Positions 1 through 64,000 of a stretch of 64,000 nucleotides of DNA are shown here, piece by piece. The translations under genes and the position numbers were made by a program. Position 1 is the stretch's first letter; each line of letters opens with the position of its first letter. Below the pieces are notes generated by a model that was not told the DNA's origin, did not search any database, and worked only from the letters and a program-made list of their open reading frames with translations. Source of the stretch: Vicinamibacterales bacterium (GTDB lineage Bacteria > Acidobacteriota > Vicinamibacteria > Vicinamibacterales > JAMQPK01); the NCBI GenBank assembly GCA_963732445.1, contig CAVSZJ010000003.1:1143639-1207638 (forward strand). Direction: 5' to 3'.

Positions 1-16
1 GTCATCAGGAGAATCG

Positions 17-199
17 ATGGCAGAACCCAAGGATCCGCACCGCGAACGCATCGAAGAGCTCGGCCGCATGAATACGATCTACTCCGAGCGGCCATGGCAC
101 GACTGGAAGCCCGGCACGCCGCCCAAGCACGATCACTACACTCACGAGAATCCGCCTGCGGTGGACGACGAGCACCCGGATAAGCCGGATCGAGACTAG
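17..199 (+). CDS. hypothetical small protein (60 aa, His/Pro/acidic-rich)
   Basis: AGGAG at 7-11 lies 5 nt upstream of the ATG. A strong hairpin follows the stop. No family recognised. Confidence 0.3.
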   Translation: MAEPKDPHRERIEELGRMNTIYSERPWHDWKPGTPPKHDHYTHENPPAVDDEHPDKPDRD

Positions 200-221
200 T
201 GGCCCGAAGACGGGCCACTAG
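196..221. terminator. hairpin between convergent genes (11-bp stem CTAGTGGCCCG/CGGGCCACTAG, 4-nt loop), no U-tract
   Basis: Perfect inverted repeat read directly. It sits between the stop of 17..199 (+) and the stop of 222..920 (-). Confidence 0.4.
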
Positions 222-920
222 CTAGAGGACGCCGACCAGATATTTCTCGCCAGTCGGAGCCGGCACCCCGCCCGCCGGCTCGATCGTGACGGCCATCGCC
301 ACGGGCTGAGGCAAATCCTGCGGTGTGCTGATCGTTTCGCTCACGTTGCCCGCGGCGTTCGGGGTGAGCAGCCCCGCGCTGATCGGCGCCTTCGCCGTGA
401 CAACCCACAATTGATAGGTGCGTCCCGCGGGCAGCGGCGGCAGGTTCGCAGCTGTGAACACCATCCCGCGCGATCGGCTCCAGAATGCTCGAGCGGATGC
501 CTTCGGAGCGACAGTCTGGCCAGCGAGATCGATTCGTGCGACGTCGGGCGCCGTCAGCACCGCTACCGACGTCTGCGCAACAGCCGCCGCTCTCTGCGCG
601 TCAGCCATCTGCCGCCCTGTCGCGTCGGCACGATCGCGTGTCTCGCGGAGTTCTCCTTCGAGCGCTGTGATACGTGAGCGTAGTTGCAACGTGTAGATGG
701 TGAGGCCGGCCGCAAGCGCGAGGGAGGCCGCTGTGGCCAGCCACGGCCTGTAGGAGCGTGACGTCCCAGGACGCGCCATCGGCGCGCGCGCCGACGTCCC
801 GCTCAACACGCGCGCGCGAAGCTCCGCCGGAGGATCCACTTGTGGCACGGCCTGCCCAAGCCCTTGAAGGATCGGAGGCTCCAGCTCCGGACGATCGTGG
901 TCTTCAGTCGAATCTGTCAT
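222..920 (-). CDS. anti-sigma factor, RskA (anti-sigma-K)-like
   Basis: Single TM segment (WLATAASLALAAGLTIYTL). The C-terminal extracytoplasmic domain has the RTYQLWVV...VTIEPAGG pattern typical of RskA. The start overlaps the stop of the upstream sigma gene by 4 nt. Confidence 0.75.
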   Translation of the reverse strand: MTDSTEDHDRPELEPPILQGLGQAVPQVDPPAELRARVLSGTSARAPMARPGTSRSYRPWLATAASLALAAGLTIYTLQLRSRITALEGELRETRDRADATGRQMADAQRAAAVAQTSVAVLTAPDVARIDLAGQTVAPKASARAFWSRSRGMVFTAANLPPLPAGRTYQLWVVTAKAPISAGLLTPNAAGNVSETISTPQDLPQPVAMAVTIEPAGGVPAPTGEKYLVGVL

Positions 921-1513
921 GTCTTCAACAGAGATTCGCGAAGCTTGATGACGGCCTGGCGAATCCTCGTTTTCACCGTGCCGAGCGGCTCCGACAGCCG
1001 AGCGGCGATTTCCGGGTGGCTCAATCCTTCGTAATAGGCAAGCTCGAGCGCCGTGCGCTGCGCTGCAGGCAGCTCGTTCAACGCCTCACGCAACCGGTCG
1101 ACCTCTTCGCTCGAAAGCAACTGCAGATCCTGTGACGGAGCAGCATCCGCCACTTTCTCCGCCGAATGCGTGTCTCCGCCGCTCTCCGGTCGCGCGCGTT
1201 TCGCCCGCAGGCGATCGATCGCGCGGCTGCGCGTCATCGTCAGCATCCAGCCGGCGACCGCGCCTCGCTCGGGCTCGTAGCGGTTCGCCTGGGCCCAAAC
1301 CTGCGCGAACACCTCCTGGACGATGTCTTCGGCGTCGGCGCCGTTCTGCAGGATGCGCTGCGCCAGCGAAAACACGAGCCGCGCGCGGCGATCATACAGC
1401 TCCGCCATCGCGCTCTCGTCACCGCTCGCCATCCGAGCAAGCGCTGCGCGATCGGCAAGACGTTCTTCCTCTGAAGCGGCCGATCGTCCGAGAAGCGCAA
1501 GCATGACCCACAT
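917..1513 (-). CDS. ECF-type RNA polymerase sigma-70 factor
   Basis: Region 2 (DAEDIVQEVFAQVWAQANRYEPERG, AGWMLTMTRSRAIDRLR) and region 4 HTH (LELAYYEGLSHPEIAARLSEPLGTVKTRIRQA). The exact start is uncertain. Confidence 0.85.
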   Translation of the reverse strand: MWVMLALLGRSAASEEERLADRAALARMASGDESAMAELYDRRARLVFSLAQRILQNGADAEDIVQEVFAQVWAQANRYEPERGAVAGWMLTMTRSRAIDRLRAKRARPESGGDTHSAEKVADAAPSQDLQLLSSEEVDRLREALNELPAAQRTALELAYYEGLSHPEIAARLSEPLGTVKTRIRQAVIKLRESLLKT

Positions 1514-1610
1514 ATGTAGCTACGGCTGAGAGCGCATGAAGGATGGGTTGGGGAGCTTAGCAGCTTGCCCAATCCATTCCCAGATCCGGGCCGTAGAGGT
1601 GGTGTCTACC

Positions 1611-2030
1611 CTACCGCAAGGCCGGAGCCCGCCACGCGAGCACCGCGAGTGCGAGCGCGGCCGCCAGCAGCACACCGTCGCGCGCGAGCGTTTTCGCAGA
1701 CAGCGGTTCTCCCACCCCAAAGCATCCGCAGTCGATTCCCGCTCCGCGGAAGTACGACACGACCATCACCGAAAAAAACAAGGCGAGAATGCCGGCTGCG
1801 ACGATCGACAGGTAACGCAGCCATACCCCGCCGATGAGGAGGATGCCGAGCGCCAGCTCGAACACAGGCAACGTTCTGGCGACCGCGAACACCGCCCATT
1901 CGGGCAGGAGTTGATAGGAGTCTATGGATAGTGCGAAGAGCAGCCACGACTGGCGCAGCTTCGTGTATGCGGCGTAGATGAACACCGCGCCCAGCAGCAG
2001 ACGCAGCGCCAGCGCGTCGCGTCGAATCAC
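1611..2030 (-). CDS. MauE/DoxX-family membrane protein
   Basis: Four predicted TM helices, FIYAAYTKL motif and C-terminal GIDCGCFG as in MauE/DoxX redox-associated membrane proteins. Overlaps the DsbA-like gene by 4 nt. Confidence 0.7.
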   Translation of the reverse strand: MIRRDALALRLLLGAVFIYAAYTKLRQSWLLFALSIDSYQLLPEWAVFAVARTLPVFELALGILLIGGVWLRYLSIVAAGILALFFSVMVVSYFRGAGIDCGCFGVGEPLSAKTLARDGVLLAAALALAVLAWRAPALR

Positions 2031-2620
2031 GGGCCGACGATCGTGTTCAGGTACTTGCTGAACACGGTGTAGCTCACCGCACCCACAACAGGATTGGGCT
2101 TCCCATCGTGCGTCACGATCATCGTCGGCGTCGAGCCGACCTTCATGCGCTGGCCCAGCTGGATGTCGCGCTCGATGCCGGCGAGTATCGCCGGATCTTT
2201 CGCAAGCTCGCGCAGCTTCTTCTGTTCCTCAGGCGTCAGCACACTGTCGACGACGGCGTCGACGTTGCCGGAGTGGCTCCAGGATTCCTGCTGCCGGAAG
2301 AGCGCATCGGCCACCGCATCGAACTTGCCGAGCCCGTCGGCTGCGGCGGCAAGGATGGCGGCGCGCCTCGCATGTTTGTGCTGCGGCAATGGGAAATCAT
2401 GATGCACGAGTCGTATCTTTCCCTTCATCGCGAACTCTTCCTTGACGCGCTTCACGGTCTGCTCGTGCAGGACTTTGCACGAGGGACATTCGAAGTCGCT
2501 GAACAGGTCGATTCTGACGGCGGCGGTGACGGGACCGACGGCTCGCGTCGTTTTCGTCTGCGCGGACGGCGCGCCCATGACGAAGGTGGCCAGCATCAGG
2601 GTAGCGGCAAAAAGCTTCAT
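2027..2620 (-). CDS. DsbA-family thiol:disulfide oxidoreductase (secreted)
   Basis: Signal peptide MKLFAATLMLATFVMGAPSAQT. Thioredoxin-fold active site FECPSCK. Confidence 0.8.
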   Translation of the reverse strand: MKLFAATLMLATFVMGAPSAQTKTTRAVGPVTAAVRIDLFSDFECPSCKVLHEQTVKRVKEEFAMKGKIRLVHHDFPLPQHKHARRAAILAAAADGLGKFDAVADALFRQQESWSHSGNVDAVVDSVLTPEEQKKLRELAKDPAILAGIERDIQLGQRMKVGSTPTMIVTHDGKPNPVVGAVSYTVFSKYLNTIVGP

Positions 2621-2644
2621 GAATCATAGTAACCTGCCGCTGTC

Positions 2645-3112
2645 TTGGCTGTCTCTAGCGAGGAACTCATGCGGGCGGCACTGACGGAAGCGCGCAAGGC
2701 GCTGGCCATCGATGAGGTGCCGATCGGCGCGGTCGTCGTGCTGGGCGACGAAATCATCGCGACTGGATTCAACCAGCCGATTACCACGGTTGATCCCACG
2801 GCGCATGCCGAGATTCGCGCCCTTCGCGCGGCCGCGCAGAAGATCGGTAACTACCGCCTCACGGACGCGACGCTCTGCGTGACCGTCGAACCGTGCGCGA
2901 TGTGCGTCGGTGCGATGGTGCACGCGCGCATCGGCACGCTCATCTACGGCGCGTCCGAGCCAAAAACCGGCGCAGTCAGCTCGACGCTGAACCTGATTGA
3001 TGATCCGAGCTGGAACCATCGGATTGTGGTGGTGGCGGGGGTGATGGCGGACGAGTGCAAGGCACTGCTGCAGGAGTTCTTCAAGGAAAAACGTAAAAGG
3101 AAAAACGAATGA
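2645..3112 (+). CDS. tadA: tRNA adenosine(34) deaminase
   Basis: CDA zinc motifs HAEIRAL and PCAMCVGA. Size of 155 aa and overall TadA-like sequence. Confidence 0.9.
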   Translation: MAVSSEELMRAALTEARKALAIDEVPIGAVVVLGDEIIATGFNQPITTVDPTAHAEIRALRAAAQKIGNYRLTDATLCVTVEPCAMCVGAMVHARIGTLIYGASEPKTGAVSSTLNLIDDPSWNHRIVVVAGVMADECKALLQEFFKEKRKRKNE

Positions 3113-4150
3113 TGTCACGCGTCATGCTCGCCGCTGCGCTGGTGGCCGCATCATGCGTGAATGCTTCAGCGCAGACACCCGATGCCGCGCGGATTCGAGC
3201 GGCCTTCCTCCAGATGATCGCGCGGCCGCGTGTGCCGCTCGCGCCGGAGACGCACCCGCGGAGCGACGCGGGAGCCTATCGAGCCGAGCATTTCTCATTT
3301 GCGTCCGAAGCGGGCGAGCGTGTGCCTGGTGTGTTGCTCAAGGCTGCAGCCGCGACGGACCGGCGTCCGGTGGTCATCTTCCTGCACGGGACCGGAAGCC
3401 GGAAAGAGGAATTTCTGGCGCTCATGCGAACGTTCGCCGATCGAGGGCTTGCGACCGCTGCGATCGATGCCCGGCATCACGGTGCGCGCATCTCGGCAAA
3501 GTACGGACAGGACAATGCGCAGTATTACGCGGCGATGCTCGAGACGTATCGCACCGGCAAGGGCCGTCCGTATTTGTATGACACCGTGTGGGACGTGATG
3601 CGGCTCGTCGATTATCTCGAGACCCGCGCTGATGTCGACCCGAAGCGCATTGGGGTGATGGGCATCTCGAAGGGTGGCACCGAAGCGTACCTCGCAGCGG
3701 CGGTCGATCCGCGAATCGCGGCTGCGGTGCCGATCATCGGGGTGCAGGGATTCCGGTGGGCGCTCGACAACGACCAGTGGCAGGCGCGGGTGGGCACATT
3801 CGCACCAGCGATTGAAAGCGCAGCGCGCGACGAGCGTGTGCCGGTTGATGCCGCGTTCGTGCGCCGCTTCTACGATCGGGTCGCGCCAAGGCATTTACGG
3901 TGATTACGACGCGGGGTCGATGCTCGCGATCACGGCGCCGCGGCCCGTGCTCGTCATCAACGGCGACTCGGACGCGCGCACGCCGCTGGCGGGGGTGCAG
4001 GAGGCGGTCGAGGTGGCGCGCGCCGCCTATTTAAAGATGAAAGCCGAGGAGAAGCTCGGACTCTATCTCCAGCCGAATGCCGGTCACGTTGTCACCCGTG
4101 TCGCCGAGCTCGTGATGGCCGACTGGTTCGTGAAATGGCTCGAGCCCTGA
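3109..4150 (+). pseudogene. alpha/beta hydrolase (dienelactone hydrolase / S9-like), split by one frame change near 3885
   Basis: Signal peptide. The nucleophile elbow GISKGG is in ORF 3109..3903. The Asp (NGDSDARTP) and His (NAGHVV) of the triad are in ORF 3674..4150. The junction reads FYDRVAP | GIYGDYD. Confidence 0.7.
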
Positions 4151-4166
4151 ATCAAGGCTTGTCAAC

Positions 4167-4192
4167 GGTAGCGCAGGGCTTCAGCCCTGCTA
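4167..4192. repeat. REP-like palindromic element copy (GGTAGCGCAGGGCTTCAGCCCTGCTA)
   Basis: 7-bp stem/4-nt loop hairpin just after the hydrolase stop. About 22 of 26 nt are identical to the three copies at 63606-63718. Confidence 0.6.
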
Positions 4193-4238
4193 TTCCCGCG
4201 GCAGCATTCTTGCTCAAATTTACGGCAAAGGAGCAAAA

Positions 4239-4706
4239 ATGCATCTCAAAACCATCCTCGCTCTCGCTGTGTTGTCTGTATCCACTACGGCGATGGCGCA
4301 GCAGTCTGGTACCAAGACAATGTCGAAAGACGACGATCGCAAACCCGCGACGGTGGTCGGCTGCTTGCAGGCCGGCGCGCAGCCGAATCAATTCGTCCTT
4401 GCTGCGACGGCCGATCCGATTTCAAAGGGGGTCGCGGTTGCCACAACCGGAGCGGTGCCCAATGTGACGTACGTGCTCAGCGGCGGCTCCAATCTCGGCG
4501 CACATGTCGGCCATCGCGTGGAGATAACCGGACGGACGTCGGGCAATGCACAGAAGGCCGCGTCTGCCGATTCGAGCGTCACGCGGGAACGCATCCCGGA
4601 CAAGCCGGATCCGAAAGTGGAAACAAAAGAAAAAATCGCCATCGAGATGCGGGATCTTCAGATTGAGTCGCTGAAGATGGTGTCGACGAGCTGCGCGGCG
4701 AAGTAA
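4239..4706 (+). CDS. hypothetical secreted protein
   Basis: Signal peptide MHLKTILALAVLSVSTTAMAQQ. No family recognised. Confidence 0.5.
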   Translation: MHLKTILALAVLSVSTTAMAQQSGTKTMSKDDDRKPATVVGCLQAGAQPNQFVLAATADPISKGVAVATTGAVPNVTYVLSGGSNLGAHVGHRVEITGRTSGNAQKAASADSSVTRERIPDKPDPKVETKEKIAIEMRDLQIESLKMVSTSCAAK

Positions 4707-4719
4707 GCGCCGGTGGTGC

Positions 4720-5274
4720 TTACTTTGGTGGAATCCTGCGGACCGTGAGCTGCACAGGCGCTGTCTCGAACTCGTCGACGACGACACCATCGTCTGGCGC
4801 CGGCTTCACGCGAGCGGCGCCCGTCAGCGTCCCGGTCCCTGCCCCTTGCGCGTCGAGGATCAGCTCCACCATCGTCAGCTCGTAACCGGCTCGAGGCTTT
4901 GTCAGGTCCCCAAGAAAGAACAGCGGGCGATCCGCGACCAGCACCAGCCGGCTGCCTTTCCCGCGAGGCTCTTCGCGCGCATAGCGGATCTCCACCCGGC
5001 GTCCTTCCAATTCGATCGCGCCGATTTCTGGAAGCGCGCGGAGCGCCGACAGGAATTTCGGGTAGCCCCCGAACTTGAGCGCGTCGGTCACGCGCGTGCG
5101 AAATGTCTCGTTCATGAGACGGTCGACATGAATCGTGAACGTCGTTGTGACGGTCGTGGCGCCCTTGCTGACAGTGGCACTGGCAGCCATCGTGAGCGGG
5201 AAGTCTGCGGCCTGCACCGCCGCGACGCACATCAGAAGATACACGGCGAGCGATGCAACGCGTGGTGATCTCAT
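4720..5274 (-). CDS. hypothetical secreted protein
   Basis: Signal peptide ...LLMCVAAVQA. No family recognised. Convergent with 4239..4706. Confidence 0.5.
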   Translation of the reverse strand: MRSPRVASLAVYLLMCVAAVQAADFPLTMAASATVSKGATTVTTTFTIHVDRLMNETFRTRVTDALKFGGYPKFLSALRALPEIGAIELEGRRVEIRYAREEPRGKGSRLVLVADRPLFFLGDLTKPRAGYELTMVELILDAQGAGTGTLTGAARVKPAPDDGVVVDEFETAPVQLTVRRIPPK

Positions 5275-5406
5275 TACGGTTCCCTACTTTGCACGAGGTT
5301 GTTGGGCGCTTCCTAGAGGTCTCTGACTTTATCTCAGAACAGGCGGTCAGGCGAGTCGCATGTGAATCAGGTAAAATAGAAAGTTCTGCGCGGCCGTTTC
5401 CTCTGC

Positions 5407-5497
5407 GGAGAGGTACCGAAGTGGTCGTAACGGGGGCGCCTCGAAAGCGTCTTGTCCCGTAAGGGGCACGGGGGTTCGAATCCCTCCCTCTCCGCCA
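5407..5497 (+). tRNA. tRNA-Ser (anticodon CGA), CCA encoded
   Basis: Acceptor stem GGAGAGG/CCTCTCC, anticodon loop CTCGAAA, long variable arm (GTCCCGTAAGGGGC), T-arm GGGGGTTCGAATCCCTC, discriminator G followed by CCA. Confidence 0.95.
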
Positions 5498-5510
5498 ATT
5501 CACACACCCA

Positions 5511-5620
5511 GGGTTCCAGTTCCAGTCCGATTCCCGGTTCCGCTGGGCTCCTTCGCGAATCCGAACCGGGAACTAATGTGGAACCGGAACCAGGAACTGG
5601 GAACTGGGAACTGGAATTCC
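5511..5620. repeat. GGAACY/GGTTCC hexamer arrays in inverted arrangement
   Basis: The left arm is GGTTCC-type (5512-5542) and the right arm GGAACC/GGAACT-type (5561-5620). A 10-bp perfect pairing joins TTCCCGGTTC (5531-5540) to GAACCGGGAA (5563-5572). Confidence 0.8.
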
Positions 5621-5694
5621 ATGCCCATATCTCATTCAAATCTCATGGCCTGCTCATGATTCGCTGAGGACTTCGCGAGTGCCTTTCGGTCACA

Positions 5695-6741
5695 GTGGTG
5701 AATATGACATCCACTGTGAACAACGTTAGGGCCGCCGCTCTCATCGCCCTCGCTCTGGCAATCGGACCCATGGGCATCTACGTGGCGGATGCGGACGACG
5801 CGCCCGGCGCCGCCGCCATCGGGCTGCTGCTGATGATTGGCGCCGTCATTCTCGGCGTGAAGGCCGCGCGAAACCGGCTGCCGGCCTGGGCCGCGCGAAC
5901 CGCGCTGACCGTCGGCGTCCTCATTGCGGCCGTCGCGGCATTTCTGACTCATGACCTCGCCGTGAGGTCGCCTCTTTTCGCGCAGCCGCAGGACGTGCCC
6001 TCCGTCATCAATTCGGCGCCGTCGCCGCAATATGCGGCGGCCGTCGAGCGCGCACGGTCGCTCGTGCGCGCGGCCGTCCTTGAGCAGAACCTGCCGGGGG
6101 TCTCGGTGGCGGTTGGCGCGGGCCTGCCCTCCGGAGCCTTGGCGAAGGAGGGCGGCACCATCGTCTGGGCCGAAGGATTCGGCTGGAGGGACGTTGAAAC
6201 GGGGACGCCGGTGACACCGAATACCCGATTCAACATCGGCACGGCAGCGTCGGCGGTCACTGCCGCCGCTGTTGCGCCGCTTGGGCTGACTAACACCGGC
6301 GCTGACTCGGCGGCGGAGTGGAGTCCGGAGCACATCGGCGAGCCGGAAGAGGACTTCCCGCTCTTCACAATCATGCGCCACGTCATCTTTCAACCGATCG
6401 GCCTGGCCCCCGCCGAGTATCCATTAGGTGGCGATCGCGCGACGTTCTACGTCCCGCGAGCTGATGACAATCCACGGCGTGGCAGGCGGCTGATGCGCAT
6501 GCGTGATCTGGCGTGCTGCGCGGGGACAATGGCGTCCTATTCCACGCCGTCTGATCTGGTGCGCGTCGGCCTGGCAAACGGCGGCAGCATCAACGGCGAG
6601 CTGGCTGGCGGGATGGTGATGTCGCTGATGACGCTCGGCGACAGCGGTATCGTCGTCGCCGTGCTGTCCAACATCGCGCACGCGAACACGTCTGCGCTCG
6701 GCCTGAAGATCGGAGACGTATTCGCGAAACCGGCGCGATAA
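5695..6741 (+). CDS. beta-lactamase-related serine hydrolase-like protein with N-terminal TM segments
   Basis: Overall resemblance to the class C beta-lactamase/esterase fold (LPGVSVAV...WAEGFGWRDVETGTPVTPNTRFNIGT). The expected SxxK is not obvious (IGTAAS). Confidence 0.45.
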   Translation: MVNMTSTVNNVRAAALIALALAIGPMGIYVADADDAPGAAAIGLLLMIGAVILGVKAARNRLPAWAARTALTVGVLIAAVAAFLTHDLAVRSPLFAQPQDVPSVINSAPSPQYAAAVERARSLVRAAVLEQNLPGVSVAVGAGLPSGALAKEGGTIVWAEGFGWRDVETGTPVTPNTRFNIGTAASAVTAAAVAPLGLTNTGADSAAEWSPEHIGEPEEDFPLFTIMRHVIFQPIGLAPAEYPLGGDRATFYVPRADDNPRRGRRLMRMRDLACCAGTMASYSTPSDLVRVGLANGGSINGELAGGMVMSLMTLGDSGIVVAVLSNIAHANTSALGLKIGDVFAKPAR

Positions 6742-6754
6742 GGCATCCCGTCAA

Positions 6755-8254
6755 TTATTTTCGCGCCGCGTGCACATTAATCGGGACGCTCACGGTCGCG
6801 GAACCGTTCGCCTCGAACCAGCCAACGCCTTCGCTGACCAGGTCGAATTCAAGCGTGTATTCGCCCGGTGGCGGCGGATTCAAGATGAAGTCGATCCCCT
6901 GCGAACTACCTGGAGGCGTCTCGACTGAGAGATGGATGCGCGCGTAGTCGACCTCCAGCGGCTTGCCGTCACTCGTTCTGAGGTGAACTCCCAGATTCAC
7001 GCCCCCGACCCTCGTTGCACTCGGGAGCCACGTCGCCTGGCCGACGTTCGTCAGCGTCGCGTGACCACGAAGCGGCTCGTTGGAAGCGACAACCTGTTGT
7101 TCCAGCCGGATTGCAATCTTCGCCTTGAGCTGGACTCGCGCCCTGCTGTCCGACCCGGAAGCGGAACCCTTATTGAGGAAGAATGTCTGATGCCCCATCA
7201 GATAGCCGCGCAGCTTGTCTCCGTAGGCCTCGAGTTCCGCACCTCCGGCAATCAGATCATCGAACTGCTGGAGCGATACGAGATAGGGCTCGGTGCTGAA
7301 GACAGCCAGTTCGAGGCTGGTGAAGCCTGCGACCTTCGCCCAATCCCACACCTCCGTGAGAACCAGGTCGTTTTCGACGACCGCAAAGTTCTTCATTTCA
7401 TACTGCGAATGCGCCGCTTTCGATTGATTCGGTCCAGGCTCCGAAAAGCCCGCAATGCCACCGGGCCGGAGTACTCGTCCGAGCTCGGACAGCACGTCCG
7501 CGGGATTCGGTACATGATGCAGAGCGTCGACGCAAATAACGCGATCGATGCTTTCGGATGGCAGATCGATCCGCCGGCCGTCGAAGAGCAGGAATCGCGG
7601 CTCCGCCAGGGGTGCCACCACTGGCACACGGTTGAACAGTTCCTGGCCAAGCGCGAGCGCCGTCGGTGACACGTCCATCGACGTGACTGCGCATCCGAGC
7701 TGCGTCAGAAACCGCGTGGTCCAGCCCGCGCCCGCGCCGAAATCGAGCACCTGCATCCCTGCAACGAGGCGCATGCCGCTGAGCAGATGGGCAAACGATC
7801 CCAGCAGATCCGGAGCGTCGTGAATGTCGGCGAGCGGCTTTGCGTGGTAGCGATCGGCCAGGTCTCTCGTCCGCCGGTAGTACTCCTCCGCGGCACCCAG
7901 CAAATCCTCGAGCGTGTGGTTCTTGATCAAGTCGCGAACGTCAACGAAGCCGTCCGGCCGCTCGGCCGGCGGATCGTAGAAGCGCCGCGTGGTGCGCCGC
8001 CGCAGCCGGTCGTGGAATTCGTCGGACGCGGCCAGCTCCACCGCCACATCGCGAAGCGTCAAGCCGTCGTGATGAATGAGGTCCAGGTAATGGCGCCGTC
8101 CTCGTTCGTCGATGGCTCGTGCGAGCAGCAGGCGGTAAAGAATGTCGAGACCCGCATCACGATCTGAGCCCGTCAGCAGATCCGGCCGCCGAAGCCGGGG
8201 AAATACGACGCGTCTCAAGCGGCGAAGTTGCCGATTCAGGAAATCCCGGGTCAC
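6755..8254 (-). CDS. class I SAM-dependent methyltransferase with N-terminal DUF4214-like and C-terminal Ig-like region
   Basis: Motif I VLDFGAGAGWTT, post-I SMDVS and RVLRPGGIAGFSEPG. The N-terminal ILYRLLLARAIDERGRRHYLDLI resembles DUF4214. Confidence 0.7.
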   Translation of the reverse strand: MTRDFLNRQLRRLRRVVFPRLRRPDLLTGSDRDAGLDILYRLLLARAIDERGRRHYLDLIHHDGLTLRDVAVELAASDEFHDRLRRRTTRRFYDPPAERPDGFVDVRDLIKNHTLEDLLGAAEEYYRRTRDLADRYHAKPLADIHDAPDLLGSFAHLLSGMRLVAGMQVLDFGAGAGWTTRFLTQLGCAVTSMDVSPTALALGQELFNRVPVVAPLAEPRFLLFDGRRIDLPSESIDRVICVDALHHVPNPADVLSELGRVLRPGGIAGFSEPGPNQSKAAHSQYEMKNFAVVENDLVLTEVWDWAKVAGFTSLELAVFSTEPYLVSLQQFDDLIAGGAELEAYGDKLRGYLMGHQTFFLNKGSASGSDSRARVQLKAKIAIRLEQQVVASNEPLRGHATLTNVGQATWLPSATRVGGVNLGVHLRTSDGKPLEVDYARIHLSVETPPGSSQGIDFILNPPPPGEYTLEFDLVSEGVGWFEANGSATVSVPINVHAARK

Positions 8255-9684
8255 CGCGTCACTTCGAAAGCGAAGCGCAACGCCGGAATGCGGTTCCCAG
8301 GATGATCGTCGGCATAGGTGAGTTGCGGCAATCGATACAGCTGCTGGCCACCTTCAGGTCCCTGGTAGATGCCCGGATAGAAATCGATCAGGTGCACCCC
8401 GGGCGAGCCGGCCGCCGTGAAATTCACGACAACGTCTCCCTGACTGTTGAACCCGCACGCATATCCCATGTACGCGTTGTCGTAGGTCACCACGTAGATG
8501 TTGTCGTAGTCGGTCCACCCGACGCCTTTGAGGTGAATCTTGACCGGTGTTCCCACCGGACCCGATGCGGGTGAGATGCCGACGATGCTCGTTTCGATGA
8601 CGAAATGGGTACGCGCAAGCGTCTTGTCGCCGCTCCGAATCGAAATTGCGTGAAGGCCTCCGAGATCGTCGGGAACAGTCAGAGGGATGTCGATTCGCCC
8701 GTCTGCACCAGCGGTCAGCTTGGTCAGCTCGTTCTCCTGAGGAGCAAACCCTCCACCCGACACCCGGTTGCCGGCCTGCGTTTCCCACACGAGCGACAGC
8801 GGGGCGTTGGGAGGAAGACCGCTTCCCTTGAGTGACGCGCGTGTCAGCACCGGACCTTGGGTCGGGCTGATCCTCAGGCTTCCGCCACCGCCGGCGATCT
8901 CTGCCGTTGGCACCGGCTGCTTCTGATATGGCTCTGCGAATGCGGGCGCGGCGACGTTCCCTGGCGTGATGCGGAAGACGAAACCGGGTCTCGGCAAATA
9001 CGAGTTTGGCGCTTGCTCGTGATTCAAATAGCCTTGCCCCATGTACCCGGTGTAAAGCTTCACTTGATGCTCGCCGATGGCGCCGGCAGCGCGGAACCGG
9101 GCAATCGAGGAGCCACGCGTCTCGGTCGCAGAGACCCACCCGACGTTCTGGTTGTCCCAGTTCACCACCCAGGTGCTTTCCAGCGTCCGCCAGCCAAGTC
9201 CTTTGACTCGAATTTCAATCGGAGTGCCGACCGGACCTTCAGTCGGGTGCATCTCGAACGTCTGGCCCACCTCAATCCCACCCTGGGCAACGGGCACGCC
9301 ATTCTCCGATAAGAACACTTCGTGAACGCCGCCATAGTCTTCGGGAACCTTGAAGACCATCGAGGCGCGGCCGTCACGATCCACCTGCACCTGCGCCAGA
9401 GTTTTGGTTGTGTTCGCGAATCGCTTCCCACGAAAACGGTAATACTCCTCGATCACCCATCCGCCGCTGACGGTGCCCCAGACCAAATCCATCGTTCGAT
9501 TGGCCGGCAGCCCTTCAGCGCTCGCTTCGATCTCGGCGCCTGCGACAGGCTTCGTGTTGTTGGGATACGTGAGTGTGAGCTTCTTCAGTGTCGAGACGGG
9601 CTTCGGCGCGGTCTGGTCGTTGGCGGCTGGAGCAGAGGCAATTGGCTGCGGGACATCGCGCCCGCACGCGATCGCGTTCACCAA
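8251..9684 (-). CDS. secreted repeat protein with IPT/TIG-like Ig modules
   Basis: Repeated modules (GPVGTPIEIRVKGLGW / GPVGTPVKIHLKGVGW). The in-frame upstream codons encode a lipoprotein-like signal (FLITLLALVNAIAC) but no ATG/GTG/TTG start lies upstream of 9684. Confidence 0.5.
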   Translation of the reverse strand: MVNAIACGRDVPQPIASAPAANDQTAPKPVSTLKKLTLTYPNNTKPVAGAEIEASAEGLPANRTMDLVWGTVSGGWVIEEYYRFRGKRFANTTKTLAQVQVDRDGRASMVFKVPEDYGGVHEVFLSENGVPVAQGGIEVGQTFEMHPTEGPVGTPIEIRVKGLGWRTLESTWVVNWDNQNVGWVSATETRGSSIARFRAAGAIGEHQVKLYTGYMGQGYLNHEQAPNSYLPRPGFVFRITPGNVAAPAFAEPYQKQPVPTAEIAGGGGSLRISPTQGPVLTRASLKGSGLPPNAPLSLVWETQAGNRVSGGGFAPQENELTKLTAGADGRIDIPLTVPDDLGGLHAISIRSGDKTLARTHFVIETSIVGISPASGPVGTPVKIHLKGVGWTDYDNIYVVTYDNAYMGYACGFNSQGDVVVNFTAAGSPGVHLIDFYPGIYQGPEGGQQLYRLPQLTYADDHPGNRIPALRFAFEVTR

Positions 9685-9716
9685 TGCGAGCAGCGTGATG
9701 AGGAAACGCGTGACCT

Positions 9717-10214
9717 CTACTCCACGATCGTTACTTGGGAGTCGTCGACGACGAAGGGCTTGAATTCGCCGGTGCGGCCGTGCTTATCCGTCGCGGTAAC
9801 CGTGTATCGGACGATACCAACCGGTGCGGTGTCGGGCACGACCCATTTCGCCACCCAGAATTCACGTTCGGGCTGCTTGACCGTTCCCCGGTATCGCATC
9901 GGGAGATCCTGCGTCATGCCGCCATATGTCAGGTGAACGACGAACTGGGCCGAAGGTTCCCGTTGGCCGGTGACAGGATCGATCGCCGTCATCCGGAATC
10001 CGACCGGGTCGCCGCGCTTGAAGCGGCTTTGCAACACGCAATTGCCCGCCATCCCAGGCTTGCCGACAAACAACGTCACATCGCCGTACACAATCAACTT
10101 CCCCTGGCCGGCGGCGGGAGGCGCGGGCGCCTGAAATGCTGCGACCGACGGAATCTCGAAAGCGATGAGCGCAACGGCCGCCAGACCCAGGACGGCTCTG
10201 ATCGCTGGATTCAT
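9717..10214 (-). CDS. hypothetical secreted protein
   Basis: Signal peptide MNPAIRAVLGLAAVALIAFEIPSVAA. First gene of a same-strand cluster with 8251..9684 and 6755..8254. Confidence 0.5.
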   Translation of the reverse strand: MNPAIRAVLGLAAVALIAFEIPSVAAFQAPAPPAAGQGKLIVYGDVTLFVGKPGMAGNCVLQSRFKRGDPVGFRMTAIDPVTGQREPSAQFVVHLTYGGMTQDLPMRYRGTVKQPEREFWVAKWVVPDTAPVGIVRYTVTATDKHGRTGEFKPFVVDDSQVTIVE

Positions 10215-10272
10215 GGGCGGAGTCTAGCCGATTTGCGCGCGCCGTTACAATGCACCTGCAACCCGCCCAAAC

Positions 10273-12483
10273 ATGCACGTTCTTCTTGCCCTTCTCTTCA
10301 ACGGCGCTGCGCTCATCCAGTTGCCGGGCCTCATTACCGGAGCAGTCGTGGATCCGTCAGGAGCGTTCGTCGCCAATGCCACCGTTCGCCTCGAGATGTC
10401 CGGGCGCACGGTCGACGAAGTTCGGACAGGCAGCGACGGGCGATTCCAGTTGAAGGCGGAATCCTCCGGATCCCTGCGCGTGGTTGTGACCGCTGCGGGA
10501 TTCGCGGAATTCATCGAACCGGTCTCACTCGACTCGCGCTACCTGCAGGTAATGTTGCAGCCAGCGCCTTTCTTTGAGGCCGTCAACGTCACCTCTTCGC
10601 GCACCGACCTGCCGCGGGCGGATCCTGCGGTGACGATGACGGTGCTTCCGGCAGCCGAGCTGCTGACGAGCGCCGCCCTGACGCTCGATGACGCGCTTAA
10701 GATGGTTCCCGGCTTCACGCTGTTCCGCCGTACATCCTCTCGCGTGTCGAATCCCACGGCACAAGGTGTCACGCTGCGCGGCCTTGGCGGCACCGGCGCA
10801 AGCCGTTCGCTTGTGCTGACCGACGGTGTGCCGTTGAACGACGCATTCGGAGGATGGGTGTACTGGGACAAAGTTCCGCAGGTGGCGATCGATCGCGTCG
10901 AAGTGCTGCGAGGCAGCGGAAGCGACCTGTACGGCGCGGATGCCGTCGGCGGTGTCGTGCAGATCCTGACATGGCACCCAAGCCGGCTCGCGGCCCGCGC
11001 GCTGGTCGAAGGCGGCGGCATGCAGACCGGCCGCATCTCGATGTTTGGTGGCGGTCGCTCCCGTGGCTGGAGCTACACGGCCGGGGGCGAGTGGTTCAGC
11101 ACCGACGGCTACATTGCGGTGGCCGAGGAGCAAGATCCGGGAATCGCCCCGCGCGGTCCGATCGATTCCGAAATTGCCTCGAAGCACAGATCTGGAATTG
11201 CTTCGATTGGCTACCATGCGGGCAACGGCTGGCGCTTCGAAACCGCCGGCAGCGTGTTTACCGACAATCGCCTGAATGGCACTCCCGCCGTCATCAACGA
11301 CACCGCTTCCCGGCAGGGGGCCAGCGAAGTTGCCGGTGGACTGGCCGGCGGGCTGCTCTCTGCCCGCGCATTCGCGGGCACGCAGGGCTACGACCAGACG
11401 TTTTCGTCGGTATCGGCCGACCGGACGAGCGAAGATCTCAATCGCCTGCAGCGTGTGCCGACGAAATTCAGCGGGGCCGCGGCGCAGTGGGCACGGCCAA
11501 CTGGAAGGCACACCGTGCTCGTGGGAGCCGAAGCCAAGTTCATCAAAGGAGAGACGCAAGAGACGCAGCTTGCAGCAGGCCGCGTCCTGGCGACCCTCAA
11601 CAACGGCGGGACACAGGATGTGTGGTCCGCGTTCGTGCAGGATACGTTTCTCGTCAACGATCGTCTGACGGTGGTCATGGGGGCCCACTTAGACCGGTGG
11701 CACACGCAATCGAAGAACACCAGTTACGACAAGACGCTGGGATCGTTCAGTCCGCGAGCGTCGTTCGCCCACAGTCTGGGTAGCGGCATTTCCGTTCGTG
11801 GTTCCGCCTACAAAGGTTTTCGTGCGCCAACGCTGAATGAGCTCTACCGGGGATTCAGAGCGGGCAACACCCAGACGAATCCGAATGAGGCGCTCGCCCC
11901 TGAAAAACTGACGGGTGCTGACGCCGGCGTACTTGCCACACGCGGCCGGCTGTCGGCACGGGTGACTGGCTTCTGGAACGTCCTGGATGACGTCATAACG
12001 AACGTCACGCTGTCGAGCACGCCACAACTCATCATCAAGCAGCGGGCGAACGCGGACAAGATGCGGACCGCCGGCGTCGAATTCGAAACCAGCGTACGCG
12101 TGCGAACCTCATGGTCGATGGCGCTTTCGAGCGCGATCGTCGACGCGCGTTTCAAGGGCGAGACGAGCCTCCGCGACAATCGCGTGCCCCAGGTGCCGGA
12201 GTACAACGTCGGACTGAGCATGCGTTACAGCCACAACACGTGGACGGCGTCCGGACAGCTTCGTGTAACGGGAGCGCAATTCGAGGATGACCTGAACGCG
12301 TTTACGCTTCGCCGCGCGACCGTCGTCGACATGTTCGGCAGCCGGAGCCTAGGAGGCAAGGTGAGCGCGTTTGTCGCGGTGGAGAATGCGTTCAACAGCA
12401 CGTATGACGTGGGCCGGACGCCGATCCTGACGACTGGAGTGCCACGCGCCGCGCGCGCCGGCGTTCAAATCTCATTTCCGTAA
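10273..12483 (+). CDS. TonB-dependent receptor with N-terminal carboxypeptidase-regulatory-like domain
   Basis: CarboxypepD_reg pattern (GAVVDPSGAFVANATVRL...TGSDGRFQL) and plug motif (IDRVEVLRGSGSDLYGADAVGGVVQILT). The C-terminal barrel has alternating-residue strands. The frame is intact. Confidence 0.85.
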   Translation: MHVLLALLFNGAALIQLPGLITGAVVDPSGAFVANATVRLEMSGRTVDEVRTGSDGRFQLKAESSGSLRVVVTAAGFAEFIEPVSLDSRYLQVMLQPAPFFEAVNVTSSRTDLPRADPAVTMTVLPAAELLTSAALTLDDALKMVPGFTLFRRTSSRVSNPTAQGVTLRGLGGTGASRSLVLTDGVPLNDAFGGWVYWDKVPQVAIDRVEVLRGSGSDLYGADAVGGVVQILTWHPSRLAARALVEGGGMQTGRISMFGGGRSRGWSYTAGGEWFSTDGYIAVAEEQDPGIAPRGPIDSEIASKHRSGIASIGYHAGNGWRFETAGSVFTDNRLNGTPAVINDTASRQGASEVAGGLAGGLLSARAFAGTQGYDQTFSSVSADRTSEDLNRLQRVPTKFSGAAAQWARPTGRHTVLVGAEAKFIKGETQETQLAAGRVLATLNNGGTQDVWSAFVQDTFLVNDRLTVVMGAHLDRWHTQSKNTSYDKTLGSFSPRASFAHSLGSGISVRGSAYKGFRAPTLNELYRGFRAGNTQTNPNEALAPEKLTGADAGVLATRGRLSARVTGFWNVLDDVITNVTLSSTPQLIIKQRANADKMRTAGVEFETSVRVRTSWSMALSSAIVDARFKGETSLRDNRVPQVPEYNVGLSMRYSHNTWTASGQLRVTGAQFEDDLNAFTLRRATVVDMFGSRSLGGKVSAFVAVENAFNSTYDVGRTPILTTGVPRAARAGVQISFP

Positions 12484-12486
12484 GAA

Positions 12487-12568
12487 GGGATCGTGGGGAT
12501 CGTAGGGATCGTGGGGTTCGTGGGTCGGCGTGGGGTTCGTAGGGATCTTGGGGATCGCGGGGCGCGTA
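12487..12568. repeat. tandem G-rich 9-mer array (GGGATCGTR x about 9)
   Basis: GGGATCGTG GGGATCGTA GGGATCGTG GGGTTCGTG ... read directly. Begins 4 nt after the TBDR stop. G-rich on the + strand. Confidence 0.85.
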
Positions 12569-12630
12569 GAGCCTTAACGCGCGAAGGTCGCCGCGTGCAC
12601 GCGCGGCTCGGGTCGGTAGCGAAAGATTAG

Positions 12631-13475
12631 TCACTTGCCACAGGAATCACGTAGTTCAAGCCCGTCCTGTGGTTGCAATTCGAGATCATCGTATGTTGAA
12701 TCTGTCGACTGGTGGATTGTCTTCCACCCACTGTCAACCGGAGCGTCACCCAGCGGCGGGACCTGAGCAACAAACGCACGCCGCCGTGGCGAATTCAGGA
12801 GAGTCGGTGTGATTGCGCGTGCCACACGACCCATGTCGAATTCCCAGCGAGCATCTGTAACCTCGATAGCGTGCATGTTCGCCAGTTGGCGAATGTCTTC
12901 CGGCAGGGTTTCGCGTTGGGGGATATGTGCACCGTTGACCAGCACTGGGATCACCTGAAGTCCCCTTTGCAATGCAGTTCTTATTTCCTCTCTATGGAGA
13001 TCGTCTTGCTCATTCAGCCTCGCGCAAAGCCATTGAGGACCGATGATTACGACCATCGCGACCGCAAGCTGGAGCATTTCCCGAACGACCTCAATAAAGT
13101 CGCGGCCGGGAGGCAATGCCTCGATGTCCTTGAATATCTGACCATCACCGAAGGCAGCGATTAAATGATCTCCGACACGCCCGGTATGGCCGGCGGAGGC
13201 GGCACGACGGTATGCAACGAACAGCTCCCGAGTCTGTGTTCCAACTCCCGTCACCTCGATAAGATGTTCACCGGCCTCCACAATGTCGCCACTTCTCTGG
13301 CGCGCATCACCTTGCCCCCGAAAGGTGCACAGATCGCGAGGATGGTCCCCCCGACGCTCACATCTATCACCGACTTACCCTTTTCAACATAATGCCCCGG
13401 CATCGTCGGACTTTCGGTTACGAACCCCAGCATGGGTGGATCGCCGACGGGCGGCATGCGCGTGGTTGTTGACAC
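12631..13475 (-). pseudogene. TIR-domain protein with N-terminal biotinyl/lipoyl-like hybrid-motif domain (one frame change near 13290)
   Basis: TIR_2-like pattern LFVAYRRA...IFKDIEALPPGRDFIEVV...VVIIGPQWL...LHREEIRTAL...VIPVLVNGAHIP. The upstream 74-aa ORF (13251..13475) reads GHYVEKGKSVIDVSVGGTILAICAPFGGKV and continues in the TIR frame as SGDIVEAGEHLIEV, which completes a barrel-sandwich hybrid motif. Confidence 0.75.
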
Positions 13476-13558
13476 GGATTGAGGCTACACGTGGACGGGA
13501 TGGTGTGACAACGTGTGGATGCTGCTGCGCGCATGCGTCAAATGCGCATTCTGGGCCG

Positions 13559-13612
13559 TGAACCCACGCAACCCACGATCCCGCACGCGACCCACGCTCC
13601 CTACGATCCCAA
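13559..13612. repeat. G-rich 9-mer array, inverted copy (C-rich on + strand)
   Basis: The reverse complement reads GGGATCGTA GGGAGCGTG GGTCGCGTGC GGGATCGTG GGTTGCGTG GGTT. Overlaps the stop of the MFS gene. Confidence 0.8.
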
Positions 13613-14911
13613 CGTCTCAGGTTCCTGCCGCGTCGTCCTCAGCGACAGGATCAACCCGCTGGCGAGGACGCCGCAAAAAATCAGGTACATCAAGCCCGCG
13701 GTGTAGCCGCCGGTGACGTCGGCCAAGTAGCCAATCAAATACGGGCCGGCGAACCCTCCGAGATTGCCCGTGGCGTTGATCAGCGCGATGCTTGCGGCTG
13801 CCGCGGGTCCGCTCAGAAACAGCGTCGGCAACGCCCAGAACGGCGACGGAAACGAGTAGAGCGCCATGGTCGCGGCCGAGAACGCGGCGATGGCCAGTAC
13901 AAGATTGTTGCCGGCGGCAATGCTCAAAGACAATGCAATCCCGACGAGAAACAGTGGGATAGCCGTGTGCCATCGCCGCTCGCGGGTCTTGTCCGAGTGC
14001 CACGCGGTGAGGAACATGATCGGAATCGCGCACAGCCACGGAATGCCCGAGATGAGAATTACCTGCGTGGTGCTGAGTCCGGAGATGCGCCGCACGATCG
14101 TCGGCAGCCATGAGCTGAGGCCGACGCTGTTGGTGATGTAGCAGAAGCAGGCGAGGGCGAGGATGATCACCTGGGGGTTGCGAAGCGCTTCCCATGTGCT
14201 CAGCTTGTGCGCGCTCTTCTTCCTTTCCCGTTCGCGATCGAGCTCGCCCGTAATCCACTGGCGTTCGTCCTCGGCCAGCCAGCGCGCGTCTTTCGGGCGG
14301 TCGGTCAGATAGAAAAACGCCACCACGCCGAGCACGACCGTCGGCAGCCCTTCCAGAATGAGCAGCCAGCGCCAGCCGTTCATGCCGAGCCAGTCGAGGC
14401 GCATCAACGCCGCCGAAATGCCCGCGCCCACCATGTTCGAGGTCGGAATGGCCATCATGAACATCGCCACGGCCTTGGCGCGGTCCTCATAGCGAAACCA
14501 GTGCGTGAGATACACGATGATGCCGGGGAAGAAGCCGGCCTGCGCGATGCCCAAAAAGAAACGCACCCAGTAGAACTGCTGGGCCGTGTTGACGAGCCCG
14601 CAGAGAGCGGCGAGCGCACCCCACACGACGAGGCTCAGCGTGATGAATTTGCGCGCGCTCCACAGCTCGGTGACGAGCGTCGAGGGAATCTGCAGAAGGA
14701 AATACCCGATGAAGAAAATCCCGGCGCCGAAGCCGAAGACAGTGTTCGAGAAGCCAAGGTCGCCTCTCATTTGCAGCGCCGCATAGCCGACATTGACGCG
14801 GTTCAGGTAGTTGAAGACGTACAGCACGAACAGAAACGGCATCAGCCGGCGCGTGATGTGCCGGCGCGTGCGTGCGGCGATGTCGTCTGAAGCGCTGGCG
14901 GTTGTCATCAA
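13601..14911 (-). CDS. MFS transporter, anion:cation symporter (ACS) family-like
   Basis: 12 TM helices. The N-terminal LMPFLFVLYVFNYLNRVNVGYAALQM and LTDRP motifs resemble tartrate/galactonate-type ACS transporters. Confidence 0.85.
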   Translation of the reverse strand: MMTTASASDDIAARTRRHITRRLMPFLFVLYVFNYLNRVNVGYAALQMRGDLGFSNTVFGFGAGIFFIGYFLLQIPSTLVTELWSARKFITLSLVVWGALAALCGLVNTAQQFYWVRFFLGIAQAGFFPGIIVYLTHWFRYEDRAKAVAMFMMAIPTSNMVGAGISAALMRLDWLGMNGWRWLLILEGLPTVVLGVVAFFYLTDRPKDARWLAEDERQWITGELDRERERKKSAHKLSTWEALRNPQVIILALACFCYITNSVGLSSWLPTIVRRISGLSTTQVILISGIPWLCAIPIMFLTAWHSDKTRERRWHTAIPLFLVGIALSLSIAAGNNLVLAIAAFSAATMALYSFPSPFWALPTLFLSGPAAAASIALINATGNLGGFAGPYLIGYLADVTGGYTAGLMYLIFCGVLASGLILSLRTTRQEPETLGS

Positions 14912-15068
14912 TTCGGCAACGCCCTCGAGCGCCGCCTCGGAGAGCGTATCCTGAGCCCTCTACGAGCCGCGGTCAACGGTAAACCGTGACAGTTTTCACC
15001 GCCGCTTCGCGTCTCTCCCCTTGAGGGGGAGGGTGCGATGAAATCGGCACGACGGTGAATGCGGTGCG

Positions 15069-15074
15069 TATAAT
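15069..15074 (+). promoter_or_regulatory. possible -10 box (TATAAT) upstream of the kinase gene
   Basis: Perfect TATAAT 22 nt upstream of the ATG at 15097. No convincing -35 element. Confidence 0.25.
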
Positions 15075-15096
15075 CCAGATACTGCCATCGATCACC

Positions 15097-17937
15097 ATGA
15101 CGCCCGAACGGTTTCGGCTGGTCGAAGAGATTTTTCATGCAGCGCTCTCACGTGTCGAGAGCGAGAGGGCGGTCTTTCTCGCCCAGGCGTGCGGTGGAGA
15201 CATGACGCTCCAGCGTGACGTGGAATCGCTGCTCGCCCAGCCAGCGCCGATGGTCGGCTTCCTCGAGGGGACGTCGGCTTGCGCGTCGTCGATCGTCCGA
15301 GATGCCGAGGATTCGCTGCTGACCAATCGTCGGCTCGGCGTCTATCAGGTGTACGAGCGCATCGGTGTGGGCGGCATGGGTGAGGTCTATCGCGCGCGCG
15401 ACACACGGCTGGGTCGCGACGTGGCCATCAAGATCCTGCCAAGTTTCTTCACCAGCGATCCCGACCGGTTGGCGCGGTTCGATCGCGAGGCGCGCGTCCT
15501 CGCATCATTGAATCATCCGCACATCGCCGCCATCTATGGACTGGAAGACGTCGACGGTGTGCCGGCGCTCGTGCTCGAGTTTGTCGACGGCGAAACGTTG
15601 GAAGACCGCATCGCTCGGGGACCAGTGCCTGTCCAGGCCACCCTGGCCATTGCCCGGCAGGTGGCAGACGCGCTCGAAACGGCCCATGAGCAGGGGATCG
15701 TGCATCGCGATCTCAAACCAGCCAACATCAAGATTCGATCGGACGGAACCGTCAAGGTGCTCGATTTCGGCATCGCCAAGATCCTGGATTCGGCCGACGC
15801 GCGATCCGACAGCCTGACGACTGTCGGCGTGACGGCCGAGGGCCTCTTGATTGGAACCGCACCGTACATGAGCCCCGAACAGGCCCGCGGAGGGACGGTG
15901 ACGCGTCGCTCCGACATCTGGTCGTTCGGCGCGATTCTGTTCGAGATGCTCACCGGCCGGCGCACATTCGCCGGGCTGACGACGGCAGATGTGCTTGCGG
16001 CGATCCTGGAGAAAATTCCCGACTGGAGCGCGCTGCCACCAGCGACGCCGCCTGCGATCGCGCATCTCATCCGCCGATGCCTCGAGCGCGAGCCGAAGGC
16101 TCGCCTTCATGACATCGGCGATGCGCGACTGGAAATCGAAGATGCGGAACGGGCGCTGCGCGGCGAGAATCCGCATAGCGCACACGCCCCCGCGCATCGT
16201 CCGGCCTCGTGGCTCTCGAGACGCCGCGCGCTCGTCGCAGCGATCGTCGGCGCCGCGGCGCTGTCAGTGGCCGCCTACATCTTCTTGCCCAGGACCGAAA
16301 ATTCGCAGCAGGAAGTTCGCCTGCAGTTGCCGCCACCGCCAGGCGAGCGATTCGTCAGCGTGCCGGCGGTCTCGCCGGACGGCCGTCACATTGTGTTCGC
16401 TTCTGCTCCCGAAGCCGGGGGCGCGGCAAGACTCTGGCTCAGGCCGCTGGCCGCCGCCGGGGCAGCCCAGCTTCCCGGCACCGACGGGGCGAGTTTTCCA
16501 TTCTGGTCTGCAGATGGCCGGTTCGTGGCGTTCTTTGCCGACGGGCAGCTGAAACGCGTGGCTGTCGCGGGCGGCAATCCTGTCATTGTCTGCGAAGCGT
16601 CTGCCGGTCGTGGGGGTCTGTGGCTCGATGACGACACGATCGTGTTTGCGCCGACGTCCACCGCAGCCCTGGTGCGGGTGAGCGCGGCCGGCGGACAACC
16701 GATGCCGTTCACCACGCTCGGAGAGAACGAGACATCGCACCGGTTTCCGCAGCGACTGCCTGGGCGCCAGCTGCTGTATTTCTCCGTGAATCGTGCGCCT
16801 GAAAAGAGCGGAACACGTCTCGTCGCGATCGACGATCCCGGCCGGGTCATCGCGTTCGTCCATACCATGGGAGCCGCCGAGTACGTCAAGGGATTCCTCG
16901 TGTTTGTTCGATCGACCCCCGGAGATCTGGTCTACCCCGTGCTCGCCCAGCGGATGGCGCTGCCAGGCGGGCAACTGAGTGGCGAACCCACGGAAATTGG
17001 CCGAGCCCGTATGTCGGAAACGTTGGGCCGCCAGGTGATGGCCACCTCGCCCGCGGGCGTGGTGGCAACGCTCGGACGGGTAGAGGGCATCGGACAGTTC
17101 ACGTGGGTCAGCCGCGACGGTCGCCTGCTCGAAACCGTCGGCGCGCCCGCGAACCAACTCGGCGTCGAGCTCTCGCCCGACGGGCAGCAGCTGGCAACCT
17201 ACAGATCCGCTGAAATCTGGACGATCAACGTTGCTCGCCCCGTGCCAACGCGAGTCACGCGAGGGGCCGCGTACCGGCATCCGATCTGGTCGCCAGATGG
17301 GGCAAGCGTATTGTCGCTATTTCAAGGACGAGGCGTCGGCACATTCGATCTCGTCACGGCGTCGCTGACGACCGGCGAGATCACCACTGTTCGCCAAGCG
17401 ACGAACCTGGTCAAGCCTGTCGGCTGGACCCGCGACGGGCGAATTGTGTGGATTGAGGGCGGAACGTCACTCTGGACGATGCCGACCGATGGACAACCAG
17501 TGTCATTTCTGCGAGATACCGCACAGATTTTCTTCGAGGCGAGACTCTCTCCCGACGCGCGCTGGATAGCGTATGCGACCAATCGCTCCGGCCGAATCGA
17601 GATCGAAGTGCGTAGCTTTCCGGACCCCGGACAGGCGTATCTGGTGTCGCTCGAGGGTGGCGGGCATCCTAGATGGCGAGACGACGGACGCGAGTTGTAC
17701 TTTCTGTCGCCAAACGGCCGCATGATGGCGGTCAGTTTTACGCCGGGCAAACCGCCACTCATCGGGACGCCTGCGCCGCTTTTTGAAGTCAAGCTGATCG
17801 CACACGCGGATCGTGGGAGTTTCGCAACGTATGAGTACGACGTGAACGCCGACGGTTCACGATTTCTTGTCAATCGCCAGGTGTCGGCGGCGGACACAAG
17901 TATGGCGATCATCGTCGACTGGAATCCCTCCCGGTGA
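15097..17937 (+). CDS. Ser/Thr protein kinase fused to a TM segment and TolB-like beta-propeller domain
   Basis: Hanks motifs GGMGEVY, VAIKIL, HRDLKPANI, DFGIAK and APYMSPEQ. A TM helix (ALVAAIVGAAALSVAAYIF) is followed by WD40-like/TolB repeats (SPDGRHIVF, SADGRFVAF, SPDGQQLA, SPDARWIAY). Start taken at MTPERFRLVEEIF. Confidence 0.9.
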   Translation: MTPERFRLVEEIFHAALSRVESERAVFLAQACGGDMTLQRDVESLLAQPAPMVGFLEGTSACASSIVRDAEDSLLTNRRLGVYQVYERIGVGGMGEVYRARDTRLGRDVAIKILPSFFTSDPDRLARFDREARVLASLNHPHIAAIYGLEDVDGVPALVLEFVDGETLEDRIARGPVPVQATLAIARQVADALETAHEQGIVHRDLKPANIKIRSDGTVKVLDFGIAKILDSADARSDSLTTVGVTAEGLLIGTAPYMSPEQARGGTVTRRSDIWSFGAILFEMLTGRRTFAGLTTADVLAAILEKIPDWSALPPATPPAIAHLIRRCLEREPKARLHDIGDARLEIEDAERALRGENPHSAHAPAHRPASWLSRRRALVAAIVGAAALSVAAYIFLPRTENSQQEVRLQLPPPPGERFVSVPAVSPDGRHIVFASAPEAGGAARLWLRPLAAAGAAQLPGTDGASFPFWSADGRFVAFFADGQLKRVAVAGGNPVIVCEASAGRGGLWLDDDTIVFAPTSTAALVRVSAAGGQPMPFTTLGENETSHRFPQRLPGRQLLYFSVNRAPEKSGTRLVAIDDPGRVIAFVHTMGAAEYVKGFLVFVRSTPGDLVYPVLAQRMALPGGQLSGEPTEIGRARMSETLGRQVMATSPAGVVATLGRVEGIGQFTWVSRDGRLLETVGAPANQLGVELSPDGQQLATYRSAEIWTINVARPVPTRVTRGAAYRHPIWSPDGASVLSLFQGRGVGTFDLVTASLTTGEITTVRQATNLVKPVGWTRDGRIVWIEGGTSLWTMPTDGQPVSFLRDTAQIFFEARLSPDARWIAYATNRSGRIEIEVRSFPDPGQAYLVSLEGGGHPRWRDDGRELYFLSPNGRMMAVSFTPGKPPLIGTPAPLFEVKLIAHADRGSFATYEYDVNADGSRFLVNRQVSAADTSMAIIVDWNPSR

Positions 17938-17944
17938 GGCTCAA

Positions 17945-20246
17945 TTATTTCTGCGGCAGAGAATACGCAACCCAGCCCATTGGTGTGCCAGCCGGCGTCG
18001 GCACCGGACCCCCGCCGCGCCCGGCCGGCGCTGAGCCTGCCGCTGGGACCAGCAGGAACGTGCGGCCGTCCATCTCGTACATCGCCGGCGAACCGACGAA
18101 GTTGCCTCCGAAGCGCGACGACCACACCTGTTTGCCGGTCTCGCTGTCCCACGCTCGAATCTGATTGTCACGGCCGGCGCCGAACACCAGACCCGACTCG
18201 GTGACGATGATGCTGTTGCGCATCTGAGGCACGCCCGTTCCGGTGACACCACGCTCCACCAGCGAGGGATCGTCGCCGAATCCGACGCGCCACTTGATCG
18301 CCGGCACGTTCAGGTCGTATTTCACGATCGTCGTGAAGGGCGGCTTCATGCGGGAGCCGATCGTTCCGTATTCGTTGATCACCAGGCGTTCGGTTTGAGG
18401 CCCCCCTTCCGGATACGGCGGCGCCGCACCGCGACCGCGCCCGCCTGGAGGTTCCGGACGCGTCCACGCCGAACCAGATCCGGCAATCAGCTCGGGTGGC
18501 GCGCCTGACGGGACCGGGCCTGTGCCGCGGCCTCCCGGACCCGCACCGCGGGCTGGGCCGGGCACCGCGGTGAGATACCTGATCAGAATGTCCGCATCGG
18601 CGGCGCTGAGATGAGAGAACGGAGGCATTTGGCCCTTGCCCGTCTCGAGAACGGTGCGAATCGCCACTGCACTGAACCGCGAGGCACCGGCCACGATGGC
18701 GTTCGCTGGATCGGCGTTCGCGTAGACGAGCGGCACAGCCTCACCGGTTCCGAGCCGATCCACCCCGTGACACTGCTGGCAATGCTGCTGATAGAGCAGT
18801 TGTCCCGGGGGGCCGAATCCTCCCGTGCGCGCAGCGTTCTCGGCAGGCGTGAGCAGGCGGAGCATGCCGGGATTGTCCTGGGTGATCACGTAAACGGCGC
18901 CGGTCGTCGGCTCGGCTGCGGTGCCGCCGTAGAGGGCGGCACCGTTGCTGCCCGGAATGTGGACGGTGTCGGTGTGATTGATCGGCGTGAACAGCCCTTT
19001 GTTATTGGCTGCGAGGTACTCGTTGTTTGAAGCGCTCGTACTCCGCGGGCTCGAGATAGGGATTGATGTCGTCGACGCCAAACGATTGCTTGGCGAAAGG
19101 CGGCGGGTTGGTCGGATACGGCTGTGTCGGCCAGGTCTGCTCGCCAGGCATATCGGTCTGCGGTACCGGACGCTCTTCGATCGGCCAGATCGGCTCTCCG
19201 GTCACGCGATCGAAAACGTAGAGCCAGCCCGTCTTGCTGGCGACGGCGACGACATCACGGCTGCGCCCGTTGTGCCGGATCCTCGTGAGCTGCGGCGCTG
19301 CGTTGTTGTCGAAATCCCAGAGATCGTGGTGCACCATCTGGAAGTGCCAGAGGCGTTTGCCCGTGCGTGCGTCGAGCGCCACGATCGATGTGCCGAAGAG
19401 GTTGGCGCCGATACGATCGGCGCCGTAGTAATCATAGGTAGGCGAGCCGGTCGGCACGTAGGCGATCCCGCGCTGCGTGTCGACCGTCATCTCACCCCAG
19501 TTATTGGTGCCGCCAATGTATTTCCGGGCGTCTTTCGGCCACGTGTCGTAGCCGAACTCGCCTGGACGAGGCACCGTGTGGAAGGTCCAAACGAGATCGC
19601 CGGTGAGGACGTCGTAAGCGCGAATATCGCCGGGCGGCGACATGTAGCCTTCACCCGGCGCGCTGCCGAGAATGACGAGGTTTTCGAACACCTCACCCGG
19701 AGTCTGCGACTGGATGTTCGCGATGGTCTCGGGGGCACGTCCGTCGATGCCGACCCTCAAGTCGACGACGCCGTTCGTGCCGAACGACAGAATCGACTTC
19801 CCGGTCTTCGCGTCCAACTCCTGCAGCAGGCTGTTCATCGCAAAGATGAGGCGCTGATCGCGGCCGTCGCGGCTTTCCCAGTACATCATGCCGCGGCTGG
19901 TCGTGCCGTTCATGTTCTCGCGCACCCACAGTTCGCGCCCTGTCTTCGCGTCGACCGCGACGATCGATCCGTTGCGCCCGCGGCCGTAAATCACGCCGCG
20001 CACGACAATCGGACTGCTCAAGGTCTCGCCGTGAGGGTACGTCCACGCGACCTGGAGCTGATTGACGTTGGACTTGTTGATCTGTCTCGACGCGAAGTAT
20101 CGCGAGTTATCCGGACCATTCCCGTATCCAGTCCACCACCTGCCCGTGGAGGACTGAGCCAGGCTCGTCGTGACGGCGGCAAGGACCGCTGCGAGTCCTG
20201 CAGCCCCTGCGAGATGTCGCCGGAATCGCCAGACAGACAGAGACAT
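17945..20246 (-). pseudogene. PQQ-dependent (quinoprotein) dehydrogenase with embedded cytochrome c domain; one frame change near 19025
   Basis: Signal peptide. Beta-propeller repeats (AVDAKTGRELW, ALDARTGKRLWHFQ, AWDSETGKQVW). Haem motif CQQCH. The junction reads EYERFKQ | NNEYLAANNKG at an AAACAA run. Confidence 0.8.
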
Positions 20247-20279
20247 TCACGAGCTCCTTCTACAGCTGCATCGGAGCGG

Positions 20280-22238
20280 CTACTTCTTCGGGCGCGCGTT
20301 GCCGAGAAACGCGAACGCACCCAGTTCGCCCGATGTCACGAGATCCATCACGCCATCCTTGTTGAGATCCACGGCCAGCACCTGCGAGCCTGCCCCCGAC
20401 TGGTTGTGCACGAGCTCGGGCGCGAACTCGGCTCCGCCAGGCGCCTGCTTGCTGCGAACCGTCCGGTAGACGTACAGCACCGGTGCGCCGTAGGGATCGG
20501 GATCGGCGTAGCTTTCGTTGTGCGAGTAATACCGTTTGCCGATCACGAAGTCCGGGATGCTGTCGCCGTTCATGTCCGCGCACGCCGAGCCATGAGGCTG
20601 CGAGAACACGACGCCGCCGGCGTTCCTGGAAGCGAAGTTGTCGGAGATCATGTGCTGCACGAACGAGATTGTCCCGCCGGCATCGCGCTTCTGCTCGAAC
20701 CACGCGAGCCCGAACACGTGCGCCTGCAGCGACGTCACGATGTCGTTGAGCTTGTCGCCGTTGACGTCGTACACGCACATCTCGGCGCCACCGGCTGACC
20801 CGCGGCCGTTCTGGCGGCCGAAGGCCTCGGGATGGTACGTCCACATCTCGGTTGTGGCCTTCGCCGGCTGCTCCCACCATCCGTAGACGTTGAGGATATC
20901 GACGCGGCCATCGCCATTGATATCGCCGGCGCCGATGCCATGCGCCGCGTAGGTTCCGGCCTCGCCAACCTGCGTCGAAAGCCAGGGGCCGGCCGGGTTC
21001 GCCGGATTCGGCTTCGCCCAGCGAACTGCGCCGGCGCTCGCGTACACGAGATCCGGCTTGCCGTCGGCGTCTACGTCCTTCATCGCCGAAACTTCGGAGA
21101 CGTTCGGCGCCGGCGGCACGACGCCGGCGTGCGAGTCCCACCGCCTCGGCTCTTCTTTCGGATTGACGTACAACCGGGTACCCGAGGTCGATGCCAGCAG
21201 CACGTCGGGCCAACCATCGCCAGTAAAGTCGCCGGCGAACTCGAGCCAGTTCGACGAGAAGCTCGTCGAGGGGTTCGTGGATTGCGCCATGTAGAACTCG
21301 CGCACTTTCGTGAAATCCGGACCGAGGAAGATGAACGGTCCCGAGACGATGTCCATGTTGCCGTCGCGGTCGAAATCCGCGGCGCCCGACGCGAACGAGT
21401 AGTAGAAGGGCGTTAACCGCAGCATACGGTAATTGGCCGATAGCTCTTCCTTGACTAACCGCTTGAGGCTCAGATCGCGATACGAGACGTCGCGGAAGCG
21501 CACTTCGCCCGAACCGCCGGCATAGATCGCAATGGGACCAAACGCGCCCACCTCGTCGTCGGCAGCGCCGCCGCCGCCGGCGTCGGTGTTCACCCAGGGC
21601 CGGAGGATATTTGCGTCGATGACCACGTCGATGTCGTTCCAGTCGTTCGGCTTCAATGCGGTGGGCTGCATCAGGTTGGGCAGCGTCGCTCCCGAAGGCA
21701 GCACACCGCGGCCGCGTCCGCCTTGCCCGCCAGCCGCGCCTGCACCACGTCCTGGCGTGGCGCCGCGCGCGGCGGCCGCGGCTGCCGCCGCTTCCGCCGA
21801 TGGCGCGATGCGCATCAGTCCGCCGCCCGGACGCAGGCGCTCGCGCGTCAGGATCTTCCCGTCGGCATCGAGCGTGACCGCATGGCCGCCGACCTCGCCG
21901 GCATCGAGCGAGAGGAAGATGCCCTTCATCCCCGTCGCCGTTTTCTCGGCGCGCAGCAGCACACCGGTGCGGCACGCGCCGACGCATTTGAAGTCGGCGC
22001 CGAACTGGACATCCTGAAATGATTTGTCAAGGACGAGCCAGCCGCCGTCCGCCGACGTGGGCGTGCCCACCAGCTCGCCGTCGATCGCTTTCCAATCGGC
22101 CGCGCCGAGCACGTGCCAGCCGGCGAGCGTGCTGCCCTTGAATGTCCAGTCCGGGACGAATGTGCTTCGCGTGCCAGCCAGAGGCACAGTCAGCAGCGCG
22201 GCGAATGTTGCTACCAGGCCGAGAAGTCTACGAGACAT
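20280..22238 (-). CDS. secreted DUF1080 (3-keto-disaccharide hydrolase-like) + FG-GAP/VCBS repeat protein
   Basis: Signal peptide. The N-terminal GWHVLGAADWKAIDGELVG...GVLLRAEK is DUF1080-like. Seven Ca-binding FG-GAP-type loops follow (DFDRDGNMDIV, GDFTGDGWPDVL, DVDADGKPDLV, GDINGDGRVDIL, YDVNGDKLNDIV, ADMNGDSIPDFV, VDLNKDGVMDLV). Confidence 0.75.
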   Translation of the reverse strand: MSRRLLGLVATFAALLTVPLAGTRSTFVPDWTFKGSTLAGWHVLGAADWKAIDGELVGTPTSADGGWLVLDKSFQDVQFGADFKCVGACRTGVLLRAEKTATGMKGIFLSLDAGEVGGHAVTLDADGKILTRERLRPGGGLMRIAPSAEAAAAAAAARGATPGRGAGAAGGQGGRGRGVLPSGATLPNLMQPTALKPNDWNDIDVVIDANILRPWVNTDAGGGGAADDEVGAFGPIAIYAGGSGEVRFRDVSYRDLSLKRLVKEELSANYRMLRLTPFYYSFASGAADFDRDGNMDIVSGPFIFLGPDFTKVREFYMAQSTNPSTSFSSNWLEFAGDFTGDGWPDVLLASTSGTRLYVNPKEEPRRWDSHAGVVPPAPNVSEVSAMKDVDADGKPDLVYASAGAVRWAKPNPANPAGPWLSTQVGEAGTYAAHGIGAGDINGDGRVDILNVYGWWEQPAKATTEMWTYHPEAFGRQNGRGSAGGAEMCVYDVNGDKLNDIVTSLQAHVFGLAWFEQKRDAGGTISFVQHMISDNFASRNAGGVVFSQPHGSACADMNGDSIPDFVIGKRYYSHNESYADPDPYGAPVLYVYRTVRSKQAPGGAEFAPELVHNQSGAGSQVLAVDLNKDGVMDLVTSGELGAFAFLGNARPKK

Positions 22239-22360
22239 AGTCGCCTCCAGGGGAAAGTGTGACGACTATAATCGACTATCGATGGAAAGTGGCAACCCGG
22301 GTGGTCGCGCCTGCTCCTGGGGCGGCCCGACGGTCTGCGTTTCGGTTTAAACTCGCAGTG

Positions 22361-24079
22361 ATGTCAGGTGCGGCGTTGCTGGCATGGTCTGACCAACAGC
22401 GGCGGCTGCAGCGGATCTTCGTCTCGCTGACGGTTCTCCTTGGATTGCTCCACACTTACGCCCATCGTCACGCCGCAGATCCGGATGCCATTTCATACCT
22501 TGAATGGGAGATGCGTTCATGCGCCGTGACTGGAGGATGGCCATCAACGGTTACTGGAGCCCGCTGTATCCGTGGCTGATGGGCGTTGGCCCTGCGAACG
22601 TTCGCGCCATCGCCCAACTGGGAGTATCCCGCCGCACACATTGTGCAATTCGCGACTTATCTGTGTGCCTTCGCGTCATTCCAGTTCTTTCTAAAGGAAT
22701 TCATCCACCACCACAGAATGATAGGGTTTCGGATGAGCGGTACTCACACGGGACTGCCGGTTGAGCTACTGATCGTGCTGGGCAACGCCTTGTTTCTGTG
22801 GACGTCGCTCGTCTTGATAGGGCTGCGCCTTCTCGGGCCTGACATGCTCGTCGCTGCTGTTGCTTACGTGGCGGCCGGCGTTCTGCTTCGAATTTCCAGC
22901 AACCGCGCCGACTGGCTCGCTTTCCTGTTTTTGGGCGTGGTGCTCGGGATTGGGTATCTGGTGAAAGCGGCGATGTTTCCCTTGGCCTTTGCTTTTTTGG
23001 GCACGGGCTTGACCGTCGCCGGCCCGCTGCGGAGAGAGCACTGCCGCGAGTCCTGACCGCCTCCCTCGCATTTCTGGTCGTCGCCAGTGTTTGGCTCATT
23101 CCACTATCGGTGGCGAAAAATCGTTTCACATTCGGTTCCAGCCCGGCTCTGAATTACGCCTGGGCTGGTGGTTCGTCTTCGAGCCGTCATTGGGTGGGAG
23201 GAGAAGCCGATCGCGGCATACCTACACACCCAATACGACTAATCCCCGCGGCGATTCCGATTTACGAATTCGGCACTCCGATAGGAGGAACGTACCCGCT
23301 GTGGTAAGACCTTTCCTACTGGTACGACGGTTTCACGCCTCGAATCGACGTTCGCGGACGACTGCGGCTCATACCGGGTAACTTGGCCGAGTATGGTCAA
23401 TCTCTAAGTCTCAAGGGTAGCGCGATCATCGGTTTGCTCATCTTGTCGGTCATGCGCGAGAGAACGTGGTTGGGCGTAGGCGAACTCTGGGAGTACCGGG
23501 TCGTGCTGGCGCCGGCTCTGGCAGCCTTAGCGATGTTTATGACGGTCTGGGCGATTCCCCGAATGATCGCGCCCTGGATTCTCCTGGCCTATCTAGGCGG
23601 TTACGCCAGCCGGTGGCTGCCAAACTCAACCGAAGCGAGAAGGCTTTTCCGTGCAGTAACCGCGATCGTGGTACTGATGACTATCGTTTCGCTCGTCAGA
23701 CCGACTGGACGTGCGGCGGCATCGATGCTCTCCGACTTGCGGTTCACCGAGGGAGCGACGACCAATACGCACTGGCACACAGTACAAGCTTTGGAGCAGA
23801 TGGGTCTGCGCTCAGGAGACCGTGTCGCAGCCATGCGGGTTGTCTCCTCGTCGGGTTTGACCCACTCGGTACTGGGCGCGATTGGCGCGGGTTCGAATTG
23901 TCGCCGACGTTGACGCACGTGGCGCCAAGGAGTCGCTCAGCGAGGATGCCACCATGACGGCGATTGCGTCGACCGGCGCAAACGTGATTGTTTCCGACGT
24001 GGTGCCCATCTGGTCTGATGCGGACCGGTGGCGAAAAGTCGGCAGTACTCACTACTACGCGCACTTTCTGCCGAGGTGA
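22361..24079 (+). pseudogene. large polytopic membrane protein (tentatively ArnT/PMT-like glycosyltransferase fold), read across at least 5 frames
   Basis: Consecutive hydrophobic ORF pieces 22259..22579, 22504..22764, 22586..23056, 23110..23307, 23383..23913 and 23882..24079 join sensibly (DAISYLE | MGDAFMRRDWRMAINGYWSPLYPWLMG | ...PNWEYPAAHIVQF). Visibly more AT-rich than the flanks. The functional assignment is weak. Confidence 0.4.
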
Positions 24080-24087
24080 GTGGCCCG

Positions 24088-24657
24088 CTATTTGGGAGCT
24101 TTGCCCTCGATAACGGTCTTGGTCGAGATTACGGTTCGGGGCTCCTCGATTACTTTTTCCCCTGAGACCTTCATGCCTTTCCTCAGGTCGGTGACTGAGG
24201 CCGGCTTACCTTCCACAACGAACCGGAACGACGGAGGAACGTTGTACTCCCGGTTCTCGCCGCTTGGGAGCGTGAGAATGACGTAGTTGCCTGAGACGTA
24301 CCATACCGTGCCATTGGTAACGGTCGTCGTACGCATAACGATCGGCTGCGTGGTGGTAATCGCCGTCGCCCTGAGAACCGTTCCCGGCCGCAGGTCGCTG
24401 ATGACTCTGGCTTGACCATCGACGATGAAATGCCGTCCGGGTGGGATGTCGAAGTAGCGGTACTGGCCGCTCGGTTGCAATTTGATCAGGAGCCAATTGC
24501 CCTCGACCACCACCACTTCTCCCGCGATCTGCTCAGTGGTGACCTTGGCCTCGCCTGCGGCCTTGGTGACATTGCTTGTGGTGGTCTGCGCCCGAAGTTC
24601 CACAGCCGAGGCCAACAACACCGCCAACCCGCCGATGATGAAATGCCGTTTCGCCAT
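24088..24657 (-). CDS. hypothetical secreted protein with two tandem beta-rich repeats
   Basis: GGGAG RBS before MAKRHFIIGGLAVLLASAVELRA. Internal duplication (VVVVEGNWLLIKLQPSGQYRYFDIPPGRHFIVDG vs VWYVSGNYVILTLPSGENREYNVPPSFRFVVEG). Confidence 0.5.
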   Translation of the reverse strand: MAKRHFIIGGLAVLLASAVELRAQTTTSNVTKAAGEAKVTTEQIAGEVVVVEGNWLLIKLQPSGQYRYFDIPPGRHFIVDGQARVISDLRPGTVLRATAITTTQPIVMRTTTVTNGTVWYVSGNYVILTLPSGENREYNVPPSFRFVVEGKPASVTDLRKGMKVSGEKVIEEPRTVISTKTVIEGKAPK

Positions 24658-24893
24658 TTCTTTCTCCCTTCGACGTGGCGGAGTGCAAGATGCCCGCCGC
24701 CGCGTCGGCACGTGATCGGCCGTTTCTGCTCCGAAAACGTGAGGTCGAAGCGAAGGAGTGCCGTTGCGCCACGAAATACCGTGGCTCTCTCAATCGTCAG
24801 TCGGCAATCGCATGGCTTCGGCAGCGGACACAAATATAGCTATCATCGTCGATCGGAATCCTGGTCGGACCAAACCTTGACGAAAGGAACAAC

Positions 24894-25535
24894 GTGAACT
24901 GTGCACCCGTTATCCGCGGCCTGCTCTTGACTGTGGCCGCATTGGGCGCACCGCTTTCTGCGGCGGCACAGACGCCCCGCTTCGAAGTGTCGGGAGGCTA
25001 TCAGTTTCTCAATATCTCGGCAGATTTGGAGGGTATCGACACTGGTGACATTCCGGTCCGGAATGTCGATCAGTCGTTGCCAGCCGGCTGGTACGTTGAT
25101 ATTGCCGGGAATCTGAGCCGCCATTTCGGTGTGGTGTTCGCCGCAGGCGGTAATTACAAGTCGATCACTGAATCGGCGAGCTTTGGCGGTCTTGCTGCAA
25201 GCGCGTCATTCGACTTGAGGGTGCATGAGTTCATGGGTGGGGTGCGCTACAGCAGCCGCGCGCACCGCACGGTCGTTCCGTTCGGGCACTTCCTGGTTGG
25301 CGCGATCAATGCCTCGGCGAAGGTCACAGCATCAGGCAGCGTCGCCGGCTCGCCGGGGTTTTCCTTCAGCGATGAGGCGAGCGGCACGGACGTAGCTCTG
25401 CAGGCGGGTGGCGGTATGCAGCTGCGAATCGCGAACAACTTCGGCGTTCGTGTCGGCGCGGACTACATTCGGGTTCTCGCTGTCGAGGGCGTGAATGCGT
25501 TCCGGTTGGGTGCGGGCGTCGTGTTCTCCCGCTGA
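24894..25535 (+). CDS. outer-membrane beta-barrel protein (OmpA-like barrel/porin family)
   Basis: Signal peptide ...LSAAAQT. Alternating hydrophobic strands and aromatic girdle residues (FEVSGGYQF, GGMQLRI, FRLGAGVVF). Confidence 0.6.
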   Translation: MNCAPVIRGLLLTVAALGAPLSAAAQTPRFEVSGGYQFLNISADLEGIDTGDIPVRNVDQSLPAGWYVDIAGNLSRHFGVVFAAGGNYKSITESASFGGLAASASFDLRVHEFMGGVRYSSRAHRTVVPFGHFLVGAINASAKVTASGSVAGSPGFSFSDEASGTDVALQAGGGMQLRIANNFGVRVGADYIRVLAVEGVNAFRLGAGVVFSR

Positions 25536-25611
25536 TCCGGAAGGCCATCGCCATCCTTGGCGGGAGAGCGTATTCTTCCAGGAGAGTGCGTCCCCCGAGA
25601 GGTGGAGCCTG

Positions 25612-26862
25612 ATGACAGCAAAGAGTCGATTGAGCGGCTGCGGCGTCTCGCGGCGCGACATGATCCGGATCGGCGCCGGCGGCCTCGGCTTTGGCCTTTT
25701 CGGCGGCATCGGGCCCGTCCCATTCGTCTTGAACCGCGCCAGCCTGGAAGCCGCGCAGGCGCAGTCGAATAAAATTCTCGTGGTCTTCGAGTGGTTCGGC
25801 GGCAACGACGGGCTGAACACCGTCGTGCCGTACGGCGACCCGATGTACTACAAGCATCGGCCGACGATCGGCATCAAGGAACGCGACCTGCTGAAGATCG
25901 ACGCGCAGTTCGGCTGGCACAAGTCGATGCGCGGCATGAAGCAGCTATTCGATGACGGCAAAGTCGCCGTCGTTCAGGGCGTGGGCTACGACCAGCCGTC
26001 GTTCTCGCATTTCACGTCGGTGTCGTTCTGGCACACGGCGGCCCCCAATAGCGGCAACGAGTACGGCTGGCTGGGACGGACCGCTTCCGCACTGGATGCC
26101 TCCGGCACGCGCGCCAACATGATCGTGAACATCTCCGACAGCCAGACCCTGGCGGTCAAGGGCGAAAATCACGTCCCGCTCGTGTTCATCGATCCGACGA
26201 GATTTCAACGCGGTGTGTTCGCACAGGAGAAGGCCGTGCTCGAGGCGCTGGGCGCGCCGCGCGAACCTGTCGGCGACGCGCACAAGTACGTGCTGGAAGT
26301 CACCAGGAGCGCGGCGCAGGCATCCGAGTTGGTGCGCGCCGCCTGGAGCGATTACCGGGGCAAAGACAATTCTGACCTGCGCCTGCTCGATCTGGACAAG
26401 GTGGCGGCGCTCATCGAAGCGGATTTCCCGACGAAGCTCTATTACGTGCCGTTGCGCAACAGTCTGTTCGACACGCACGTGAATCAGGCCGCGCCGCACG
26501 ATCGACAGCTCGAATACTGCGCGGATGCCGTGGCCGGATTCTTTCAGGAAATGCAGCGCGTCGGGCGCGCAGACGACGTCGTCATGTACATCCACAGCGA
26601 GTTCGGCCGGCGCGTGCCGGAAAACACCAGCCTCGGCACGGACCACGGCACGGCCCAGGTGAACTTCGTCATCGGCAACGGCGTGAAGGGCGGGCTCTAC
26701 GGCACACCGCCAAGTCTCAGCAACCTCGTGCTCGGCGACAACCTCGAGACCACCACCGACTTCCGCCAGGTATACGCAACGCTGATCGAAGGATGGCTGG
26801 GCGCCGACGCCACGAAAGTGCTGGGACAGAAGTTCGAGACGCTGAAGATATTCCGCGCGTAG
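25612..26862 (+). CDS. DUF1501 domain protein (sulfatase-fold), Tat signal
   Basis: GGTGGAG RBS. Twin-arginine motif SRRDMIRIG. Characteristic FEWFGGNDGLNTVVP and GTDHG motifs. Confidence 0.85.
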   Translation: MTAKSRLSGCGVSRRDMIRIGAGGLGFGLFGGIGPVPFVLNRASLEAAQAQSNKILVVFEWFGGNDGLNTVVPYGDPMYYKHRPTIGIKERDLLKIDAQFGWHKSMRGMKQLFDDGKVAVVQGVGYDQPSFSHFTSVSFWHTAAPNSGNEYGWLGRTASALDASGTRANMIVNISDSQTLAVKGENHVPLVFIDPTRFQRGVFAQEKAVLEALGAPREPVGDAHKYVLEVTRSAAQASELVRAAWSDYRGKDNSDLRLLDLDKVAALIEADFPTKLYYVPLRNSLFDTHVNQAAPHDRQLEYCADAVAGFFQEMQRVGRADDVVMYIHSEFGRRVPENTSLGTDHGTAQVNFVIGNGVKGGLYGTPPSLSNLVLGDNLETTTDFRQVYATLIEGWLGADATKVLGQKFETLKIFRA

Positions 26863-26871
26863 GAGGGAGAC

Positions 26872-28623
26872 GTGGCCATGAATCCGGGACCGGCGAACTG
26901 GAAGGACGACCTCGCGCCGATCACGAGTGCGGACTGGAATTACGACCGCGCCGCACACCTCCTGGCCCACGCGGGATTCGGCGGAACACCCCCCGAAATT
27001 CAGACGCTCGCCGATCTTGGCTTCGAGCGGGCCGTCCGCTCGCTCGTGCATTACGAGAGCATCCCCAATCCGAAGATGCAGCCGTTCGTCGAATCGGGGC
27101 TCTGGGATTCGACGCTGAACGGATTCCCCGAGAGCCGTCCGGAAGCGACAGATCGCGCGCTGAAGTCCGGCGCCTCCATGGGCGTCGATGTCAAGCCGGC
27201 GGGCAACCGTCCCGTGCAGGCCGTCTCCGATCGATTCTTCTACTGGCTGCGGGCGACGATGCTCGAAACGCGGCGGCTGGGGTACTGGTGGGCGAACCGG
27301 ATGGTGCAGACGTCGCACCCGCTCGAGCAGAAGATGGCGCTGCTGTGGCACGGCCATTTCGCGACCCACGAGAACAAGGTTCGCGACTACCGCAAGATGA
27401 TGCAGCAGATCGATCTGTTCGAGCGCGGCGCCACGGGCAACCTGCGCGATCTGACGATCAAGATCGCCCAGAACCCGGCGATGCTGTACTTCCTCGACGC
27501 GCAGTACAACGTCAAGGGAGCGCCGAACGAGAACTTCGCCCGCGAGGTGATGGAGCTCTTCACCATGGGCGTCGGCAACTACTCCGAGAAGGACGTGCGC
27601 GAATGCGCCCGGGCGTTCACAGGGTGGTACTTCGACAATCTGGCGTTCAAGGTCGACCCGGAGAAACACGACGCCGGCGCGAAGACGTTCCTCGGCCGGA
27701 CAGGCAGCTTCGACGGCGTCGAGGTCATCAACATCATCTTCGAGCAGCCGGTGACCGCGGAGTATCTGGCGTCGAAGATTTATCAGTTCCTGGTGCGCGA
27801 CGAGCTGTCGCCCGACCTGCGCAAGAAGCTGGGCGCGGTGCTGCGTTCGAACAACTACGACATCAAGCCCCTGCTGACGACGATCCTGTCATCGAAGGAT
27901 TTCTACAGCCAGGCGAGCTACGGCGGCCACATCAAGGGGCCGGTCGAGCATTTCGTCACGATGATCAAACACCTGGGCGCCGATGCGATTCCGGGAGTGC
28001 CGGATTTCAATCAATCGACGATCGCGATGGGCCAGCATCTGCTGAACCCTCCGTCGGTGGCCGGGTGGGCCGGCGGCAAGGCGTGGATCACACCGGGCCT
28101 GCTGATCGCGCGGGGTAACATCGCCCGTGAGGTGCTCGTCCCCGACATGACCGGCTTCCGCGACTGGAATTTCGCCGCCGGCAGCGACGGCGTGCTCGGC
28201 AGCCGATTGCGCGATGGCTATGACATCGGAGCGGCGACCGCCGTCAACGATCCCTCACGGATGAGCACGTTCGACATGGTCGCCCTGGGGCGCGACGAGC
28301 AATTCAACACGCGCATTTCGGGCTACATCGGCTGGCAGCAGGCGGCCCGCAAGCTGATTCCCACTCCACGCCAGGCGGCGCAGTTCGATCTGACCCAAAT
28401 GGTGCTGCAGGGCGGCGCGAAAACGACAGCGGAGGCCGTGGACTATTTGCTCTGGCGGATGCTCCGAGTGCCGACGGCGAAGGCGACTCGCGATGCGCTT
28501 GTGGAATTTCTGACCAAAGAGCTCGGAACGGAAAGTGTCGGCAGGTCCAGCACCTACATGGAAGACGCGCTGCGGATGACCGTGCATCTGATCATGAGCA
28601 CGCCCGAATATCAGCTGGCCTGA
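26872..28623 (+). CDS. DUF1800 domain protein
   Basis: Characteristic LLWHGHFAT, MLYFLD and ENFAREVMELFTMG motifs. Partner of DUF1501. Confidence 0.85.
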   Translation: MAMNPGPANWKDDLAPITSADWNYDRAAHLLAHAGFGGTPPEIQTLADLGFERAVRSLVHYESIPNPKMQPFVESGLWDSTLNGFPESRPEATDRALKSGASMGVDVKPAGNRPVQAVSDRFFYWLRATMLETRRLGYWWANRMVQTSHPLEQKMALLWHGHFATHENKVRDYRKMMQQIDLFERGATGNLRDLTIKIAQNPAMLYFLDAQYNVKGAPNENFAREVMELFTMGVGNYSEKDVRECARAFTGWYFDNLAFKVDPEKHDAGAKTFLGRTGSFDGVEVINIIFEQPVTAEYLASKIYQFLVRDELSPDLRKKLGAVLRSNNYDIKPLLTTILSSKDFYSQASYGGHIKGPVEHFVTMIKHLGADAIPGVPDFNQSTIAMGQHLLNPPSVAGWAGGKAWITPGLLIARGNIAREVLVPDMTGFRDWNFAAGSDGVLGSRLRDGYDIGAATAVNDPSRMSTFDMVALGRDEQFNTRISGYIGWQQAARKLIPTPRQAAQFDLTQMVLQGGAKTTAEAVDYLLWRMLRVPTAKATRDALVEFLTKELGTESVGRSSTYMEDALRMTVHLIMSTPEYQLA

Positions 28624-28639
28624 AAATGGAGGCAGCTTC

Positions 28640-29758
28640 TTAGAGAGCGGGTGGCGGCATGTTGCTGAGTCGCCGCAATGCTTCCCGCGACGCTTGCTCC
28701 TTGCTCTCGGCGTGCCTTAACCCCTGCATGTCGGCCTTGTGCAATGCCACGGCTCGCAGTCGCCAGCTGTCATGGCGCAGTTTCAGAAACGCCTCGGCCG
28801 AGGCGATCAGGGGCCGATGCTTCGGGGGCACCTCCTGCAGTGCCCGCAGCCGCCCGGCCACGGCATCGAGGTCCGGTACGATCGTTTTCTCAATCACACC
28901 GGCCAGCGCCGCCACGGAGATCCGTCCTCGCCGAAAACGGTCGACCTCCTTGTCATAGAGAACAGCCGTTCGGACCTCAACGGAGATGACGCGGTCGATT
29001 TCCTGGCGGACGTCGAAGGTCTCGTTCAACGGCCGGGGCACGATAATCAGCGCGCAGAGAAGGACGACCGCCACCACGGTCGCCATGGCAGTTGCAAGGC
29101 GACGGATTTGCGGTGTTCCCTCGTCGAGATCACGGGCAACCACAATTCCACCGACGAGGCCGCAGGCGAGAGCCGCAAGCTCCGGACCATTCCAAATTCC
29201 CGTCGTCGTGAGCTTGTACAGAACGAAGACGAAGGCAACCGGCGCGAGACGTTTCGCGACGTCCAGTGGAATCATGAGACTCGAGCGCTGGATCATGCTC
29301 CAGATCGATGTGACGAGCAGCAGGCCATACAGGCCAAGGACCGATGCCGACGGCCCGGCGCTCATGCCACCGGGTGATACGGCGAGAGTGACGATGGCGG
29401 CGGCGATACCAGACGCGATGTAGATCGTGGCGAACGCCAGGCGCCCCACGAGGCGCTCCAGAATCAAACCGATCTGCCACAGGCATACGGCGCTGACGAA
29501 CAGATCAAGTACCGGCGAGCGGATGAAGATGATCGTGCTCAGCACGATGAGTAACGGTGTCGCGATGACCCGCGCAATGGCTCGCGCACGAAGGGCGTCG
29601 AGGAACGGGGAAGCTTGCAGCCCTTCCAGGGTCACGGCCTCTTTGGCGGCGCGAAGGGCTGCCACGATGACTCGGAGAAGCCGGGTCCGCTCGGGGGGCG
29701 TCATGAGATACAAGACGACACCGGAGAGCACCAGGATGAGCGACAAGAAGTGAGTCAT
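28640..29758 (-). CDS. rhomboid-like membrane protein with C-terminal soluble helical domain
   Basis: Rhomboid core pattern (RLVGRLAFATIYIASGIAAAIV...GPSASVLGLYGLLL). The helix expected to carry the catalytic His reads LAALACGLVGG with no His, so it may be an inactive homologue. Confidence 0.5.
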   Translation of the reverse strand: MTHFLSLILVLSGVVLYLMTPPERTRLLRVIVAALRAAKEAVTLEGLQASPFLDALRARAIARVIATPLLIVLSTIIFIRSPVLDLFVSAVCLWQIGLILERLVGRLAFATIYIASGIAAAIVTLAVSPGGMSAGPSASVLGLYGLLLVTSIWSMIQRSSLMIPLDVAKRLAPVAFVFVLYKLTTTGIWNGPELAALACGLVGGIVVARDLDEGTPQIRRLATAMATVVAVVLLCALIIVPRPLNETFDVRQEIDRVISVEVRTAVLYDKEVDRFRRGRISVAALAGVIEKTIVPDLDAVAGRLRALQEVPPKHRPLIASAEAFLKLRHDSWRLRAVALHKADMQGLRHAESKEQASREALRRLSNMPPPAL

Positions 29759-29917
29759 AGCCGTCGCGACTCAAGACCTGTGCCTTTGGTTCACGGCGAG
29801 ATTCGCAGGTGATTCCGAGTCGCGCCCGGTCCCAGCGATACCTGCGATTGCAAGACTCGACGCAATCGACGAGGTTTGTAATCGCCACCCGATCTATGAT
29901 GCGGAACACAGGATCTG

Positions 29918-30915
29918 ATGACGACGTTCCTCCTCCGCAGGTTTGCCTATACGGTATTGCTCGTCATCATCGCCACATCGGTCGCCTACGTGCTGGCAGC
30001 GACGCAGCTCAACCCGCGGTCGCGCTACGAAGGACGCAACCCTCCTCCGCCGCCGGAGGTGGTCGACGCTGTCCTCGACGCGCTGAACATGAACGACAGG
30101 ACGCCGCTCGTGGATCGCTTTGGCCGCTGGGCGGGAGGCGTCGTCCGCGGCGACCTCGGGCGGACCGTCGACAACACGTCGGTCAACGAGGAGATCGGCC
30201 GCCGCATGTGGGTGAGCCTGCGGCTGGTGCTGATCGGCGCGTTCGTCGGCACCAGTCTCGGCGTCGCCGCCGGCGCCTACAGCGCCGTCAAGCAGCATCG
30301 TCCCGTCGGACCACTTCGTGACGGTCTTCTCATTCGTCATCCTCTCGACCCCGGTCGTGGTCCTCGCGGTCCTGTTCAAGAACGCCGGCATCGCGCTGAA
30401 CGACGCGCTCGGCTTCACCGGCGATACCAAGCTGCTCTACACGACCGGTGAAATCACGCCGGGCCTCGAGTTCTGGTCGTGGGACGGGCTCGTCGACCGC
30501 GCCGCCCACCTCGTCCTGCCGTCGCTCGTCCTCATTACGATCGCGGTCGCGTTCTACGGGCGCTATCAGCGCAACGCCATGCTCGACGTGCTCGGCAGCG
30601 ACTTCCTGCGCACCGCGCGGGCCAAGGGACTGCGGCGATCGCGTGCGCTCGTCAAGCACGGGCTTCGCACGGCGCTCATCCCGATGGCGACGTTCTTCGC
30701 GTACCAGTTCGCGCTGCTGTTCGTCGGCGCCACGTTCACCGAGCAGATCTTCGGCTGGCACGGCATGGGCGAATTCTTCGTCGACTCGATCACCAAGAAC
30801 GACGTGAACTCGGTGGCCGCCGTCACGCTCTTCGTCGCCGTGCTCGTGCTCATCGCCGGCTTCCTGTCCGATGTCGCCTACGCGGCTGCTCGATCCACGC
30901 GTGCGCACCTGACGT
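29918..30915 (+). pseudogene. ABC peptide/nickel-type transporter permease (DppB/OppB-like), frame changes near 30305 and 30885
   Basis: N-terminal MTTFLLRRFAYTVLLVIIATSVAYVL. EAA-loop region DFLRTARAKGLRRSRALVKHGLRTALIPM. The C-terminus reads AYAA | LDPRVRT only after a shift. Confidence 0.8.
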
Positions 30916-30916
30916 G

Positions 30917-31849
30917 ATGTCCTCACTGCCGGAGCCCGAGAGAGCGCATCGGCAATCGTCCAGCCGCCGGCCGTTGTCGAGCCTGCATCGGCGGACGAAG
31001 CGACGTCACGGTGGACGCTCGTGCGCCGCCGCATGTTCCGCACCCGGCGTGCGGTGGTCGGCCTCGTGCTGGTCCTGCTTGCTGTTCGCGCTCGCCTACC
31101 TGAGCCCGTACTTCGTCATCTGGCAGTACAACGAGCTCGACACCAGGCGTTCCTGTCGCCGCCCGTCGGCCGACCACTGGTTCGGCACCACGCAGAACGG
31201 CTTCGACATGTTCGCGCTGACGATGAGGGGGATGCAGAAGTCGCTGATCATCGGGCTGCTCGGCGCGCTGATTTCGACGTCGCTGGCGGCGGTGGTCGGG
31301 TCGTTCGCCGGTTACTTCGGCGGCAGGCTCAACACCGTGCTGCTGGTGCTGGTCGACCTGCTGCTGGTGCTGCCGGCGATTTCTCATCATCGCGATCCTG
31401 TCACCGGCGTTCCGCGGTCGCACGTGGCTGGTCTTCGTCGTGCTGCTCTCGGTCTTTCACTGGATGGTGACCGCGCGCATCGTGCGCGGGATGACGCTGT
31501 CGCTGAAGGAGCGCGAGTTCGTGCAGGCAGCCCGCTTCATGGGCGTGCCGGGATGGCGCATCATCTTCCGCCACATTCTGCCGAACATGTCGTCGCTGCT
31601 CATCATCGACGCCACCGTCAACGTGAGCGCACTGATTCTCGCGGAAGTCGGGCTGTCGTTCTTCGGCTTCGGCGTGCAGCCTCCCGACGTGTCGCTCGGT
31701 ACGCTGATCGGCAACAACGCGAACGCCGCTCTCACGTATCCGTGGCAGTTCTACTTTCCCGCCGCATCGCTCGTCGTCCTGGTGCTGTCGATCAATCTGG
31801 TCGGCGACGCCCTCGCGAGCGTGATCCGCACGCCTCGACCGGACGCAAT
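30917..31849 (+). pseudogene. ABC peptide/nickel-type transporter permease (DppC/OppC-like), several frame changes
   Basis: Pieces in three frames: AVVGLVLVLL, ADHWFGTTQNGFDMFALTMRGMQKSLIIGLLGA, and VFHWMVTARIVRGMTLSLKEREFVQAARFMGVPGWRIIFRHILPN. The end is approximate. Confidence 0.75.
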
Positions 31850-33925
31850 GCCGCCGCTCCACTTCTTGACGTCGAAGACCTCTCGGTCACGTTTCGAAGC
31901 GAGGCCGGCGACGTCGCCGCGGTGCGCGGCATCTCGTATCAGGTACGGGCGGGCGAAGTGCTGGGCATTGTCGGGGAGTCGGGGTCGGGCAAGTCGGTCT
32001 CGTCGCTGGCGGTTATGGGTCTGCTGCCGGCGAATGCGCGCGTGACGGGAGCGGTTCGCTTTCGCGAGCGCGACCTGGTGGGGTTGAGCGATCGCGAGCT
32101 GTCGGAGATTCGGGGCCGGCGCATCTCGATGATTTTCCAGGATCCGCTGTCGGCGCTGACGCCCGTCTACACCGTCGGCGACCAGATCGCCGAGGCCGTT
32201 CTGGCTCACAACGACGTGACGCGGCAGGCGGCGCATGCGCGGGCCGTCGAGCTGCTGACGCTCGTCGGCATTCCGAACGCCGGGCGGCGGGCGTCGGCGT
32301 TTCCGCACGAGTTTTCGGGCGGCATGCGGCAGCGCGTGATGATTGCGATGGCGATGGCCAACCAGCCCGACGTGATCATCGCCGACGAACCGACGACCGC
32401 GCTCGACGTCACCATCCAGGCGCAGATTCTCGACGTGCTCAGGACGGCCAAAGAGGCGACCGGCGCGGCGGTCGTGCTGATCACGCACGACCTCGGTGTC
32501 GTCGCCGGATTCGCCGACCGTGTGGCGGTGATGTACGCAGGGCGCATCGTCGAAATCGGCGATGTCGACGACGTGTTCTACCGGCCGCGGATGCCGTACA
32601 CACTGGGATTGCTGGGATCGATTCCGCGGCTCGACCTCGGACGCAGGCAGCGTCTCACGCCAATCGATGGCAACCCCCCCTCGCTCGTTCACCTGCCCTC
32701 GGGATGCCCGTTTTGGCCGCGGTGCCCGCTGCGCATCGAGAAGTGTCAGCAGCTGGAGCCCGCGCTGCTGCCGATCCAGGGACACGACCCGTCGCATCTC
32801 GCGGCGTGCCACCGCAGCGATGAAATCGAACAGCGGAAGATGACGAGCGCCGACATTTTTCCTGCGCAGTCGCAGCCGGCGGAGGCCGACGCGGCGTCGC
32901 GGGATACGCGCACGACGATGCTCGCTGTCCGGGACCTCGTCAAACATTTCCCGCTGCTGAAGAAGGGGATGATGCGGCGGCGCATCGGCACGGTGCACGC
33001 GGTCGACGGCATCAGCTTCGACATCCGCGAGCGCGAGACGCTGGGGCTGGTCGGCGAGTCGGGCTGCGGCAAGACGACGGCCATCATGGAGATTCTGAAC
33101 CTCGTCAAGCCGCAAGCCGGGACCATCGTCGTGCTCGGACACGACACCGTCGCGCTCACGCCGAGTGAGCGGTTTGCGATCCGCCGCGACCTGCAGGTGG
33201 TATTTCAGGATCCGCTCGCGTCGCTCGATCCGCGCCTGCCGATTGGCGACATCCTGGCCGAGCCGCTCGAGACGCACGGCGTGGCGCCGGCCGACCGTGC
33301 TCGCCGCGTCCGCGAGCTGCTGACGCTTGTCGGCTTGCAGCCGGAGCACGCCAACAGATATCCGCAGGCGTTTTCCGGAGGACAACGACAGCGCATCGGC
33401 ATCGCGCGCGCGCTCGCGCTCGAGCCGAAGGTGGTCGTGCTCGACGAGCCCGTATCGGCGCTCGACGTCTCCATTCGCGCCGGTATCATCAACCTGCTGG
33501 AGGAGCTGCAGGCGTCGCTTGGTTTGTCCTACCTGTTCGTGGCCCACGATCTCTCGGTGATACGACATATCGCAGACCGGGTGGCGGTGATGTATTTGGG
33601 GCGGTTCGCCGAAATCGGCGGAGTCGACGAGGTCTTCGAACGGCCGGCGCATCCGTATACGCAGGCGCTGCTCTCGGCCATTCCGCTGCCCGATCCGCGC
33701 AAAGAGCGCCAGCGGCGGCGGATCGTCCTGGAGGGGGACCTTCCCAATCCGGCCGATCCGCCGTCAGGGTGCCGGTTCCGCACGCGCTGCCAGAAATTTG
33801 CCCACGAGCTGACGGACGAGGAGCGCGCGCTCTGCCTCGAGCAGCATCCGCCGCTTCTGCCGCGCACCGGCGGTTCGGACCATCTCGACGCGTGCCACTA
33901 CGCCAGCGCCGAGGCAATGCTATAA
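31850..33925 (+). CDS. fused double ABC ATPase (DppD/OppD + DppF/OppF in one polypeptide)
   Basis: Two Walker A motifs (GESGSGKS, GESGCGKT), two signatures (FSGGMRQR, FSGGQRQR) and two Walker B motifs (IIADEPTTALD, VVLDEPVSALD). Both oligopeptide C-terminal Cys motifs are present. No start codon is visible at the junction with the permease, so the start is approximate. Confidence 0.85.
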   Translation, partial: AAAPLLDVEDLSVTFRSEAGDVAAVRGISYQVRAGEVLGIVGESGSGKSVSSLAVMGLLPANARVTGAVRFRERDLVGLSDRELSEIRGRRISMIFQDPLSALTPVYTVGDQIAEAVLAHNDVTRQAAHARAVELLTLVGIPNAGRRASAFPHEFSGGMRQRVMIAMAMANQPDVIIADEPTTALDVTIQAQILDVLRTAKEATGAAVVLITHDLGVVAGFADRVAVMYAGRIVEIGDVDDVFYRPRMPYTLGLLGSIPRLDLGRRQRLTPIDGNPPSLVHLPSGCPFWPRCPLRIEKCQQLEPALLPIQGHDPSHLAACHRSDEIEQRKMTSADIFPAQSQPAEADAASRDTRTTMLAVRDLVKHFPLLKKGMMRRRIGTVHAVDGISFDIRERETLGLVGESGCGKTTAIMEILNLVKPQAGTIVVLGHDTVALTPSERFAIRRDLQVVFQDPLASLDPRLPIGDILAEPLETHGVAPADRARRVRELLTLVGLQPEHANRYPQAFSGGQRQRIGIARALALEPKVVVLDEPVSALDVSIRAGIINLLEELQASLGLSYLFVAHDLSVIRHIADRVAVMYLGRFAEIGGVDEVFERPAHPYTQALLSAIPLPDPRKERQRRRIVLEGDLPNPADPPSGCRFRTRCQKFAHELTDEERALCLEQHPPLLPRTGGSDHLDACHYASAEAML

Positions 33926-33941
33926 AGAGGAGAGAGGGCTT

Positions 33942-35660
33942 ATGAACTGCTGGCGCATCTCGTCTCGATTCATCGCCGCGTTGATACTCACGGTCGGCCC
34001 GCTTGCGTGCGGAGGGGCGCGAAACGACGCCACATCCGGCGGAGGAGAGGGTGGGGAAGCGCCGCCGTCGGCGACCCAGAACAACATCAACGCGATGCCG
34101 CGCGATCGGGTGCAGGATGGCGGCAGGCTGACCTGGCCCATCGAATCGATGCCGGTTCATTACAACTACAGTCATCTCGACGGCACAGAGGCCGACCACA
34201 GTTATTCGAAGTTGTCGTTGCTGCCGCGGATCTTTCTCGCGGATGCCGGCGCGACGCCGTTCTGGAATCCTGACTACCTGGCATCCGAGCCCGTCCTGGT
34301 GACCGAGCCGAAACAGGTCATCACCTACAACATCAACCCGAAAGCCATCTGGTACGACGGCACGCCGATTACGTGGGAAGACTTTCACTGGCACTGGCGG
34401 GCCCTCAACGGCTCGAACAAGGCCTATCAGATTTCCTCTTCAACCGGCTACGAAGACATCGAGAGCATCGTGCGCGGTCGCGACGACCGGGAAGTCGTGG
34501 TGACCTTCAAGAACAAAGTGGCGGACTGGCAGGGGATGTTCTATGGATTGCTTCCCGCCTCGACCACCAAGTCGGCGAAGATCTTCAACGAGGAATGGAG
34601 AAAGGGACCGCTGACGACGGCCGGGCCGTTCAAGCTCGGGAGCATCGACCAGACGGCAAAGACAGTGACGCTCGTGCGCAACGAAAAATGGTGGGGCAAG
34701 CCGGCAAAGCTCGACGCCATCGTTTTTCGCACCATTGACACCGATGCGCAGATCGACGCGCTCGCGAACGGCGAAATCGATCTGATGGACATAGGGCCCG
34801 ACGTCAACAAGTTTTCACGCGCAAAGGGCATTGCGGGGACGGATATCCGTGTGGCTGGAGGGCCGAATTTTCGTCATATCACGATCAACGGCACCGGCGA
34901 GATTCTGAAAGACGTCAAGGTCAGGCAGGCGCTGGCCATGGCGATCGATCGCGCCGCGATCGCGCGCGCCCTGCTCGGCCCGCTCGGGATCGAGCCCGCG
35001 ACGCTCGGCAATCACATCTTCATGCGCAACCAGACCGGCTACACGGACAACTCCGGTGACGTCGGCAAATACAACCCGACACGCGCGGCGCAATTACTGG
35101 ACGAGGCAGGCTGGACCCTCGACGGCAAGGTGCGAAGAAAAGGCGGCCGCACGCTGGAGATCACCTGCGTGATTCCGGCAGCCGTGACGGCCTCACGTCA
35201 GGAATCGGAGCTGATTCAGAACATGCTCGGTCAGGTCGGCGTGCGCTTGCTCATCAACACCGTCCCGAGCCAGGACTTCTTCGAGAAGTACATCAGACCG
35301 GGCCAGTACGACTTCACGGTGTTTGCCTGGTTGGGCACTCCGTATCCGATCGCCTCGGCGAAAGGGATGTACGCGAAGCCGACGATGGGACCAGGCGGAG
35401 TACTCGCCATCCAGCAGAACTACGCGCGCGTGGGAACGGATGAGATCGATCGTCTGCACGCCGAAGCCACCCAGGAGCTCGACCGCAAGCGAGCGATTGA
35501 GCTCGCCAATCAGGTCGATGCGCAGATCTGGCAGCTGGTGCATTCGCTGACGCTCTATCAGCGCCCGGAAATGTGGGTGACGAAGAGCGGAGTTGCCAAC
35601 CACGGCGCGTTCGGATTTGCCGAGATCGTCTACGAAGACATCGGCTGGGCGAAACGCTAG
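33942..35660 (+). CDS. ABC transporter substrate-binding protein, family 5 (peptide/nickel)
   Basis: Lipoprotein-like signal (LTVGPLAC). SBP_bac_5-like length and motifs (WYDGTPITWEDF, VVTFKNKVADW, IDALANGEIDLMD). Confidence 0.85.
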   Translation: MNCWRISSRFIAALILTVGPLACGGARNDATSGGGEGGEAPPSATQNNINAMPRDRVQDGGRLTWPIESMPVHYNYSHLDGTEADHSYSKLSLLPRIFLADAGATPFWNPDYLASEPVLVTEPKQVITYNINPKAIWYDGTPITWEDFHWHWRALNGSNKAYQISSSTGYEDIESIVRGRDDREVVVTFKNKVADWQGMFYGLLPASTTKSAKIFNEEWRKGPLTTAGPFKLGSIDQTAKTVTLVRNEKWWGKPAKLDAIVFRTIDTDAQIDALANGEIDLMDIGPDVNKFSRAKGIAGTDIRVAGGPNFRHITINGTGEILKDVKVRQALAMAIDRAAIARALLGPLGIEPATLGNHIFMRNQTGYTDNSGDVGKYNPTRAAQLLDEAGWTLDGKVRRKGGRTLEITCVIPAAVTASRQESELIQNMLGQVGVRLLINTVPSQDFFEKYIRPGQYDFTVFAWLGTPYPIASAKGMYAKPTMGPGGVLAIQQNYARVGTDEIDRLHAEATQELDRKRAIELANQVDAQIWQLVHSLTLYQRPEMWVTKSGVANHGAFGFAEIVYEDIGWAKR

Positions 35661-35895
35661 AGCGGTTCTTACATGTACGTAGTATCCGCCTTCTACGGGC
35701 AACGAGGCGCGACGGGTCCTGTCACCGATTTTCCTTCGTCCGTCCTCGGACCGACACGCACGTGTACGTGGGACGGCCCTGCGGGGCGGACAAAGAAAAA
35801 TCGGCGCCACCCGTCGCAACCCCGCTGCCCAATTCTCGACCGAGAGCAGACGTCGGCGCGTTAGCGGTGCGGACGTCCGCAGCCCGGATGATCAA

Positions 35896-35913
35896 GTCCG
35901 GCTGAAGCCGGAC
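35896..35913. repeat. hairpin GTCCGGC-TGAA-GCCGGAC, degenerate relative of the REP-like family
   Basis: Shares the GGCTGAAGCC core with the reverse complement of the 4167 element. Confidence 0.4.
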
Positions 35914-35965
35914 ACTACGTACTACAGGGAAGTGAAAACGTGCACGCGATCGTGCGGAGGTGAGA

Positions 35966-36634
35966 GTGGCAAAGAAGAAGACGCAGAAGAAAACGGGAAA
36001 GCCAACGCCGAAAAAGAAAAAAACCACCAGGACCGCACGGAAGAAGACCGCCGCGCGTTCGGTTGCCGCTCGCAGGCGTCGCGAACGGAAGCCACCTCCC
36101 AAACCCTCGACACTATCCACTTCAGCGACACTGCTGCGAGGCGTTGTTGCGGGCGCGGTCGCAACTGCGACCAGCAAAGTGGCTCCAGGTGCGGCAAAGC
36201 CCGATGCGATCGAGATGCTCGAGCGCGAGCATCGTCGCTTCGAACAGCTCCTGAAAGAGGGGGAAGAAACCACCGAGCGGGCGCGCAAGACGCGCCGCGA
36301 GCTGCTTGCGACCCTCACCGCCGAGCTGAATGCTCACGAACTGATGGAAGAGAAGGTTTTGTATCCCGCCTTGCAAGGCCATTCGCAGGCGCACGAGATC
36401 GTCCTGGAGGGCTACGAGGAGCACCATGTCGCCGATCTGATCGTCAAGGAGCTCAGCGAGGTGGCCACGAACGATGAGGTGTGGGGCGCGAAGTTCAAGG
36501 TGCTGAAGGAGAGCATCGAGCACCACATCAAGGAGGAGGAACGAATCATGTTCCGCCTCGCGCGAGGCATTTTTTCCCGCGAGGAGCTGCGGGCGCTCGC
36601 CGCTCGGATGCTGAAAGTCCGAGGCGCCGCGTAG
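35966..36634 (+). CDS. hemerythrin (HHE cation-binding) domain protein with lysine/arginine-rich N-terminal tail
   Basis: GGAGG at 35956-35960 favours the GTG at 35966. The tail reads AKKKTQKKTGKPTPKKKKTTRTARKKTAARSVAARRRRERK. His/Glu ligand motifs are EREHRRFE, HELMEEKVLYP, EEHHVADL and IEHHIKEEE. Confidence 0.75.
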   Translation: MAKKKTQKKTGKPTPKKKKTTRTARKKTAARSVAARRRRERKPPPKPSTLSTSATLLRGVVAGAVATATSKVAPGAAKPDAIEMLEREHRRFEQLLKEGEETTERARKTRRELLATLTAELNAHELMEEKVLYPALQGHSQAHEIVLEGYEEHHVADLIVKELSEVATNDEVWGAKFKVLKESIEHHIKEEERIMFRLARGIFSREELRALAARMLKVRGAA

Positions 36635-36635
36635 G

Positions 36636-37346
36636 TTGATGAGCTGGGAGGCAGCGCCGCGTCCGGTGGGGAAGAGCCGCTGGCGCCTGCCGCCTCCGTC
36701 GACGTGGCCTGATAGCGACCTCCTGGCCGTGGGCGCCGATCTCGACCCCGCCACCGTGATCGACGCGTATCGGCGCGGCCTGTTCCCGATGGGCGCCGAT
36801 GAGCTGGACGACCGGCTCGGCTGGTGGTCGCCCGATCCGCGGGGCATTCTGCCGCTCGACGGTCTGCGCGTGACGCGATCGATGCGGCAGAGCGCGAAGC
36901 GCTTCGAGATTCGAGTCGATACGTGCTTCACGCGCGTGATACGCGCCTGCGCCAATCCGTCGCGTGGGGGCAGTTGGATTACTGAGGAGTTCATCAAGGG
37001 TTATACGCTGCTGCACGAGCTGGGCTGGGCCCACAGCATCGAGGTGTTCGACCGCGGCAGCGAGCTCGTCGGTGGCTTGTACGGCATTCGGATCGGCGGG
37101 TGTTTTTCGGGAGAATCGATGTTTCACATCGCTCGCGACGCATCGAAGGTGGCGTTGATGGCGTTGGTGGATCTCATGCGGTCGAGCAAGATGAGCCTGC
37201 TCGACGTGCAGTGGCGCAATGAGCATCTGGCGTCGCTCGGCGCGATCGCCATTCCACGAAGCGCGTATCTCGGGCGTCTTGCCGCTGCGTTGCGGGAACC
37301 CCGCGTCATCGGCGAGGATCGCGCTCCAAGCGGTACTCCGCGATGA
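36636..37346 (+). CDS. aat: leucyl/phenylalanyl-tRNA--protein transferase
   Basis: AYRRGLFPM, WWSPDPRGIL, GSWITEEFIKGY, HSIEVF and LVGGLYGIRIGGCFSGESMF are characteristic of Aat. Confidence 0.85.
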   Translation: MMSWEAAPRPVGKSRWRLPPPSTWPDSDLLAVGADLDPATVIDAYRRGLFPMGADELDDRLGWWSPDPRGILPLDGLRVTRSMRQSAKRFEIRVDTCFTRVIRACANPSRGGSWITEEFIKGYTLLHELGWAHSIEVFDRGSELVGGLYGIRIGGCFSGESMFHIARDASKVALMALVDLMRSSKMSLLDVQWRNEHLASLGAIAIPRSAYLGRLAAALREPRVIGEDRAPSGTPR

Positions 37347-38430
37347 TCTTCGAGTAGTCCGCGTCGGTGGTGCCGTCAGCGCTCAACGCTCCCATAACCC
37401 GGCGGGCCAGCTGGCGCTCCGATGAATCGACAGGATTTTTCGCCTGAGCCGATAACGTGCGCCACACCTCGCGAAGGTGGGCGAGCGCAGTCAGCCGATC
37501 GCCGGACGAGAGCTGAATCGTCATGGATGCGACGTCGCGGAGCAGGTTCTCCTCGCGCCGGTCGTCCTCGCGTTCCGCGTCCATGGCGGCGCGGATCGCC
37601 TTGTCGCGTTCGAGTGTGGCGGCTCGCTGCGCGAGGGACGACACGTCTTTCAATCCTTGAAAATCTTCCACGATTGCCCGCAGCGCGCGGAGCGTGTCTT
37701 TGTGGGCAGACGCTCCGATTGCAGCTATTCGCGACGCAAACATGCGTTCGATGGCGGCGTCGTCTCGAGGCGCAAGGCCCGTCCTCATCGCATGAAGCTC
37801 CATCCATTCAACGGCCTGCAGCGCAAGGCCGCTCGACAGCCACACATGCCCTCCGCTGAACACCACAAGGCGATGGGGGGTTGTGAGCGCGCGATCGAGA
37901 CGCCGCATTTCAAGGTGGTTGAAATCGTCGGTCCCGGCCGTCGCGAAGATCGGGAACGGTAATTCCTTGCGGACACGGCTGTCGGGATAACCGGCGCTCG
38001 ACGCGATGACGCCCGCGATATCCTTCGACGCGAGCGCGATGCCGAGCGCCACTCGAGCACCACCCGACATGCCCGCCAGGTACACCCGCTTCGGATTGAT
38101 GGCGAGGCGCGTGGCAACGTCATTCGTCATCGCCGCGAGGATTCTGGGAATCTCCGTGGATCCATTGCGCGAGTTGTTCGACCCGACGACGATGTAGCCG
38201 TATCGTTCGGCCGCCGCTTGATACCGTTCCACTGGTACGCGCCCGCGCCCGCCGGGATCGAACGCGAAGATCACCGGCCACTGACGGGTTGGCGTGTAAT
38301 CTGCGGGCACGAACAGCGCGTAGCTCTGAGACGGGTCGGCCGTGCAGGTGACCGGGTCGCTGATCTGCCCGGAGGTCAGATCCGCGCCGAGCGCCGTCAC
38401 TCCGGCGAGAAGCCACATCAGCGGGAGCAT
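37306..38430 (-). CDS. alpha/beta hydrolase (esterase/PHB-depolymerase-like) with C-terminal helical domain
   Basis: Signal peptide. PVIFAFDPGG and nucleophile elbow YLAGMSGGA. The 3' end overlaps the aat 3' end by 41 nt (convergent). Confidence 0.6.
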   Translation of the reverse strand: MLPLMWLLAGVTALGADLTSGQISDPVTCTADPSQSYALFVPADYTPTRQWPVIFAFDPGGRGRVPVERYQAAAERYGYIVVGSNNSRNGSTEIPRILAAMTNDVATRLAINPKRVYLAGMSGGARVALGIALASKDIAGVIASSAGYPDSRVRKELPFPIFATAGTDDFNHLEMRRLDRALTTPHRLVVFSGGHVWLSSGLALQAVEWMELHAMRTGLAPRDDAAIERMFASRIAAIGASAHKDTLRALRAIVEDFQGLKDVSSLAQRAATLERDKAIRAAMDAEREDDRREENLLRDVASMTIQLSSGDRLTALAHLREVWRTLSAQAKNPVDSSERQLARRVMGALSADGTTDADYSKIIAEYRLERDPRR

Positions 38431-38465
38431 CGCGCCCAGTATAGTGCGGTAGCATTCGACGGAAG

Positions 38466-39467
<1,002 letters not shown>

Positions 39468-39541
39468 TGTGCACCGGGATGTTCGGTTCAGCTCCACGAT
39501 GCGTTTAAGCAGTCACGGAGATCGGTCAGAGTGAGGCGAAC

Positions 39542-41599
39542 ATGCCACCAAAGATCCCGCAAGAAACGCTGAAGAAGCTCCACCCCAAGCTGCGGATGAT
39601 CACCGACGGCGATGGCACCGTGAACATCCTGCGGTCCGAGCGCGCCGCGGCTCTCGCGGTCGAATCGCCGGCCACGATCAAGAAGGTCAAGGAATACCGG
39701 AGAGCCGACACGGTCCCCGTGGCGATCGAGGATCTCGACAGGAAGCCCCGCAAGCCGAAGGCGCTGAAGCACATCACGGGCGCGGTGCGCGCGAACGTGT
39801 TCGTCTACCTGCGAGACCCCAGGGTCGAGACACCCGACGTCGATCGCCCGACATGCCGCAAAGGGGAGATCCTTCAGGTGCAGGCGCCGCTCGACGAGAT
39901 TCCGGCCATCGCCGGCAGGCCAGGGGTGACCTACGTCGAGATCGCGCAGACGCTGAGCACACCGGTGGTGACGACCGCGGATGCGGCGCCGTCAGCGCCA
40001 GCCTCGAGCGAGCGGCGTTTCGGATCCGCCGCGCAGCACAAGTTCGGCCAGGACATTCTCATCGGCATCATCGACGTCCAGGGTTTCGACTTCAGCCATG
40101 CGGATTTCCTGGACGAGGCCGGCAGGACGCGCTTCGTGCGCATCTGGGATCAGGGCGGCGACGCACGGCCGTCTCCAAACGAACGAGACCCCTTCTTCGA
40201 CACGCAGTTCGAGTACGGCGCCGAATTTCAGGACGTCGATCTCAACAAAGCACTGGGCGCAGCGCCCAGGCTCGGCCTGCCTCCCACCGACATCGAACGG
40301 CAGTCACAGCGCGCGGAGAATTCGCACGCGACGCACGTCGCCAGCATCGCCGCCGGCAATCGCGGCGTCTGCCGCCGCGCGAAGATCGCCGGCGTCCTCA
40401 TTTCGCTGCCGGCCGAGGACCAGGACAAGCGGTTGTCGTTCTACGACTCGAGCCGGCTTGCCGACGCCGTCGACTACCTGCTGCGGCTCGGGCAGAAGAT
40501 GGGACTGCCGGTGTCGATCAACGTGAGCCTTGGCACGAACGGTCATTCGCATGACGGCAGCGCTGCGGTCACGCGCTGGATCGACGCCGCGCTTGCGGCG
40601 CCCGGCCGTGCCGTCACCGTCGCTGCCGGCAACTCGGGCCAGGAGAAAGGGGAAACGGAGGACGACCTCGGTTGGATCATGGGGCGCGTCCACGCGAGCG
40701 GCGCGTTTCCTGCCGCCGGGCTCGAGCAGGATCTCGAGATGGGTCGTGGTCGGCAACGGCATCATGGACCTGTCCGAGAACGAGCTCGAGATCTGGTACA
40801 GCGCCCAGGATCGGCTTGCGATTTCGATCAAGCCGCCGAACATGGACTGGATCGGCCCGATCGAGCCGCGTGAGTTCATCCAGAACCGTGTGCTCTCGGA
40901 CGGCACCGTGTTGAGCGCCTACAACGAGGTATTCCATCCGGCCAACGGGCTCAACTACATCAGCGTGTACCTCAGCCCGTTCCTGCAGCCGCCGCAGGTC
41001 ATTGGTGTCGCGGCCGGCACGTGGACCGTGCGGCTGCATTCGCGTGAAGTGCGCGACGGGCGGTATCACGCGTGGATCGAGCGCGACGACCCGCAGCGGC
41101 TCGGACGCGTCGGCGAACGCGAGGCGTGGTCGTTTCCGTCGTTCTTCACGGAGCGATCGCTGGTGGACGACACGCACCGTCAGCTCGCTCGGATGCGGCA
41201 GCCGCGTGATCACCGTCGCCAATCTCGATGCGGTTCGCAATCAGATCAGCATCACGAGCAGTCAGGGCCCGACGCGTGATGGACGCGAGAAGCCCGACAT
41301 CGCGGCGCCGGGCACCAATATCGTTGCCGCCAAAGGTTTTTCGGGCGACCCGAATGCAGTGGCTCGGGTTGTCGGGCACCAGCATGGCCAGTCCGCTCGT
41401 CACCGGCGTCGTCGGACTGATGCTCGCGATCGAGCCGCAACTCACCGCCGCCCAGGTCGAATCGATTATCCGGCGCACCGCGAAACCGCTGCCGGGCGCG
41501 AGCTTCACGTGGTCGAACGCCGCCGGGTTCGGCGTGATCGATCCCGAGGCGTGTCTCACAGAGACCTCGCGGCTCAACGTCAGAAAGGATTTGGGCTGA
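39542..41599 (+). pseudogene. S8 (subtilisin-family) serine peptidase without signal peptide; frame changes near 40739, 41175 and 41355
   Basis: Asp IGIIDVQGFD, His NSHATHVASIAAG, oxyanion Asn AAGNSG and Ser LSGTSMASPLVTG, recovered by joining ORFs 39542..40873, 40530..41279, 41002.. and 41228..41599. The N-terminal 180 aa are hydrophilic and unassigned. Confidence 0.8.
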
Positions 41600-42877
41600 T
41601 GCGTCTCACTGCCTTCCAATCGGACAAGGGCGATTGCCTGCTGCTCACGGACACCTCGGGCACGCGGCGCATTCTGGTCGACGGCGGCATGCCGGCTTCC
41701 TACAAAGCGCACGTCGCGGCGGCGATGGGCAAGCTCGGCGCCGCGAAGGCGGCGCTCGACGTCGTCTACGTCTCGCACATCGACCAGGACCATATCGGCG
41801 GCGTCCTGACGATGCTCGACGACGAGGCGGACTGGCGCGTGCACGAGTTTCAGAAGAAGAACAAGAACACGAAGAGCAAGCCTCCGGCGGTGGCTCGGCC
41901 GCCGAAGGTCAAGGAGATCTGGCACAACGCGTTTCACGAGCAGTTGAAGGACAATGCCGGGCCCATCGAGGACGCGCTGGCCGCCGTCGCGCCGATGCTG
42001 AGTGGCTCCGACCTCGCGAAGATCCGCGACGAAGGCCTCAAGCAGTCCGACCTCGATCACGAGCATCGCCGAGGCGATACAGGTCTCGCGGCGCATCTCG
42101 CCGAAGCAGCTCAACATCCCGCTGAATCCGCGATCGGACGGCAAGCTGATGATGCTGCGCAAGAGATCAGAAGCCCATCAAAATCGGCGATCTGACGGAT
42201 CACGATCATCGGGCCGACTGCCAGGCAGCTCGAAGGAGCTGCAGGACGAGTGGAACACGTGGCTTCGGAGCGCGGAAGGGAAAGCCCGCCTCAAGAAGCT
42301 GGAGGATGCCGCGCGCCGCGACGAGGAAGCGCTCGGCGCGTCGGAGTTCGACAGCCTGATGTCATCGCTCCGCCTGCAGGCAGAGTCGTTCGGCGATCCC
42401 AATGCCGTGACCGCTCCGAATGTCGCGTCGCTCACGCTGCTCGTCGAGGACAATTCGTCATCACTGCTGCTCACCGGCGATGCACGTGGCGACCACATCG
42501 TCGACGGCCTGAAGAGCGCCGGCCGCCTGAACGGCGGCACGTTCGAGGTGGATGTGCTCAAGGTCCCGCATCACGGATCGAAGAACAACATCGATTCCGA
42601 TTTCGTCGAGACCGTCATTGCCCGCGACTACGTCTTCTGCGGCAACGGCTTGCATCGACAATCCCCATCTCGAGGTTATCGCGATGATGTTCCGGCGGCG
42701 CCTTGCCGGCGAGTCAGAAGCCGTTCCGCTTCTGGTTCAACAGCAGCAAGGACGTCTCCGTCGAAGCCGCAACACATGGCCCAGGTCGAGACGCTCGTGA
42801 AGAAGCTTGCCAAGACCGGCAAGGGACGCTTCACGTTCGAGTTCCTGACGAAGGGCAGTACGATGAAGATCCTGTGA
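41599..42877 (+). pseudogene. MBL-fold metallo-hydrolase, ComEC/Rec2-type; at least four frame changes
   Basis: The ATG at 41599 shares its A with the TGA of the S8 gene. Motifs DKGDCLLLTD, VYVSHIDQDHIGG, LLLTGDA and VLKVPHHGSKNN. The pieces join as IAEAIQVSRR..., IKIGDLT/ITIIGPTARQLE, ELQDEWNTWL, DNPHLEVIAMM and KPFRFWFNSS. Confidence 0.75.
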
Positions 42878-42896
42878 CTCATGTAGTATTCCGCGC

Positions 42897-44834
42897 ATGA
42901 GCCTGCTGCTATCCACGCTGCTCCTGGCCGCCGCCCTTCAGGTCCAGAATTCGACGGAAGCGGGGCGCTTTCACGTCGAGCACCCGACGCTCCTCAGCGC
43001 CGGCTTCGAATGGGCCATCACCGGCGATGCGAACCGCAATGCGAGCGTCAGCGTCCAGTTCCGCGCCGTTGGCGAAACCGCGTGGCGCCCGGCATTGCCG
43101 CTCGTCCGCATCGGCGGCGAGAACGTCTACCGCCGGCGCGAGAATCTCGACTACACCGTTCCCGATGGCTTCGCCGGATCGATCCTGAATCTCACGCCAG
43201 GCACCGAGTACGAGTGCCGGTTCCAGCTCGTCGATCCGGACGGGACGACCGGGCAGACCACACACGTCATCAAGCTCACGACACGCACCGAGCCGATGCC
43301 TTCCACCGAAGGCCGCACGCTTCATGTCTATCCCGCGGACTACAAGGGAGAAAAAATCGAGCCGAGCTTCACGAGTCTGCTTCAGGCCTATTACGGCGCC
43401 GGTCTCGGCGATTGGAGCGTCGTCTGGGAGCGTCGCGCCCAACCCGGCGATACCATCCTCGTCCACGTCGGCCTCTACAAACCTGAACGGTTCAACTACG
43501 TCGACCCGATGATGACGCCATTCGACGGGTCGATGTCGCTGACGCTCAAGGGAACCAGAGAGAGGCCCATTACCATCAAGGCCGCAGGCGACGGCGAAGT
43601 CATCTTCGATGGCGATGGCAATTCGCGATTGTTCGACGTCATGGCGTCGAGTTACCACATCTTCGACGGTCTCACGTTCCGGAACACCGACGTCGCCATG
43701 TTCGCGGGCCAGAAAGAAGTGCTCGGCGCTGTCGGCCTGGCCGTGAAGAATTGCCGGTTCGAAAACGTGGGCGCCGGCGTCTGGACCGAGTACGCGGGCT
43801 CCAGCGATTTCTACATTGCCGACAACCTCTTCCTCGGCCGCGATGATCGCTTCCGCCTCGTCGGCTGGACCGGCCCGTTGTGGGCCAGCGCGGGTCCCTA
43901 CGGATCCCACCTGCTGAAGAGCTATTACGCCGTGAAAGTCTACGGGCCCGGACACGTGATTGCCCACAACGCGATCGCCTACTTCCACGATGGCATCGGC
44001 ATTTCCACCTATGGCACGCCCGAACCGGACCCGGAGCGCCGCGCGTCGTCGATCGACATCTACAACAACGACATCCACATGATGGGCGACGATTTCATCG
44101 AAACCGATGGCTCCGTCCACAACGTGCGCGTCTTCAACAACCGGGGCGTCAACGCGGCCCACGGCGGCTACAGCGCACAGCCCGCGTTCGGAGGCCCAAT
44201 CTATTTCATTCGGAACATCCTGTATCACGTTCCCAGCGGCGTCGCGTTCAAGTTCAGCGCGAAGCCGGCGGGCCTGTTCGTTTATCACAACACCATCATC
44301 GGCGAGCACATCGTCGGCGATCCATCCGCCGGCATGCACTTTCGAAACAACTTGTATCTCGGGCGCGACACGCCGGGCCGCGGGATCCTCCGGCTTGCCA
44401 ATGCGACCGACAACTTCAGCACGGACTACAACGGGTATCGTTCCAACAAAGGGGTGAAAGACCAGTTCGCGTTCCTTGGCCCGAAGAAGGGGCAGCGCCT
44501 GTACGAGCCGAAGACGGATGACTGGCAGACGTTCGCGACGCTGCGGGATTTCAGCGCCGCCACAGGACAGGAGGCGCACGGTATCGAAGTGGACTTCGAC
44601 GCGTTCGAGACATTAACGTCTCCCGATCCTGGTCAGCGCCACGCCGTCTATCACGCGATGGATTTGAACTTCGCGCTGAAGCCGGCCAGCAAAGCCGTCG
44701 ATGCGGGTGTGGTCATCCCTACGGTCAACGATGTGTTCACGGGCAGCGCTCCAGATCTGGGCGCGCTGGAAGTGGGAGCGCCGATTCTACGCTACGGTCC
44801 ACGCTGGCTGACGTGGCAACCGTTTTACAGGTGA
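42897..44834 (+). CDS. secreted right-handed parallel beta-helix repeat protein (putative polysaccharide-active enzyme)
   Basis: Signal peptide. An N-terminal Ig/FN3-like region is followed by repetitive N/H/G-rich turns (IYNNDIHMMGDDFIETDGSVHNVRVFNNRGVNAAHGG, VYHNTIIG, FRNNLYLG). The family name is tentative. Confidence 0.55.
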   Translation: MSLLLSTLLLAAALQVQNSTEAGRFHVEHPTLLSAGFEWAITGDANRNASVSVQFRAVGETAWRPALPLVRIGGENVYRRRENLDYTVPDGFAGSILNLTPGTEYECRFQLVDPDGTTGQTTHVIKLTTRTEPMPSTEGRTLHVYPADYKGEKIEPSFTSLLQAYYGAGLGDWSVVWERRAQPGDTILVHVGLYKPERFNYVDPMMTPFDGSMSLTLKGTRERPITIKAAGDGEVIFDGDGNSRLFDVMASSYHIFDGLTFRNTDVAMFAGQKEVLGAVGLAVKNCRFENVGAGVWTEYAGSSDFYIADNLFLGRDDRFRLVGWTGPLWASAGPYGSHLLKSYYAVKVYGPGHVIAHNAIAYFHDGIGISTYGTPEPDPERRASSIDIYNNDIHMMGDDFIETDGSVHNVRVFNNRGVNAAHGGYSAQPAFGGPIYFIRNILYHVPSGVAFKFSAKPAGLFVYHNTIIGEHIVGDPSAGMHFRNNLYLGRDTPGRGILRLANATDNFSTDYNGYRSNKGVKDQFAFLGPKKGQRLYEPKTDDWQTFATLRDFSAATGQEAHGIEVDFDAFETLTSPDPGQRHAVYHAMDLNFALKPASKAVDAGVVIPTVNDVFTGSAPDLGALEVGAPILRYGPRWLTWQPFYR

Positions 44835-45001
44835 GGGGCGCGACCCAACCTAGAGCCTGTTTTTAACCTCACTCACATTCCGCGCGAATTTTCTCCCGAC
44901 GCTCACACGACTTTCATACTTACGTCGCTATTGACTCGAAACGCAAATCGTTTTGCATTAAAGTCAAACCTTGCCTGGATAATTCAGGCTCTGAGGAGGA
45001 T

Positions 45002-45244
45002 GTGATGAAGCAGATGGATGTCGTCGCCGCCGTGCTCGTCGTCGTCGGAGCGCTCAACTGGGGATTGGTCGCTGTCGCCCGTTTCGACCTCGTCGCCGCG
45101 CTGCTCGGGATGCGCTTCGGTGAAGTGTCGCCGCTGAGCGCTGTGGTGTATGGGTTGGTCGGATTGGCCGGTGCGTATCAGGCGCTGTTCTGGAAGCGCG
45201 TGCAGAGCCGCTGGATGCAGCCGGCGACGCAGCACGCGAGATAG
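45002..45244 (+). CDS. DUF378 small membrane protein
   Basis: GAGGAGG RBS. GALNWGLVAVARFDLVAALLG is the DUF378 hallmark. Confidence 0.75.
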   Translation: MMKQMDVVAAVLVVVGALNWGLVAVARFDLVAALLGMRFGEVSPLSAVVYGLVGLAGAYQALFWKRVQSRWMQPATQHAR

Positions 45245-45270
45245 CGAATGGAAATCAAGGAGAGGGTGTA

Positions 45271-46683
45271 ATGCGCATTCTAGTCACGGGCGCCACCGGT
45301 TTCATCGGGCGGGCGCTCGTGCCGCTCCTTCACCGCGAGGGGCATTCCGTCGTGGCATGGGTGCGAGACGCGGGCCGAGCCAGGAGTTTGCTAGGTGGCG
45401 ACGTCGAGCTCGTTCCTGCGGCCAACGGATTCGACTCATTGGTTCAGACGCTGGAATCATGTGACGCCGTCGTCAATCTCGCCGGCGAACCCTTGATGGG
45501 TGGGCGGTGGACCACAGTGCGTCGCGCAGTTCTGGAAGACAGCCGAATCAAGGTGACCGCTCTGCTCGTACGAGCGATCGGCGAAGCGAAGCCGCGCCCT
45601 CGCATATTCATTTCGGGAAGCGCCGTCGGCTACTACGGCGATCGCGCCGACGAAACACTCACAGAGGCGTCGAGTCCAGGCGGCGATTTTCTCGCGCAAC
45701 TCTGCCGGAAGTGGGAGGGCGCGGCACAGGAAGCCGAAAGACTGGGGTTGCGTGTCGTGCGGCTTCGGACCGGCGTAGTCCTGGGTCGGGAAGGCGGCGC
45801 GCTGGCACAGATGCTTCCTCCATTTGCAGTGGGACTGGGCGGGCCCGTGGGATCGGGGACGCAATACCTGCCGTGGATTCATCTCCACGATCTCGTCAGG
45901 ATTGTTGCGGCGACGCTCGTAGATGATGGCTACCGCGGACCGATCAACGGCGTCGCGCCGGAGCAGACGACGAGCCGGGCGTTTGCGGACGCTCTCGGGC
46001 GTGCCCTTCATCGCCCGGCGATGCTGCCGCTGCCGGCGCTGGCGCTCCGGGCACTCTTCGGAAAGGCGGCCACGGTGCTGCTGGCAAGCCAGCGCGCGGA
46101 TCCGTCGGTGCTTCGAGAGCGTCATTTCGCGTTCGAGTTTCCGACATTGATTGCGGCGCTTGCAGACATCGTCGGCGGCTCTTCCGTCGCAATCGCGCCG
46201 GCGCGCTCGCGGGCTGAAGCAACACGCGGCGCTCGCTACGAGCTGCGCACCAGGACGGTGATCGACGCGCCGCTCGATACGGCATTCGCGTTCTTTTCAA
46301 ATGCAGAGAACCTGGGGTTGATCACTCCCGCCGCCATGAAGTTTTCCATCCAGGGACAGGCCCCGCCAATGTCAGGGGGTGCGGTGATCGCCTACCGCGT
46401 GCGCGTAGGTCCGCTCCGCGTTCGTTGGCGCACACGCATCACCAACTGGGAGCCGAACCGGCGATTCGTCGATGTGCAGGAAGTGGGTCCATACCGGCTG
46501 TGGTGGCACGAGCACGCATTTCACGCCGACGGCGACCGCACCGTGATGGTGGACCGCGTTTGTTATGCGCCGCCACTAGGACCTCTCGGCCGGCTCGCAA
46601 ACCGCTTTTTCATCGGGCCAAGGCTGCGGGAGATCTTTCAGTACAGGGGCGACGTGATTAAGCTCAGATTCGGCGCATTGTAG
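45271..46683 (+). CDS. TIGR01777/YfcH-type NAD-dependent epimerase-like protein fused to a C-terminal SRPBCC domain
   Basis: Rossmann motif ILVTGATGFIG. The DUF1731-like end reads RHFAFEFPTLIAAL. The C-terminal 150 aa (YELRTRTVIDAPLDTAFAFF...WWHEHAF) resemble the SRPBCC/START fold. Confidence 0.8.
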   Translation: MRILVTGATGFIGRALVPLLHREGHSVVAWVRDAGRARSLLGGDVELVPAANGFDSLVQTLESCDAVVNLAGEPLMGGRWTTVRRAVLEDSRIKVTALLVRAIGEAKPRPRIFISGSAVGYYGDRADETLTEASSPGGDFLAQLCRKWEGAAQEAERLGLRVVRLRTGVVLGREGGALAQMLPPFAVGLGGPVGSGTQYLPWIHLHDLVRIVAATLVDDGYRGPINGVAPEQTTSRAFADALGRALHRPAMLPLPALALRALFGKAATVLLASQRADPSVLRERHFAFEFPTLIAALADIVGGSSVAIAPARSRAEATRGARYELRTRTVIDAPLDTAFAFFSNAENLGLITPAAMKFSIQGQAPPMSGGAVIAYRVRVGPLRVRWRTRITNWEPNRRFVDVQEVGPYRLWWHEHAFHADGDRTVMVDRVCYAPPLGPLGRLANRFFIGPRLREIFQYRGDVIKLRFGAL

Positions 46684-46730
46684 CCGAGCCTTACAGCCAG
46701 GATCCGAAATCCGGCTATCATGCGTGAACC

Positions 46731-47639
46731 ATGGCTGAGCTTTCCAGGCGCGAGTTCGCCGCCCTTGCCGGCGCTGCGGCGGCCGTGCCGTTCGTATGCG
46801 CCAGAACGTTGTCCGCGGCGGCAGCAATCACGGCAGAGCAGGTGATTGAGCGCATCAAGAAGAACATCGGTTCTGAGTGGAAACTCGACTCAGTTGATAC
46901 CGTCAAGGCCGGTGATCCGTCCACGGTTGCCACGGGAATTGTCACGACCTCCATGGCGACGCTGGCGGTACTCCAGCAAGCCGTGAAAGCCGGCGCGAAC
47001 ATCATCATCACCGCACAGCCCACGTTCTACGCGAGGGCCGACGTGACGACTCCGCCCGCAGGACGCGGTGGCGGCAGCCAGGCGCCTGCGGATCCTGTTT
47101 TCACGGCCAAACACGCGTTCATCACGCAAAACAAACTCGTCATCTTCCGCCTGAGCGATCACTGGCGGCAGCGTCGGCCGGATCCGTTCGCCGAGGGCCT
47201 CGCGACTGCGCTGCGCTGGTCGAAGTATCGGTCCGCGGGCGATCCCGAGCGCTTCGAAGTACCCGCGCTCAGGCTCGACGCCCTGGCGAGCAATCTAAAA
47301 AACGGCCTTCGGTCGAGAGGCGGCATCCGGGTTGTCGGTGTTCCCGGAACGCCGGTCCGGCGTGTCGGGCTGCTGCCCGGCACCACCTCGATTCATGCGG
47401 CGTTGAACATGCTGCCGAGCGTGGACGCGATCGTCGCGGGGGAAGTGCGCGAGTGGGAGTCTGTCGAGTACGCGCGAGACATGGTTTTCTCGGGCGGGAA
47501 GAAGGGATTGATTCTCGTGGGCCGGGTGGTTTCGGAGGAGCCCGGCATGGCCATCTGCGCCAGCTGGCTGAAGACGTTCATCTCCGATGTGCCAATCCGG
47601 CATATCTCTGCCGGCGATCCCTATTGGAGACCGTCGTGA
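46731..47639 (+). CDS. Nif3-like (DUF34) protein with twin-arginine signal; metal-ligand positions substituted
   Basis: Tat motif SRREFAALAGAAAAVPFV. NIF3-like GIVTTSMATLAVLQQAVKAGANIIITAQPTFY. The residues aligned to the His of the downstream paralog are TAQ, HWRQ and GRV. Confidence 0.65.
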   Translation: MAELSRREFAALAGAAAAVPFVCARTLSAAAAITAEQVIERIKKNIGSEWKLDSVDTVKAGDPSTVATGIVTTSMATLAVLQQAVKAGANIIITAQPTFYARADVTTPPAGRGGGSQAPADPVFTAKHAFITQNKLVIFRLSDHWRQRRPDPFAEGLATALRWSKYRSAGDPERFEVPALRLDALASNLKNGLRSRGGIRVVGVPGTPVRRVGLLPGTTSIHAALNMLPSVDAIVAGEVREWESVEYARDMVFSGGKKGLILVGRVVSEEPGMAICASWLKTFISDVPIRHISAGDPYWRPS

Positions 47640-48427
47640 ACGCAGGGGACGTTGTCGACCGCATCAAGAAGAATCTCGGCGTGCCCTGGCGCGATACCAC
47701 GTATCGGGACACCTTCAAGTTTGGTGCACCAGACACCGAAGTCCTCGGCATCGCGACGACGGTGTTCTGTTCTTTCGAGGTCGTCCAAAAGGCGAGTGCG
47801 GCGGGATGCAACATGATCATTCCGCACGAAGTTACCTACTGGAGCGATCGCGACGACATCGCGATCGTCAGTCACGAACCGCTCTATACGGCGAAGGCCG
47901 ATTTCATGCGGCAGCACAACATCGTCGTCTTCCGCATCCACGATCACATGCATGCGCAGCGGCCCGACTTCACCTACGTTGGCTCGGCGCGTGATGTCGG
48001 TCTCGACGCGAAGTATGAGACCGCGCCAAACTCGCACCGGTTCATCGTTCCGGAAACCACGCTGGGAGCGCTGGCTGCGGACGTGAGAGCACGTACGGGA
48101 GCGCGTGCACCGAGAGTCGTTGGCGATCCCAACGCCAAGGTGAGCCGAATCCAGCTCGGTGTCGGCTACGCGACGCCTGCCATCAACAACCCGGACGTCG
48201 ACGTGGTCATCAGCGGCGAGCAGCAGGAGACCGACGGTACGCTGGACAGTCCCGAATATGTCCTCGACGCGGTCACACTTGGTATGAACAAAGGGTGGAT
48301 CATGCTCGGCCACGCGATCTCGGAAGAGGCGGGCATGCTCGAAATGGCGCAGTGGATCAAGGGATTCGTCCCGGAATTACCGGTTCAACTGGTGAAAGCG
48401 GGGGAGCCGTTCTGGGCCCCGAGGTGA
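47636..48427 (+). CDS. Nif3-like dinuclear metal centre protein (paralog)
   Basis: The GTG start overlaps the upstream stop (GTGA). GIATTVFCSFEVVQKASAAGCNMIIPHEVTYW, FRIHDHMHAQ and IMLGHAISEEAGM keep the NIF3 His/Glu pattern. Confidence 0.7.
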   Translation: MNAGDVVDRIKKNLGVPWRDTTYRDTFKFGAPDTEVLGIATTVFCSFEVVQKASAAGCNMIIPHEVTYWSDRDDIAIVSHEPLYTAKADFMRQHNIVVFRIHDHMHAQRPDFTYVGSARDVGLDAKYETAPNSHRFIVPETTLGALAADVRARTGARAPRVVGDPNAKVSRIQLGVGYATPAINNPDVDVVISGEQQETDGTLDSPEYVLDAVTLGMNKGWIMLGHAISEEAGMLEMAQWIKGFVPELPVQLVKAGEPFWAPR

Positions 48428-48437
48428 CGTGGCTAGC

Positions 48438-48834
48438 CTAGCTATACATCGGCTTCCGCGCGTTCAGCGCCATCCAGCCGCGGACTATCCGGTAGACGAA
48501 CCAGAATCCCACGAGCAGGATCGGCAGCCAGGCGATGAGGATGCCGATGCCGAGCGTGAACACGATGAAGAGCAGCGCAGAGCGAAATCCACAGCAGCCC
48601 GAACCAGAACGTCCGGATCTGCCAGCGGAAGTGCGACTCCAGCCATGTGCCGCGCACGTCTCCGCGCTTCACGTAGTTCAGGATGACGGCGATGATCGAC
48701 GGCCAGCCGGTGAGAAATGCGCCGACGACGGTCGCAGCGCCGATGATGCCCGTCAGAAGGCTGAACGCGTGAAGCCCGTAGATGATCTGTGTCCAGTTGA
48801 CCAGTGACTGTTCTCGCGCGGGTTCATCCATCAT
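48438..48834 (-). pseudogene. conserved small integral membrane protein; one frame change near 48578
   Basis: GGAG RBS lies inside the end of glpK. NWTQIIYGLHAFSLLTGIIG...ILNYVKRGDVRGTWLESHFRWQIRTFWF continues in another frame as FIVFTLGIGILIAWLPILLVGFWFVYRIVRGWMALNARKPMYS. Confidence 0.55.
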
Positions 48835-48839
48835 GGCAA

Positions 48840-50357
48840 TCACTCCTTTCCGACGTCGACCCAGTTCAGCGTGCGCTCCACGGCCTTCTGCCACCCGCGA
48901 TACGATTCCTCGCGGCGGTCCGTGTTCCAGGTCGGTTCCCACTGCCGGTCGGCGCGCCAGTTTTTTCGCAGCGTCTCGAGATCCTTCCAGAATCCGACCG
49001 CCAGACCTGCGGCATACGCCGCTCCCAGCGCTGTCGTTTCGGCAACGACCGGCCGGACGACCGGCACGCCCAGCACGTCGGCTTGCAGCTGCATCAGCGT
49101 GTCGTTCACGGTTGCGCCGCCGTCCACCTTCAGAACGGCGAGCGTGACGCCCGAGTCGATCGTCATCGCGTCGAGCACCGCGCGCGTCTGAAAGCAGATC
49201 GCTTCCAGCGTGGCGCGCGCGAGATGCCCCTTCGTGTTGAATCGCGACAGGCCGACGATCGCGCCGCGGGCATCGGAGCGCCAGTACGGCGCGAACAGGC
49301 CGGAGAACGCCGGAACGAAGTAGGCGCCGCCGTTGTCCGGCACGGTGTTCGCCAACGCTTCGACGTCGGCTGCCGTCGCGATTATGCCGAGCTGGTCGCG
49401 CAGCCACTGCACCGCCGAACCGGTGACGGCAACAGATCCTTCGAGCGCGTACACCGGCGCCGCATCGCCGAGCTTGTAGCACACCGTCGTGAGGAGTCCG
49501 GTCTTCGACGGCGTCGGCGTCTCGCCCGTGTTGAGCAGCATGAAGTTGCCGGTGCCGTACGTGTTCTTCGCCTCGCCAACCGAGAAACACACCTGGCCCA
49601 CGGTCGCGGCCTGCTGATCGCCGAGATCGCCGCACACCGGCACTTCGGCGCCCACGGGACCGTTTCGACGCGTCACACCGTAACCCTGCCGATCGGACGA
49701 TGACCTGATCGCCGGCAGCATGCGGCGCGGAATCCCGAACAGCGCCAGCAGCTCATCGTCCCAATCGAGCGTGCGCAGATCCATGAGCAGCGTGCGGCTC
49801 GCGTTGGTGACGTCGGTGACGTGAACACCGCCGTCGGCGCCGCCCGTCAGGTTCCAGATCACCCACGTGTCGATGTTGCCGAATACCGCCTCGCCGCGTT
49901 CGGCCGCGGCTCTCACGCCGTCGACGTTCTCGAGAATCCACTGCAGCTTCGTGCCTGAGAAGTACGTGGCGGGCGGCAGCCCCGTGCGTTCGCACAGCAG
50001 CTGCCGTTTCGGTTCGAGGGCGCTGACGATCCGATCCGTCCGCGTGTCCTGCCAGACGATGGCGTTGTACCAGGGACGGCCCGTCTTCGGATTCCACACC
50101 ACGGTGGTCTCGCGCTGGTTGGTCACGCCGATTGCGGCAAGATCTTTTCCGTCGAGATCTGCCGCCCGCAGCGCACCGGTAATCACCTCGTTCGTGCGCG
50201 CGGCGATCTCCACCGGATCGTGTTCGACCCATCCGGGCTTCGGCATGATCTGCGTGTGCTCGATCTGACGCCGCGCCACTTCTGCGCCCGCGGCATCGAA
50301 CACCATGAACCGCGTGCTGGTTGTGCCCTGGTCGAGTGCTCCGACGTAGCGTGCCAT
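48840..50357 (-). CDS. glpK: glycerol kinase
   Basis: [44 protein letters not shown] and VDGGA motifs. 505 aa. Confidence 0.95.
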
Positions 50358-50373
50358 GCTTGTCAGAATCTGC

Positions 50374-51125
50374 CTAGAATCCGACGAAGGTATACAGCGC
50401 GGCGCCGGCGATGCCGCCGACGATCGGCGCGACGACCGGGATCCACGCGTACGACCAGTCCGATGGTCCTTTGCCGGGAATGGGAAGAAGCGCGTGCGCG
50501 ATGCGCGGCCCGAGATCGCGCGCGGGGTTTATCGCGTAACCGGTAGGACCGCCGAGCGACAGGCCAATTCCGAGGACCAGAATGCCGACGAGCAGCGGCT
50601 GCAGCGCGCGGCTGAACACCTGAGACAGGTCCACGTCCCCGGCCTGCGCCCATCCTTCGGCGTTGGCGCCGATGGCGAGGACACCGAACAGCAGCATGGC
50701 TGTGGCGATCGCTTCTGTCACGAAGTTCGCGCCGGTGTTGCGAACCGCGGGAGCGGTGCAGAACACGGCCAGCTTCGAGGCCGCGATCTTCCGTAAGGCG
50801 CCAGTGCGGCAGGTACGCCAGCCACGACGAGCACGGCGCCAATGAACGCGCCAATCATCTGCGCCGCGACATACCCGGCCACGTCGCTCCAGGGAAAGCT
50901 GCCGATCGTCGCAAGCGCGATCGTGACCGCCGGGTTCAGGTGCGCGCCGCTGATGCGGCCGACAGAGTAGACCGCGATGGTGACCGCCACGCCCCAACCG
51001 ACTGTAATCACGATCCAGCCGGAGTTCTGCCCCTTCGAGCGCGCGAGCAGGACGTTCGCGACGACGCCGTCTCCGAGCAGGATCAGAATCATCGTGCCAA
51101 CGGCTTCGGCGATGTATGGATTCAT
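50374..51125 (-). pseudogene. glpF: aquaglyceroporin / glycerol uptake facilitator (MIP family); frame changes near 50780-50840
   Basis: Two NPA boxes ([17 protein letters not shown]). The middle helix reads only via a third frame (LAYLPHWR...). Confidence 0.85.
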
Positions 51126-51181
51126 GGCGCCAGAGCCTATCATTATGGGAATATGGCGGGGCTTCACGAGCGGAGGGGAAG

Positions 51182-52394
51182 ATGAGAGTGAACGACAAGT
51201 ACGACGTGATTGTCGTTGGCGCCCGCTGTGCCGGATCGCCCACCGCCATGCTTCTGGCGCGCAAGGGTTACAGAGTTCTCCTTCTCGACCGGGCCACGTT
51301 CCCCAGCGACACGATTTCAACGCACCTGATTCACCCGCCGGGCGTGGCCGCCCTGAAGAAATGGGGTCTCGTCGACAGGCTCGTCTCAACGGGGTGTCCA
51401 CCCATAGAGATATATGCATTCGACATGGGTCCCTTCGTGATCTCAGGGTCGCCCGGCATCGAGGGGAGTCCCGTGTCGTACGGTCCACGACGAACCGTGC
51501 TCGATAAGCTGCTCGTAGATGCCGCGGCGGAGGCAGGCGTCGAGGTTCGTACTGGATTCACGGTCGATGAGGTGCTGTCGGAGGACGGCTCGGTGACCGG
51601 CATCAGGGGACATAGCAAGGGAGGGCCACCTGTCACTGAGCACGCGCGGATGCTGGTCGGCGCCGACGGCTTGCACTCTGTCGTCGCCGCCACCGTTATT
51701 CCAGAGCAGGTACCGCGAGAAGCCTGCGATCGAGGCCAGCTACTACTCTTATTGGAGCGGGCTGCCCATGAACGGTCGATTCGAAGCGTACGACCGCGGC
51801 AGCCGGGGATGGGCGGCGTGGCCCACGAATGACGACTTGACGCTCGTCATCGTCGGCTGGCCGTATGCGGAGTTCGAGGCCAACAAGGCAGATGTCGAGA
51901 GCCACTATCTCAAAGCCTTCGAACGGGCGCCGGCATTCGAGGCGCGCATCCGTGCGGCCAAGCGTGAAGCACGTTTTTTCGGTGCGGCCGTACCGAATTT
52001 TTTCCGCAAGCCGTTCGGTCCAGGCTGGGCCCTGGTCGGCGATGCCGGCTACAACAAGGACTTCATCACGGCCCAGGGTATTACGGATGCCTTTCGAGAC
52101 GCCGAGCTCTGCTCCAATGCCATAGACGAGTCATTCTCCGGTGCTCGCACATTCGATGTCGCTATGCGCGCATACCAAACCACGCGGGACGAGCACGTCC
52201 TTCCCATGTACGAGTTCACGGCTCAATTTGCCGCCTTCGCGCCTCCGACGCCCGAGATGCAGCAGCTCTTCGGAGCCATGCACGGCAATCAGAAAGCAAT
52301 GGACGATTTCGTGCGGGTGTTCGCCGGAGTCACGTCGCCGGCCGAGTTCTTCTCGGATGAGAACGTCAGCCGTATCTTCGCGGCGGCTCGATGA
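51182..52394 (+). pseudogene. FAD-dependent oxidoreductase (monooxygenase / geranylgeranyl-reductase-like); one frame change near 51708
   Basis: GGAGG RBS. Dinucleotide fold YDVIVVGARCAGSPTA...LLLDRA. The junction reads ATVIPEQ | YREKPAIEASYYSYWSGLPMNGRF. WALVGDAGYNKDFITAQG is also present. Confidence 0.75.
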
Positions 52395-53461
52395 GCTGGA
52401 AACTGCCATCCCTGCGGGTTCTGCGCGCTCACGAATTCGGCCGAACGGGCATCCTCGTTTGCGCCGTGCTGGTATGCGCGGCGTGCAACGGAACCGCTCC
52501 TGAACCCATTACGCAACAACCGGCCGCATCGTCAGCCAGCACTTCGCTGCCGTCATGGAATGACGGCCCGGCTCGGGCGGCAATCATCGATTTCGTCACA
52601 TCGGTCACCACGAGCGGCAGCGCCGACTTCGTACCCGTGCTTCAGCGGATTGCAGTCTTCGACAACGACGGAACGTTGTGGTCGGAACAGCCGATGTACT
52701 TCCAGTTCCTGTTCGTGATCGACAGGGTGCGCGCAATGGCTGCCGAACACCCCGAATGGAAAACTCGACAGCCATTCAAGGCCGCGCTCGAAGGCGATAT
52801 GAAAGCGCTGTCTGCAGCAGGGGAGAAAGGCATCGTCGAGATGCTGACGGTTACCCACACCGGCATGACGATCGAAGAGTTCGACGGCATCGTCCGTGAG
52901 TGGATTGCAACAGCGCGCCATCCTACGACGAAGGTGCCGTATACGCAGATGGTCTACCAGCCCATGGTGGAAGTCATGAGGTATCTACGGGAAAATGGCT
53001 TCAAGACTTTCATCGTATCCGGCGGCGGCACGGAATTCATGCGGCCATGGGTCGAGCAGGTTTACGGAATTCCTCCGGAGCAAGTCGTGGGCAGCCGCGG
53101 TAAGTTGAAGTACGATCTGCGAGACGGCAGGCCGTCCGTCTTCAAGCTGGCGGAAGTCGAGCTCATCGACGACGGCCCCGGCAAACCCGTGGGCATTGCG
53201 CAGATGATCGGACGCCGCCCCATCGCAGCGTTCGGCAACTCGGACGGCGACTTCCAGATGCTGGAGTACGTGACGGCGGGCCCCGGCCGGCGTCTCGGGA
53301 TGATCGTGCACCACACCGATGCGGACCGCGAGTGGGCCTACGACCGAGGCTCGCTCGTCGGCAAGCTCGAGCGCGGGCTGGACGAGGCCGCCGCACGCGG
53401 GTGGATCCTCGCTGACATGAAACGGGACTGGAAAGTCGTGCATCCGGTGAATGACAAATGA
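52391..53461 (+). CDS. HAD-superfamily hydrolase/phosphatase, lipoprotein
   Basis: Lipobox VLVCAAC. HAD motif I VFDNDGTLW. Motif III/IV region FGNSDGD. ATGA overlap with the upstream gene. Confidence 0.7.
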   Translation: MSWKLPSLRVLRAHEFGRTGILVCAVLVCAACNGTAPEPITQQPAASSASTSLPSWNDGPARAAIIDFVTSVTTSGSADFVPVLQRIAVFDNDGTLWSEQPMYFQFLFVIDRVRAMAAEHPEWKTRQPFKAALEGDMKALSAAGEKGIVEMLTVTHTGMTIEEFDGIVREWIATARHPTTKVPYTQMVYQPMVEVMRYLRENGFKTFIVSGGGTEFMRPWVEQVYGIPPEQVVGSRGKLKYDLRDGRPSVFKLAEVELIDDGPGKPVGIAQMIGRRPIAAFGNSDGDFQMLEYVTAGPGRRLGMIVHHTDADREWAYDRGSLVGKLERGLDEAAARGWILADMKRDWKVVHPVNDK

Positions 53462-54432
53462 CCATGACCACCGATGAAGAAGGTCAGAGCATGACCGGAC
53501 AACGAGCGCCGTTCCCGGACATGGTGTGGATCCCATCGGCAACGTATCGTATGGGCTCAGATCACCACTATGCCGAGGAGCGGCCCGCGCATAAGGTGTC
53601 GGTGGATGGGTTCTGGATAGACCGCTGCCCGGTGACCAACGAGCGCTTCGCCCGCTTCGCCGAGGCGACGGGTCACGTGACCATGGCGGAGATTCCGCCG
53701 GATCCAGCTCAATATCCAGGCGCACTGCCTCACATGTTGTACGCCGGGTCGCTTGTCTTTGTGCGCCCTGACGGTCCGGTCGATCGCCGCAACATCGGGA
53801 ACTGGTGGGCCTTCATGCAAGGCGCAGACTGGCGGCACCCGCAAGGCCCAGGCACGTCGAACGAAGGACGGGCGCAGCATCCCGTTGTGCACGCGTCATT
53901 CGCCGACGCAGAAGCGTTCGCGACATGGGACGGCAAGGTCTTGCCGACCGAAGCCGAATGGGAGCTGGCGGCGCGTGGCGGGCTCGAGGAGGCCGCCTAT
54001 GCGTGGGGCGACGATCTCCTTCACGACGGCCGTCACATGGCGAATACCTGGCAGGGGGAGTTTCCGTGGCAGAGCCTTTCCGAGGACGGCTACGAGGGGA
54101 CGTCACCAGTCGATGCGTTTCCTGCAAACGGCTACGGGCTGCACGACATGATCGGCAACGTCTGGGAGTGGACAACGGATTGGTACGTGGCCAGTCATCC
54201 GAATGAGGTCGTCAAAGCCTGTTGCACTCCTCACAACCCGCGCGGACCACTGCCGGGTGACAGCTACGACCCGAGGCTGCCTGAGATCCTCATCCCGAGA
54301 AAAGTCATCAAGGGCGGCTCTCACTTGTGCGCGCCTAACTACTGCCGCCGGTACCGTCCGGCTGCGCGCTTCCCGGAACCGATCGACACCTCGACGAGTC
54401 ATCTCGGGTTCCGCTGCATCGTGCGGCCCTGA
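53458..54432 (+). CDS. formylglycine-generating enzyme (SUMF1/FGE) family protein
   Basis: MVWIPSATYRMGS, FWIDRCPVTNERFARF, NVWEWTTDW and GGSHLCAPNYCRRYRPAAR. ATGA overlap with the HAD gene. Confidence 0.85.
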   Translation: MTMTTDEEGQSMTGQRAPFPDMVWIPSATYRMGSDHHYAEERPAHKVSVDGFWIDRCPVTNERFARFAEATGHVTMAEIPPDPAQYPGALPHMLYAGSLVFVRPDGPVDRRNIGNWWAFMQGADWRHPQGPGTSNEGRAQHPVVHASFADAEAFATWDGKVLPTEAEWELAARGGLEEAAYAWGDDLLHDGRHMANTWQGEFPWQSLSEDGYEGTSPVDAFPANGYGLHDMIGNVWEWTTDWYVASHPNEVVKACCTPHNPRGPLPGDSYDPRLPEILIPRKVIKGGSHLCAPNYCRRYRPAARFPEPIDTSTSHLGFRCIVRP

Positions 54433-54453
54433 ACGGGCGGGCGCACTTTCGAA

Positions 54454-56263
54454 TCAAATCGCCACGGCGGCCTCGCGTGCGGGGATCCGGGGGATCTCGG
54501 TGAGACCGCCCAGGTACGTCCGTGTCTCGGCGAGCGTCGAGGCCACCAGCGAGGCGCCGGCTTCGCGCAACAACTGCGTGCTGTCGTCGGCGAGGGCGGG
54601 CGGTCCCCATCGCCCCACGACAATCCGCACGTCGGGCAGCGCGGCGTGAAGCCTCTTCACCAGATAGCGCGTCTTCGACAGCGGACTGGGCGGCAGATCG
54701 GCGAGGCATACGATCGAGACCCCTTGCGCCTGGACGAGCGACACGAGCTCCGAGGCTTGCATACGCATGGTGGTGATTTCGACGACGATGGACAAATCCA
54801 CGACGAGATTGGCGAGCATCGTGAGTGCGAGCTCATCTGCGGCGCCATTGATGGCCAGGCCCAGCACGCGGAAGGGCTCGCGGGGTGCGGAAGGGGAGTC
54901 ATCCGTTGAAGCCGCGGGCTCCGGATCCATCCGGCGAATCGAATCCGCCGCGTCCGACAACAGCTCTCGCGTCGCGTCGACGACCGCCGCTTCTTCTTCC
55001 AGCGAGAGTCGCTGTTCCAGCCTGTCGCGTTCGGCGTAGTTGAGCGCCGGCAGCAGCAGCGCGTCGTAGACCGAACGCGGGGGTCTGGGTCTTGATGTGT
55101 CGTTCGATGAGGTCGGCTGCCTCGCTCTGGTCGCGGGCCAGCAACCGCTGATAGTAGCCATATTCCGGCGCCAGGGCTGGCGCATCGGCCATCAACGTCC
55201 CGACGAATTCGAGACCCGGCACGTGCTTGCCGAGCACGACGAGGCACACCGTCAGCGGCGTCCCCATGAGCAGGCCGAGCGGTCCCCATAACCACGTCCA
55301 GAAGGCCAGCGACACGAGCAGTGCCACCTGGGAGACTCCCGCCGCTCCGGCATACAGCACGGTCTCGAGCACGAGGTTCGTGAAAAGCTCCAGCACGATA
55401 AACAAACCCATCACCCAGAGCGGACCGGCCCACCCATCGAGTGCTGCCAGGCTCACAAGGATCGGCGCGCCTGCGCCGAGGACAGGTCCGACATACGGAA
55501 TGAACCGCAGCACCGCGCCAAGCGATGCCCAGAGCAGTGCGTACGGAACGCCGAGGAAGTAGAGACCGAGCCCGGCGGCGATGCCGTACAGCACGTTGAC
55601 CAGCGACTGCATGAGCAATTGCCGGCTGACGCGGGAGCCGGCTTCGTCGAACGCCTTGGTCGTCACAGTCAGCTGCCCCTGTCCGAACAACCCGATCAGC
55701 CGGTCGCGCAGATCCCGCCGTTCGAGGAGCATGAAGATCACCATCGCCACGACGAGCGCCGCGGTTCCCAACGGGCCTACCACCGGTCCTAACCACGACA
55801 GGGCGGAGGAATCCGCGGCAGGCGCTGACGCGATCACGACGTTGCGCGCGGCAGCTCCACCGGCCGGCTTCTCCGTCTGTCCGATGTTGGTTTTGATGTC
55901 TTCGATCGTCTCCTGCAGCTTCTCGACAGAGCCTCCCTTGCCCGCTACTCGCACGTCGGCGATCTTCGACAGGATGTTGACGCGATAGGCAGGGAGGTCG
56001 CCGGCAAGGTTGTCCAACTGCCGCGCGAGGCCCCATCCGGCGAGACCGAGGATCGTGAAGACCAGCGTAACCGCGGCGAGAACCGCCGGCACCCGGCCGA
56101 TCCAACGTTCCAGCCAGCTGACAGGGGGAGTCAGCACGAAGGTAATCAGGATTGCGAGCGCGATGGGTACGAGGACGGCCTGCGCCCAGGACAGCACGGC
56201 GATGACGAGCACGCACCCGGCGAACGTCAGCCACGGTTTGAACGTGTGCGAGGGGATCTCCAT
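54454..56263 (-). pseudogene. AI-2E (PerM) family transporter fused to a C-terminal B12-binding-like (Rossmann-like) domain; one frame change near 55085
   Basis: The AI-2E core has 8 TM helices (LLWASLGAVLRFIPYVGPVLGA). The tail reads RVLGLAINGAADELALTMLANL...GVSIVCLADLPPSPLSKTRYLVKRLHAALPDVRIVVGRWG. The junction reads DLIERHIKTQ | PPRSVYDALLLPALNYAERD. Confidence 0.7.
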
Positions 56264-56358
56264 AGAGCTCGGTACTTCGACTGTACCTGCAGTGCGCGAG
56301 CGACAAAGTTCACAATTGAACAGACTCCGGCGGACCGGGCGGCTGAGGATCATGTCTC

Positions 56359-57257
56359 ATGCGCGCGCCGGCGATTCTGCCTGTCTTCGGGTCCGCGATC
56401 AGGGCTTGGTGGGACGATGATGCGACTGCGCCTCGGCGCGTCGCTCGCCTACTACACCCTGTTTGCGATCGCGCCGGTCCTGCTCGTGGCCATCGCCATC
56501 GCGGGTATGGTGTTCGGCGCCGAGGCCGTCCGCGGGGAAATCGTGGGCCAGCTCGATCAGCTCATCGGCCGCGAAGGCGCGCGCGCGGTGCAGGGCCTTC
56601 TCGAGGCAGCCAGCCAGCGGCGGACGGGCATACTCGCCACCGTTCTCGGCGGCCTCACGTTCGTCATCGCGGCGACCGGCGCGTTCCTCGAGCTCCAGTG
56701 CGCCCTCAATACGATCTGGCGGGTGAAGCCCAAATCGGGCGCCAACGTCCGCGTATTCCTTCTCGATCGCCTGCGTTCGTTCGGCCTCGTCGTCGCGATC
56801 GGCTTTCTGCTGATGGTCTCCCTCGCGGTGACCGCGGCGCCTCGCCGCGCTGAACGGGTGGCTCGCTCGCTTGTCGCCCAGCGTCCCGCTGGTGTGGAGC
56901 GTCGTCAACGTGCTCGTATCGGTCGTGGTCGCCACGGCACTCTTTGCGCTGCTCTTCCGCTTCCTGCCCGACGTGCGTCTTCACTGGCGCGACGTCACGA
57001 CGGGCGCCTTCGTGACCGCGGTGCTCTTCACGATCGGTCAACAGTTGATTGGCCTGTATCTCGGCCAGAGCGGCGTGGCCTCGAGTTACGGCGCCGCCGG
57101 ATCGCTGATGATCTTGCTCCTCTGGGTGTACTACTCGTGCCAGATCCTTCTGCTCGGCGCCGAGTTCACCCGCGTGTACGCGCAACGGACGGGCAGAAGA
57201 CCACAGCCGGAGTCATTCGCCGAGAAGGATCCGGCCGCGATTGGAAAGGCTGTATGA
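56359..57257 (+). pseudogene. YihY/BrkB family membrane protein; frame changes near 56420 and 56843
   Basis: IRAWWDDD | LGASLAYYTLFAIAPVLLV ... LAALNGWLARLSPSVPLVW ... GAAGSLMILLLWVYYSCQILLLGAEFT. Confidence 0.75.
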
Positions 57258-59505
57258 CAGTCGGCTAGAATCCGCGCCAGTGACACGGCTCTTCGCGCTC
57301 GCGATTTTTTTCTCGGCGACGCTGCTCTTCATGGTGCAGCCGCTCGCCGGAAAGATTCTGCTTCCGGTCCTCGGCGGCAGCCCGGCGGTGTGGAGCACCT
57401 GCATGGTCTTCTTCCAGGCCGTGCTGCTGCTCGGATATCTCTACGCGCATGCGTTGAGCACGCGCGTGCCGCCGCGGTGGCAGCGGCCCGTTCACATAGG
57501 TGTGCTGATCGCTGCGAGCGTCACGCTGCTGTTGCCGATCTGAGATCGGAGAGCCCGGCGGTGCCGAGTCCACGGCTGTGGCTGCTGCGGCGCGCTGGCG
57601 CGGCAGCGTCGGTCTGCCGTTCTTCGCGCTCTCGGCCACGGCTCCGCTCCTGCAGCAGTGGTTCTCGCGCACCGAACGATCCCAAGGCCAAAGACCCGTA
57701 CTTTCTGTACGCCGCGAGCAACGCAGGAAGCCTGCTCGGACTGCTCGGATATCTGCTCGTAGAACCGGTCGCCACGCGGAGCGTTCAGGTAAGCGGCTGG
57801 TCGGTGGCGTTTTGGGTTGTCGCCGCGCTGATCGCCGCGTGCGCGTACGTGGGGCGGCGTGGGGCGACGTGGGGATCGCGTAGGGCGCGTGGGTGAACGA
57901 GAACCGGAACCGGAACTGGAACCGGAACCCGAACCGGAACCCGCGTCCTCATGGATCGTGCTGTCACTCGTTCCGTCCGCGCTGCTGCTCGGCGTGACGC
58001 AGCATCTCGCGACCGACGTCGTGTCGGCGCCGTTGCTCTGGGTCGTTCCGCTGGCGCTGTACCTGATGCACGTTTATCGCTGCGTTCTCGACTCAAGAGG
58101 ATTCGGGAGCGCGCGGTGGTGGGGAGCGGTTGCTCCCGGGTCGTGCTGCTCGTCCTGCTGCTCTCGCTCGCCGAGTGCGCTATCCGATCCTGCCCATCAG
58201 CGTTCGCGCATCTCGCAGCGTTCACGGTTCTGGCGATGCTGTGCCACACGCGCCTGGCCGAAACCCGTCCGGATCCCTCGCACCTCACCGAATACTTCGT
58301 GTGCGTCTCGCTCGGCGGCGTGCTGGGCGGCGCGGCAGTCGCGCTCGTCGCGCCCGCTGTGTTCTCGTCGATTCTCGAGTACCCCCTCGCGATCGCCGCG
58401 GCGATTCTTCTTCGGCCTCAGACCGTCGAGGCCGATCGCATGGCGAAATCGCACGTCGGGCGCTGGGTCTGGCGTGCCGTCGCGGCAGTGTTGTTCGTCG
58501 CCGCGATACTGGGGCGTCTCGGCATTCAACGAGAGCGCGGACGTCGCGGTCACGCAGCGTCTGGTGCGGATGTCGTTTGCGATCCCGGCGCTCCTGCTGC
58601 TGGTCGCACGACGCACGGCGCTGCTGTTTGCCGGCATGGCTGCGGGCTTGCTCGTCGGCGCGGGCGTCGTCAGAACCGGCGGCGACGTGCTGTACCGCGA
58701 GCGCACGTTTTTCGGCGTGCACGAGGTGACGTCCCAGCAGAACGGCGACTGGCACGTGCTCACGCATGGCACGACGACCCACGGTGTGCAGGCGTTTCGC
58801 GGCAAGGTCCGCGTGCTGCCGACTGCGTACTACCATCCAACCGGCCCGCTCGGCGATGTCGTCTTCACGCTCTCGGCCGACGGGCGGTTCCGCGATGTCG
58901 GTGTCGTCGGCCTCGGCGCCGGCGCGCTTGCCGGCTATGCCGGCAACGGTGTGCGCATGGACTTCTTCGAGGTCGACGAAGCGGTCATCCGCATCGCGGA
59001 GAATCCGCAGTACTTCACGTACCTCGTCCGAGGCGCGGGCGCGCCCGGGCACGACGGTGCGGACGCATGGCGATCGATGGACGGCTCGGGCTGCGCGCGC
59101 ATGCCGGAGTCCTCGTACGATCTCATCGTCGTCGATGCGTTCTCGTCGGACGCGATTCCCACGCATCTGATCACGCGCGAGGCCGTCGCGATGTTCTTGT
59201 CGCGGCTCAAGCCGCGCGGCGTGATGGCGTTCCACGTGTCGAGCCGGTTTTTCAATCTCGGTCCGGTGCTCGCGCGCATCGCCGACGATCAGGGTCTCGT
59301 GGCGTACACGCGGAACGATAAGGACGTGCCGCCCGAGCGAGCGGCCGAGGCCATGCGGCCGTCGGTGTGGGTCGTGCTGGCCCGCAACGAAAACGATCTC
59401 GGGCAGTTCGCCGCGTCGGCTCCGCGATGGGTACGGCTGTCCGGCGCGGGCGTCCGTTTGTGGACCGACGACTACACGAACGTCTTGGGCGTGCTCGAAG
59501 ACTGA
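57241..59505 (+). pseudogene. polytopic membrane protein fused to a spermidine-synthase-like methyltransferase-fold domain; at least 4 frame changes and an internal repeat module
   Basis: N-terminal FALAIFFSATLLFMVQPLAGKILLPVLGGSPAVW, DPYFLYAASNAGSLLGLLGYLLVEP and VPSALLLGVTQHLATDV. C-terminal VVGLGAGALAGY and YDLIVVDAFSSDAIPTHLIT. Confidence 0.7.
57849..57952. repeat. composite repeat: G-rich 9-11-mers (57849-57894) followed by GGAACY hexamers (57899-57952)
   Basis: GTGGGGCGGC GTGGGGCGAC GTGGGGATCGC GTAGGGCGC GTGGGTGAAC, then GAACCG GAACCG GAACTG GAACCG GAACCC GAACCG GAACCC. Lies inside the coding region. Confidence 0.85.
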
Positions 59506-59606
59506 CGGATCCAAATGAACGGCGATAAATCCAAATCGCCGGATGCAAATGTGCAAAATCCTTAAAGAATTCATAAGAAAAATCGCGCAAATCGCCCTCT
59601 TGTAAC

Positions 59607-59636
59607 TTGACGGAATCGCGCGCCCTTCACTACACT
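59607..59636 (+). promoter_or_regulatory. putative sigma-70-type promoter (TTGACG - 18 nt - TACACT) for the downstream TonB-dependent receptor
   Basis: Hexamers read directly in the only AT-rich stretch upstream of 59747. The spacer is one nt longer than optimal. Confidence 0.3.
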
Positions 59637-59746
59637 TTTCTTCCGTCTCAACCAAACAGTTGGCTTGGAATCTCGGAAGCGCGCCGCCGCGACTGTGTCA
59701 GTCGCGGCGGGCACGAGACGTGCGCGATATGAACAGCGAGGAAAAG

Positions 59747-62700
59747 ATGCGTATGCAAAAGGGATTTTGGGCGCTGCTCTTGATGTGCACCCTGGCGGCG
59801 ATGCCGGCCTGGGCGCAGGAGACTCGAGGCAATATCAACGGCATCATCCAGGACGCTCAGGGGGTCATTCCCGGGGCGACCGTACGAATTACCAACACCG
59901 AAAACGGTCAGACGCAGTCGCTCATCACGAACGAGACGGGCTACTTCGAAGCGCCATTGCTGCAGCCGGTCCGTATCGCGTGTCGGTCGAAATGCCGAAT
60001 TTCAAGACGCTCAACCAGGACGTGGTGCTCAGCGTCGGCCAGACGCTCAGCGTGAGGCTGACGCTCGAAGTCGGCAACGTGACCGAGACCGTCAACGTCA
60101 CGGCCGAGGCGCCGATCCTCGACACGACATCGGTGTCATCCGGACAGAACTTCGATCGCGCGCTCATCGAGGGTCTGCCGATGGCGGCGAACCAGCCGAT
60201 CCTGCTCTCGAAGTTCGCGCAGGGCATCATCGGGCCCGACCACGCAGCAGCTCGTGCTTCAGGGACAGATCGACGGCCCGAACGACGGCGCCGGCGATCC
60301 CGATCGGCGGCGTCGGCAGCTTCAACTACACGATCGACGGCGCGACCAACGCCGGCAACAACCGCCGCATGTCGGCGTCGCCGAACTCCGACATGATTCA
60401 GGAGATGCGCGTCGAGACGTCGAACTTCGATGCATCGCAGGGACACGGCACCGGCGCCAACATCTCGCTGATGACCCGCGCGGGCACGAACCTCGACGCG
60501 CGGCACGGTCAACTACCAGTACTGGACCAACCAGATCAACTCGCTGAACCCGCAGCAGAAGCTGGCGTTCGGGCAGCGTCCCGAGACCGGCGAGCTCTAC
60601 AACACCGGCCACTCGCACAACGTCGCGTTCACGCTCGGCGGCCCGGTCGTCCTCCCGAAGATCGTGAACGGCCGCAACAAGCTGTTCTACTTCTTCAACT
60701 ACCAGCGGAACTACGACGACTCGGCGGCGCGGAACACGCCGACGATCGACGGTTCCCGCGAACGCGAAGCACCTGGACGGCGACTTCTCGGACCTGCTGA
60801 CGCTGGGCAGTCCCGGGCAGTATCAGATTTACGATCCGCTGACCGTGCGGCCCGATCCCGCGCGGCCGGGTAGCTTCATCCGCACGCCGTTCCCCGGGCA
60901 ACATCATCCCGAAGGATCGGTTCATGAACGCGAACGGCACCTACAAGAACCCGCTGTTCGCGCTCTACAGGGACATGATCCCGGCGCCGAACCAGAACTT
61001 CGTCGAGCAGGGGGCGATTCCGACCGAACAACTACTACCAGGGCGGCGTGCCGAACCTGACGAACGCGTCGAACTTCGGCGGCCGCGTCGACTTCAACGC
61101 GTCGCGAGAAGCGACCGCTTCTTCTTCCGGTACGCCGGCACGACGTTCCACGAGCAGCTCGGCGACTGGACGTACGAATCGCCGAATCCGAAGTATCACG
61201 GCATGCACGTCAACGACAAGACGCGCTACTCGTGGGCCTACACGGGCAACTGGACGAAGGTCACAGGGTTCGAGCGTGTTCGACACGCAGTTTTCGGCCA
61301 ATCGCTTCTTCGAAGATCAGCAGCGCCGGGGCCTGCACAAGTACAAGCCGACCGACGTCGGTCTTCCGAGCTACCTCGACGAGTTCTGCAGCGCGGTGAA
61401 CAACTGCATGATGCCCGTCATCAAGTCGGCGGCATACCAGGGCGTCTCGAACGACTGCCGACGGCGGCGCTCGACGCCACGCACGTCCAGGCGCAGAGCA
61501 ATCGTGACGAGCGTCAAGGGCGACTCACACGCTGCGCGGCGGCGTCGACTACCGCCTGGCGATGCGCCGGAACGAACTGATCGCCGGCGGCAACGTGTCG
61601 TCGACGTACACGTTCGACAACACGTTCACGCGCGCGGCCGATACGACAGCCGTGTTCCCGGCCAGCAACATCGGCCCGAGTCTCGCGGCCCTCATGCTCG
61701 GGCATTCCGACGTCAGGTGTCGATCGGGCAGAACGCGCCGATCTCGATGAGCAACCCGTACTACGGCGGGTTCTTCCAGGACACGTGGCGCGCCACGCAG
61801 AACCTCACGTTGAACTTCGGTCTCCGGTACGAGTTCGAGGACGGTATCACCGAAGCCGAGGATCGCTGGATCACCGAGTTCGATCCGGATGCGCAGCTGG
61901 CGATTACGCAGCTCGCGCAGGCGGCGTACGCGCGGAGCCCGATTCCGCAGGTGCCGGTCAGCGAGTTCCGCGTGCTTGGCGGCTCGGTGTATGCCGGCGC
62001 CAGTCGCGATCCGGGCAAGACCTGGAAGGGCGAGTCGCATGTGGATGCCGCGTGCTCTCGACCGCCTACAAGCTCGGCGAGAGAACGGTCATCAAGGCGC
62101 GGGTACGGACTGTTCTTCGACACGTTGAACGCCGGCCGACTACCACGACTGCTCAACCAGCTCGGCTACACCTCGGCGACGACCAACGTGGCGAGCACCG
62201 ACTTCGGCCAGACCTGGCTTCTTGGGCGATCCGCAGGAACGGCGTCCTGCCGATTGTCGAATCCGTTCCCGGTGCGCGCAACGGCACCCGATTCGAAGCC
62301 GGCGCTGGCGGATTCGCTCGGCGCGAACGCCATTCTCGGGTCGACCTTCAATCGCGAGAATCCCGAACCGCAAGCACGCGCGCGTGAACCGCTGGAGAGT
62401 CGGCGTGCAGCGCGAGCTGTTCGGCAACATGTCGGTCGAAGTCGCGTATGCCGGCATGTATGCGGATCGCGTCGACATCGCACGATTCAGCAGAGTCCTA
62501 CATCCCGGAGTCGTACTACAGCAACGTCACCGAGCCGCGACGCGTCGGCGCAGACGCTGCTGCAGCAGCAGGTCACGAATCCGTTCCACATCGACAACTT
62601 CGCGTCGCTGAGGACGTCGGATCCGGTGCTCTATCAGCGCATGGCGAACAACGCGTTCTTCCAGGCACGGACGACGCAGCGGCAGAACCTGATCCGCGCG

Positions 62701-63497
62701 TATCCGCAGCTCAGACGGCAAACGCGAATCCGTGCAACAATGCGCTGCTATTCAACAACCTGCCGCTCGGCGTGGTCAAGGCGCACTCGCTCGAGGTGAC
62801 GGTCAACCGCCGCTACTCGAACGGCCTCAGCGCCAACCTCGCGTTCTCGGCGAACAGCGTCACGGAGAATCGGGTCGGTCGAAGCGTACGATCGCGAGCC
62901 GACGTTGTGGCAGCCGAGCCAGGACGCGCGGCCGTTCCGCATCACCGGCGGCGCGGTGTACGAGCTCCCGTTCGGCAGCAACAAGGCGTTCCTGAACGAG
63001 GGCGGCGTCGCCGCCAACATCCTCGGCGGATGGCAGACGGGCGGCACGTTCGAGTATCAGCCGGGCGCGATGCTCGACTTGGGCAACGACGTGTTCTTCA
63101 ACGGCGACCTCGGACGACATCGCGAAGGACAATCCGGAGATTGCCCTGCAAGCGCGACGGCACGCTCGATCAGTCGAAGTACTGGTTCAACACGGAGAGG
63201 CTTCGTGAGGCCCGCCGCGCTTGCAGCCGGCGTCGTTCCAGAAGCGCGCGTTCCCGTTCCGCGTCGACGACGTGCGCGGCCCCGGGTTCTTCCTGGTGAA
63301 CGCGAACGTCGTCCGGAACTTCCGCATCGGCGGCGGCCGGTCGCTGCAGTTCCGCCTCGACGTGCAGAACCTGTTCGACGCGGTGCTGTGGCAGAATCCG
63401 GAACGTCAACCCGACCAGCACGAACTTCGGGAAGGTCACGGGCGCGACGAACAGCATCATGCGGTTCTTCACGTTCGTCTGGAAGGTGAACTTCTAA
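59747..63497 (+). pseudogene. very long TonB-dependent receptor with CarboxypepD_reg-like N-terminus; more than ten frame changes
   Basis: Signal peptide MRMQKGFWALLLMCTLAAMPAWAQE. GIIQDAQGVIPGATVRITNTENGQ...TNETGYFEAPLLQPGPYRVSVEMPNFKT. Barrel pieces are found in all three frames up to the C-terminal ...NSIMRFFTFVWKVNF. Confidence 0.75.
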
Positions 63498-63555
63498 GAT
63501 CCGCCTTCGCGCGCAAGCGCGCTACGGCGGACAGGCGTTCGCGCAACACCAGCGG

Positions 63556-63592
63556 CCAGGGATGGCACCATCATCCCTGGCCGTTTTCTTTG
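63556..63592 (+). terminator. rho-independent terminator (CCAGGGATG-gcaccat-CATCCCTGG followed by CCGTTTTCTTTG)
   Basis: 9-bp GC-rich stem plus a T-rich tract, 59 nt after the TBDR stop. Confidence 0.65.
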
Positions 63593-63605
63593 TACGCCAT
63601 TGGGA

Positions 63606-63718
63606 GGCAGGACTAAAGTCCTGCGCTACCGCTGAGGTCCTGCGCGCTTCGGTAGCGCAGGACTTTAGTCCTGCCTCTGAGGTCCGACCACCCCGTAGCG
63701 CAGGACTTTAGTCCTGCC
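63606..63718. repeat. cluster of three REP-like elements (GTAGCGCAGGACTTTAGTCCTGCC), orientation -,+,+
   Basis: Copies lie at 63606-63631 (inverted), 63650-63675 and 63695-63718. The first two form a perfect 26-bp inverted repeat. Each copy contains its own GCAGGACT/AGTCCTGC hairpin. Confidence 0.8.
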
Positions 63719-64000
63719 TTAACCGCCAATCCGCTTCTGGATGTCATCCGCGCGCTGGCTGGCTCTGAACTCGATAATGCGGAAGTCAGCGAGCTGGTGC
63801 TCGTAAAACGGATCTTCATGGACGATGGCTTCGATCTCCGATCGACTGTTGCCGACCGCAAGGATGATCCCCCCGTCCCGGGGAATCTTCCGCCCCGAGA
63901 CCAGGAAGTTGCCCGCTTTGTAATACTTCTTCAGGAACTTCACGTGCGCCGCCATGTGCGCGTCGATCACGGTGAGGTCGGCTTTGTAGACCAGCTCAAT
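63719..64000 (-). CDS. YciI-like (YCII-related) protein, 5' end possibly beyond the window
   Basis: HVKFLKKYYKAGNFLVSGRKIP.DGGIILAV.NSRSEIEAIVHEDPFY resembles the YciI fold. The frame stays open to the window edge. Confidence 0.55.
   Translation of the reverse strand: MELVYKADLTVIDAHMAAHVKFLKKYYKAGNFLVSGRKIPRDGGIILAVGNSRSEIEAIVHEDPFYEHQLADFRIIEFRASQRADDIQKRIGG

Follow-up and report, generated by a model that had tools for sequence, protein, structure and literature searches.

The window, a stretch of 64,000 nucleotides, carries a gene pair for an S8 subtilase and an MBL-fold protein at positions 39542-42877 of the + strand. The two genes have the stop/start signal TGATG in common, and the catalytic residues are complete in both proteins. 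This locus is probably a self-contained cassette of two genes that belongs to the subtilase-associated clade of the protease-activated MBL pro-nucleases. A subtilase-associated clade of MBL nucleases was reported by Tuck et al. (Science 2025, fig. S2; PMC12799240), and these nucleases correspond to 'Clade 3' of Evans et al. (bioRxiv 2025; PMC12642450); the remark in a preliminary description of this DNA that no described S8+MBL system was known to its author is hence superseded. The pair would be a further member of a class that was first recognized in 2025; the tests presented in these 2025 papers concern the trypsin and caspase clades only (PMC12799240, PMC12642450), and our literature search found no paper testing the S8 clade.

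The preliminary description had proposed a candidate conflict/defence module. Its coupled pair, cytoplasmic S8 protease and ComEC-type MBL protein stand, whereas the novelty, the analogy with IetAS and the enrichment in defence islands are not supported. Re-reading of the sequence agreed with its coordinates and motifs, and also with its identification of the flanking genes as those of an aldo/keto reductase and of a beta-helix protein. The cassette is organized as follows.

39533..39536, + strand: GAGG, Shine-Dalgarno-like, read from the sequence, 5 nt upstream of the S8 ATG
39542..41599, + strand: S8 subtilase gene, ATG at 39542 and TGA at 41597-41599; 684 aa once three inserted bases are removed
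41585..41601, + strand: coupling signal, with AAGGA (41585-89) within the 3' end of the S8 gene, then TGATG (41597-41601)
41599..42877, + strand: gene of the MBL-fold putative pro-nuclease, stop codon at 42875-77; 423 aa once seven inserted bases are removed

The ATG of the MBL gene, at 41599, shares its A with the S8 stop codon. Nucleotide homology to an intact relative (L090) runs from 39529, i.e. 13 nt before the S8 ATG, to the MBL stop codon; in this comparison, the cassette has sharp boundaries with the flanking DNA.

The first gene codes for a subtilase with a Peptidase_S8 match in Pfam (8e-29). It has more than 2100 homologues, the best of which are 88-90% identical and 684 aa long. The full set of S8 catalytic residues was confirmed, and the following features were delineated.

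39542..39787, + strand: N-terminal extension, aa 1-82, with conserved K12, P15, L17-R18-M19, N28 and R31
39788..39943, + strand: probable prodomain-like beta-beta-beta-alpha-beta unit, aa 83-134, with secondary structure predicted by AF2 (pLDDT 65-82)
40073..40075, + strand: catalytic Asp178 (IGIIDVQGFD), invariant in 24 homologues
40325..40327, + strand: catalytic His262 (NSHATHV), invariant
40631..40633, + strand: oxyanion-hole Asn364 (AAGNSG), invariant
40676..41090, + strand: all-beta insertion in the catalytic domain, aa ~379-516, modelled by AF2 as strands only; putative counterpart of the Csp jelly-roll
41381..41383, + strand: catalytic Ser613 (GTSMASP), invariant

The motif columns of the N-terminal extension are invariant or near-invariant (alignments A1 and A4), and AF2 predicts this region with low confidence. 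Neither a signal peptide nor a transmembrane segment was found, with a Kyte-Doolittle 15-residue maximum of 0.75 in the first 75 aa and no 19-residue window above 1.6. The S8 protein is predicted to be cytoplasmic, as was proposed from its missing N-terminal hydrophobic segment.

The closest solved relatives of the S8 protein are the Csp germination proteases (7e-32). CspA/CspC-type chains align to it in one stretch through the beta insertion (query 168-625 to chain 97-493), and CspC/CspA profile alignments start at query ~127 and chain ~50, inside the Csp prodomains. These profile alignments and the AF2 secondary structure indicate that aa 83-134 are probably a prodomain-like unit; it is followed by a low-confidence linker (aa 136-169) in a structural model that is poor as a whole (AF2 pLDDT 54). 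The N-terminus of ~180 residues, previously considered unassigned, coincides positionally with the Csp prodomain, and its first ~80 aa have no sequence match in Pfam or PDB. The S8 protein resembles CspB, CspA and CspC in the N-terminal position of its putative prodomain and in the beta-rich jelly-roll insertion within its catalytic domain. Csp proteases cleave pro-SleC, activating a latent hydrolase zymogen by a site-specific cut, and by analogy the S8 protein might also be a zymogen activator. It differs from them by the additional N-terminal extension of ~80 aa and by its partner, an MBL nuclease rather than a cortex lytic enzyme. We rejected its assignment as a Csp germination protease, as it scores 100 and 78 bits against NCBIfam cutoffs of 1250 and 675, respectively, and its hosts belong to non-sporulating phyla, including Acidobacteriota.

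The second gene codes for an MBL-fold protein with more than 2500 homologues, a Lactamase_B match in Pfam (1.7e-8) and no N-terminal hydrophobic segment or signal peptide. Its best solved match, by both sequence and fold, is the ComEC beta-lactamase-like domain 9ic4 (1.4e-8 and 5e-10). PADLOC matched it to LmuA (1.2e-49, over residues 1-384), Avs1a (6e-29) and RTasMBL (1.6e-27), and NCBIfam to Avs1a (3.4e-37). Its hhalign comparison with Avs1a of C. necator gave a probability of 99.7% and an E-value of 5e-27, with 28% identity over 346 columns. As judged by these comparisons, the protein has a ComEC-nuclease-like core and is homologous along its whole length to Avs1a, LmuA and RTasMBL, which are defence effectors. 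Its initial description as a ComEC nuclease-type MBL protein is borne out by the ComEC domain matches and by this full-length homology to anti-phage effectors. Its notable features are listed below.

41776..41793, + strand: metal-binding motif H60-x-D62-x-D64-H65 (SHIDQDHIGG), ComEC-type HxDxDH, aligning to HPDADH of ComEC
41935..42045, + strand: insertion/loop 1, aa 113-149, candidate gating loop (pLDDT <50), with conserved L127 and L134-S-G
42317..42418, + strand: insertion/loop 2, aa 239-272, candidate gating loop (pLDDT <50), with [L/F]263-G264-x-R266
42479..42481, + strand: metal-bridging Asp293 (LLLTGDA), invariant
42569..42574, + strand: His323-His324 (VPHHGS), invariant, aligning to KVPHHGS of ComEC

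In alignment A2 the HxDxDH motif is invariant, and across 68 loci its conservation is 95% or higher. The MBL core shares this motif and KVPHHGS with ComEC/Rec2. In contrast with ComEC/Rec2, the protein is soluble and devoid of the competence membrane domain, and it contains insertions of ~130 aa that are absent from ComEC. It was not retained as a ComEC/Rec2 protein: the TIGR00361 match covers the MBL C-terminal part only, with 37 bits for a cutoff of 190, and hydrophobic segments are absent.

Apart from the two loops, the predicted structure of the MBL protein is confident (mean pLDDT 79 and pTM 0.80 for the model as a whole). Loop 1 has L127 in 66 and L134 in 63 of the 68 sequences, and loop 2 has [L/F]263 in 61, G264 in 64 and R266 in 58 of them. 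In the published work on the VcMBL pro-nuclease, cleavage occurs at I133/S134 and I232/S233, and the D276A substitution abolishes DNase activity. The loops are found at the same relative positions as these cuts (133/134 and 232/233), with conserved hydrophobic-Gly motifs in both, and Asp293 is the suspected counterpart of VcMBL D276.

The MBL gene is located immediately downstream of the S8 gene in 77/77 informative genome loci from about ten phyla, i.e. those with enough sequence, and the same order was found in all metagenome contigs inspected. Stop and start codons overlap in 58 of 68 diverse loci, 45 of them with ATGA and 13 with TGATG-type overlaps. The two proteins also co-vary (mirror-tree r=0.74 over 68 pairs; 0/999 permutations as high). 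This correlation between sequence distances shows co-inheritance; physical interaction is a separate matter. The S8-MBL pair is therefore a recurrent, translationally coupled two-gene module, confirming the tight coupling proposed earlier. There is no conserved third gene, the best recurrent neighbour being present in 9 of ~80 loci.

Many phyla carry the pair, which is patchily distributed and found in unrelated genomic contexts. The family shows unusually strong conservation, with 65-90% identity among many soil Acidobacteriota, and in Blastocatellia the pair lies between yebC and ruvC. It is also carried by conjugative plasmids of Rhizobium and Sinorhizobium, and one plasmid copy adjoins IS66 and Tiamat-like ORFs. 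No viral copies were found in IMG/VR contigs. The proposed enrichment beside known defence genes was absent among 107 immediate neighbours: most of these have housekeeping or metabolic roles, each PADLOC family is matched by two of the 107 at most, and the commonest family is MFS (6/107). Sensor domains (STAND, SMC, helicase or RT) are neither fused nor adjacent to the pair in the window flanks, and none recurs beside it in ~80 loci.

Among known systems, trypsin-MBL modules comprise HamM with trypsin-HamA (Hachiman), Avs1a/Avs1b, Avs2-/Avs4-MBL, and variants of Lamassu and DRT (PMC12799240, PMC12642450). The MBL proteins are homologous over their whole length, with the ComEC-like core and two predicted flexible insertions at corresponding positions, and in both cases the MBL gene adjoins and co-varies with a serine protease gene. 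However, our pair has an S8 subtilase in place of a trypsin-fold protease, and the gene of this subtilase is upstream, whereas the MBL gene is upstream in trypsin systems. The subtilase is also a stand-alone protein of 684 aa, with no STAND, HamA, SMC or RT fusion and no NTPase. In the Canu system (CanABC; Tuck et al. 2025), as here, a stand-alone protease is encoded upstream of a homologous MBL protein. The Canu MBL protein is a gated nuclease, and both its gating insertions harbour conserved glycines, to be compared with L134-S-G and [L/F]263-G264 in the candidate gating loops of our pair. The Canu protease is a cysteine protease of the caspase/CHAT type, and the system includes Ig-like and TPR partners as well as a third gene, canB; in contrast, the pair described here encodes an S8 serine protease and lacks a conserved third gene.

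The preliminary description had cited IetAS as an example of such an architecture. Like our pair, IetAS is an operon of two genes of the defence type and includes a cytoplasmic S8 protease, but the partner here is a nuclease-type effector. PADLOC matched the generic 'subtilase' model only and no IetS HMM, and no AAA ATPase gene neighbours the pair; the trypsin-MBL and Canu modules are closer. AVAST type 1 was discarded, since the score of 128 bits is below the cutoff of 420 and no STAND/trypsin gene, as found at the C. necator locus, is present in the window flanks. Lamassu was discarded as well, as PADLOC matched none of the ten flanking window genes and SMC genes do not recur beside the pair in about 80 loci.

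Cleavage by the protease has been demonstrated to activate the dsDNA nuclease in the trypsin-MBL clade and in the caspase-MBL clade (Canu). By analogy with both, the MBL protein of our pair would be made as a latent zymogen, with the insertions at aa ~113-149 and ~239-272 blocking its active site. A trigger, plausibly phage infection, would turn the subtilase on, possibly by relief of its own prodomain. The subtilase would then cut the two insertions; L134 and [L/F]263, both conserved, are the residues after which these cuts plausibly fall. The resulting three-piece MBL protein would act as a Zn-dependent, non-specific dsDNA nuclease, and the infected cell would be stopped by abortive infection. 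Protease-licensed nucleases represent a recently recognized immune logic of bacteria that parallels caspase-activated DNase in animals, and the subtilase-associated clade is a branch with no recognizable sensor. We tentatively suggest that the Csp-like subtilase could itself be the sensor, through its N-terminal extension, prodomain or jelly-roll, and license a DNA-degrading zymogen with no NTPase; the signal need not be phage. If so, soil Acidobacteriota and rhizobial plasmids would harbour a subtilase-triggered nuclease death switch, related in both mechanism and ancestry to clostridial germination proteases.

Both genes of the window copy are interrupted. The preliminary description mentioned several frame changes, and comparison with two independent intact relatives, L001 (86% nucleotide identity) and L090 (89%), identified exactly ten one-base insertions, at positions that agree within about 3 nt.

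40739, 41174 and 41359, + strand: extra bases 1-3, in the S8 gene, each a one-base gap in both L001 and L090
42055, 42165, 42197, 42235, 42653, 42708 and 42761, + strand: extra bases 4-10, in the MBL gene, from the same comparison

Deleting these ten bases yields open frames of 684 and 423 aa, with no stops and with the same lengths as their homologues. After correction, the dN/dS values relative to the nearest intact relative are 0.10 and 0.20, and the corrected genes appear to be under strong purifying selection. Such selection and the strong conservation of the pair were counted against a defence reading, fast evolution being typical of defence genes. Other genes of the window are also frame-broken, namely those of ABC permeases and a TonB-receptor-like gene, and broken copies of the pair are present in the long-read-style assemblies L009, L016 and L086. 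Gene death, with real mutations in a decaying remnant devoid of current function, is rather unlikely. It would account for the breaks in both ORFs (3 and 7), next to AKR and beta-helix genes that are intact, and for the location of most insertions outside the homopolymers in which typical nanopore errors sit. However, natural decay produces mixed changes, usually biased towards deletions, and all ten changes here are single-base insertions, with no deletion, longer indel or nonsense substitution. The low dN/dS values and the presence of breaks in unrelated window genes, as well as in the same pair in other long-read-style assemblies, also argue against decay. Since all the changes are insertions and other genes are affected too, they do not resemble gene death, and errors of assembly or sequencing are a more probable cause than true inactivation. 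The frame breaks of the window should be taken as pseudogenization only if reads support them.

Other explanations bear on what an intact pair does. The PADLOC matches of the MBL protein, the best of which are LmuA, Avs1a and RTasMBL, might suggest that the pair became detached from a larger known system (Lamassu 'hydrolase-protease', AVAST type 1, a DRT or IetAS) whose sensor is elsewhere or lost. [quoted passage not shown] The MBL protein could also, rather than being a protease-gated nuclease, act as a phosphodiesterase on small molecules or cyclic nucleotides or be a hydrolase of another kind, with a separate substrate for the subtilase; this is quite unlikely as well. Close homologues do have a weak precomputed Pfam match to Anti-Pycsar_Apyc1, which is an MBL cyclic-nucleotide phosphodiesterase, and yeast PDE1 is among the structural matches (E 1e-3). 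Nevertheless, the ComEC nuclease domain is the best match in both sequence and fold, the HxDxDH motif is of the ComEC type, and the full-length homology is to Avs1a, whose family is a proven dsDNase zymogen; the strict operonic coupling and the co-variation favour a direct enzyme-substrate link.

Alternatively, the cassette might work as we propose and yet not be directed against phages, serving self-destruction or DNA turnover triggered by stress or development, or being an addiction-type selfish element. We regard this as fairly unlikely. The nearest relatives of the protease are Csp proteins, which are triggered by small-molecule germinants as part of a developmental pathway, rather than by phages. 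The lack of a defence-island signal among the 107 immediate neighbours, the housekeeping surroundings, e.g. yebC/ruvC, the high conservation under purifying selection and the absence of an NTPase-type sensor would also fit such a role, and Evans et al. raise stress-response roles for protease-effector modules (PMC12642450). Conversely, all tested relatives of the MBL protein (Hachiman, AVAST and Canu) are anti-phage effectors. The patchy cross-phylum spread, sharp boundaries and presence on conjugative plasmids, with one copy beside IS66 and Tiamat-like genes, also support an anti-phage function of the proposed pro-nuclease cassette.

The analysis presents the S8-MBL pair as a strictly conserved, coupled and horizontally mobile cassette of ten or so phyla, with a Csp-like protease and candidate cleavage sites. 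As the cassette also has tractable hosts, its trigger and its putative immune role are directly testable. Culturable and genetically tractable carriers include Rhizobium and Sinorhizobium, on plasmids, and Edaphobacter modestus DSM 18101.

The subtilase (S8) and metallo-beta-lactamase-fold (MBL) genes share one base, and all the S8 and MBL motifs quoted in the preliminary description were found in the sequence.

Features of the S8-MBL pair in the window
39542-41599, + strand: S8 subtilase gene (Pfam Peptidase_S8, 8e-29)
41599-42877, + strand: MBL-fold gene (Pfam Lactamase_B, 1.7e-8)
41597-41599, + strand: TGA stop codon of the S8 gene, whose A is also the A of the MBL ATG (TGATG)
9 nt upstream of the MBL ATG, + strand: AAGGA motif, read from the sequence
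5 nt before the S8 ATG, + strand: GAGG, read from the sequence

The catalytic residues of S8 (D178, H262, N364 and S613) are in place, as are the motif residues of MBL (H60-x-D62-x-D64-H65, D293 in LLTGDA, and H323 and H324 in VPHHGS). Hydrophobic stretches resembling a signal peptide or a transmembrane segment are absent from both proteins, in agreement with the earlier view of a signal-less subtilase.

We determined how often the two families occur together. In a large protein collection, the S8 family has >2100 matches and the MBL family >2500. A scan limited to one genome per species yielded 80 loci, from Acidobacteriota (Vicinamibacterales, Pyrinomonadaceae and Edaphobacter modestus DSM 18101), Chloroflexota, Actinomycetota, Planctomycetota, Gemmatimonadota, Verrucomicrobiota, Pseudomonadota, Bacteroidia and additional taxa. 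The sequence downstream was long enough at 77 of the loci; at each of them the MBL gene directly follows the S8 gene, as it does in every metagenome contig inspected. Among 68 non-redundant pairs, the stop and start codons overlap as ATGA in 45 cases and in the TGATG manner in 13. Pairwise protein distances of the S8 and MBL families are correlated (r=0.74), a value reached by 0 of 999 permutations. Thus, the S8-MBL pairing is real, and the proposal of a two-gene module holds for a recurrent, coupled one.

All-versus-all clustering of the ORFs flanking ~80 loci revealed no third conserved gene. No flanking family recurs at more than 9 of these loci, and the commonest Pfam family among 107 sampled immediate neighbours, MFS, accounts for six of them. 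The window and L090, an independent intact relative, are homologous at the nucleotide level from 13 nt before the S8 ATG to the MBL stop codon. Blastocatellia-type Acidobacteriota carry the cassette as an insertion between yebC and ruvC, with yggS-yggT-yggU upstream (locus L017, 6984-13984; also L020, L027, L033, L035 and L061); these five genes were rejected as conserved partners because they are housekeeping genes. Rhizobium and Sinorhizobium also carry the pair on large plasmids, of which many are conjugative. An aldo/keto reductase (AKR) gene lies directly upstream of S8 both in the window (38466-39467) and on Rhizobium leguminosarum pRle248d (L087, 7740-8771). It was rejected as a partner: the two AKRs are 31% identical and none adjoins the pair at the other ~80 loci, and hence its presence in both places is probably a coincidence.

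The AKR and beta-helix protein had been correctly named as neighbours. The other genes within ~10 kb code for a hemerythrin, a Leu/Phe-tRNA protein transferase, an alpha/beta-hydrolase, a DUF378 protein, an epimerase-SRPBCC fusion, a NIF3 protein and an FGGY kinase, and no window neighbour in this range matches a model of the PADLOC defence-gene set. A promoter and terminator scan yielded nothing useful. Two overlapping ORFs (46731-47639 and 47453-48427) match different parts of the NIF3/DUF34 profile and may represent a frame-broken gene or a tandem pair.

Among PADLOC models, LmuA PDLC03854 matches MBL best (1.2e-49, residues 1-384); Avs1a and the RT-associated MBL come next. Its best NCBIfam match is Avs1a (3.4e-37, under the family cutoff), and when its profile was compared with that of the annotated Cupriavidus necator pHG1 Avs1a, the probability was 99.7% over 346 columns. 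By sequence and fold, the solved structure closest to MBL is that of the ComEC beta-lactamase-like nuclease domain. Both share the HxDxDH and KVPHHGS motifs. Compared with ComEC, MBL carries an extra ~130 residues where the N-terminal half of the fold meets the C-terminal half. The AlphaFold model of MBL (mean pLDDT 79, pTM 0.80) is confident except for segments 113-149 and 239-272. Among 68 diverse sequences, the first of these segments keeps L127 in 66 and L134 in 63, the latter followed by S/A-G, and the second keeps [L/F]263 in 61, G264 in 64 and R266 in 58.

Members of this MBL-fold family have been shown to be pro-nucleases whose active site is blocked by two linker insertions (Tuck et al., Science 2025, PMC12799240; Evans et al., bioRxiv 2025, PMC12642450). 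A partner protease, switched on when a fused sensor detects infection, cuts both insertions (at I133/S134 and I232/S233 in VcMBL), and the resulting three-piece MBL is a Zn-dependent, non-specific dsDNase. For VcMBL, the three fragments have been expressed together in E. coli. The MBL phylogeny comprises clades associated with trypsin-like, caspase/CHAT or subtilase (S8) proteases; experiments were performed only on the trypsin (Hachiman, Avs1, Avs2, Avs4) and caspase (Canu) clades (PMC12799240; PMC12642450). Our literature search found no paper with experimental tests of the subtilase clade. On sequence grounds, the window pair is assigned to that clade of protease-activated MBL pro-nucleases, which had been recognised bioinformatically before. 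Membership of IetAS, Lamassu, AVAST, Csp or ComEC was rejected, as a defining feature of each is missing. The idea of a protease-coupled nuclease effector was right and fits the published pro-nucleases, whereas the statement that no S8+MBL system had been described is outdated, given the subtilase-associated clade in both reports. The existence of such a pair would not surprise a specialist. It is well suited to experiments, as it lacks any sensor, its protease is Csp-like, its defence-island signal is weak and some of its hosts can be cultured. Among the intact copies are GYN07_RS30470/RS30475 on pRle248d of Rhizobium leguminosarum 248, RS34290/RS34285 of Sinorhizobium meliloti RRI128 and that of Edaphobacter modestus DSM 18101.

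Among solved structures, S8 is closest to the Csp germination proteases of clostridia (7e-32). Its all-beta insertion (aa ~379-516) corresponds to the Csp jelly-roll, and single-stretch alignments run through it. Alignments to CspC and CspA start inside the Csp prodomains, at query residue ~127. The first ~80 residues of S8 contain a strongly conserved motif, and a profile of the N-terminal 172 aa gave only chance-level matches in PDB and Pfam. S8 is proposed to have a putative prodomain, assigned solely from position and secondary structure. A putative linker would follow at aa ~136-169. The AF2 model of S8, built from 23 similar sequences, is poor (pLDDT 54).

In the mechanism that we propose, the cytoplasmic subtilase would be kept inactive, its own prodomain being the probable inhibitor as in Csp and other subtilases, until a trigger frees it. 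It would then cut MBL in both flexible insertions, the likely sites being just after L134 and [L/F]263; these conserved residues are hydrophobic and suit the P1 preference of subtilases. The opened MBL would degrade DNA, and the cell would be arrested or killed. Candidate sensors are the conserved N-terminal extension of S8, its prodomain and the jelly-roll insertion. We consider this overall picture somewhat more probable than not; we are more confident of the family assignment alone, and less so of an anti-phage role.

Indeed, a role unrelated to phages, such as stress- or development-triggered nuclease licensing or an addiction-type cassette, is a live alternative. Purifying selection acts on the family, whose sequences are highly conserved; the locus in the window does not qualify as a defence island, and the immediate neighbours of the pair are overwhelmingly metabolic or housekeeping genes. 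The suggested enrichment next to known defence genes was not seen: the PADLOC scan of 107 neighbours, taken by heuristic ORF choice and with no matched background, found no recurrent defence family, none occurring in more than two of the 107, which is a weak negative. A search of 2.9 million IMG/VR viral contigs detected no relative. In contrast with these contexts, the Avs1abc genes of C. necator pHG1 (L089, 3450-15289) adjoin an AAA ATPase and helicase pair and a restriction endonuclease, a typical defence island. Against a non-phage role, the copy on the conjugative plasmid pRRI128_5 of Sinorhizobium meliloti (L088, 943-19842) is flanked by an IS66 element, several hypothetical genes, an XendoU endoribonuclease with a lamin-tail domain and two split ORFs that jointly match PADLOC TmtA (Tiamat; 4e-48 and 4.5e-102). 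These surroundings look like an accessory or defence-type region, and this is the only inspected copy so placed.

Another conflict-type protease locus is present on a Vicinamibacterales contig (L004, 1-4476), where genes for a CHAT-TPR protein, a sigma-70 factor and a second S8 peptidase lie ~6 kb upstream of the pair.

Finally, we analysed the frame breaks in the two genes. Alignment with L001, an intact relative on a JGI metagenome contig (86% nucleotide identity), put exactly ten gaps, each of one base, on the L001 side (three across S8, seven across MBL), while the window side is gap-free. The second independent intact relative, L090 (89% identity), gave the same ten sites within 3 nt. Deleting the ten bases restores uninterrupted ORFs of 684 aa (S8) and 423 aa (MBL), the lengths of the best database homologues (88-90% identical), and the dN/dS values relative to L001 are 0.10 and 0.20, respectively. 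All ten differences are insertions of a single base; deletions, longer indels and nonsense changes are absent. As this pattern is unlike natural pseudogene decay, and as other window genes and long-read copies of the pair are also broken, a technical origin appears more likely than gene death. That the insertions are real and both genes dead in the source organism is the less likely reading, although most insertions lie outside homopolymers. No near-identical copy was found by exact-protein searches with the products of the beta-helix and AKR genes and a 443-aa S8 fragment, or by two metagenome DNA pattern scans tolerating an inserted base.

Split S8 or MBL ORFs also occur in L009 (12037-13321), L016 (10001-12053) and L086 (10001-13234), all from long-read-style assemblies (Microflora Danica MFD bins; an ENA 'contig_' assembly); the S8-MBL genes of short-read contigs are intact. 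Within the window, the DppB/DppC-like ABC peptide permease genes (29918-32050) are frame-broken. The first changes frame near 30300; a permease relative from L004 matches in frame 2 with aa 115-195 (31184-31465) and in frame 3 with aa 200-317 (31425-31775), the switch between these two frames lying at ~31.4 kb. The gene for a CarboxypepD_reg/TonB-dependent-receptor-like outer-membrane protein (59735-63400) requires at least eight frame hops, mostly +1, which are more evidence for either clustered indel errors or decay in the window.
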